A stretch of 64,000 nt of DNA from Magallana gigas (GCF_963853765.1 NC_088859.1:50220001-50284000); one strand, 5' to 3'. Shown: positions 1 to 64,000, counted from the stretch's first letter. Numbers and translations: made by a program. Notes: generated by a model not told the origin, from the letters alone.

Positions 1-11600: not shown

Positions 11601-13083
11601 TGTAAAATGGCTGGCATGGCACGTTTATAGGATCAAATTATGAGAGCGAATAGCATAAAAACCATCCGGTCAATTTCGTTTTAATTTGGCCAAAATGTTT
11701 ACTTATACTTAAACCTTTCATCGCTGAAAATTAAAAGAAAATCGTATGTTTGTAATTTTTTAAATATGAAATTGAAAATGAAAACCCTCATTTTCCAATA
11801 TAATCCTATATAGAATGTCGGTGATGAATCGGACATACGACCGAAATTTGATCGCGGCAAACAGATAAACTATCCGGTCAATTTACTTTATATTTTGCAC
11901 ATAGTTTTCTCATAAATTGGCATTTCACTGTAAAAAAAATTAAAGGAAATCGTATGTTTGAAACATTCCCCCCCGACACTCCTTAACCCCAACTACAGTA
12001 CCGATCAGACCCAACCTAACACCAGAGTAAACCCCATCTACAGTACCGATCAGACCCAACCTAACACCAGAGTAAACCCCAACTAAACCCCAGGTTTACT
12101 TTTTGGTTAACTCGAGGTTTACTCTTGGTTTACTTTTTGAAAATTTGGGTTTACTCGGGGTTTACTCTGGGTATTTTGAAATTGCTTTTGATGTCAATTG
12201 TATGCACTGAAGTGTGAAGCAGACGAGTATTTTAATCTTACTATCCTACTGCCTGTAATTCCCACCCCTTGTATATTCCGAATACAGAGTTAGCATCTGC
12301 TTTCAAGGGTATACTTCTGGCCAGGTTTACTCTCCGTGTCCACTCTGGGTTTACTTTGGGTTTAACTCTCGGTCCACTCTAGTAAACCCGAAGTAAACCC
12401 AGAGTAAACCCTGAAAGTAAACCCAGGGTTTAGTTTGGGTTTACTTTCTGTTAGGTTGGGTCTGATTGGTACTGTATATATAGTACATCTGCATACTATA
12501 TTAGTCAGAATTATAAGTAATGAGACAGTAACTGTACTTGTGTTTTGCTTTGCTTAGCACAATAGATAAAGTAAACATTACATTTGGCTTTGTATTTTTT
12601 GGTGGGCAGAATGCTGCTACTGCTAAATTAAGTACATCGCCTAATCTTAAGCATACATGTTTATTATATAATACGTTGATTCAGAAATTTGCTATATATT
12701 AAATCCATGCTTACCTGTTTACAAATTAGTACACGCTAAATATGTCGTTTCATCAATATTCGAAGAATACCAATTTTCGTGGAGTTCGTTGTAAAGTTGA
12801 TCCAAGTTGATAATGTTCATGAAAATGCAATTTCTTCTAACATTTTGTATTGATAAGATCATTGTCCAAAAATATACATATCCTTGAAACTGTGATTTTC
12901 ATTGAATCCACCGAAATAGATATCCAGGAATATTAATGAAACCACAGTACCCCATGTGCATTACATTAACTGTGACTTTTTCTTTATTCAGGATTCCGAG
13001 GAGGAGGAGGTGGAGGAGGATTCCGGGGTCGTGGAGGGGGAGGAGGAGGGTTCAGAGGTCGTGGGGGATTCAGGGGGAGGTAA
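3089..13083 (+). CDS. GAR1: H/ACA ribonucleoprotein complex subunit 1 (GAR1), 6 coding exons, 205 aa
   Basis: Exons 3089-3155, 4356-4439, 8652-8800, 8987-9046, 9210-9375 and 12992-13083 total 618 nt in frame. N- and C-terminal RGG tracts flank the Gar1 core [23 protein letters not shown]...[44 protein letters not shown]...[16 protein letters not shown]. Confidence 0.97.
3385..3482 (+). mobile_element. tRNA-derived SINE head or tRNA pseudogene
   Basis: A-box TAGCTCAGTTGG, D-stem GCTC/GAGC, stem CCTGA/TCAGG with an 8-nt loop, degenerate B-box GTACGAATCC. The acceptor stem does not close. Confidence 0.7.
3585..4050. repeat. Dispersed ~460 bp repeat; second copy at ~35720-36170
   Basis: TTTGCTTCCACCACTTTT...AATACCTTTGTGCTCAAACTA...GTATGTGTATTTTTATTAAAAA...TGATGGAAGCAAT is found colinearly at both loci. 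Confidence 0.8.
4737..4842. mobile_element. 106-bp fully palindromic MITE with 10-bp target-site duplication
   Basis: Arms AATCTAATTAAAATTAGACTTGTAATTCC / GGAATTACAAGTCTAATTTTAATTAGATT. The direct repeat CATGCAAAGG flanks it at 4727-4736 and 4843-4852. Confidence 0.85.
6008..7130 (+). mobile_element. Helentron-type non-autonomous element (HINE-like) carrying ~4.5 tandem ~166-bp satellite-like monomers
   Basis: Starts AACAAGAGGCCCATGGGCCACATCGCTCACCTGAG and ends CTCAGGTGAGCTTAAAA. The monomer CCCCATTGTGGCCCCACCCTACCCC...TTTCTGAGAAGAAGATTTTTAAAG repeats from ~6400 to 7110. Confidence 0.8.
8195..8597 (+). mobile_element. 3' end of a HINE-like element with (GACA/GACG)n microsatellite and terminal palindrome
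   Basis: CAGACGGACAGACAGACAGACGG... tract at ~8510-8566, followed by AGCTCACTTGAGCTTTCAGCTCAGGTGAGCTAAAAA. Confidence 0.75.
8801..8986 (+). other. U12-type (minor spliceosome) GT-AG intron in GAR1
   Basis: 5' site GTATCCTTT at 8801, branch site TTTCCTTGAC at 8967-8976, AG at 8985-8986, no long polypyrimidine tract. The flanking exons join in frame (RNF|YFS). Confidence 0.92.
9511..11982. mobile_element. TTAA-flanked DNA element with GG...CC termini (Kolobok-like, non-autonomous)
   Basis: TTAA at 9507-9510 and 11983-11986. Removing the insert restores the host 45-bp unit CCAGAGTTAACCCCAACTACAGTACC. Confidence 0.7.
9896..11451 (-). mobile_element. HINE-like element containing 8 tandem 180-bp monomers
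   Basis: Near-identical 180-bp units from ~9988 to 11435, a (GGCG)n microsatellite at ~9958-9978, the palindrome AACCGGGTTTTCCAACGGAAAAATCCGGTT at ~9910-9939, and a short inverted repeat AGTGAAATGG/CCATTTCACT at the ends. Confidence 0.75.
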
Positions 13084-14632
13084 CTCCATTGACAATCTAC
13101 CAAACATAGATTCAGGTCGTGTGCATTGTATGTTGCGAATTGTTATGTTCTCTACTGATGTTATGCTGGCAGACGATGTAAGGCATATTGGTTGGTTAAT
13201 GATGTGTTCATACATTGTTGAATAATGCATTGTTTTTTGTCATTTAAAGAAGATGAAACTCTTTTATTTTACTGAATCATGTGAAGAATCCTGTATAAAT
13301 GTTCACTGTAGAGGAGAGAAAGAGGTGATCAATAAATTGGTCATTTACAGTAGTACTGTACAATTCTATATTCATATTCATGTCCTATTTTTAGGACTCA
13401 TACGAAGTTTGTTACCTGTGTATCGCTTTGAAAATGTTGCAACATGCAGGATTTTATGAAATAAACAATTATACATTAAATGGACTACAATTATTTATGC
13501 AGTCGTTGTTAATCCACTGTAGCTGAGAAGTGAGTTTAACCTGATAAATTTTATTTGATAGAGGCTCTTGTTTAACATAGAAATAGGAATCATGTGATAC
13601 AGTGTATGACAAATACCAAAAATCACATCCATCAAGCATTTTTTGAGTGAGGTAGAACCATGCACGTTTTCTTAGCATCCTTGATAAAGGAAATAAAATC
13701 AAACTCCGGTATCTGAAGCTAGGCATAGTTTCAAATCCAAAGTTTCATGAACCATGAGACCAGTTGGTCAGGACATCCAGTATATTTCTTCCAACATTCA
13801 AACCTGCTTTGAATAAGTCAATAAACTTAATTACACCTGCTCCAGCATCCAGATATTCAAAGATCAAAAACTCTGAAACTACATGTACCTCTATTACACA
13901 TCAAAAGTTATACTGTGTAAGTCTGGGTATGAACAGGATTTACTTCCTGAAGTAACCAATCCCAATATAAGAAATAAATTCATGTAGATATTTAACCTGC
14001 CTTAGCATCTGGATATTAAATAATAAAGATCACTCTTCATATCTTGAACTAGCTCTGTGTTTCATCATGTAAGTTTTGAATAAGTAAGGACCATTATTTA
14101 CTTAAATATATGACAAAAACCTTAACCTCTTCCAGTTTTCTAAACCTATGGCTCAGATTCAGCATCCATGCTTGTCAAGTGTATCAGTGTCACAAGATGA
14201 ATCATTCATCTATAGCACTTAATTTGGTATCATGCATTTTTCACCCCCAAAATTAAAGTTCTAAAAAAATCTTTAAAAGTAATGCTGAATATAGTTGAAA
14301 TCATAATGAAAAATAAGTACCTATGTAAAAGGTTATCACCCCAATGATGTCATAATGTAGAAATGACGTACGTCATGAAGATTGTCTTATTTTGATCAAT
14401 AATTAATGACTGAAGCAAAATATGAGCATTTTCTGACTTTTTTTTTTGACTGGTCAAGATGGACCTCATGCTTTCTCAAGTACCATATTTAACAATCATG
14501 TGTATATGAACAAAAACTTATGTAAAAATCGTACTTGAGCAGACCTGCTCTCTATACTTCCAAATGGGCAAAATATGGAAGAATAATAACAATATTTATT
14601 TGTCTGCCTATCTGTCCGTTCACCATTAGTTT

Positions 14633-15523
14633 CATACTTGCCAACTGACCCGATTTCGTCGGGTCACACCCGATTTTTCAACCCTTCACCCGATTATTTT
14701 TCATGACCCGGCGGGTCATGCTTTTCACCCGATTTTTGTCGAACAACCTGAAAATCTCCCGATTTCCGGATTTGGTTCGTAAATTACGTTGCGTGTTTGA
14801 CTTCCAGTTATGAACCCAAGCTGTGCAAGCTGAGCTTGAATTTACGTAACGCGTAAACAATGCCGATGGCAATAACAGACACATTAAGTGTAATTATTAT
14901 CGTGAGTTGTTTAGACTAAGCGAAGGTTTAAATCATTAACTAAGTGTAATGGCTTCCAATAAGAAAAGGTCTTCATTGGGGCCAGCGGAATCAAAACCAA
15001 CAAAAAGAAAACGATATTTTTGTACCTATCAACATATCTGGGAAAATGAATTCCTATAGGTAAAACAAAGTAATCGAGTACAAAACGAGGCTTTTGCGTT
15101 CTATTTAACGCACATTTGAATATTGGATTGTGTGCCCAAAATGATCTGACTAAACATTCAAAAACGCCAAGTCATGAATAGAATGCTTTTAAATACACAA
15201 AAGTCTTCCAAGTCACTTACAACATTTACAGAGTTCAAAAGCAAGTTAATGAAGCAGAAACTCTTTGCATTTTTTTTTCAGCTGAACACAACCTACCATT
15301 TTCTGTGTCAGATCACTATACAAAATTCAAAATCAGCAACTGTTAGTTAAAATGCTTCTTTGCAATAAAGTATTACACATAAGTTTTAACACATTTTTAT
15401 TGTATATTCCTATGAAATGCATGATAAATATGTCGTGAATGTCGTTACGCGCTATGACCAGATTTTTTACTATCCAAATCTGGTCATGACCAGATTTTTA
15501 TGTGTTGGAGGTTGGCAAGTATG
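14633..15523 (+). mobile_element. Internally deleted hAT transposon (891 bp) with transposase remnants
   Basis: 13-bp TIR CATACTTGCCAAC/GTTGGCAAGTATG and a perfect 8-bp TSD ATTAGTTT (14625-14632, 15524-15531). Remnant peptides MASNKKRSSLGPAESKPTKRKRYFCTYQHIWENEFL* and AEHNLPFSVSDHYTK. Confidence 0.9.
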
Positions 15524-16569
15524 ATTAGTTTCCATACATTTTTCTTTGCAGAGGTTGCACAAATTGAAATAATTATCAAAATAATTTCTAGGTCATGTAC
15601 GATTTTGATGACAATAGAGCAATTTTCAACAGAGTAATGCCCCTTTGACTTAGAAAAAATCAAATTTTTTGCAGTTTTTGTTCATTCTCTTCTTGAACAC
15701 GTTTCCAGGGGGGGGGGGATAAGTGTTTCACAAATATCTCGTTTAATTTGTTTGCAAAATTGCAGGAATTCGCCCATTTGAGTGACATCATAAATGAAGC
15801 TATTAGACAATGATGATTAATCTCAAGATTATATATAATGATAGACATCCTCTGTATAATGTTTTATGAAGATTTGATTTTGATATGATACAATTTAAAA
15901 ATTGGTTAAATGAGGGGCAGATACATGTATTTGACCATAGCAAATGTCCTTTGGTGAAGATAACACCATTATTAACCTAGATATATTACATTGTCAAAGG
16001 GCGCCAGCTTTAAAATCCTTAAATTACCCCAATCATCCAAGGCTTAGATTCAGGTTTCCAGTCTCTCAAGCGTACATGTATCAAAAGATGCACCACCCAC
16101 GCAAGATTGAAGATAGAAACTGTAAAAGTTTCAAAATGGCCATTACAGGGCACCTGTTTCAAGTACTTTAATCTGCTCATATAAAAAACCTTAACCTCAT
16201 CCAGCATCAGAAATTAACGGTTCAGATTCAGCATCCAAGTCTGTTAAGTCCATATTTATGCCCAAGTGCACCATCCGTGCAAGGTTGGTGAAGATATGAC
16301 AAGTAATAACTTTGATACAGGACCTGTCCAAAAGCTTTAACCATGTTCAGATGCTGATGTCAAGGGCATAGCCCAATTTGTCTTGGTAAGAAAAAACATA
16401 GGTAATCACAGATTACAAAGCTCACCGAGACGAGACATCACCCTTATGAGACTTCACCTTTATGAAACCACCTTTATCCTATTAAACGAAAATCATACTT
16501 TTAATTTTGGATATTCATGGATTCTGTTTTGACACAGTACCGTATTTCATGTGTTAAAAAATTGTATGA

Positions 16570-17600
16570 TAATCATATGTTCATTTGTTAATCAATACAA
16601 TAATATAACATTAAATATTGCATCCTATCATATTTACAACATATATCATATAATACAATAAAATACCATAATAAACAATGATGAGATATGATATTGTAAC
16701 GTATGATATGACATTGTATTGTGTTATACGTTATTGTATTTGATCAAATAATACAATATCATTATATATAAAACAATATAGTATTATATTACAATATCAT
16801 ATTACATAATACATCATAACATTGAAACATATGATATTATATTGTATAATATAGTATGGTATTGTATGATACTGTAACATTTTTAATACATAATATGATA
16901 TTGTATCATATGATTCTAATGTAATATTATTGTTTTGATTAACAAATGAACATATGATTACAACATACAATTTTTTAACACATGATATAATTTGATACAA
17001 CATTGTATCATATCAAATGATACAATATTATGTGATAAAGTAAAATATAATATAATACAATATCATATTATACATATTGTATCATATGATACAATAATAT
17101 GTTTTACAATATCATACAATACAATTTCATGTGATGTGATAATAAATCATATTATAAACCAATATCATCTTATACAATATCGTATGATACAATATTATAT
17201 AATATAACAGTATCATATTATACAATTTCATGTGATAAAATTCTATATTTCAGAAACTAATATCATATTATACAATATCGTATGATACAATATCAAAGAA
17301 TATACAATATTGTATCATAGGATACAATATTATATTTTGCAATATCTTATGTTAGTATCATGTGATAAAATAATAAATTAATAATACAATATTATACAAT
17401 ACTGTATCATAATATACAATACTATTCATAACGATATCATGATACAATATCATAACATAAAATATAAAAAAAAATTGATACAATATCATATAGTATCATA
17501 TAACTTTTTATAATATTACATATGATATTATATTGTGTCATATTAAACAATATTGTTTCATACCAAACAATACTATATCATAGGAATCATGTTATATCAT
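16570..17600. repeat. ~1 kb extremely AT-rich cryptic simple repeat (ATATC/ATACA/ATAAT pentamer-like)
   Basis: Continuous degenerate ATACAATATCAT-type motifs with almost no G+C runs. Confidence 0.85.
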
Positions 17601-17619
17601 TTATCAACAAACACATCTA

Positions 17620-18900
17620 TCTATCGAGCAGGTTTGAGTGAGGTAAGAGATTTCTTTAGCATCCTTGATAATGGAGATCAGGCTCTGCATCTAAAGCAAC
17701 CTCTGCGTTTCATTTATAATATAGTTAAATCAACTATGCAAGCTATCATCTATAAAACATGTGACCTGTTCCAAAAAAACAGCACCTCATCCAGCATCCA
17801 AAACCAATAGCTCAGATTCAGCATTCAAGCCTGTCTGGTGCATCAGTATACATAAGACGCATTTCCATGCAAGTTTGAAGTTCAGACCAGTAATAACTAA
17901 GATATAATCATCAGAGAGCACTAGCAATTAAAACCTTAACATGCTCCAGCATCCGCAACCAGCATCCATGCCTGTTAGGTGCATCTGTATCATAAGACAC
18001 ACCATCCATTCAAGTTTGGTGATATCCTTGATAATGGAGATCAAGCTCTGCATCTGAAGCTTCCTCTGTGATTCATTCATTCTACAGTTTTATCAACTAT
18101 GCAAGTTTGAAATAGTACTATTATCTATTAAACATGTGACCTGTTCCAAAAAACTTAACCATATCCAGCATCTGAAACCAATGGCTCAGATTCAGCATTC
18201 AAGCCTGTCTGGTGCATCAGTATCATAAGACACACCATCCATGGAAGTCTGATGAAGTTAGGACAAGTAGTAACTAAGATATAATCATCAGAGGGCACCT
18301 GAAACAAAAACTTTAACCAGCTCTAAAAACCTTAACCTCCTCCAGCATCCGAAACCTATAGCTCAGATTCAGCACTCAAGCCTGTCTGGTGCATCAGTAT
18401 CATAAGACACACCATCCATGCAAGTTTGGTGAAGAACAGACCTGCAGTAACTTAGATATTGCTATCAAAGAGCACCTGCAACAAAAACTTCAACCTGCTC
18501 CAAAAATCTTAACCTCCTCCAGCATCCGAAACCAATAGCTCAGATTCAGCACTCAAGCCTGTCTGGTGCATCAGTATCATAAGACACACCATCCATGCAA
18601 GTTTGGTGAAGTACGGACCTGCAGTAACTTAGATAATGCTATCAAAGGGCACCTGCAACAAAAACTTTAACCTGGTCCAACAACCTTAACCTCCTCCAGC
18701 ATCTGAAATTTAGGACTCAGATTCAGCATCCAAGTCTTTCAAGTCCATAAGTAGGTCCAGATGCATCATCCATGCAAGTTTGGTGAAGATAGGACAAGTA
18801 ATAGCTTAGATACAGGACCTGCAACAAAAACTTTAACCAGGTCTGGACGCCTACGCCGACGCATAAGCTCCCCCTGACTTCATCCCGGTGAGCTAAAAAT
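17620..18900 (+). mobile_element. HINE-like element with ~177-bp tandem monomers; related fragments at ~13600-14220 and ~16180-16370
   Basis: GCTCAGATTCAGCA...CATCCATGCAAGTTTGGTGAAG recurs at 18184, 18361, 18538 and 18715. The end reads GGACGCCTACGCCGACGC...AGCTCCCCCTGACTTCATCCCGGTGAGCTAAAAA. Confidence 0.75.
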
Positions 18901-19893
18901 GAGCTAACAGTTCCAACTGTTAAAGATATTAATCTAATCTGTATAAAATAATTAATAGGATCAATGTTTTACAATGGTTTGAAAACTGGTCACCAACTGT
19001 AGGTTGCATGTTTTTTCTGGCTGTGTCCACTTTATAGGTTGAATATGAGATCACATATTCATGTTTATGATACTTTATGTAATCAAGCATCCTTAGTTAG
19101 GAGAAAGTATGCCATGTCTCAGAGCCCTGGCTTGAGGCTATTCAAATGACTGTTTGTTACCCTGAATAAATACTATAGGACTTGTACTGTGGTATATGTA
19201 ATCTCTTTAAATATGAATAATGGCTGTGAATTTGGTGTGTGTGTGTGTGTTTGGGGGGGGGGGGGGGATGGGACAAACCATACAACAACTAAACCAAATT
19301 GCAGACATTTAATTAAATGCATCTCGTATCATTTCTCCAATATTCACTTGAGGAAGAACTATATGCTATGGGCAAATTGTGTATATCTTCTCCTGTCTAA
19401 ACCAAAACCTTTAGTTACTCAAACCTTTATACCGGTAAGTGTCTGAACATATTTTTATGAATTTTATTTTATAATACTTCATGAAACAATGCATTAAAAA
19501 ATAGTTTTGTATAAAATACAACTCAAATTTTGTTACAAAAAGCTCCATGTAAATTTCACCTTTTTTGGGATACAAACAGCGTGAAAGTGTTTAGGTGCAA
19601 GACAACAAACTGTAAATAGCTTAACAATTAATTATAAATTGTTTGGCTAATAAACTAAAAAATGCCCATTCATGACATAGTCCATGAAATCTGAAAATAT
19701 TTTGAATGTCTATGATAATGTTCAATGTTCAAAGACTCGGCATTTGATTATAACATGTATAATGGATGTTTTGTACACGTTTGATGCAGTTGATGGATAA
19801 TGCACAATGAGCATCTTCAATTAAAAGCTACCATTTGGTCAAAGAGTGTTCAGCTACACAAGGATTTTGTTTTGAAACCTAATGAATTCCTTT

Positions 19894-21549
19894 CTACCGA
19901 CCACCAATTGGACTGCCTGAGAAGCACAGCTTCATCACATAAGGACTTTTGCCAGACGGATTAGGAATTGATGCGTGGTTTGCTAATGCCAGGGCATTGA
20001 CTGCTTCTTCAGTGTCTTTGAACTGAACCAAACCAGAGGAACTTCTGGCACTAGTGGCAGGAAACTGTTTTATTTTCTCGGGACACTCTGCTCCCATATT
20101 TGTAAAAACCTCTTCCAAAACCTTCTCCGACAACTCAGGAGGAACATTGAAATAATGAAGAACCTTGGTGGGGGCCATGATTCTGTTTTTGCTGGCTTGT
20201 TCTGGATTTGCGTATCGATTGTTTCTGCTGCCCATGAAGTCTTTAAAAGACGGTGTCCCATCAGGTAACTCGTATGGATTTGGAACATCTTGTAAAAATG
20301 CCTGTTTGGAAACAGCAAGAGTTAACTTACTTCCAAACAAAGTCACATGACTGAGATTCTGAATGCTCCTCTCAACAGCCAGCGAGTCTCCCATCTGAAT
20401 CATTGCAGATCCCTCTTTGCTCTTGAGGAACTTCACTCTGGCAACATTCCCATATAGGCAGAAAACATTAAACAGTCTGTCGCAGTTGACATGTTCTGGA
20501 TTTAAACCATACACCATGAGTACTGCCCCTTGAATCATGGCCCCTGGTGGCCCTCCTTGGTCCTGATACCCATGTGGAGGCATTGGTCTTCCATAACCTC
20601 CATCTTCATGCATGGGTGGAGGTGGTCCAGGCTTCCTGCCAAACCCTTCCTGACCATACCCAGCCTGCCTCTGGGGCATTCCTCCATAGCCCTGACTGAA
20701 TCCATCACCCTGGTCATACATCCCAGCCCCATATCCCCCACCCTGATAGCCCTGGTAGCCTTGAGTTTGGCCCGCTTCTCGTCCATATCCTCCAAATCCC
20801 CCCTGACCACCTGGACCAGGCCTCCTGTTGGATGGGGGAAATCCTCCGCTTGGTTCTGGTAGAAGAGGCATATTCCTGGGGGGAGCTGCCTCACTATTCA
20901 AGTTTGGATTGGTATAATCCCAGCTGCTTTGGTCATTTTTAAAAACATTCAGTTTATCTGTTTTTGCATACTCTATTTTCAGAGTGTTACAGTCGGAGTA
21001 TATATCAGCTCCATTTAAAGCTTGCTTTGCACGTTTGGCCGATTCTACGTCATCAAATTCCACCATGCTCTGCATACCACTCTTTCTAAAGATAACAATA
21101 CGCACCACCTGTCCATAGGGACTGCATATGGTGTGCATGATATCCACTGTGACGGGGTACTGGGGATTTAGGATCGTAAACAACAAAATGTGATTGGTCT
21201 GTTTGTTTTCTTCTTTTGGACCTGGTCTCTGAATGCGTTGACTGGTGGAATAATTGAAATATGCTGGCTGACCAGCGACAAAAATCTGGTTCTCATTTGA
21301 ATAATTTACACAGTTTGTGGCTCCCGAAATGTCTTCAAACTCGATCAAAGCTTGGTGTTTCTTTGGCATGAGTACTACACAGCTTACATTTCCAAACTGT
21401 TGAACAGCCCTTGTCAGGTCTCTCTCCATGATGTTGTCATATAAGCCTCGGACATGGACGACCGGTGAAGGAGATGGCTTGATTGGGTCTTCACTAGACT
21501 TGTCCATCCTCATGCGTTTGCTGGCATGATCTTCATACCCAGATGCCAT
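19894..21549 (-). CDS. HNRNPL: Heterogeneous nuclear ribonucleoprotein L, 551 aa, intronless CDS
   Basis: Single ORF with four RRMs: SPVVHVRGL...QALIEFED; NHILLFTILNPQYPVTVDIMHTIC...GADIYSDCNTLKIEYAK; VLMVYGL...DRLFNVFCLYGNVARVKFLKSK; PTKVLHYFNVP...MKLCFS. A Gly/Pro-rich linker lies between RRM2 and RRM3. Probable 5'UTR intron 22176-21558. Confidence 0.95.
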   Translation of the reverse strand: MASGYEDHASKRMRMDKSSEDPIKPSPSPVVHVRGLYDNIMERDLTRAVQQFGNVSCVVLMPKKHQALIEFEDISGATNCVNYSNENQIFVAGQPAYFNYSTSQRIQRPGPKEENKQTNHILLFTILNPQYPVTVDIMHTICSPYGQVVRIVIFRKSGMQSMVEFDDVESAKRAKQALNGADIYSDCNTLKIEYAKTDKLNVFKNDQSSWDYTNPNLNSEAAPPRNMPLLPEPSGGFPPSNRRPGPGGQGGFGGYGREAGQTQGYQGYQGGGYGAGMYDQGDGFSQGYGGMPQRQAGYGQEGFGRKPGPPPPMHEDGGYGRPMPPHGYQDQGGPPGAMIQGAVLMVYGLNPEHVNCDRLFNVFCLYGNVARVKFLKSKEGSAMIQMGDSLAVERSIQNLSHVTLFGSKLTLAVSKQAFLQDVPNPYELPDGTPSFKDFMGSRNNRYANPEQASKNRIMAPTKVLHYFNVPPELSEKVLEEVFTNMGAECPEKIKQFPATSARSSSGLVQFKDTEEAVNALALANHASIPNPSGKSPYVMKLCFSGSPIGGR

Positions 21550-22526
21550 GACTCAACCTACTATGACAAAATTGATTAACATCATAAGACATTTATTGTC
21601 AACCATATCATATATATCATTATGCTTTGTATCTTATACCCAAAATAGGGTTAATTACTGTGTAAGGAGATCAGTATTTGATAATCTTTTAACCAGGTCC
21701 ATTCTATGACATGGGACACTGAGAATTTAATGCAAATAAAAAAAACCCCCAAAACTACATCTTATTACACGTAATCTTCAAACAGTATAACATCTGACCA
21801 TCAAATGCATTTCAAAGGGATTTGAACAGACAAAATAGGACAATCAAGTTAATGAAATGGAGGTGTCTCACTTTCAGCCATATTGAATTAAGCATTGTGA
21901 TTATGGATTACTAATACTTGCTATTTGTTAACATTTGGAAGAAGTATTATATATATATAGAAGTTCTTTACTGTGGTAGTGACATACTATTATTGTACAT
22001 GTCCTTGTATATACAAAGATACGCGACAAAAAACAAGCTTGCGCGCCTTTTTATGCCTACTGACTTGTGAAAGGACTCGTACGACTCGGTCTACACAATG
22101 TACATACCACACAACAGAAAGTGGCATTTATAAAGCCAGTGTCTTCTAATATGTAATTTAATAACTGAACGCATACCTAAATATAATCGCCGTTTGTAAG
22201 AAATGCAAAAAAAAATCCTCAATTGAAATAGCAAAATCCTGCATGGACCGTAAACTTCCGGTGAATTACTTGAAGAGTTATCGACCTTGAGTGTGATCTA
22301 TGGAATAGCATTTGGATAATATTGCTATTGCACTATTTTAAAAAGACTGTGGCATTCCTTTCCAATAATGAAAATTACTGTAGAACAGAACGGTAGCTAA
22401 TGAGTTCGACCTCTCTACTCTTATTTCAACTTTATACGAATTTTATTTTTATGAAATGCAATTTTTATTTATGCTACACTGTAAATTGAAAAAAATTCAA
22501 AACGCTTATATTTCATAAGATTGTAC

Positions 22527-22612
22527 TTTATTCTCTTTTGAGAAGTGGACAGGTATAGCCTACACCCACTTCGCGTGTGGCTATGCCTGTCAACTTCTTA
22601 AAAGAGAATAAA
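22527..22612. repeat. ~85-bp hairpin element with CACTTCGCGTG loop region
   Basis: TTTATTCTCTTTTGAGAAGTGGACAGGTATAGCC / GGCTATGCCTGTCAACTTCTTAAAAGAGAATAAA are inverted arms. Confidence 0.75.
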
Positions 22613-22809
22613 CTGTACTTATGTCAAAGGTCCCATACAAACTTAAAAGTATACTTAATCAATATCTTAGATTATTGAAGTTGAATTTAGGAACGTAGCA
22701 TCGGCCTGGGGGTAGGGGCATCTTCGCTAGCCAAAGGGTCCCCCCTCCCGCCAATGAGAAAAGAAAGAAAGAAGAAAGTTAACCTTAAAATAAATGTTTT
22801 GAGTTATCT

Positions 22810-22816
22810 GCTTACA

Positions 22817-22883
<67 letters not shown>
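22810..22883. repeat. (CT)n microsatellite; a second tract at 24378-24430
   Basis: Directly visible perfect CT tracts. Confidence 0.97.
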
Positions 22884-22885
<2 letters not shown>

Positions 22886-22899
22886 ACCTGAACCTGAAA

Positions 22900-24335
22900 A
22901 TGAATATCGATAAATCTAAAATAATAATACATTGTATTTAGCAAAGGTAGGCAGAAAGAAAACATACAGATAAAATATAACGATAAATTTATTGAAGTCG
23001 TTACTGATTTTAACTATTTTGGAATAGTATTTAGCAGAACAGGATCTTTTAAAATTGCAATACAGAAATTAGCCGAAAAAGCTACAAAAGCATTATATGA
23101 AGTACTAAAAAGGGGGAGATTTCATAACCTATCAGTACAATGTCAGCTACATTTTTTTGACAAAATTGTCCAACCTATACCTTTATATGGATGGGAAGTC
23201 TGGGGTTTTTCAAATATTGCAATTATAGAGAGAATTCATCTCAAATTTTGTAAACTTCTACTCCATTTAAAACAATCAACTCCAGATTTCATGATATATG
23301 GTGAACTTGCATGGTCGATACCCACTTAAAATTCAAATTAAAACACGCATTATTTTTTATTGGTCAAGAATACTTACCGGAAAAGATACAAAAATTGCAA
23401 AGTTAATATATGATCTAAGAATTTGCATGAACCACGAATTTGAGGGGAAATTCCTTGGTATGAAAACATCAAACATATTCTAAATAACTGCGGTTTATCT
23501 AATATATGGATTAATCAAACTATACATAACTCTCAATAGCCGCCGCGCGTAAAGGCAAAAATAAAACTCACGTTGATAGACCAAATCAAACAAAATTGGC
23601 AATCTATTCTGCAATCATCCCCAAAAGCTCTAAATTATAAGAATCCATTATCACCAGTTCCTGCATAATTTTCTCACCTTTATCTTCCACTTCGCTATTT
23701 CTCCGATTGTCCCGAATGATTTCTTGTGAACATCACACAGCCGACTTTAGGCATTTTGTCGGTGTGGATACTACCGAGAGATCTGAAAAAAGGACAGCTG
23801 GTACACATAGAATGCAGTTCATTATAGTTATATCTCCCTATTTATACGTCAGTTAAAAGATTGGATTAAAGTTTTTAATCGACCAATCAGCTTGAGGAAC
23901 GGGATATCATCTACATTTGAGCTGGTCACGGACGAGTTCCGATGATACGAAGCATACCTTGAACACGCCCACTCATGATACCATATATAGAATTTGTAAG
24001 GAAGAGTTAAAATTTGAACGTTATTTTGTTACATTATCAAAAAAACGTTCAATGACTTTTTGTAGATTTCGAACATGTAATCACCATTTACCCATTGAAA
24101 GTGGACGTTGGGCAAATATTCCTAGACATGAAAGATTCTGTGCTCATTGCAATAAGCGCGAAATAGGAGATGGATTTCACTACATACTTAGCTGTAACTC
24201 GTTGCAGCAAGAACGCAATCAATGCTTATCAAATACAAAAATAAAAAATGCTATTAGTTTTAAATTTATAGTGGGAAGTACAAAACATTGTTCTTTGAGG
24301 AAATTATGTGTGCTTTTATTAGAAAAATAAATAAA
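22900..24335 (+). mobile_element. 5'-truncated, decayed non-LTR retrotransposon ORF2 C-terminus (CR1/L2-like group), interrupted by a ~340-bp insert
   Basis: Peptides DFNYFGIVFSRTGSF, PLYGWEVWGF, ERIHLKFCKLLLHLKQSTPDFMIYGEL, RYPLKIQIKTRIIFYWSRIL, and CRFRTCNHHLPIESGRW...RFCAHCNKREIGDGFHYILSC, with frameshifts and stops. Confidence 0.85.
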
Positions 24336-24374
24336 AATGCTCCCCAGGTTAGAACCCCCATACAACGAGTCAGA

Positions 24375-24436
<62 letters not shown>

Positions 24437-24979
24437 GCATGCATTGTTAATTAGTAAGAAATACCACATATTGTATCATTATAATCAATTCAATTTCAAT
24501 TCAATTTATTATCCTTGAGCTTTACAACTCATCGGAATACAAATTATAATACATATATTATTATATACAAATGTGCAATGTGCAGTAAGTGAGTGGACAT
24601 ATTAAGACAATATAATCATGTACATATCTTAAAATATGAATGGACATAAATGTATGAAATCTCTGTGTACCATCGTGCAATGGTGTTGAGACTAAGATAA
24701 ATGAATTTAATTGAACTCCAGCTTATCAGGATTTAGGATTTTCTAGGGATTATAATCTTTTTTGTGGCGTTTACACATCATCAAAAGAAAATCAAACCGT
24801 TTCAGTGTCGTGTTCCCCGAACTCATTGTCCTGTGCATAATCAGCAATTAAAGTTGTAAATGTGCCTAATGGTTAGGTCTAACTTTGCAAAAAAGGAGGG
24901 GGAGGGGCTAAGCCCCCCGGTTTCGACACCTATGGACAGTTTCCCCATTTTATGCAACTTTTACAGCTCAGGGAAAATC

Positions 24980-25099
24980 CGGAAACTAACTACATATTGG
25001 TTTTATTTTGTAGACATATTGCTTCCGGTTTTTATTCGCGTTTATTCGCCATATTGAATTGAATATATACAAGAAACGTTTTTCAGATAACAAATCAAG
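24980..25099 (+). promoter_or_regulatory. Putative ZNF207 core promoter / 5'UTR with ETS- and YY1-like motifs
   Basis: CCGGAAAC near 24979, CTTCCGG at 25022-25028 and CGCCATATT near 25047, immediately upstream of the ATG. Motif matches only. Confidence 0.4.
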
Positions 25100-26922
25100 A
25101 TGGGAAGAAAGAAGAAGAAGCAGTTGAAGCCTTGGTGCTGGTATCCTTTTTCTAGAAAGACGTATTGAAGCCAGAAGAAAGACATTTTTCATTTTACCGG
25201 AGTAAAATTAACACAGTGACTTTACCGCGGTGTTCACATTGATCAGGTTGGGCCACAGGGGCTCGTCACGAATTTTTTTCAACCTTTTATATCTACCACC
25301 TCTATACAATAAAATACATGTATTTTATTGTATAGAGGTGGTTGATATAACAGGTTGAAAAAAATTCGTGACGAGCCCCTGAGGTTGGGCATCAATCCCC
25401 GTTTGGTGGTTTGAGTTCCATTGGTGGTTAAATGCCTGAATAGTTCGGTTTCAGAAAAGTTGATACATTTCAGCTTTTCTAATGCAGGTTTACCATATTA
25501 TTAGAAAAATAAAAAATCTATTTTTTGCTCTCCAAATTTATCTATCCATCCCATTTGGGATATTATATCCCAAAAGTGCTAATATGTTTTACGGTGCTAC
25601 CGTTCTGGCGAGCGCAGCAAGAAATACACATACCTTGTATCATTGTCAACTTAGTGTTATTTAGGTATCAACGAACGTCAAAGAATTTTTGAAAGAGTAT
25701 TGCTCTACAATGAGCATGCCAAAGGTACTAATTTTAATGGTCATACATCGCAACCCCCTACCCCTCTCCGAGAGAGAGAGGAGAGAGAGAAAGAGCGATG
25801 CCGGGGCCCTGTTTGTTGGCGTGTAATTTCCACTTTTAAATTTAATGGTTTGACTATATACAATATCTACATATTTTTTTTAACTGTTTATTTCTTCTCT
25901 ATTTCTTTTTAATTAGTTCAAAATGTCCTATTGTTTATTTCCTCCCTACTCATATACTTACCTGCCTACTGTACATGCACAGTTAGCTTAAAAATGGATC
26001 GATATGACAGTAAAGTATGGCTCTTGCTAGTATATATTTATATAATCTCTATATTGAAAAAAAAGTAAAAACAAATCATATGTCAATGAGGCAGGTATCG
26101 CAGTCTATACTGAAATAGCTAGTACACTCATTACAGATGTTTGATCCACCTCTAAATTTATCGCGGGAAATATAGCACGAGAGCACTGTGACGTCATCCA
26201 TGACTTTGTTAGTCTTTGTTTATGTATCTCGACTCAATACGAAGGTATGGAAGCATGTAACAAATCTCCTGAGTCTCGCCAAACAATATGCGGTACTCAA
26301 AACATGTCTTCAAACCTTAAAACACTGTAAATTACGAGTTAAAAGTCAGCCATTTTTGGCATAGCACTACAGGTGAAAACATTAGAGAGCATTATGGGAC
26401 ATAGACAAAAAATTTTGTTTGATGTACTGTATGTTTAGCTCGTTCTTTTTCCCGCGCACACTGGTTCTTAGAGCTCGCTTCGCTCGCCGGGAGGTGCGTC
26501 AGCTCGCTATTATCACCCATTTGGGCGATTGGTCCCTACCTGTTAAACTGCTTTTAATTTTGATTCTGGAGAGTTTTCTTTGTGTTTTTATTCCTTAACA
26601 TGTATTAGGTATTGTAACAGAGAATTTGATGATGAAAAAATCCTAATTCAGCATCAGAAAGCAAAACATTTCAAATGTCATATATGTCACAAAAAGCTTT
26701 ACACTGGACCTGGTCTTTCCATTCATTGTATGCAGGTATTGGTCATAATTTCTTAGTTATTAATTGCTGATTTTCTTTATTATTGATTATTCTTAACTAA
26801 TAACTTTATTTATCTAACCTTAAATTTTCAATCCCTATTTTGAAAATCTAAATATATGATTGAACATCTGACTGTTTTCTGTTTAAAATCTGAAATCTTA
26901 TTTGCAAAGTTTAAATTTTAAC

Positions 26923-26959
<37 letters not shown>

Positions 26960-28268
26960 CCTGCCAGGGAGAAATAATTGTGAAATAGAAATTTATGGAA
27001 TGGAAGGAATACCAGAGGAAGATGTTAAAGCACATGAGAAACAAAAACAAGGAAGTGACGGTGAGTTTAGGAAGGTGTGAAAGGGAAATAGATGCTTTAA
27101 CTTGATGCCAGTTCAAAACGTATTCTCAGCTACAAGTTACAATTTTTAAGCTGTTGAAAATAATCAACTTTAAGTTACTAAACATTCTAAAATCAAAATT
27201 ACACTACGAAGAGCATAAACAACCCATACGACATATGAATGATGATGCTTAATATTTCATTAGAGCCTCCCAACAAGCGGATGAAGGACGACACAGATAG
27301 CAATGATGGAATGGCAGGTCCTTCAGGCAGTCAAAATAATCAGATTCCACCACCATTTGGTATGAACAGAATGCCAATGCCCCCTGGTAATATGCCCTAT
27401 GGCATGCCTCCAATGCCCCCCATGGGACCACCAGGTCCTATGGGGCCTGGTCCAATGATGGGACCCATGGGTCCTATGGGGCCAATGGGACCTATGCCAC
27501 CAATGGGTAAGTAATACAGAGGTCATTGTTTTTGTCAATAGTAAATATTTGCAAAATCAAGAAAACCTGGAACAAATTGAAATCAAACTGGTAGATAAGT
27601 TGGTAAATATTTGTCACAGCATATTAAAATTTTATATCAATTATTATGTTTCAGGACCTATGGGGCCAATGGGGTAAGTTTTCATTAAGTTGGTGTAAAT
27701 CTGATGTATATCATTTAAAATTGATTAAAGTTAAAAGAGGAACTGTTAAGAGCAATGAGAATATTTTTGGTCTATGCAGCATGCCACCCATGCCAGGAAT
27801 GCCACCACGCCCTAATTATATGCAGAATGGTCCCCCAGTCTCAATGCCGGGGTCTAATCCCATGAGTACACAAAGTGGACCTTCAAAGCCTTTGTTTCCC
27901 TCAGCACAGGTGAGAGATAGGTTTTTTTTCTAACTAAAAAAAGATGCATGTATATTACATTGTTAAAACTAACATCATTTGTATTTGATGTTATGATATA
28001 CAGTAATTTTCATTATTTAAGGACTGCTGGATATACATGTCATAACAATATTTTTCTACTTATGTTGTATATTTGATGTGTAATACACCTGTCCTGCTTG
28101 CAGTCCTCCTCAGCGACGATATCAGCCCCACCCACAGCTAACTTCAAGGCTGGATCCTCCACTGCCCCTGTCAAGCCGACATTCCCCTCAGCAGCGGCGG
28201 CCTTGTCCAACAACTCTCCAGTCCACAGCAGTGCCACCATCACTGGGGCACCACAGATCAAGAAACCA

Positions 28269-28303
<35 letters not shown>

Positions 28304-28905
28304 CCCAGAGGAAGACATCTCCTTGGTAAGTTAACGCATGATTTTTGTCTTATTCTCTCAGTTGATCTGAGAGCATTATCAGTTACTCTCAGGCAATATA
28401 CATGCACTGTATCTATATTGCATGATAGTAACTGCAGTCTACAAAACTATTTCATATATCTTTGACTGAAGTTTAGTACATCTATAAAAGAAAAAGGTAA
28501 TTGTGTGTTTTGGGGTGAAGTTTTTTGAGCAAAATATTTGCAAAATAAATGCTGCTGAATCAAAATAAATGTCATTGTCTCCAATGATTTACAGGAAGAG
28601 AAGAGGGCCATGATGCCCAAATACAGGAGAGGTATGGGAAACATGAACCAGGGGCCAGGACGGCCACCAGCATCAAGTAAGTTTTATTGAATTTTTGTTA
28701 ATAGATTATGTCTTTACTACCAATCTAAGAAAATCAGTGTGTCCCTTACTGGTCATGTTACATATTTATGAAATACATGTCTTACTTTGTAGATATGATG
28801 GGAGGTATGGGCAATGGTAGTGGGGGATCCAATATGTATGGGAGTGGAATGTCATATCAGGGACAGAGCGGTTACAGACCACCAATGACAAGTCGACAGT
28901 ACTGA
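25100..28905 (+). CDS. ZNF207: BUB3-interacting GLEBS-motif zinc finger protein ZNF207/BuGZ, 9 coding exons, 370 aa
   Basis: Exons 25100-25140, 26609-26735, 26925-27060, 27264-27506, 27655-27673, 27780-27909, 28104-28325, 28595-28676 and 28793-28905 total 1113 nt. [60 protein letters not shown]...[10 protein letters not shown] and GLEBS motif [22 protein letters not shown] at 29136-29141. Confidence 0.97.
25141..26608 (+). other. U12-type GT-AG intron 1 of ZNF207
   Basis: 5' site GTATCCTTTT, branch site TTCCTTAAC at 26591-26599, AG at 26607-26608. The intron splits the Trp codon (TG|G). Confidence 0.95.
25254..25381. mobile_element. Palindromic MITE with 9-bp TSD; second copy at 33549-33665
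   Basis: CAGGGGCTCGTCACGAA...TTCGTGACGAGCCCCTG hairpin centred on AATAAAATACATGTATTTTATT, flanked by AGGTTGGGC at 25245-25253 and 25382-25390. Confidence 0.85.
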
Positions 28906-29497
28906 TAGCAGATGACAAGTGGAAAGTACTGACAGCAGAGCTGGAGGCTTATCAATTGTTTTACAAATGTGTTTCACTCAGCTAAGTCTGATTTTATGAT
29001 GTTGTGATAGTAGATGTACACCATCAAAAGATCAATCTCATTGAGTAAAATTCTAAGGTGGAATTTTATTGTGTTTTATGAGTGAAATGATTGTATTTTG
29101 TAGATGTAAATGATGTCCTTTTACTTATATTTAAAAATAAAGTTCTTGAGTATCAAGGTAAGAAACTAAAAGATCAATAGGCATTGTGTAGAAAACAGAT
29201 TTAAAAACTTGGTAAGTGTGATAAATACTTTCTTTTAAAAAAAAACATGTACTGCATTGAATGTTCATCATACAATTGTCATCTACATTTTTATACAAAT
29301 AAATGTGGCATATTATGTGTTACTCATTAGAATGTCATGATGTTTATGAGGGAAAAAGGCAAGTACAATTAGTTTTTGACAGCAATCTGCAAAATGACGA
29401 ATTTTTGGCAATGTTGAGAGAAACTGCTGTAAAGGTTGGTGTTATGAATTGTTATGGTTTGTTTGGAATTCTCAAGACACCTAATTAAAGGTGGGTG

Positions 29498-29563
29498 GTC
29501 ACAGCAGAATCTCTGGCATTTTGCTGTTGGGTTTAACACCCCCAACATGTATATGTTGGTGAC
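29498..29563 (+). other. Four-way-junction structured RNA motif, copy 1
   Basis: P1 GTCA/TGAC; P2 CAGCAGAAT/ATTTTGCTG; TT linker; P3 GGGT/ACCC; P4 CCAACAT/ATGTTGG. Confidence 0.7.
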
Positions 29564-29610
29564 AACAGAACAGAATGAATTAGATCCGCTGTGTTGAAGA
29601 AAGGCAAGTG

Positions 29611-29666
29611 GTCACAGCAAGTTGTCTTGCTGTTGGGTTTCACACCCCCAACTGTTTGTTGGTGAC
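29611..29666 (+). other. Four-way-junction structured RNA motif, copy 2
   Basis: P1 GTCA/TGAC; P2 CAGCAAG/CTTGCTG; TT; P3 GGGT/ACCC; P4 CCAAC/GTTGG. Confidence 0.7.
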
Positions 29667-29727
29667 AGCAGATTTTGTGGATTATGTTGGATTGTGTCGG
29701 TGAAATTTCTCATGAGAAGCTATTTCT

Positions 29728-29780
29728 GTCACAGCATAGTATGCTGTTGGGTTGAAGGCCCCCAACATTGTGTTGGTGAC
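29728..29780 (+). other. Four-way-junction structured RNA motif, copy 3
   Basis: P1 GTCA/TGAC (extends to CTGTCA/TGACAG); P2 CAGCAT/ATGCTG; TT; P3 GGGTT/GGCCC with two G-U pairs; P4 CCAACA/TGTTGG. Confidence 0.7.
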
Positions 29781-30089
29781 AGTTTATTTAACTGAATTGC
29801 ATGGCAGAAAATAAGCTTGATGATAAATATGTGTTTTTATTTCTAGTTCAAACAAACAGAATCACCACACTGTAAGTAACAGATAGATAGGGAGAAACTT
29901 TTAATTAAACATTTCTGAATAATTCTTTGGATTAAGATATAACATTATTATAAATGTGGAGAGATTGCTAGTAGATGTGATGATAGTTGAGGGAGGTCTG
30001 ACGTGTGGTTTGTTTTTCTCTGGTACAGGGCCGGGGTCTGGTACACTGGACAGGGGTAGACGACTCTATCCTGACTGGTATGTACTCAG

Positions 30090-30149
30090 GTCACAGTGGG
30101 CACTGCTCACTGTTGGGCCGAAGTCTGGCCCCCAACTCGTGTTGGCGAC
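30090..30149 (+). other. Four-way-junction structured RNA motif, copy 4 (diverged, with compensatory changes)
   Basis: P1 GTCA/CGAC (one mismatch); P2 CAGTGGGC/GCTCACTG; TT; P3 GGGCC/GGCCC; P4 CCAAC/GTTGG. Confidence 0.7.
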
Positions 30150-30754
30150 ATTATCATTTTGTGTAATCACAATGCTTGAAATAAGTAAAGATTTGAATAT
30201 TTAAAGAGAGTGAATGATAAATGATATATCTGACTTTGAAAGAATTGGGTTTTTTGAAATGTTAAATTAAACTGTGAGGGTAGTATGATTTATCATAATC
30301 TTAATATACTAAATAAAAGGTTTGTTGCGATAAAACCATGTAACAGATGTACATTTAGTATGTATGTGACTTTCTACATTGAAAACTGTGAGGCAGCATC
30401 TCAGCAAGTGGATGTTTGACATTAGTTTTGACTGCTGTGTGACTTTTCAGAGCTTAACAGCATTATTACCAGATTGGTAAAAAAAACTCCATGAAAGATG
30501 AAACCAGAAAACGTTAAGTTGTAATGTCACAGGGGGTATACGAGATGCCTAACCTAATGTCTGTTTCATGAAATGGTCCTACGGCAGCAAGAAACTGAAA
30601 GCTTTGTACTGACTTGTCACTAAGCGAGTGACGGCGCTGACTGAATACTCGGTTTTGTTGATTGTCTTGCATTGAATGTATGTGTAGCTAAGAAGTATTT
30701 TATGTTGGAATTGTCAATAAAGATGAATTGATAAAGAATCTAGCACATTCTTAT

Positions 30755-32537
30755 TTTTAAAGTCACCTGATTCACTCAGGTGACCTATTGCAATTGGGTC
30801 TTCGTTCGTCGTCGTGCGATGTGCGTCGTCCTTCGTGCGTAAACATTTTTGCATTTTCAACTTCTTGAATAGTACGAGGCAAATTGTTACGTTTTTTAGT
30901 GTAAACTTTTGAAATTCATGGCCTAGGCCCTGGGTCAGGGGTTCAGACCCTATGGTGGGGCCAGTTTGGCTAAAAAATATTAAATCTTATAAAATCTTAC
31001 TCTTTACTCCCAAATCCATTTGAGAAAAACTACAAGCATAGTTTCCATGAAGCCATCTACGCAAATTGCGAAATTCATGACCCTTGGGACGGGGGATCAG
31101 GCCCTAGGATGGGACCAACATAGCCATGTAGTTAAAATGTAATAAGGTGTCACTATATTTGCACAACTTTAGTTACCTACTATAAATTCAAAAAGAACTT
31201 TTGGAAATCATCTTATATTAAACAATGCTTCATTAACAATTTAAAATTAGCAAAAAACACATGTGCATCCAGCAAGACACGAAATTTTATTTACGTCGAA
31301 GAAAGCATAGCACTTTTGTTTACAACGAAGTTATATGTGCTTGAAAATCAAACCCGAGCCTTTTCACCCCCTTGGAAACAACAGGCATTAAAAATTCAAA
31401 TGACACCGCATTATTAAAAAAAAAACAAAATGGTATAGTCAGACATCTTACACATATTGTTTAATCTCATAAAAATCAGATCCTGTCGTGGGCCTAAACG
31501 CCCAAAATTCAAAGGGAAATTCGCGAATTATTTTGTTTCAGTCATGTTTTTACCTGACTGTAAAATAAAATTATGAAACCTTAAATCCTAGAAAATATAT
31601 TTGTGAAAATTAAATGCATGGTTACAATGTCCACGAATTCATCTAGCTAAATTCTGAAATTCATGGCCCCTGGGTCAGGGGTTCAGGCCCTAGGTCGGGG
31701 CGAATATAGTAAAATGAATTAAATCTTAGAAAATCTCTACTCCCATATCTGAGAAAAAACTAAATGCATTATTCTGATGTCCAAGAAATTCTCAACCAAA
31801 ATTTTGATATTCATGGTCCCCCTGTGAAAGGGGTTTAGGCCATAAAGTGGGGTCAATATGGCCTTATAATGAAAATTATTAAATTGAAAAAAAAATCTTC
31901 CCTTCTATTTATATTTATTAAGAAAAAATTAATGCATGTTTGAAAAGCATGCTCTGTTATTATATTCCTAATGTCATGATGTTAAATTGGGGCATGCAGA
32001 AGTTGAGGCTTTTTCTTTGTGGGTGGGGGGGGGGGGGGGTGATAAATATGAACATTTATTGAACATGGATTATAATTTGAGGTAATTGATACGTGTCATC
32101 CATTAACAATTTTAACTTCATCTTGATAACTACATGGTAAATGTCACTTGGCAATACTGAATTAAATATATTTAGTATCCTGCATGAGCATTGTATACCT
32201 GAAGAAATGAGCTGTAAGATTTTGATTTGTATCGTACATGAAATTTCGAATATTATAAAAGATCGAATTATTACCAAAAGTTTACAATTTTTGGCCCCTG
32301 GAGCTAAGGTAAAGATAATCCGAGATTCTCCGTCTCTCAAACCCCATTCTCCCCAACCCCCATTTCCATGATTTTATTTTCAAACAACAAATAATAATAG
32401 CGACTAAACAGCAAGAGGTGCCTAATATTTGAGTTTTTACATCAAAATGAAGCTTAATTAAAAGGCAAACATGAGACACTCTGATATGTCAATCGAAGGG
32501 CAATCGGGTGACCGTCAAGGCCTGTAGGCCTCTTGTT
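30755..32537 (-). mobile_element. Decayed HINE-like element with degenerate internal monomers
   Basis: Left end palindrome GTCACCTGATTCACTCAGGTGAC followed by a (CGT)n-like microsatellite. Repeated GAAATTCATGGCCC...GGGTCAGGGGTTCAG units. Right end GGCCTGTAGGCCTCTTGTT is the reverse complement of an AACAAGAGGCC start. Confidence 0.65.
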
Positions 32538-33548
32538 TGGAGTATGAGGCCACTATTTGATGCCGTTTTGATTGCTCCTTCCCGGCTAGATGTTTAGGTA
32601 TTTATGTAGATAACTTTTTCTTTGCAATTCGAACAAAAAATATCGTTTTGATTGCTCCTTCCCGGCGAGGTGTTTCGGTATATAGGTAGATAACTTTTTC
32701 ATTGCAATTCAAACGAAAAAAATATTTGAAAAAGACATTGGGTCTACAATAGGGATACTTTTCCGATAACTTTTTCATCGATTTTTTCCCCTTTGCCGCT
32801 GTATTGTATTGCCCTATTTTGGAGCATTTTTTCAAAAATATCACAATGAAAATGTAGAATAAATTTACCCAAGAATATCAATCAAAATTTTTTTTAAAAA
32901 TTGCATAATATTGCATAAAGAGTGCACCATTTCTCTTGATAGGTAGTATTTATCAATTCAGGGTTGACAAACAGATTATGGATACTGTTCACACAAAAGA
33001 AACACAATTTGCTGTCACATTGACAGCTTTTCTCTTGATTGCTTGTTCTTTGTCTTTTTGCACCAATCCGCCAAATCGCTCTTGTCATCAAAATGTGAAA
33101 TTTTCAGGACAATTTCCTCTTTGCAAAAAATTCTGAAATATTGAGATTTCTTTGTTTGGGGTGGGGGATGGGGTAGGGGTTGTAATGTGGTCCCAAAGAG
33201 CTACGGGTTTGCAGCACAGCTAACGCGTGCACTGTACGAAAACAATATAAAAGGATTTTATGACGAATTGCACACCATGGATAATAGAAAAAAGTGTCTT
33301 TATATCTGATTTATTAAAGGAAGTCACCAAATCTATGCAATAATCTTTTGTATGTATACAAATCTGACCATACAACTAAGTCATGATTATTGGAAATTTA
33401 ATTTTGTAGGAAGGAAAGGTCAACTTAAGGTCGTTGTCTTTCTTCCTCGTATTTAAGATAAAATTCAAGATTGCCAATCATTTAGCACCTAATATTAACT
33501 TATTTTGGTTTTGGTTTTTTTATTAAACACAAATAACTGATTTACGGC

Positions 33549-33665
33549 ACAGGGGTTCAACCTTTGATATCTACCACCTCTATACAATAAAATACACACG
33601 TGTATTTTATTGTATAGAGGTGGTAGATATCAAAGGTTGAAAAAACTTCGTGACGAGCCCCTGTG
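33549..33665. mobile_element. Palindromic MITE (same family as 25254-25381) inserted beside a stop codon
   Basis: Same arms as the first copy, one partly deleted. The flanking duplication TTTACGG(C) at 33541-33548 and 33666-33673 contains the TAA of the adjacent minus-strand gene. Confidence 0.8.
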
Positions 33666-33666
33666 T

Positions 33667-36600
33667 TTACGGCGGAAGATGACAGTTAGGATCTTTTAAA
33701 CAGTTCCTCCAGAATTCCCGCTGTTGCTTCACCCAGATGGCGTTATAGCATCGGTATATGGGACAACAGGCACCTGAGACTCGCCTGTAGCACTCCAGTC
33801 CTACAAGAGAGAGCACGTGTCGTAACAATACTTAGCAATGCACACAACACGAAACACTGAAACTGGAGGCTATGAAGTATAATACTGTATGTACTTTGTA
33901 TTCCATTGATACATGTAGGATTTCAAAAAAAAAAATCATTGACATGAATCAGAGAGTACGCTTGTATATTTAAAAGAAAAACCAAACTTGTCCTCACGGC
34001 AAATAATGAAAGGAGCGTGAATTTTTATATTGACATTACATTCTGACCAACGTCGAAAATCTATGGTAGTTCTCGCTTCTATTTAATGTTACACCATTTT
34101 ATCTTATGGATCGTTAATACAGAATCATTTCTAAAATATGATTTTTTGTTCAAAGAAGGATATACGCAGTTCGTTGTTTTATACATTTTTTTTAAGGAGA
34201 AAGTGGAAAATCTGTTTTGTTTTAGAATTATTGCTTTACATTTCTTCTCTATAAGACACGTCGTTTTAAAAAATTCTATCCATAAGTTTGAAAAATATGA
34301 ACTAAAGATGCGTTTTATTTTCAATTATAATTTAATTATTAAAAAAATCAAAACGTCTTATTGACTTTGAACATGATTTATTAGATGCTAATATCCTGCA
34401 TTTATTCACACCATTTCAGTCTCACCAGTGTGTTACATTCAACCAAAACAGATTCATTTATTTCAATCTCAAAACCACTTAAGAATGGTATAAAGAGACT
34501 ATAAAATACATAAACTTTTGAAATTTTCTTATTAAATAATAACAGCATACGTGAAAATACAAGTATGAAGAGAGGTAGCCTCATGTTTTAATAGACATGA
34601 AGTATAGAAACTACTGGGGGGGGGGGGGGGGGGGGGCAGGGGGGCATATTTTGTGTATTTTCCAAATAAATGAACATACTTTTCTTTAAAAACAGTGTTT
34701 ACTGTTAGACATTATATGTTCAAAACTAAAAGTATTATTCATTTCGGTATAACTTTAATTGAAATAAATGAATCTAAATCTAATAAAAGTATCAAAAGAA
34801 AATTCATATAAAATAATTCGGAGCATATATTATCCCTCTCTGAACAACGAACTCGTGTTCTAGAAATTATACTTCAGCGATTTATAAAATAAAATGTCGA
34901 AGTAACATTCCACCTTTAGTGCTATTAGAGAAGCGAGACTGACCGTGGGTTTCTGTAGACGGATTCTGACAAACCTGGGGCACACTTGCAGTAATTTGGA
35001 TCACACTCTTCATTTTCATAGGCTAGCTGCGAGGAACATTCTCCTGTGGTCTCAAACGATGGAAAGAGCCCTGAAATTATTAAAGGGGAGGGGATACACA
35101 CGATTGAAACCCAAAATTTTCATATTCCATTTTTTCCATTGAAAACTACCTTCAAGATTTCTAGTTCAAATCGGTTCCATGTTCCTTTAATTTTGGATGT
35201 TGAAATCAAAGCTTAAGACTCCGCCGAAGCACTAATTTTCTAAGCTAAAGTCCTTCACCTAAAAACAGTACCATAATAATGACCTTGCACCCGAACTAAT
35301 AATGAATTATCCAGAGTTGGTACATTCATTTAATCCAAGATATAATAAGTGTTTTACGGTGGCATTAGGTACTTGGATATATAAAGGTGAATGAAACTAC
35401 TTCATATTTTAGATTAATCACCGCTTTTATTTGAAATTTTTCAATGTTTGACCATATATGTTAGTTTTAAGTAAGGTAAGAATTTTAAATGCCCAAGCAG
35501 GTTTCGAACTCATGACTTGTACATATCCTTTTGTGCTATGTTCGCCGTTGACCAATGAATTGCACAAAGCTACTATAATAAAATGATCCAAAAATAAAGC
35601 AAGTTACGACCATATCGCACCTAGCTAGGTCCTGTAGGTGTAGGTGTATTTGTGTAAGACCACGGCCTATGTTGATGCCAATGTTGATGCAATGTGGATG
35701 ATCGACGTCTATATACCCTTTCCCAATGTTTTGCTTCCACCACTTTTCTCTTAATATTCGATCATCATAAATACCTTTGTGCTCAAACTACGTTCATCCA
35801 CTAATACAAAAAATGTCCAGTTTATCTGCTTTGAAACGCCCCCTCTGCCGCTTCTGCAGGTTTTAATATACAACCCAAAATAGAAAGTCAACGGGGTTTA
35901 GCATTACATCAGCCATGATATAGCCCGGATGATAACGTTTGTGAGGTATTTCAAGTGTGTTCCGAATGGTGAAAAGATGCAAACATTTCCCATTATAAAT
36001 CTTCTTAAGAAATTTGTGTTCGTTCCTGTGAACTTTTATAAATAGAAAATGATAACGTGTCAATGAAGATATCTTTGATATTTTCCCTTTTATCGATTTC
36101 AACTGTATTTCTTTCCAAAGTATGTGTATTTTTATTAAAAACCATCAGAAAGTGATGGAAGCAATGACCGACTATAGCTGTGACGAAACCTACCCTCTTG
36201 TGGAGGGAGTGTGTCCCCGCGGCTGTTCCTACAACACTTCGCTGTATACGGACAGTCTGAGGGTGACTGACAGGTCTGGGCTCCCACCCTCCATGTGATC
36301 AAAAACAAAACCTGCAATTTCAAAACAGAAATACTACTTAATAGCTTAGATTGAGAATATGAAGATTTACCACTTGCGACACATTCCACGCATTGGACAC
36401 GATCGAGGGCTAGGGTTAGACGACGCAGTTAAAGATGAGACGTTGAATGAGCTCACGTGGAAGCAAGGGTAAACCATGGGGCGTTCGACCACTCCTCCGA
36501 TACCTTTCTTGTTTAATGTATTAATAATATTAACAAATTATGATTCTGCAATAACATCTACAGAAATTCGTAATAAGTTCCGTGGTCAACAGAGGCTTGG

Positions 36601-37032
36601 AGACAGAAAATTAGAATTGGTAATATATGTCAATATTTGTGTATAACACTGAAAGCTAACCCGAAACACCCCTGTTTCGGTCTTAATTAAAATGATCCAA
36701 TTATGATTTTGATCACTAGTAGTTTGGCGAGAATGAAGAAAGTTTAAGCTCACTGCAAGTATAGTTAGTCAGCCATTGAATCACGTTTTAACTTAATTAG
36801 AAACGCATATGTTCCATTTCGGTTATTAACAACACAGAAATACATTACCACTAACAACCGGGCCCCTGTTAGAGCATGTGATGATGATGCATGTACTTAT
36901 AATCTTAAAACTCTCGGCTTTGCCAAAAAGTTACCGACCGTGATGCAAATCCTAATATTGATCATTTATGTGTAGTTATATACACTCTAAAATTTAACAA
37001 AAAATGGTAATTACCAAAAGACAATAATACAT
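33667..37032 (-). CDS. Small secreted 14-Cys protein, prokineticin/astakine-like (paralog 1), 121 aa
   Basis: Exons 37032-37015, 36311-36194, 35070-34975 and 33800-33667 give MYYCLLVLFLITWRVGAQTCQSPSDCPYTAKCCRNSRGDTLPPQEGLFPSFETTGECSSQLAYENEECDPNYCKCAPGLECYRRVSGACCPIYRCYNAIWVKQQREFWRNCLKDPNCHLPP*. Exon sizes and phases match the paralogs. The gene model is strong; the family call is inference. Confidence 0.85.
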
Positions 37033-38243
37033 CTCCTTTCCAATGGAAGTCGCACTTGAATCGTCTACATTGACAACCAGATTAATGGAAATCCACACTG
37101 TATAATATACTAGTATACACAGTTTGAGAACCAAAATCATCATCTGTCAACGGAAAAGTCACATTATACTAATGACTTGCGTCATGCGATAGATCTTTGG
37201 TTGGTTAGCTTACCTGAGCCACAGACCCCAGTGGCCTTCTCTGCATTTTCTGTTGTTGTCTATGATGTTATTTTTATTGTGTAAGGTGAAATATATTCTC
37301 AGAAACCCCTGAGCCAATTTTAACCAAAAGTCACACAAAACAGCATTAAATTTTCAAAATTATTTAAATGAAAGATTATACTTCCTTACAAGATCTAAAA
37401 AAACAGAAAAGAAGATGTGCTTGTTTTAAAACATTTATCTCTCTGTGAAACATCAAAACCTTTGAATTGTAGTCTTTTCGGAACATAAAACATATTCAAA
37501 CCTTGCGCAAGTTACGTGTGATTGTAGTGTTAGTGGTTAGAAGAGCGACCAATAAGGTTTATTTTATAATTATAACTTTCACTGACGAGGACGACGACCT
37601 ACTTTGACATCTTTATTTGGGTGGCAACTATGTAAGGAGTACAGTCATAATTGAGGACAATTTAACGTTCTGTTTATATCAGTCATCTTATAGACAGAAA
37701 TGGGTAAAAAATATCAAACTGGCTTAAGCTACTTTTACATTTAACATCATATAAATAAAAGTGCATGCATCTCCCCATGCTATTTTATAATGTTGATATT
37801 CTTTTCCTTTTTTTTAATTGCGTCCCTCTATTTTCATAGTGTAAGTCAGCGATTTTCGTAAAAGTCCATCATGCAATTAGGGTCAAGTTAAGCACACTTG
37901 CACAGGTAAGTGACGTGGCTCAAGGGCCTGTTTTACGTTAATCATTAGTTTACATATTGTGTATATCATTGCCATACATCTAAATATCATCACAGTCCGA
38001 ACCTTTCAATTTGTTAATGTCAATGACATGCATATTTTCCTTATTATTTTTTCGCCGAGAAATCAACAACTATTCAAAATAAGAAGGAATAGGGAATTCT
38101 GTTTAGAACTGCAGCAGATATATGAATGATCATGATAAACCTGAATAAATAATAGGACACGAATGTCCATTTACTCTATAGTTGTTATCTGTTGACAACG
38201 AACTGATAAGGTAAAAGTCAAATACTCTCAGTCGGATAGCAGC

Positions 38244-41200
38244 ATGTACGGTCTTTTTGTGGTAATTGCTTAATATGCACTAATTATCATTTAATGTTTC
38301 ATTACAGTCACTTACTTATGGCTGTTTTATCCGATGTCCCTTTGGCAGGTGCTTGTTGCTGTAGTAGCCACTGCTGCCACACAGAGTTGTCATTTCGGAT
38401 CGCACTGCCCGTCCTCGGCCACATGCTGTAGGAACAGTCTCGGAGAAGCACTTGTTGATTCCCCGGGATTCGGACATTTTGGTAAGTTTCCAAATGCACA
38501 TCGAACTTTCCCCCATGGACCTGGATATTTCGAGTAATTTAAAATTTTCAAACGTTCGTCGGACTTTTTTTTTTTGGTATTCTGACATTTGGGTAAGTCT
38601 AAAATTTAAAACGAACGTCGGAATTTCCCAAGCACTTTTAAAAACCTTCATGGTATGCACAGTAAAATTGAAGCAATTCTTATTAAACCTTGAGAGTTTA
38701 AACGATTAAATAAATCAAAAATCAATATTTCTCCTATAAATCCATGGGGCTTTATGATAGATTTGATCCCGGCTGACCATAATTATCACCTCATGATATT
38801 CAACGAATGATTTTTTATTACTTCTATTCATATAACTTTTAGCAATTGTTGACATTTATACGTGTTATTTTCCATTTAAACAATTGTGTAAACCCCGTTT
38901 GCACCCTCAGACAGTAAGTCATTTGCGCCATTCATGAAATGCATTGGAATAATAGATACGTCCCAAGTTTGATTCGTAGCGTTATCACAGACAAACACAC
39001 TGGAAAAATGTAAATAGCACTATCAACAGCTTTATACAACACCCCATCGCGTTACCCCAATTATATACAACAGAACGTCGCGCTAACGCAACGTTATACA
39101 ACACACCACTGCACTTACCAAATTATGTACATCACACTCTAGCGTTACCACAACTTCATACAACAGACAATCGCTATCACAACTATAATACAACACAATC
39201 ACATCGTCATTCTAACACAACTACAAACAACACAACACGATAATACAACGTTTCACGAATGCGCTGTCACGATATCGTTGTATTGAATAGTTCAGTGGTG
39301 TGTTGTGTTAGATATGACAGCAGGCGAATGTGTAGCAGCGCAATAACGTGTTGCACGATAGAACGTTTTTTAAATTTTTGCTATTGCGACCACATGTGAT
39401 ATAAAGTTTCATTATACTATCATGCCAAATAGCGAAATCTGATTGATTTAGACGCAGTTTATAATCTGTCCTATTACACGCAGTGTTAGCAACACACTTA
39501 GCAACGTGTAACACTATGTTATACTTTCATGTTAAATACTGAAATCTGATTGGTTAAGACGCAGTTCATAATCCTTTCTATTACCCTCAGCGTTAGCAAC
39601 GCACTTAGCAACGGGTAACATTAAAAATTGTTACATGCGCGAAAATTATGCGCGTACGATTCGCTGTAGAATTCACGCTATTCCTATATAAAAGAAGTGA
39701 AATTTTCTTTAAAATTAAGACATTCAGTATAACAAAATAAATAGTGCCTGTTTGGGAGGATAACAGTTGAAATTGACAACCCTCGAAAACCATTGTCAAC
39801 CTCCGCTTCGCGTCGGTTGACAATGGTTATCTCGGGGTGTCAATTTCAACTGTTACCCTCCCAAACAGGCACTATTTATATAGTGTTACACGTTGCTAAA
39901 TGTGTTGCTAACGCTGAGGGTAATAGAAAGGATTATGAACTGCGTCTTAACCAATCAGATTTCAGTATTTAACATGAAAGTATAACAAAACGAATTGTTA
40001 CATGCCCGTAAATTATGCGCATACGGTTCGCTGTAGAATATAAAAACAGTAATTTTTTTGATTAAAAGGCATTCAGCATAATAAAACAACTAGTGCCTGT
40101 TTGGGAAGGTAATAGTTGAAATTGACACCCCTCGAAAACCATGGTCAACCGACGCGAAGTGAAGGTTGACAATGGTTTTCTCGGGGGTATCAATTTCAAC
40201 TGTTACCGTCCCAAACAGGCATTATTTATATATTGTTATACTTTCATGTTAAATACTGAAATCTGATTGGTTAAGACGCAGTTCATAATATTTTCTATTA
40301 CCCTCAGCGTTAGCAACGCACTTAGCAACGGGTAACATTAAAAATTGTTACATGCGCGAAAATTATGCGCGTACGGTTCGCTGTAGAATTCACGTTATTC
40401 CTATATAAAAGCAGTAAAATTTTCTTAAAATTTTTAAAAAAGACATTCAGTATAACAAAATAAATAGTGCCTGTTTGGGAGGATAACAGTTGAAATTGAC
40501 ACCCCTCGAAAACCATTGTCAACCTCCGCTTCGCGTCGGTTGACAATGGTTTTCTCGGGGTGTCAATTTCAACTGTTACCCTCCCAAACAGGCACTATTT
40601 ATATAGTGTTAGCGTGACGGCGTGTTGTGTAACTGCATTGACATGCTTGTTTTTCTTATCGCGCGTTGATCTGACCCAAATGGTCCTATCCGTAAAAAAA
40701 TGTTTGTCGTGTCAGAAGTTTGTGAAACTGGCTTTTATTTTGAATTGTCTTTAAAACAACGCTTAACTTGAAGCCTGGTGATACCGTATCTTGCATTGAT
40801 GAACCGACTCTCTCACGTTACCGTTAATAATTTTTTACATTGTTACAGGCGGTATCTCTTTAACAGACCGATCAGGACAATGCACATCTCAACTGTCACG
40901 TGAACACCAGATTTGTGACTCACATTGTCATTGTGAACCAGGTTTGTTACTTCTCATATTTTTTACTTCACTACATTGTTTAGAAATCCTGTAATATCGA
41001 AACGTCGTATGTAACCGGTCTGTTGTTGTATCACCCATATTTATTGTCGAATATGGCTCGTTCGGAAGGTTAACTTTATTGCAGAAAAGGCCAAGACGAT
41101 AGTATTTAATGTATAATGCCTCTTTTTTAGGTTACGAATGCTATACTCCCATGTCTGGGGTGTGTTGTCCGCCAGCTCGCTGCTACAACGCCACCTGGGT

Positions 41201-41264
41201 ACAACAACAGAAGGATTACTGGCAAAAGTGTATGGCAGACCCACACTGTGCTCTGCCGCCTTAA
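38244..41264 (+). CDS. Small secreted 14-Cys protein, prokineticin/astakine-like (paralog 2), 125 aa
   Basis: Exons 38244-38261, 38349-38481, 40849-40941 and 41131-41264 give MYGLFVVLVAVVATAATQSCHFGSHCPSSATCCRNSLGEALVDSPGFGHFGGISLTDRSGQCTSQLSREHQICDSHCHCEPGYECYTPMSGVCCPPARCYNATWVQQQKDYWQKCMADPHCALPP*. Confidence 0.87.
39519..40605. repeat. Array of three ~140-bp palindromes separated by ~210-bp units, partly in alternating orientation
   Basis: Palindrome ATAGTGCCTGTTTGGGAGG...CCTCCCAAACAGGCACTAT at ~39737-39879, ~40090-40229 and ~40460-40602. Spacer motif CTGATTGGTTAAGACGCAG is forward at ~39546 and ~40263 and reversed at ~39941-39959. Confidence 0.85.
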
Positions 41265-43478
41265 TGGGTGTATAATAAAGAAATAGAACTGTTTCTATAA
41301 GAGAAGAATCAGTTAAACAGTGTCGCGTTTTAGATAAAAGAAACATATATTCATTAAAGAATAAAATTAAATAAAATTATTCATGATCTAACAGGAAAAC
41401 ACCTATAAACACCCCTCTCTCTCTTAGCTTTTTTTTGTTGGATATTGCGACATACATTCACGATGAAGATCTGTTGAGTACAGCAGTGGTGCTGATATCC
41501 AGGTCTACAAATAGAACGTGTTGGTCTCAATATGTATCTAAGAAGTAAGGATAGCCTGGAAAACTAAAGCACAAACAACCTGACGATTTACGAAATCTTA
41601 CACACAAATGCAGATAAACATATTTTCACAGTGGCGTTGTGGAATTTTGTATGTTTCTGAGAGTGTTGTCTCTTTAACTTCTATAGACCTAAACGCAGAA
41701 TTGTATGTAAGGTTTTTAAAATGTGTTAGCAAGTTTGAAAATAGTTTGAGCTGCGACTGCAAAATCTATGAAACACTATCCGAGAACTTCAGTAATAAAA
41801 ATAAAACGATAGGAAGAAGCTTTTATGAAAGGAGAAGGTGGATAAGATGCTTTCATTAATATAATCAGACACTGAAAAAATATCAACATATCCGATTGTT
41901 TTCATCATTCCCAAGAATATAGTTAACATCAAATCGATTTGTTGCCCTTAAAAACTTCAATAATTTGAATTTATATGATTCGAACTAGTGTATGCGTATC
42001 ATAATCTTCAAAAGAGTTATTTTCTATAGAACTTCAGTGCCTTTCATCTTATAGAGTGGATCTGTGGTTCATATTTTTGTCATAGTTTAATTAATGTTAT
42101 ATGAAAAACGACCCATTTTCAATAAAAAAAAACGTAGGGTGATGACCCACTATACATAAGAGATATCACTTAGAGAATCCCAACAATTGAAAATGATGAT
42201 GTCCGTAAACTCATGACCAAAATCGCAAATTGCATTTAAATAAACTACATTATTGACTGAAATCGCTTAGTGACCAGACATTTCATAACCTTGTAGGAAA
42301 TGGTTTTTTATGTTGAGGGCTTGGTACCATCAGGCATTTTTTTTCCTTCGTGTTTTTTATTTTACGATTAACGAATGGACACTTGCACCATATAATTCGA
42401 TCATCGTCTTGATAATTAACGGCAATGACGTTAGAATTAATATTGGAGATGGTTTTTATTCTTGAATATAACAAACCCCTAAAACAATGTGTTTTTTGCA
42501 AAATCTTTTGGTCATAAACTGTATATAAACATAAAACGTCGTCAAATTCTAACACATTCTTTTGGACGGAATGAGATAGTTCGTATAAATTATGAAAAAA
42601 AAGTGCTTGATAATTAATTGAGGATGTGAATTTTTATTCGCTTAATCCTCAATGATCAAGCCAGACAATCAACAGGAACATATTTTAAATATAAAAATGT
42701 AGTTCTTTCCGCAACACCATGTGAAGAATTACATCAAAATTTGTACACCAGTTTTTGTTTACAAGACGATTTTAGAACTAATTCAGAACAACGGCAGATA
42801 CTCCTGTCACATGGCTACACAATTGCCTCTATCGTAAAAGTTGTATTAACTGTATCACAGTTAAAAAAACTACTTGTGACTCTTGTTTTTTGTTTCTGTT
42901 TTTTGCAAACAAGTGATAATGAAATTTTTGCGATAAAAAGTACTTATGCCTATGTGAAACTTTCGGCATCAAACCAGGCATATAGATGTTTATTACAATA
43001 TTGTATTTTCCCCAATCAATAGACTGGTCAATTGTTGTAACATGATAATGTAAAAATAGTATATTTTTTTTATTGTAAATGACGACCTTCTCCAAATACA
43101 AACGAAGAACAACATTTCCATCACGACAAAAGTATGTAAATTGTTTCAACTTATTGCTGATATGCTTATAAGCTTGAAGCTGGTTGTTCGCGAAAGAAAG
43201 CGTAAACGTCCACAGTTGGGAATTTTGAAAGTTAAATTTTTGAAAAAAATTGATAAAGAAGCGTTTTTCTTTCACAACAACATAATGAATTTTTGTGTAT
43301 TTATGAAACTTTTAATTCCTAACTATTTTAATCGAGATGCATTGGTGTAACATTTACCGAAATCGATATTGGGACGTAAATTGTATTTGAACATGTTTGA
43401 AATAAAACAAACTCAGTTAAAATGTATTTTGTGCATTCAAAAATGATTTGACAGCATGTTAATGTACATGGGAACAAA

Positions 43479-45868
43479 TTATGGAGGAAGAGGACAATGT
43501 GGATCTCTGAAACAAGTGTCCCAATATTCCCTGTCTTCTCTTACCCAGGTGGCGTTATAACATTGATATGGTATACAACAGACACCCGAGATCGGCCTGT
43601 AGCACTCAAGACCTACAACAGAATAACTGCAAATCAACAAAATATCCAACATTTCATTGAAAAATAAATAATATCAAACTAAAAACGAAGAAATTGGCTT
43701 CAAAGATAACGATTCTGTGGATTGGTTAAGAAAAACACTTTTGTGATTTGCATGACATGGACTCAGGATCAAAGAGATGATTAAGAATTGTATGGTATTG
43801 TCAGTTATGAACTGGATACAGACCTGGTGAACATTCGCAGTACTTTGGGTAACACTGTTCATATTCCCGACCTAGGCGGTAAGAGCATTGGCCTGTGATC
43901 TCGAGTGGTTCTTGCGATCCTGTAATTCATTAAATTTAGTTTTTAAAAGTATTCATCACTCAAATAATGTTAAAATCTCTTTCCTTAAAAACCATAAAAT
44001 ATGGTTTTAAAAATAAAATACCGGAGGAAAACATGCAAATCTTTGTGAAAACATATGAATTAAATTGTATCCAATTTATCGTGTGTTTTCTAACCTCAAG
44101 TCTTGCAGGGTGTTGGAATCTCAACTCGTTGTATAAAAAAATTGTTGTCACACATCTTGAGTTATCATACTATTACTATTACTTATTATATTAAGGGACC
44201 TAGACACGATTTGAAATTTTTATAGTTTTTCATTATGTATGAAACATTTCACTCGGGCAATTGACACGTTTGACCATAATTCAATCATTAGGAGTTTAAT
44301 TACAAGCGAGGTACAGAGGTCAGAACAATTCACCAGCGATAACCATACATAACAAAGAGCGGGATGAAAAGTATAATTTTAATTAGATTGACTTATACCA
44401 ATAAAAGATATATGTAAACTATAACATATCTAAACTCTGTAACTTGCTTGTAACTCGATATTTGACATTCAAATTTTGACATAGCATTTAAATACCCATA
44501 TTAACCATTTTAAACAGTAAAAAAAATATTTGAGCTCAAATTGTGTCTAAGTCCTTTAAACGTTTGTTTCTGAACGTCTAAGAGATTTTACAATTGTTGT
44601 TAAAGTACCTCTTGCAAAGACACCTAGCTGTTACAAATGTTGTTAAGTAACTCTTGCAAAGACACCTAGCTGTTACAATTGTTGTTAAAGTAACTCTTGC
44701 AAAGACACTTAGCTGTTACAATTGTTGTTAAAGTAACTCTTGCAAAGACACCTAACTGTTACAATTATTGTTAAAGTAACTCTTGCAAAGACACCGAGCT
44801 GTTACAAATGTTGTTAAAGTAACTCTTGCAAAGACACCTAGCTGTTACAATTGTTGTTAAAGTAACTCTTGCAAAGACACTTAGCTGTTACAATTGTTGT
44901 TAAAGTAACTCTTGCAAAGACACCTAACTGTTACAATTATTGTTAAAGTAACTCTTGCAAAGACACTTAGCTGTTACAATTGTTGTTAAAGTAACTCTTG
45001 CAAAGACACCTAGCTGTTACAAATGTTGTTAAAGTAACTCTTGCAAAGACACCTAACTGTTACAATTATTGTTAAAGTAACTCTTGCAAAGACACCTAGC
45101 TGTTACAAATGTTGTTAAAGTAACTCTTGCAAAGACACCTAGCTGTTACAAACCCTACCTTCTCTTGGTGGAAGTACATCTCCGTAGCTATTTTTACAGC
45201 ATTTGGCGGACTGTGCACAGTCGGACAGTGATTGGCATGTCTCGGCTTCTGTCCTCCATGTGATCAGAAACAAAACCTGCCCATTCAAAACAGAACAGTT
45301 TATTCCTCTATTTATTTGGTTGTTGTTTACAACATAGGGACAATTACAAACATATACACAGTTTACATTTTATGCGTGAGTAAAGGAAAATAAACAATTG
45401 ATGATTATGTCGTACGATCTTGCAAAATATAAAACACTCATCTAAACTAAATCTTCACATAACGAACCAAAGCTTCTTCATACATTCACTTAATCAGTAG
45501 GCAAACGCTTAATTCGAAATACGCATCAACTGAAAATGCACAAAAAATTACCAATTTACAGCTGCCGCAATAAAAAAAAGTACTGATAAAAAAAATCTGC
45601 AGGTTTGATTTTGCCGCTCATTTATTTTACCACCGAGTTAATACAAAGTGGCTTGTAAACCTATAACAGTAGCTAGACTTCACAATAAAGATAAATTTAA
45701 TGTTCCAGAGCATGTGAGAACGATACATACTGTAGCTTCATATTTTTGTTTTGTCAAAAATTGGTTGCAAATAATACAGAGCCAGCACATACAGAAAGCA
45801 ATTCCAAAATAATAAATATATTAAATATTTGAATAGAATTCAATAATTACCAGAAGACTGTAGAACAT
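43479..45868 (-). CDS. Small secreted 14-Cys protein, prokineticin/astakine-like (paralog 3), 121 aa
   Basis: Exons 45868-45851, 45276-45159, 43919-43824 and 43612-43479 give MFYSLLVLFLITWRTEAETCQSLSDCAQSAKCCKNSYGDVLPPREGSQEPLEITGQCSYRLGREYEQCYPKYCECSPGLECYRPISGVCCIPYQCYNATWVREDREYWDTCFRDPHCPLPP*. Confidence 0.87.
44587..45150. repeat. 43-bp minisatellite, ~13 copies, in intron 2 of paralog 3
   Basis: Unit AGCTGTTACAATTGTTGTTAAAGTAACTCTTGCAAAGACACCT repeated head-to-tail with few variants and no spacers. Confidence 0.95.
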
Positions 45869-48659
45869 CTCCCTATCGAAGAATTTCATATTCAAGGCGT
45901 CTGGATCGACAACTACTTTTTAATTCATGGTGATATATATACACCAATTCCGAATAACAAAACAGCTGTCACAAAACAAGATGCACGATTCTTGATACAC
46001 GTTACATAATTTTATATTTGTTTTTGTTAGCTCACCTGAGCTGTAAATTGAGTTAAGGTTTGTTAATATAAAGATTTATCCGACTTTAGTAATATCATTT
46101 ATGTTTTCTCATGCTGCACAACCTCACCGCAGCTCCGTTTTTGCTGTCTGATAAATGAACTCAACACTTGTGCATGATGAAATATGTCATTTATTAAAAA
46201 TGACGAAAGTAAAGAAAAATATAAACAACATAGTAGGGGATCAGACCCAAAGCTGTTCACACAAAATGTTAAATAACTTATCAATATGCTGATCTCCTTA
46301 AAATACAGAAACAACATTTTGTTCAAAATCATATACAATATATACAAAACCAGCAAAAAGATGGCACCTCAAAAATAAAATATGCCATATGCAAAATAAC
46401 AATATTTTGTACATGTATGCAACTTTTGAATATTGGAGTGGTGAAACGGGGATGGTGGTGGGTGTATCACAACATTACTCGTGCTAACACTCTCAGAGAT
46501 GAAGACAGAATGACCCTACTCTCACCGGTCAGATACTGACCGCATCAAACCACGTGACCGTATCGCTTAATTTGATTGGCTATTAAATTAAATTTGGGGA
46601 GAATTTCACCATTGGATTTTTAACAATTACATAATAGGTCACTGGGAGGTTTTTAGACTAGGAATTTGGGCTAAAAATAGACATGGACAGCGACCACTGC
46701 AGGGAAATTACATAATATGGCCAACGACCTCTACAAGGCTTGGGAAAGAAATGCAACTTATCTAATCAAACATAAACATGAAAAATACAATAAATAAGCA
46801 AATAAAATTATAGCATTCAACATATAAATACAATTATTAACATAATTGTTGTTTGTTGTCCATGGCATACTATCTCACTGTTTCTTCTTCGCCATATCGA
46901 CAGCGTCAAATTTAGCCAACAAAGCAAACATTCTTTGTAAACTTGTTTTAGTCATTGATGAGCAGAACATACTCTTTTTAAGTAATACTCTTCAGTTATC
47001 AAAACCATTTTTGGAAAAAAACCCTGAAAAAGGTACCTACAATATCATTCTTAGAGAGCTTTCTTGATTGAATTAAAAGGGCGTGATTGTCATGGTCATT
47101 TTTTGATTTTTAAAATCTTTTTGAGAAGAACAGCTTCGTACAAATTTATATTGAAATATTCAAAATTTTCAGCTCATGTAGCTAAAATATTAAGGTAGAT
47201 TTGATTGGTTACTTGTTGACCATCTAGCCTCTTAAAACTTTTGCTCAATCTTTTTGATACTAGATTTTTTTGCATAATCACCTATTTCATTTTTACATCA
47301 GCTATGTATGTAATGGTTGCCTGGTTACAGTTTCCATATATTGTGGACAATTTCATGTTTATTTCTGTATCAAGAAGAATTAAATGCATTTGTGTCCTAT
47401 TTATCACACCCATAAAGCAAGTGGTGATGAAAATAGAACGTTACTTCCTCGAACCTCTCAATGAGAGCTTGTCATATATTCAAAGAAGGCGGGTAAAAAC
47501 CACATTCCAATTCCTTTATGATCTTTGATAATAACTTGTCTGTATTCTTCAGAAGCTGAACTTTTGAACATTTTTATTATGAACGAATATCGATATGTTG
47601 AATTCGAATTCCAACTGAGGTCTACTTTTTGATTTTAGTTTCTACTAAGACAATATAGTAATTTGAGAGGTTCACATGTCGGGTAATGTTGCTCAGGTCA
47701 GCGATATCGCCCATTCACCCCTCGTTTTCAAGTTAATACAGCAATCCCAATACATTTTTTTTCCACATAATGTATGGTCATGCATCAATATCACGACAGC
47801 CCCAGGCTCTTTGTTTTTTTTAATATCGTATGGTAACAGCGCTTATGTTAAAGCTGCACGATGTTTAAAATCTTCAACATTTAGTTTTAATACAGAGAAA
47901 TAAAACAAGCATCTTCCAAATAATATTCACTCCTTTTTTAACGAGCTTATTTTTGTATTAAATCGAAGTTAACAGCATAGCCGAGATCACATTTCATCGG
48001 TACTCAATCATCTGAAGAGATGAAGAATTTAATTTTTATTTTTTCAACACACAATCGGGATTTAAGCCTATATCTTTTATATCAATGTATATTACTCCTT
48101 TCTGCTATAGATATATAAATATATAATTTGACGTATAGTAAATAGTTATCGGGTACCCAAATCTCTACTGGTGCGTAACAATTAAACAATTAAGACTCAT
48201 GAGCCTATTGAATTCATTGATGAATTTATTGAAATCAATCTGCTTTGTTAAAACCACACTCAACATCTCTATGAAAAATTGCTCAATGTGTAGAAAAAAC
48301 TCAACATTTTGAGTGTTTTAAAGCTTACATATGTGATTATTGTTTTGAAATATTATGTTAGAATTTAATACAGACAATGTTATATAAATTTTTCGAATGC
48401 ATTATCTATTTCTATTTGTAACTTTTGTTTGATTATGCAATTGGTTATTATTTTAAGGAAATAATGAATAATAATAATATAGAAAAAGGAAACTATTCAC
48501 TGGCCATGAAATAACTCGGTGAATTTTGTCAGGCAAGTGCTTGCACACACGAACTAAGCAATATCTTGCCATGAGATGTTGAATGCAAATACTCAGTATT
48601 CCCATCAATCTTTGGCTTATCACTTTTCAGTATTCTCATTACTTTGATTATGTTTTAAG

Positions 48660-48785
48660 TGCTATACTCCCATATACAGGGTGTGCTGTCCGTCAGCTCA
48701 CTGCTACAACGCACCTTGGTTCAGGAATTAAGGAACTACTTGCGGAAGTGTTTTGACAGATCCACCCTGTGGTCTGCCGCCGTTA
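48660..48785 (+). pseudogene. Frameshifted orphan copy of the last exon of the 14-Cys protein family
   Basis: CYTPIYRVCCPSAHCYNAPWFRN* then, in another frame, TDPPCGLPP. It is closest to paralog 2 exon 4. No upstream exons were recognised. Confidence 0.75.
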
Positions 48786-49591
48786 TCAGCGTACATAAAG
48801 ACATAAAACCAACTTAAAAATTGCTCAATTTTTTGTTTAATTGAAAGAGAAATGATAATAATAGGATACATAAATAAATAAAATAGTATTTAACAAACAG
48901 ACATTATCATTTACTACTTGAATTGTATACATACATGTATGATGTTAAGGCCGTAAGACTGTAAGGCGGTAGGAAAAGAACAAGACATTTATAAGGTAAA
49001 TCAACAATATCTTAGTAAACGGGATCAGTTATATCGTTTACATGGTAACACTTGATACTGTAGTAATCTTATTCTCCTTCTTTGGAAAAATTAACAAGTT
49101 GATTTTTGCCTTGTATATAAAACACAACTGGCCTCAGGTTCATGAAGCATTTTAGGTTTAAGTCCAAAAGTCCATTTTTTATAACAGAAACATTGATCAT
49201 AAAATTATGCTTGAAATTTCTAACTATGAACGTGATATAAATACACATTATAATCATTATAGCATATCATGTTTACAAAGTTAACAATCACAAAACAATT
49301 TGACAGTGCACAAGTTTTGATTTTAGTCTATAACTGATACATAATCCTAGGGCCATGCTCCGCCATCACCATTTTTTTTTTCAAATCACTCAACTCAGTC
49401 CTCAACTTTAAATCCTTACAAGAAAAATACATAAATTTGAGGTCAAAACTCAGACTTGAGTATTAATTTGAGGAAAGTTGGTGACTGCGGGGCTTGATCT
49501 ATTAAACTATCTATGTTAGTTGCGATGTTCTATAAAGCCTGCGTAGTGAAACATACTACTTTTAGTTTTTCCAGTATTTTAATGATACACA

Positions 49592-50715
49592 CTATCTTGT
49601 AGCGTACGACATGGACACAGATACCGATGGTTCTCGCGATACTTCAGAATCGTGTGTAGAAGATGGGCCAGTTGATAACTGAGAAGCAAAAATCCTATTC
49701 ATGACCTTGCGTTGAAAAAAATCAAATGTATCCTTTCGGAAAACTATGTAGATCCAGGGATCAACTATAGAGTTGGTCACAGAAATTCGTAGAGCCACCA
49801 ACTCAAACTGGCCATTTCCAGATAGGGTTCCAATTGCATGACCAAATATGTTAATCTATAAAACATAGAACAATTGTGATTTTATCGCTTGTCGATAGAA
49901 ATATATTTTTTTTGATACAATAACTGTACCGTATATAAATGAAAACCTTGCTTCTATCTTGATATACTTACTAAGAGCGGGGTAATGCATGAACTGAACA
50001 GGATAACAATCAAAAGAAGGAAAGCGATGATGTATATGTCTTTCTTCTTAGGTTTCTTCTTCTTTTGTTGGATGTTGCGGCACACATTGAAAATAACAGT
50101 TATATTGAGCGCTGCAGTGGTGCCAAGAACCAGGATCCCCGTTACTGAATACAGGAAAGCAAACGCTTTGGTATCACTATGAACAAAATCCAAGAAGCAC
50201 CAGGAGCCTGGGAAAAAGCTCAAACTTTTATTTCCGGCCATTAAATGAAGGCTAGACATCACTGCCGAAAAAATCCAAATTCCTGCTATCATTAAGATGG
50301 CTCTCCGATTCTTTGTTGGCTTGTTATAAAAATGTGGATAAAGGATCGCTAGAAAACGATCTAATGACATAGCACAGACAATCAAAGCCGAGGCCAGGAT
50401 CGTAAACATCAAGATGAACGCCATGTAGTCACACATGGGCTGAGGATAATCATACTGGAACTGTGAAGCGTAACGGACCATCACCAGGGGGTAGGACAGG
50501 AACACCCCACCCCCGTCTGTGATGGCAAGCCCACAAACAAAGCGGTAAAAGGGGCGCCATTTGTGCGATCTTGCCGAACAGAAGAGAATGACCAGTGCTA
50601 GAATATTTCCCACCACTCCGAAGACAAGTAAAAGTGAAGCCGGTGCTGGTGATGGCCAATTCGGAACACTCGTTGTCTCATTGGTGCTGCTATTGATGTA
50701 AAGCGTTGTTTCCAT
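49592..50715 (-). CDS. Prostanoid (prostaglandin E2 EP4-like) G-protein-coupled receptor, paralog 1, 335 aa
   Basis: Exons 50715-49972 and 49855-49592 (phase-0 GT-AG intron at the end of TM6). Motifs FGVVGNILAL, FYRFVCGLAITD, MSLDRFLAILYPHFY, PGSWCFLDF, RISVTNSIVDPWIYIVFRK. Confidence 0.9.
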
Positions 50716-53700
50716 TTCAAAGTTTTCTTCCGTTTTGGCTTTTTTTCGTCTATAAGGACATCTGTAACCTTTTTTATCTGATTTGTTTTATAAATCAGAT
50801 AAAATCGATACAATCAACTTCCTACATACATATGTTCAATGGATTTCCCTAAGTCCACCTAATTGTTACAAACACTGTGTCTTCAAATTTCCTGCCTGTT
50901 AAGAAGAAGATTGTAATTTTTAAATGCCGTAAGCTGTTCTATAAAGTAAGACAGAAGTGGTGCTTCTATGTTTCCTCTAGTCATTCATCCAGACTTGAAT
51001 ATAAGTGTTGAGGTGTGAGCACTACTGCATGGTGTGTCTCTCGTCATATTTAGACCTCTTACGTATCATGTACGGGAAGAGGCGAACAATCACACTAGCG
51101 ATCCGGTCAACACCTAGCATCGTCCCTGCAACAATAAGGTCATTTAACACAAAGTCTGGTAATACTTTTTTCAAGACTTTCAAGTCAAAACTTAATTAAA
51201 ACACATTCTTGCCAAATTGTTTTATTTATACCACCACCAAATCCCATCTCACACCCAAAAAGAAAATGAGAAGAATATTCTTGAAAACATATCCAAAGTA
51301 ATTTCCCCCTATATAAAATTCTTTGTAATCTCATTTTACATAAGCCGACTTTTCTAGTAAGTATAATGATTTAAATAAATTATTAATCTGACTTCACACA
51401 CATATTTATATTTTCTTTTTTTTTAATTTCTGAAAATTTTGTTCGGTCGTTTTGAAAGATAACTAATGAATAAGTGGCATCGTGTCCATTGTCAATGAGG
51501 TCACTATCAATGATGTCACTTTCAATTAGGACACTTATCTAACCACTGTCCCAGCCGACAGCGACGTCAGTGAAACACTTAAACAGGGACATTCATAAGT
51601 TTTAAATTTCGAGTATTTTATTTTCAATAGATTTCGAGTATGTCAAACTGGATACTGGATAAATGTTTTTTTGGTCTTGTTTAGGGAAATAGTTGTTGAA
51701 TTTCACCGGCTCAATATTAGGAAGAGTACACGAATGTTATTTATGGAGAACATATTCCTCTTGATTGCGCAATATATATGCTGTATTTTTATTCTGCAAA
51801 AAATGACATGTGGTGATAACAAATAAGTTCACTGTGATATATCGAGTCTACGTAAGTGTGGAAGTAACAATTGTTATTAATTGATAATACGTCGTCGATA
51901 TACCTGAATGTTGAGTTGAAGGCTACAGCGAGGTTTTTTTTCACGTACAAGTTTAAAAAGAATAAATTCTGCTTAATATGAATACAAAGTCATAAACAAA
52001 CTGTGCCAATTTGATATTCCTTAATTTCTTCCTGAGAATTCTATTTGATATGAACCAGCAGTTTGTTATTGTTTACGTGTCATTAAGGATGAAAATTGAT
52101 TAAAGATTAAGGGAGGAAAATTAGGTGATATAGCATATCTTCAAGAAGAAACTTGCAATTGTAAGAAGTTTAATCCAATCCTATTATCTGTTCAGATAGG
52201 AATTTACACATTGTTTTTTAATCAACAATAGGCCAAAAAAAAATCAGTATTTCAGTGCTGAATGCTTTGATTAAAGAAAATTGATTAATGTTTCTACCCC
52301 GTTGCTGCTGATCAGGACTATTTACTGATAATCCACACAAGTGACATCAGTCACACCTAATCAAACATACAACCACTCACTAGCGCACCCTCAGCTCGTA
52401 TACGCTAGCTAGGAACCAATAATAGCGGCTGCCAAACCATAATGAAGAAACGGTGTCGCTTAGAAAGCACAAAGCATACAACCGCTGCTTTACACCCATT
52501 CTTAAGATCACGATAGGAAGTTGACACTACCTAGTATGGAATAAGAAGAATTAAGCATTATTAAATAACCTTCTTTTATTTCACATTGAACCAGCATCGT
52601 ATTTAAGGTGAGAGGCAAGGGATAAAATGTTGAACTCGCCACTAAAATAGCGAGAAATACAAAATGAAGCATTCTATTTACTTGTTACAATGTTTCAAGC
52701 ATATTCATATAATTATGGTTAATCTAAAAAAATAATAATTACGTTTTACGTTTATTTTCCAATAGCACCGTAACACAGACAGAGTACTGCAAGGTTATAT
52801 AATTTAATTTTAGTTGTAACGCGCTTTCCGATTGAGTAAAAAATCTTTAATTGGCCTATCGTATAGAGAAAGTTGCCTACGTCATAGGAAGACTAACGTC
52901 AAAAATGTATCAATCCGCCTGACGATACGTTTGTATTTTGTACTTGACGTCAATTAATTAAAAGGTCAATTTTTTTTTAATTTACAATTCATAACAAAAT
53001 ATTAAATTATGAGCAATGAATGCAATATTTATTTATTTCTGTTTAACAATTTAAAATGGTTTGGGGCAGTTTACGCTTTTTTATAAACCATTTGATATCA
53101 CATATCGAATTCATTTCTTAACGACGTTGGATCCTGCTATCAAAAGTCTTTAAGTTTTTTTCTAAAGTATTTTGTTTAATCTACGCACATAGCTTAACCA
53201 AAATTCAAAACAAAATTTTAGGGTCTATATGCTTCATTCGGCGCTACGGTGTATTTGATATGACCTTTTTGCACTGAAAGTGCAGATTGCGCATAAATCG
53301 CTTTTCCCTCTATATTTTATTATCGGAATGAACATTGGAATCAAATACAAATTTATACTATTTAAAATGAATAAAATTAAAATTATCATAAAGAAAATTG
53401 TTACAATTTCTTCATCTAATTGCTATTTTGACATTTTTGCACTAAAAAATCCGCTATTTTTACACATTAACGATTCAACATGTAATGAAATTTTATTAAA
53501 GTGTCAAACTTTTTCTCAAATTATGATAGACTTGTCAGAAAAATCTTATAAATTCAGAAAAATCAACCAAAAATATGGGTCTATAATGTAAAATTTGAGA
53601 TATGGCATGATATACTCTAGTTTTAGGCAAACTGTTGGATTCATTTTTCTTTGACTTTTATGAAATTTAAGTTAAATTTGCCAACATGTGTCGATAGAAA

Positions 53701-54288
53701 TATTGAAAAATTGTAAAAATATGTTTTTCGTAACAATATGAAGATATTCTAATGCACAAAATATTTAGAAATTTTGTTTGCATTAAAAATAAGGAAGCTA
53801 AAGTGACGGTACTCTAAAACAACTGAGTTATGAAAAATTTTCATTTTCTTTTTAAAAACCATCCGCCAAAAATATAGTCCCCTACTAAACTGTGTAAATA
53901 TGTAATTTTTCCTTTTACATTTTATTTAATATAGTTTAATTGGCATTATAAGATAAAATATGAATTTATGAGTAAAATCAATGTATGATGCATAATTTCA
54001 AGAATAGAGGTGACCCAAAATGGCTACCCAAAAACAGAGGAACGAACCTCTTTAAATAAAGAGTTCCACTAGTGTTTTGACGTCACAAACGGATTATGAC
54101 TGTTACGGTGGTTCTTCTACTAATTCAAACTTATGCTTAGGATAAAACAGGGATTAACCACATTTGTAGACAAAACAGTAGGTTAAAACAAATGTAAATA
54201 TAAGCAATAAATCATTTTTTAAGATATTGTCCTAACTGCAACGATACAAATTGATTAACGCGTGCTAGCGCGATGCAATATACAATTA

Positions 54289-54419
54289 TAGCCTTTTGAT
54301 ATCGGTAAATACATGGTTTTATAAACCTGATGAGAGTAAATTGACCGAGGACGAAGTCCGAGATTAATATACTCTTATCAGGTCTATAAAATCATGTATT
54401 GATCGATATCAAAAGGCTA
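54289..54419. repeat. ~130-bp hairpin element with CGAGGACGAAGTCCGAG loop; another hairpin at 54494-54610
   Basis: Inverted arms TAGCCTTTTGATATCG.../...CGATATCAAAAGGCTA. Second element TTAAAAAGTTCAC...ATCAAACCTTCTCAGAAGGTTTGAT...GTGAACTTTTTAA. Confidence 0.75.
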
Positions 54420-56192
54420 CAATTCTTATTATTATATTAATAAATTAAAAACAAATAATCATCAACAACGTTATCTTAGAAATAAACAACAAGTTAAAAA
54501 GTTCACAGGGATATGAACTTGGTTGGCCACGTGGTCATATCCTGTAATCAAACCTTCTCAGAAGGTTTGATCACGTTCCAACAACCTTCATATAGTGGTG
54601 AACTTTTTAACATTGTTGGGGCGTGCTACGATCATTGTGACGTCACGAAAAAAGTTCATACAGAATTGAACGTTTGAAATCGCTATTCTACTTAGTATTA
54701 ACCTTTTAGCAAATGTAAATATACAGAACTGATCGTTTGAAATCGCTATTCTACTCAGTATAAACCTTTTTGCAAATGTAAATATAGTAAGAATGTATGG
54801 GCGTTGATTGCGCTATTGTGACGTCACAATGGCGCACATGCCAATGCATGCATTGAGTCATAAAAATCTATTTTCAATCAGGTTTATAGATTTTTTTTTT
54901 AATTTAAGTATAGTTAGCATTAGAATTTATAGCACGGTCACTTGACAGCAATCGACCAATCATATGCTCGGTAAAAGTACGAAATTATAATAACGCGCGT
55001 TGTGAAAAAGTGTTTGCACGCATAGTTTCAGTTAAGGTATCTCACGTTTTGATTTCATTCAGCAGGTGTTCATTATATTAAAAAAAATATATGAAATAAT
55101 TAATTTAAACCTCACAGAAAGATCTTCATTTTATAATTTTACAACATTCATAAAGAAAATCCAATTGAATACAAGAAACAAACAAGTTTGTTGGGGAACT
55201 ATATTCTCGTGCGGAAGGTTTTTAGTCGAAAGTTACAGAAACAAGCAATTTTTTTTATTAAACATTATTTATTATTCACATTTTTAACATTTGATAGGTT
55301 TGTAATATGTTCTATATGTCCGGTATGACTTGCACAAAACTAAATTTTGAGAGAGTAATAGATGTTCAGCATAAAATCATGCAAATATATAGAAAATGTC
55401 TGAATTTTTTAAAGCCAATTTTTGCGAGAATTTTACTTCGAAGCCATATATCTAAAATTTGACATCACTGACCCCCATGTTTTATTATGTCAAAATGATA
55501 CTGAATATATATCTAGGCAAACTGGATTAATCTGATAAAATTCTTGATTTTCAAAATGATTTTATTTCAATCAAATTGTAACTATCATAGAAATTGCCTA
55601 TTTTAAGTGCAAAAAGGTCACACAAAAATTTATGCAGCTTCATACAAGTTTTATTTCGTTATCCCTCTATTCAGTGTGAATATTGTTCATAATTAAAAAC
55701 AATATTACAAGAAAAAAAAGTTTGCTTGATAAAAAAATACTGACAACAAATCCTAATCAGGCTGAAATCGCATTTTAGGTGCAAAAAGATCAAATTAAAT
55801 TGGCCATAACTCAGAGGGGTGAACACTGGCCTCTCATTATCTTTGTATTTTTCTCAAGAAATTCTTGATACAAGAACATTGAGGAGTGGAATACGTTAAA
55901 AAATTATGTCTTTCAAAAATTTAATGAAAGAACCAAAGTAAACAATTGAAACAAGGATTTGACCGCATACCGATATACGACAAGATCACATATTAAAAAA
56001 ACACTGTATATTATATATGAAAAAAGCTATGTACGAAATGATGAACGTTTGATGAGCACACCCTGCATATTGTGACAGTCCCGCATAAATGACAGTGTCG
56101 TTCCAAAGATCAGAAGAAATTAGTCATATGATGATCAAACGTTTTCTGATTATAACATCATTGCACTTTTCATAAAAGTCACCAATATGACG

Positions 56193-57325
56193 TCACGGAT
56201 CTTCTGCTAAAGGATTGATGTGCACGCTTCCCAGTCCTTCCCCCTGTGTTTTACTTCCGGTTGCTGACCGGGAACATGACCTCTGAGTTTCCTCTACTGT
56301 TTGACAAACTCTCCTGGCACAGTTCACGGCCACAGCGACCACTTCCTTCCGAAACAGTATGTAGATCCAGGGGTCTATGACAGAGTTAGTAATACTCAGT
56401 CTGACCAGCAGAAGCTCCGTCTCCCCAACACCACTGGTGGCGCCGGAAACGTGCTGAAGAATATTCACCTGTAAAATAAACCAAGCAAATTAGAATTTCA
56501 CTGTTATAGAGGAGTAAAAAATGGACATTTTCTGTTAGTGATAATGTTAAAACTTACTATAAGCGGGGACCAACAGGAAGTGAATACTGTTACTATGGAA
56601 ATTAAGAACACAATCACGTGAACGTCACACCAGCTTTGAGTAGGGGATGCTGAAAAGTTTCGTGTAAGTCTTTTGTAAATGAAATAGACAATCACCGTCA
56701 AGTTAAGAAGTAAGGTTAATGTCACAATCAGGACACCCGTAATGGCGTACATATAGGCATATACTGCATTACCAGTGTCTTCCGTGTCAATGAAATTTAG
56801 AAAACACCATGAGCCGGGATAAAAGATCTTTGCAGAACCTAATCCAAAAACATGCAGAATGCAGAGTAAAGCGGAAGTTATCCATAGAAGTGTTAAAGTA
56901 ATGTTGGCTCTTCGTCCTTTGGTCGTAGAATTGTAGTACAATGGAAAAAACGTAGCAAGGAATCGGTCCACGGACATACAGCAGACGATCATGGCAGACG
57001 ACAGTAAGGTGAACATGTAGATGAAGGCGAGGTATTCACACACGGGCCGTGGTAGCTGATCCTTGAAGCGGGACAGATACTGGTACTCCGAAATAGGGAT
57101 AGAAATAAGAAGCCCGCCCCCGTCAGTGATGGCTAAACCAAGCACAAATCTGTAAAACGGGCGCCATTCGTGTATCTTGCTTCGAAAACAGAGAACAATA
57201 AGCGCCGCGAGATTCCCGAATACTCCAAACAGGAAGAGTAGGATGACAGGCACCGAGTCCTGGACACTGAGGATGGCCGTGGGGGTGAGGATGGGGGTCG
57301 AGGTATGAGGACGGGAGGTGTTCAT
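56193..57325 (-). CDS. Prostanoid (prostaglandin E2 EP4-like) GPCR, paralog 2, 347 aa
   Basis: Exons 57325-56558 and 56468-56193 with the same TM6 intron. Motifs FGVFGNLAAL, FYRFVLGLAITD, MSVDRFLATFFPLYY, YPGSWCFLNF, RLSITNSVIDPWIYILFRK. Confidence 0.9.
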
Positions 57326-57855
57326 GTCGGCGAACTCTATACTGAACTTTTTATTACAACAAACCGGATATCGTACACATTCCTAAAAATCTCAATGAGT
57401 ACCCAAGTTAAACAAAACTTCTTAACTATGTTTGATGATCGGGACTTTATTTAAAGATAAGGTTGTTTTTAGGATTAGTGGGAAATATCATCTGATAAAA
57501 AACTAAATTAACATAATTTTGGATCGGGGTTAAAAGGTCCAAAATTTTCTGTTACTCGTCTTTGTTATTATCATAAAAAGACGTTATTTGTTATGAAATT
57601 GTTATTTCTATGAATTAACGAAAGATATCATATGTGTGATTGGTAGTGCTATAAGAACCTGATAATATTATCAGGAAAGTAGGGCTTCGTAAACTCTTTT
57701 TTGTATCACCTTATAGCTTTAATTCCGGATTGATTTATCAGCATACAAATGTAAAATGTGTATGCGCGCTTTCAACCATCAATTCATTAACCCCCGCCCC
57801 CTAGAATAATCCCCCTCACATGGTGATGACAGTTAACCAAATTTTTACAATAAAC

Positions 57856-58035
57856 ACAGATAGGTAAAGTTAGCTACTAGTAGCTGGCTACTAGTAACTG
57901 GCTACGAGAAGTAAAAAAAGCTAGCTACTAGTAACTGGCTACGAGATTAAATAAAAGTTAGCTACTAGTAACTGGCTACTAGTAACTGGCTACGAGGAGT
58001 AAGAAAAGCTAGCTACTAGTAACTGGCTACGAGAT
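57856..58035. repeat. Short irregular tandem repeat of AGCTACTAGTAACTGGCTAC-type units
   Basis: Seven or more copies of (G)CTACTAGTA(A/G)CTGG. The start of the tract recurs once at 62370-62402. Confidence 0.85.
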
Positions 58036-58141
58036 TAAAGAAACTTGGCTTCTAGATACTTCTTACCGTCCATGGGAGAACACATACCAAAGATTTCTAT
58101 TTTTGTTCTTAAGATGTACATTGCACTATATCACTGTCAAT

Positions 58142-61100
58142 TGTCAATATATCTCAAGTAGCTGTATATATAGACTGAAGATATATGCCTGACTTGCTAA
58201 TATCAACATTCTGCCGAGTCATCCACATAATATTACCACACAATTACTCAGATATCTCTCTTTATGTAGTCAGCTACTTGTGCATTTTGTTACAAATATC
58301 TTTATTTTTTGGCTGTTTTGTCAGTATATCTCAAGTAGCTGAATATATAGATTGAAGATATATGCCAGTCTTGCTAAAATCAACATTCTGTCAAGTCATC
58401 CACATAATATTACGACACAATTACTCAGATATCTCTCTTTATGTAGTCAGCTACTTGTGCGCTCCGTTACAAATATCTTTATTTTTTGGCGGTTTTGTCA
58501 ATATACCTCAAGTAGCTGAATATATAGATTGAAGATATATGTCAGACATGCTAATATAAACATTCTGTTAAGTCATCCACATAATATTACGACACAATTA
58601 CTCAGATATCTCTCTTGATGTAGTCAGCTACTTGTGCATTTTGTTACAAATATCTTTATCTTTTGGCGGTTTTGTCAATATCTCTCAAGTAGCTGAATAT
58701 ATAGATGTAAGATATATGCCAGTCTTGCTAAAATCAACATTCTGTCAAGTCATCCACATAATATTACGACACAATTACTCAGATATCTCAATTTATGTAG
58801 TCAGCTACTTGTGCGTTTCGTTACAAATATCTTTATTTTTTGGCTGTTTTGTCAGTATATCTCAAGTAGCTGAATATATAGATTGAAGATATATGCCAGT
58901 CTTGCTAAAATCAACATTCTGTCAAGTCATCCACATAATATTACGACACAATTACTCAGATATCTCTCTTTATGTAGTCAGCTACTTGTGCGCTCCGTTA
59001 CAAATATCTTTATTTTTTGGCGGTTTTGTCAATATACCTCAAGTAGCTGAATATATAGATTGAAGATATATGTCAGACATGCTAATATAAACATTCTGTT
59101 AAGTCATCCACATAATATTACGACACAATTACTCAGATATCTCTCTTGATGTAGTCAGCTACTTGTGCATTTTGTTACAAATATCTTTATCTTTTGGCGG
59201 TTTTGTCAATATCTCTCAAGTAGCTGAATATATAGATGTAAGATATATGCCAGTCTTGCTAAAATCAACATTCTGTCAAGTCATCCACATAATATTACGA
59301 CACAATTACTCAGATATCTCAATTTATGTAGTCAGCTACTTGTGCGTTTCGTTACAAATATCTTTATTTTTTGGCGGTTTTGTCAATATACCTCAAGTAG
59401 CTGAATATATAGACTGAAGATATATGTCAGACATGCTAATATCAACATTCTTTCAAGTCATCCACATAATATGATCACACAATTACTCAGATATCTCTCT
59501 TTATGTAGTCAGCTACTTGTGCATTTCGTTATAAATATCTTTATTTTTGGCAGTTTTATCAATATATCTCAAGTAGCTGAATATATAGATGTAAGAAATA
59601 TGCCAGTCTTGCTAAAATCTACATTCTGTCAAGTCATCCACATAATATAATCACACAATTACTCAGATATCTCTCTTGATGTAGTCAGCTATTTGTGCAT
59701 TTTGTCTCAAATATCATTCTTTTTTTGCGGTTTTGTCAATATACCTCAAGTAGCTGAATATATAGATTGAAGATATATGTCAGACATGCTAATATCAACA
59801 TTCTTTCAAGTCATCCACATAATATTACGACACAATTACTCAGATATCTCTCTTTATATTGTCAGCTACTTGTGCATTTCGTTATAAATATCTTTATTTT
59901 TGGCAGTTTTGTCAATATATCCCAAGTAGCTGAATATATAGATGTAAGATATATGCCAGTCTTGCTAAAATCAACATTCTCTCAAGTCATCCACATAATA
60001 TTACGACACAATTACTCAGATATCTCTCTTTATGTAGTCAGCTACTTGTGCGTTCCGTTACAAATATCTTTATTTTTTGGCGGTTTTGTCAATATACCTC
60101 AAGTAGCTGAATATATAGATTTCTTCAAATCATCTACATAATATTACAACACAATTACTCAGATATCTCTCTTGATGTAGTCAGCTACTTGTGCATTTCG
60201 TTATAAATATCTTTATTTTTGGCAGTTTTGTCAATATATCTCAAGTAGCTGAATATATAGATGTAAGAAATATGCCAGTCTTGCTAAAATCTACATTCTG
60301 TCAAGTCATCCACATAATTTAATCACACAATTACTTAGATATCTCTCTTGATGTAGTCAGCTACTTGTGCATTTTGTCTCAAATATCATTCTTTTTTTGC
60401 GGTTTTGTCAATATACCTCAAGTAGCTGAATATATAGATTGAAGATATATGTCAGACATGCTAATATCAACATTCTGTTAAGTCATCCACATAATATTAC
60501 GACACAATTACTCAGATATCTCTCTTTACATAGTCAGCTACTTGTGCATTTCGTTATAAATATCTTTATTTTTGGCAGTTTTGTCAATATATCCCAAGTA
60601 GCTGAATATATAGATGTAAGATATATGCCAGTCTTGCTAAAATCAACATTCTGTCAAGTCATCCACATAATATTACGACACAATTACTCAGATATCTCTC
60701 TTTATGTAGTCAGCTACTTGTGCGTTCCGTTACAAATATCTTTATATTTTGGCGGTTTTGTCAATATACCTCAAGTAGCTGAATATATAGATTGAAGATA
60801 TATGTCAGACATGCTAATATCAACATTCTGTTAAGTCATCCACATAATATTACGACACAATTACTCAGATATCTCTCTTTATATAGTCAGCTACTAGAGC
60901 ATTTTGTTACAAATATCTTTATTTTTTGGCGGTTTTGTCAATATATCTCAAGTAGCTGAATATATAGATGTAAGATATATGCCAGTCTTGCTAAAATCAA
61001 CATTCTGTCAAGTCATCCACATAATATTACGACACAATTACTCAGATATCTCAATTTATGTAGTCAGCTACTTGTGCGTTTCGTTACAAATATCTTTATT

Positions 61101-62160
61101 TTTTGGCGGTTTTGTCGATATATTTCAAGTAGCTGAATATATAGGTTGCAGATATATGCCAGTCTTGCTAATATCAACATTCTGTCAAGTCATCCACATA
61201 ATATGATCACACAATTACTCAGATATCTCTCTTTATGCAGTCAGGTACCTGTGCATTTCGTTACAAATATCATTCTTTTTTGGCGGTTTTGTCAATATAT
61301 CTCAAGCAACTGAATATATAGATTGAAGATATGTGCCAGACATGCTAATATAAACATTCTGTCAAGTCATCCACATAATATAATCACACAATTACTCAGA
61401 TATCTCTCTTTATGTAGTCAGCTATTTGTGCATTTTGTTTCAAATATCATTCTTTTTTGGCGGTTTTGTCGATATATTTCAAGTAGCTGAATATATAGAT
61501 TTAAGATATATGCCAGTTTTGCTAATATCAACATTCTGTCAAGTCATCCACATATTATGATCACACAATTACTCAGATATGTCTCTTTATGCAGTCAGGT
61601 ACCTGTGCATTTCGTTACAAATATCATTCTTTTTTGGCAGTTTTGTCAATACAGGTATATCTCAAGTAGCTGAATATATAGATTGAAGATATGTGCCAGA
61701 CATGCTAATATCAACATTCTGTCAAGTCATCCACATAATATAACGACACAATTACTCAGATATCTCTCTTTATGTAGTCAGCTACTTGTGCATTTCGTTA
61801 TAAATATCTTTATTTTTTGGCTGCTTTGTCAACATATCTCAAGTAGCTGAATATATAGATTGAAGATATAGGCCAGACATGCAAATATCAACATTCTGTC
61901 AAGTCATCCACATGATATAACCACACAATTACTCAGATATCTCTCTTTATATAGTCAGCTACTAGAGCATTTTGCTAAATATATCTTTATTTTTGGAGGT
62001 AATGTCATTTTATCTTAAGTACCTGTATACTTAGATTCAAGATATCTACAAGTCTGGTTAATTAGAACATTCTACAAGGTCGCCTATATGATATTGTTAC
62101 ACAATTGCTCAGATATCCCTTTAAATATCGTCAGCTTCTAAAACTTTTTATTACAAATAT
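58142..62160. repeat. 177-bp satellite array, ~23 monomers
   Basis: TCAAGTAGCT recurs at 58331, 58508, 58685 and onward (period 177). Monomers become more diverged at both array edges. Confidence 0.97.
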
Positions 62161-63141
62161 CTCTAAGTTCCCTTGTTTCTAAGAGGCAAGACGACTGCAC
62201 TAGGTTTTTTGATGAAAAATAGAAACACATAACATATTTGAAGATGAAAATAGACCATTTATTCAAATAAATGGCAAAGATGTTTTAAAAAACCCAGTAG
62301 ATATTGAGGGGTCAGATGGGACTAGAAACTGACCCCCTACATACAAAACAGAAAAAAGTATGGCCCTGAACAGATAGGTAAAGCTAGCTACTAGTAACTG
62401 GCAATGAAATGAAAGAAAAGTTAGCTGTATTGTATATATAACTTTACAACATTTTCTAAAAGAAACAGGTGTAACTTCACAACATAGGGTTTTGATGTTA
62501 TTTAAGTTCCTTCGTTTCAAAGGCAAAACTTTGTTTATTTCTTGAATTCCTTTTCCTACTATGAAATACATCTCTATCATATAAGGATATTATGTGGTGT
62601 TTATTACATACATAATGTACGAAGTCCAGAAAAAGAGCCAATAGACCTTAAATTTTATAATGAGAAAGCAAGTATTATGACTTAGCACTCATTATATGCA
62701 CATACAAATGAATAAAGTGACTAGCATAACAAACAACCAGCCAACCAAAACTAAGTTAAAATGAATAAACAACGAGTTCAAAAAACGTACGAATTCAAAT
62801 AAAGAATGGATTGACTTTGACAGTGTACCTAAACTCTTTGGTCAAACATATCAGAGCTTCCTAGCCAAAATAGATAAACAAAACAGATCAATGCTTGTGA
62901 TCTATTAATCCAACTTGTATAAACTAGATCATATGATATGCCTAATAAAGAAAAGAACAGACATATTGCTACAAGTCACAAACATGTATTTACATAATAT
63001 CGGTTCTGTTTTATTTATGAATGAACGTATTTGATCAAAACTTGATTACAGAAATTTCCAAGTCATAAAAAAAAATTCATTTCTTTTCTATCAATTCTGT
63101 CGATGCCTGTCATTTCAGGTGACACCTGAAAACTGATTCTC

Positions 63142-64000
63142 TCAGTTGCTCTTACTTTTGACATATATTAAATGGACAACTGTTTCATTTGATCTACATC
63201 TAAAACGTTCAAGTTTTACAAATCTGTTTTTATTTCGAAGACCATCATAACAATACCATGGCTCATCGGATTTAGACCTCACCAACAAACAGAAGTGGCC
63301 ATGTCTATTCAGAGTTGCTGCATACAAATCGTACAGCTGGTCAACAACGTTGATGGGATCTTCTAAGGAACTGATTATCAGTCTGTCTTCAGCAGACGCC
63401 AAGTCAACTGATACAAATAATAATACAGGTATCGAATCAAAATGTTGAATCGTTTCTGTATTGCCACCACATCTTACGGGACAACGGGACGATGTTCCAT
63501 GTTCCCAATCAAATAAAAGGTCTTGGATTGTATTTTGGTTACTCCTTCCGAGCCCTAATTCGATAAGGTCATGTCGGAAGGACCTTCTCTCAGAACACTC
63601 AATACATTTTTTTTGAGTAATGTGTCGTTGTGGGCTAACTAAGTGTTTCACTGCCATTTCAAATTCAGAGCCAAACAAATCTACATTCGAGCCATGTTTC
63701 CGTAGCAGGTCTTTAACAAACTTTACTTTTGCCATTGTCCACTGCCGTTTTTGCATGTCATTTAGACAAATCTCCAACACTAACTGGATCGCAGTGTCTT
63801 TACACTGAGAAAGCTTTTGCTTGACATCTGAACGAGAAACTATGATTATGTGCAAAGCAGTAAGAATGTTGTCAACAGTACAAGTGTTTGACAGTGAAAT
63901 GCCTGTATAATCTTTGTCAAAGCCACCCCATCTCATGGCATTTTCGTCTGTGAAGTCAAATGATGACTTTCCTGAACTCGTACAATCTTCCTCTTTCTTT
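63142..64000 (-). CDS. 5'-truncated intronless ORF with a USP-like (papain-fold) peptidase domain of the C14orf28 type
   Basis: The frame stays open from 63142 to the window edge (KKEEDCTSSGKSSFDFTDENA upstream of the listed Met). Cys-box-like WGG...ISLSNTCTVDNIL, VDLFGSE, CxxC pairs, His-box-like YDLYAATLNRHGHF...WYCYDGLRN...LIYVK. Family recognised from memory, not by search. Confidence 0.65.
   Translation of the reverse strand, partial: KKEEDCTSSGKSSFDFTDENAMRWGGFDKDYTGISLSNTCTVDNILTALHIIIVSRSDVKQKLSQCKDTAIQLVLEICLNDMQKRQWTMAKVKFVKDLLRKHGSNVDLFGSEFEMAVKHLVSPQRHITQKKCIECSERRSFRHDLIELGLGRSNQNTIQDLLFDWEHGTSSRCPVRCGGNTETIQHFDSIPVLLFVSVDLASAEDRLIISSLEDPINVVDQLYDLYAATLNRHGHFCLLVRSKSDEPWYCYDGLRNKNRFVKLERFRCRSNETVVHLIYVKSKSN

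What the first reader, a model, noticed from the sequence alone, without database searches (positions are those of the whole stretch)
29491..30149. Four copies of a covarying four-way-junction RNA motif placed just after 5' splice sites downstream of ZNF207
Seen in sequence: four 53-66 nt elements share the consensus GTCA-CAGYR-loop-YRCTG-TT-GGGY-loop-RCCC-CCAAC-loop-GTTGG-YGAC. This folds by eye into a four-way junction with 0/2/0/0-nt linkers. Loops and inter-copy spacers are unrelated, while stems are kept. Copy 4 shows compensatory double changes (CAGCA/TGCTG to CAGTG/CACTG; GGGT/ACCC to GGGCC/GGCCC), and G-U pairs mostly favour the + strand. Copies 1 and 2 both start at position +8 after donor-like sites (AAG|GTGGGT at 29491; AAG|GCAAGT, a GC-type donor, at 29604). 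Copy 4 starts at +13 after G|GTATGT (30078). Copy 3 has no canonical donor at that offset. An alternative GTTGGG/CCCAAC pairing is possible in all copies, so the fold could be bistable. It matches no RNA family I recognise. Inference: a structured splicing-regulatory element that modulates U1 use of weak donors, possibly a ZNF207 autoregulation sensor, or a set of intron-encoded small RNAs.
Basis: partly seen in the sequence, partly recalled or inferred. Interest (0 to 1): 0.9.

Follow-up and report, generated by a model that had tools for sequence, protein, structure and literature searches.

The report
Conserved clover RNA in ZNF207 3'UTR
The four elements are real copies of an ancient four-way-junction RNA found only in the 3' untranslated region of the ZNF207 gene. 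Most copies across animal phyla sit just after a splice-donor-like U1-binding motif, which suggests that this U1 snRNP helper protein regulates its own mRNA.

Summary
Four 53-66 nt elements (29498-29563, 29611-29666, 29728-29780, 30090-30149, + strand) share the stated consensus and fold as a four-way junction. They are the only copies in the 564-Mb oyster genome.

Stranded poly(A) RNA-seq places them in the ZNF207 terminal exon, 593-1244 nt after the stop codon. They are read continuously on the + strand, and no splice joint was seen at the proposed donors.

A covariance model finds 3-6 copies downstream of ZNF207 in an ark clam, a limpet, a nemertean and 49 metagenome contigs. Every locus with enough upstream DNA has a ZNF207 exon upstream on the same strand. 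Across 78 copies, 96-99% of cells pair and 10 of 18 pairs show compensatory changes.

The exact 8-mer AGGCAAGU sits 6-24 nt upstream of 39 of 64 non-redundant copies. This is the consensus of GC-type splice donors and complements U1 except at +2. It is never AGGUAAGU.

The fold almost certainly belongs to the "clover-shaped" ZNF207 folds that EvoFold predicted in vertebrates in 2006. Their function is unknown. ZNF207 was shown in 2025 to be a U1 snRNP auxiliary factor.

Best reading: a U1-linked autoregulatory module. This is inferred, not shown.

The parts
28793..28905 (+). Last coding part of the ZNF207 terminal exon, with stop codon TGA at 28903-28905
   Evidence: Splice joints 28324>28594 and 28674/6>28793 in RNA-seq. 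Reading frame and stop. ZNF207 identity from the exon matches.
28906..30740 (+). ZNF207 3'UTR. AAUAAA signals lie at 29136 (proximal) and 30716 (probable distal end). The 3' limit is approximate.
   Evidence: Continuous coverage with first mate on the minus strand only, which means + strand RNA. Contig X10 record 3 spans 28594-28674 plus 28793-30507. Poly(A) signals.
29488..29497 (+). Donor-like box of copy 1, AAG|GUGGGUG (GU-type variant, +1 at 29491)
   Evidence: Sequence. It shares the AAAGG...GUG flank with copy 2 (family D3) and matches 6 of 9 positions of CAGGUAAGU.
29498..29563 (+). Clover copy 1 (four-way junction)
   Evidence: R1 72.8 bits, R2 60.1 bits. The MFE fold is the junction. 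The population SNP 29537 C>G falls in the P3 loop.
29601..29610 (+). Donor-like box of copy 2, AAG|GCAAGUG (+1 at 29604). This is the exact conserved GC-type box.
   Evidence: Sequence. It is identical to the 8-mer found upstream of 39 of 64 copies in other species.
29611..29666 (+). Clover copy 2
   Evidence: R1 79 bits, R2 67.4 bits. The MFE fold is the junction.
29728..29780 (+). Clover copy 3 (no donor-like box; P1 can extend to 6 bp)
   Evidence: R1 75.9 bits, R2 64 bits. The MFE prefers the alternative GUUGGG/CCCAAC fold by 1.6 kcal/mol.
30076..30083 (+). Donor-like box of copy 4, UG|GUAUGU (+1 at 30078, 12 nt before P1)
   Evidence: Sequence. It matches 7 of 9 positions of CAGGUAAGU.
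30090..30149 (+). Clover copy 4 (three compensatory pair changes; A.C next to the junction)
   Evidence: R1 70.3 bits, R2 59.3 bits. The MFE fold is the junction. Pair table.

Best explanation
Shown:
- The four elements are transcribed parts of the 3'UTR of the oyster ZNF207 (BuGZ) mRNA.
- Each is a copy of an ancient RNA module found only in this gene. The module is a compact four-way junction ('clover') with helices P1 GUC/GAC, P2 ACAGN/NCUGU, P3 GGGY/RCCC and P4 CCAAC/GUUGG. The loops are free to vary.
- In most copies across phyla the clover is preceded, 6-24 nt upstream, by MAG|GCAAGU. This is the consensus of GC-type 5' splice sites. It is complementary to the 5' end of U1 snRNA except at +2.

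Inferred:
- The module is a cis-acting sensor through which ZNF207 controls its own mRNA. ZNF207 is a U1 snRNP auxiliary factor whose zinc fingers bind U1 snRNA and U1-70K.
- U1 snRNP pairs with the deliberately weakened donor-like box.
- The adjacent clover acts as a docking platform for ZNF207 or a U1 component, so that U1 occupancy depends on ZNF207 level.
- U1 parked in a terminal exon then lowers mRNA output. The route would be U1-70K-dependent nuclear retention and decay, or inhibition of polyadenylation. Rare 3'UTR splicing leading to NMD is also possible.
- Several copies per UTR would make the response cooperative.
For: Position and strand:
- RNA-seq shows continuous + strand coverage from the last coding exon through all copies.

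Gene specificity:
- Only 4 hits exist in the 564-Mb genome, by pattern and by two covariance models.
- The same pattern gives 2 chance hits in 596 Gb of prokaryotic genomes and 0 in viral contigs.

Orthology:
- There are 3-6 copies on the gene strand downstream of ZNF207 in Tegillarca (L015), Lottia (L020), Lineus (L021) and unnamed contigs L018, L019 and L022.
- 49 of 52 metagenome loci found by the pattern are true elements.
- In all 22 loci with enough upstream DNA, the ZNF207 GLEBS exon lies upstream on the same strand.
- Two spliced cDNA-like contigs carry the element 113-1200 nt after the stop codon.

Structure:
- Across 78 copies, 96.1% of cells pair (98.9% with the refined junction).
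- 10 of 18 pairs show double changes, in 57 cells. No shuffle out of 500 reaches this, and slid controls pair only 23-68%.
- RNAalifold on an independent MAFFT alignment gives the same fold.
- 52 of 64 copies fold this way on their own.

Donor-like box:
- Exact AGGCAAGU stands upstream of 39 of 64 copies, with modal offset +7/+8, and is never AGGUAAGU.
- GGCAAGU elsewhere in these loci occurs at the chance rate (33 seen, 29 expected).
- 66% of copies have at least 7 of 9 matches to CAGGUAAGU within 30 nt upstream, against 5.7% of random windows.
- The oyster U1 5' end is AUACUUACCUG.
- The box has no consistent predicted pairing partner in cis, which fits recognition in trans.

Literature:
- ZNF207 binds U1 snRNA and U1-70K and promotes use of weak donors (PMC12952242).
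- Intact 5'SS motifs in mature mRNAs cause U1-70K/ZFC3H1-dependent nuclear retention and decay (PMC9074902).
- Human ZNF207 has NMD-sensitive isoforms, as do the U1-related genes SNRNP70 and LUC7L (bioRxiv 10.1101/2025.03.12.642709).
Against: - No experiment or dataset here shows that ZNF207 or U1 binds the module, or that the module changes expression.
- The clover shows no sequence resemblance to the U1 four-helix junction beyond topology.
- One third of copies, including oyster c3, lack a recognisable box.
- The predicted unpaired probability of the box is not high (0.31, against 0.40 for the whole segment).
- The box could be a protein site rather than a U1 site.
- Homology to the vertebrate EvoFold folds could not be checked at sequence level with these tools.
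Confidence: 0.55

Rival explanations
1. The boxes are genuine, regulated GC-type 5' splice sites, and the clover is the first structure of a 3'UTR intron. ZNF207-stimulated use of these weak donors removes part of the UTR. That places an exon junction more than 55 nt after the stop codon, so the product is destroyed by NMD (autoregulatory splicing coupled to NMD).
For: - The box matches the full GC-AG donor consensus, including position -3 (A or C).
- P1 begins just where the U1:5'ss duplex would end (+7/+8).
- Human ZNF207 has NMD-sensitive isoforms (bioRxiv 10.1101/2025.03.12.642709).
- Strong 3'ss-like tracts occur in the oyster UTR near 29846 and 30028.
- NMD would hide the spliced product from steady-state RNA-seq.
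Against: - Two poly(A) RNA-seq runs at depth 2-22 show no joint starting at 29491, 29604 or 30078.
- One transcript contig runs unspliced through all four copies.
- cDNA-like contigs of other species also keep the modules unspliced.
- No conserved acceptor was identified.
Confidence: 0.2
2. The clover is a binding platform for some other trans-acting factor that controls localisation, stability or translation of ZNF207 mRNA (for example a spindle- or cell-cycle-linked factor). The upstream box is a separate protein-binding site that only resembles a splice donor.
For: - The junction core is conserved in sequence, not just in pairing, as expected for specific recognition.
- It sits in a 3'UTR and occurs in multiple copies.
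- One third of copies lack the box.
Against: - An exact 8-mer identical to the GC-donor consensus, with the 5'ss preference at position -3, is hard to explain without U1.
- The gene's own product works with U1 snRNP (PMC12952242).
- A general regulator would be expected to have other targets, yet the element occurs in no other gene.
Confidence: 0.15
3. The clovers are excised from the UTR as small stable RNAs, in the manner of tRNA-like mascRNA from MALAT1.
For: The shape is cloverleaf-like, the size is 53-66 nt, and there are several copies per transcript.
Against: - No tRNA-like features are present. ARAGORN and the Rfam tRNA model do not hit the copies.
- The closing stem is 3-4 bp and there is no conserved T-loop or D-loop.
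- Coverage across the copies is continuous, with no pile-up of read ends (table 6).
Confidence: 0.04
4. This is a functionless local tandem repeat, a transposon fragment, or DNA-level palindromes kept by template switching.
For: Copies c1 and c2 share flanks and a period of about 110 nt, so local duplication did occur.
Against: - There are only four copies in the genome.
- The element is conserved at the orthologous site in molluscs and a nemertean, and probably in annelids. The stems are kept while the loops are scrambled.
- Compensatory changes occur in all four helices.
- The strand asymmetry is 59-67 bits on + against 12-13 bits on -.
Confidence: 0.01

Closest known systems
EvoFold 'new clover-shaped folds' at the 3' end of vertebrate ZNF207 (Pedersen et al. 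2006, PMC1440920)
   Same: - Same gene and same region (3'UTR and 3'-terminal part).
- Same shape (clover, i.e. four-way junction).
- More than one copy per gene.
- Central stems are nearly identical between copies, with a few compensatory changes, while the loops differ by substitutions and indels.
- Function is unknown.
   Different: [quoted passage not shown]
- Here there are 3-6 copies, all in the terminal exon, in molluscs, a nemertean and probably annelids.
- The paper as held does not mention the upstream GC-type donor-like box.
- Sequence-level identity with the vertebrate folds could not be tested here.
U1A autoregulation through the polyadenylation inhibition element (PIE) in its own 3'UTR (established knowledge, from memory)
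   Same: - A U1 snRNP-associated protein whose own 3'UTR carries repeated structured RNA sites.
- The effect is exerted in the terminal exon.
- The logic is negative feedback.
   Different: - PIE mimics the U1 stem-loop II loop sequence and binds U1A directly.
- The clover has no conserved loops, no detectable U1 mimicry at sequence level, and an added U1-complementary box.
- Binding has not been shown.
Nuclear retention and decay of mature mRNAs that carry an intact 5' splice-site motif, via U1-70K and ZFC3H1 (PMC9074902); U1-dependent inhibition of polyadenylation (from memory)
   Same: An unspliced U1-complementary motif in a terminal exon or 3'UTR of a polyadenylated mRNA.
   Different: - Those motifs are usually accidents of misprocessing.
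- Here the motif is conserved across phyla, is always weakened at one position, and is coupled to a structured RNA.
Cluster of alternative 5' splice sites in SNRNP70 that links U1C and U1-70K levels, and poison exons of splicing factors (from memory; SNRNP70 and LUC7L are mentioned in bioRxiv 10.1101/2025.03.12.642709)
   Same: Homeostatic control of a U1 snRNP-related gene through several weak donors in its own transcript.
   Different: - Those act by demonstrated splicing coupled to NMD inside the gene body.
- No splicing is seen here, and no four-way junction is involved there.

Membership tests
EvoFold ZNF207 clover-shaped fold family | Lies in the 3'UTR or 3'-terminal transcript region of ZNF207 | tested here: met
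   RNA-seq places all four copies in the terminal exon after the stop codon. The ZNF207 exon is upstream on the same strand in 22 of 22 informative loci.
EvoFold ZNF207 clover-shaped fold family | Clover (four-helix) secondary structure supported by compensatory substitutions | tested here: met
   96-99% of cells pair, 10 of 18 pairs show double changes, and no shuffle out of 500 reaches this.
EvoFold ZNF207 clover-shaped fold family | Several copies per gene with near-identical central stems and divergent loops | tested here: met
   Alignments.
EvoFold ZNF207 clover-shaped fold family | Sequence homology to the vertebrate folds | not testable with these tools
   No vertebrate DNA was reachable. 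The paper's figure and supplements are not held.
tRNA or tRNA-like (mascRNA-type) element | Recognised by tRNA models; 7-bp acceptor stem; conserved D and T loops | tested here: not met
   ARAGORN finds no tRNA at the copies. There is no Rfam tRNA hit even at E<=10. The closing stem is 3-4 bp and the loops are unconserved.
Self-cleaving ribozymes with multi-way junctions (twister-sister, hairpin, hammerhead) and any other Rfam family | Match to the family covariance model; conserved unpaired catalytic nucleotides | tested here: not met
   There is no Rfam 15 match above noise. No internal loops are present. Apart from one or two junction linker nucleotides, the only invariant nucleotides are in the helices.
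Transposon or dispersed repeat | Many dispersed genomic copies | tested here: not met
   There are four copies in 564 Mb, all at this locus.
Functional GC-AG 5' splice site | Sequence consensus MAG|GCAAGU | tested here: met
   Copy 2 matches exactly, as do 39 of 64 copies elsewhere. Position -3 is A or C.
Functional GC-AG 5' splice site | Observed exon-exon junctions starting at the site | tested here: not met
   No joints at 29491, 29604 or 30078 in two poly(A) runs and two contig sets. The depth of 2-22 cannot exclude rare or NMD-degraded products.
U1A-PIE-like autoregulatory element | Direct binding of the gene's own protein, and mimicry of its snRNA site | not testable with these tools
   No RNA-protein tool was available. 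By eye the clover core does not resemble the oyster U1 junction sequence.

The most novel reading that the evidence does not exclude
The clover is a specific, high-affinity RNA ligand for the ZNF207 zinc-finger domain (or for U1-70K). With the deliberately crippled GC donor in front of it, it forms a sensor at least as old as the Spiralia, and bilaterian-wide if the vertebrate folds are the same family. The sensor would measure free ZNF207 or U1 snRNP and set ZNF207 dosage. That would make it the first structured RNA known to recruit U1 snRNP to a pseudo-splice site for autoregulation. It would also explain the EvoFold ZNF207 folds, unexplained since 2006.
Probability: 0.3. Interest if true: 0.85.

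Novelty: new member of a known kind. Interest (0 to 1): 0.72.

Why it matters
Three facts that were unconnected now fit together:
- A top-ranked but never explained structured-RNA prediction in vertebrate ZNF207 (2006).
- The recent finding that ZNF207 is a U1 snRNP auxiliary factor (2025).
- A conserved U1-complementary GC-donor box directly in front of the structure, found here.

The module occurs in molluscs and a nemertean, and probably in annelids. It seems to occur in no other gene.

This gives a concrete and cheap hypothesis to test: autoregulation of a U1 cofactor through a structured pseudo-5' splice site. It also gives a covariance model (R2) for finding the element in any animal genome.

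If the hypothesis holds, it adds a new type of cis element to the known autoregulatory circuits of the splicing machinery. ZNF207 dosage matters for mitosis, pluripotency and progerin splicing.

Tried and rejected
- Rfam 15, at gathering thresholds on the whole window and at E<=10 on the region: nothing relevant.
- tRNA scan: only an unrelated tRNA at 3386.
- Weak genome hits of R1 at 21-29 bits on C2, C7 and C9: inspected and judged chance or an unrelated tandem array.
- U1 mimicry: the oyster U1 was fetched and folded. Apart from a four-helix junction with a 4-bp closing helix, there is no convincing sequence similarity.
- Sequestration of the box by a conserved helix: predicted partners are inconsistent (upstream, clover or downstream), so there is no conserved switch helix.
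- Bistable fold: it is thermodynamically possible in c1-c3, but the compensatory changes in P3 and P4 support the junction.
- L017 (another ZNF207 locus) showed no element. Its terminal exon probably lies beyond the fetched 8 kb, so this is uninformative.
- Three metagenome pattern hits (L030, L035, L047) and two prokaryotic hits (L078, L079) are GC-rich chance matches. The three metagenome hits were checked and lack P1 and P2.
- Vertebrate sequence comparison was not possible.
- Earlier-findings look-ups returned nothing.

Full report
**What is in the sequence.** The region holds four elements on the + strand: c1 29498-29563, c2 29611-29666, c3 29728-29780 and c4 30090-30149. All share GUCA-CAGYR...YRCUG-UU-GGGY...RCCC-CCAAC...GUUGG-YGAC. 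A strict pattern for the 3' two thirds hits four times in the window and never in 100 shuffles. It hits four times in the whole 564-Mb assembly, all of them here. ViennaRNA gives the four-way junction as the minimum-energy fold for three of the four copies. Rfam 15 has no matching family even at E<=10. ARAGORN sees no tRNA there.

**Where it lies.** ZNF207 exons run on the + strand up to a TGA at 28903-28905. Public runs labelled as oyster hold the stretch. Two stranded poly(A) RNA-seq runs give reads with the first mate only on the minus strand, which means + strand RNA. Coverage is continuous from 28793 to about 30680, at a depth similar to the coding exons. The only splice joints are 28324>28594 and 28674/6>28793. 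One 1797-nt transcript contig joins exon 28594-28674 to an uninterrupted 28793-30507. The elements are therefore in the terminal exon, 593-1244 nt into a 3'UTR of about 1.8 kb (AAUAAA at 29136 and 30716). No joint begins at 29491, 29604 or 30078. The only population variant inside a clover (29537 C>G) falls in a loop.

**Conservation.** A covariance model of the four copies (R1) finds nothing else convincing in the genome. I used a lineage-specific ZNF207 exon to collect relatives' proteins, then fetched their loci. R1 finds copies as follows, all on the gene strand and 0.8-4.5 kb past the last coding exon:
- five copies downstream of ZNF207 in the ark clam Tegillarca granosa (L015; species)
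- five in the limpet Lottia gigantea (L020)
- three in the nemertean Lineus longissimus (L021)
- three to five in three unnamed assemblies (L018, L019, L022)

A pattern scan of JGI metagenome contigs gave 52 loci. Of these, 49 are true elements by the model and three are GC-rich chance hits. As controls, the same pattern occurs twice in 596 Gb of prokaryotic genomes and never in viral contigs. In every one of the 22 loci with enough upstream sequence, the ZNF207 GLEBS exon (KLxHPDxDISL) lies upstream on the same strand. Two contigs are spliced cDNA-like, with the element 113-1200 nt after the stop codon. The ZNF207 of one of them is closest to annelid proteins. A model built from 78 copies (R2) again finds only the four oyster copies in the genome, at 59-67 bits. 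The next hit scores 21 bits, and the minus strand of the same sites scores 12-13 bits.

**Structure.** On the 78-copy alignment, 96.1% of cells form standard pairs. Ten of 18 pairs show changes on both sides, in 57 cells. All four helices are supported, no shuffle out of 500 reaches the observed values, and slid controls pair only 23-68%. The alignment is fitted to the model, so I also ran RNAalifold on an independent MAFFT alignment of 28 diverse copies. It returns the same four helices. Folded alone, 52 of 64 non-redundant copies adopt at least 80% of the consensus pairs.

One refinement follows from these data. The A after GUC pairs with the first U of the 'UU linker' in 74 of 77 cells, but with the 3' Y in only 35 of 77. 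The junction is therefore better described as P1 GUC/GAC (often extended outward to 6 bp, with G-C/A-U covariation), P2 ACAGN/NCUGU, one U, P3, P4, one Y. That description gives 98.9% pairing. The alternative GUUGGG/CCCAAC hairpin is energetically close in c1-c3, but the compensatory changes in P3 and P4 favour the junction. The loops carry no conserved nucleotides. The conserved part is the junction core.

**The upstream box.** I aligned the 30 nt upstream of all copies.
- The exact 8-mer AGGCAAGU precedes 39 of 64 non-redundant copies.
- Its +1 G lies 6-24 nt (mode 7-8) before P1.
- Position -3 is A or C, as in real donors.
- It is never AGGUAAGU.
- Elsewhere in the same loci GGCAAGU occurs at the chance rate (33 seen, 29 expected).

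At least 7 of 9 matches to CAGGUAAGU occur upstream of 66% of copies, against 5.7% of random windows. Other copies carry differently weakened donors, such as CU|GUAAGU in Lineus and CAA|GUGAGU in Lottia. In the oyster these are AAG|GUGGGU (c1) and UG|GUAUGU (c4). AG|GCAAGU is the consensus of GC-AG introns (established knowledge). It pairs with the oyster U1 5' end AUACUUACCUG at every position except +2. The box has no consistent predicted partner in cis.

**What is known.** Pedersen et al. 2006 (EvoFold, PMC1440920) reported 'new clover-shaped folds'. These were the first- and fourth-ranked long clover folds in the human genome. [quoted passage not shown] Their central stems are almost identical and their loops are divergent. 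The authors proposed them as a new family of unknown function. I found no follow-up in the searchable library.

The same gene, position, shape and conservation pattern make homology very likely. I put it at about 0.85, but I could not compare sequences.

Behera et al. 2025 (PMC12952242) showed that ZNF207 is a U1 snRNP auxiliary factor. Its zinc fingers bind U1 snRNA, and it binds U1-70K directly. Intact 5'SS motifs in mature mRNAs cause U1-70K/ZFC3H1-dependent nuclear retention and decay (PMC9074902). Human ZNF207 has NMD-sensitive isoforms, as do SNRNP70 and LUC7L.

**Interpretation.** Shown: this is a transcribed, + strand, gene-specific structured RNA module in the ZNF207 3'UTR. It is conserved across phyla and is coupled to a conserved U1-complementary GC-donor box. 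Inferred: the module lets ZNF207 regulate its own mRNA through U1 snRNP. Absolute selection for C at +2, or for another single defect, argues for a site that must stay weak and conditional. A consensus GU donor would be spliced constitutively or bound too strongly.

The data cannot yet distinguish two outcomes. One is U1 parked in the terminal exon, giving retention and decay or poly(A) inhibition. I favour this because the modules persist unspliced in mature transcripts of several species. A U1-independent factor remains possible. Small-RNA and junk-repeat readings are very unlikely.

**Verdict.** The fold family was already predicted in vertebrates. New here are its multi-copy presence in spiralian phyla, its strict restriction to ZNF207, the conserved GC-donor box, and the resulting testable mechanism.

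Noticed in passing
window 3386-3459 (+): A tRNA gene (Rfam tRNA 40.5 bits). ARAGORN reports it as tRNA-??? with a four-base anticodon 'agag', meaning an unusual anticodon loop.
   Followed up: no
window 30762-30797 and 31647-31687: Two short segments just beyond the ZNF207 3'UTR have RNA-seq/contig depth in the thousands, and many reads run on into unrelated sequence. They are high-copy repeat (MITE/TE-like) fragments. The first contains a palindrome, AGTCACCTGA..TCAGGTGACCT.
   Followed up: partly
L010 = G000:C7:51892288-51895353, about 860-1570 (-): A tandem array with a period of about 105-130 nt, built on the motif GTGTTGGTTACA. It gives a series of weak R1 hits (10-27 bits) 1.6 Mb from the window. 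It is probably an unrelated satellite.
   Followed up: partly
G000:C4:18980351-19062404: At least 30 U1 snRNA genes lie in a head-to-tail array with a period of about 2.1 kb. Smaller clusters lie on C7 near 9.05 Mb.
   Followed up: no
window 28675: All spliced reads carry G where the assembly has A, two bases before the exon end (exon ...CATCAA|GTAAGT). The reads tool therefore reported the intron as 'AA..AG' with two extra letters. The true intron is 28677-28792, GT..AG.
   Followed up: yes
window 29136-29141 and coverage 29200-29340: A proximal AAUAAA is followed by a roughly two-fold drop in coverage. This suggests alternative polyadenylation giving a short 3'UTR isoform that lacks all four modules.
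   Followed up: partly
window 22750-22965 and 24219-24518: Long (GA)n/(CT)n microsatellites lie upstream of ZNF207. Between them is an ORF (23917-24330) with a Cys/His-rich tail, which may be a retroelement remnant.
   Followed up: no
L019, L033, L026, L056, L060 (other species): Copies within one species resemble each other more than copies between species. For example, all L019 and L033 copies have P1 extended as GCAUCA/UGAUGC. This indicates turnover or gene conversion within the arrays while the junction core stays fixed.
   Followed up: partly
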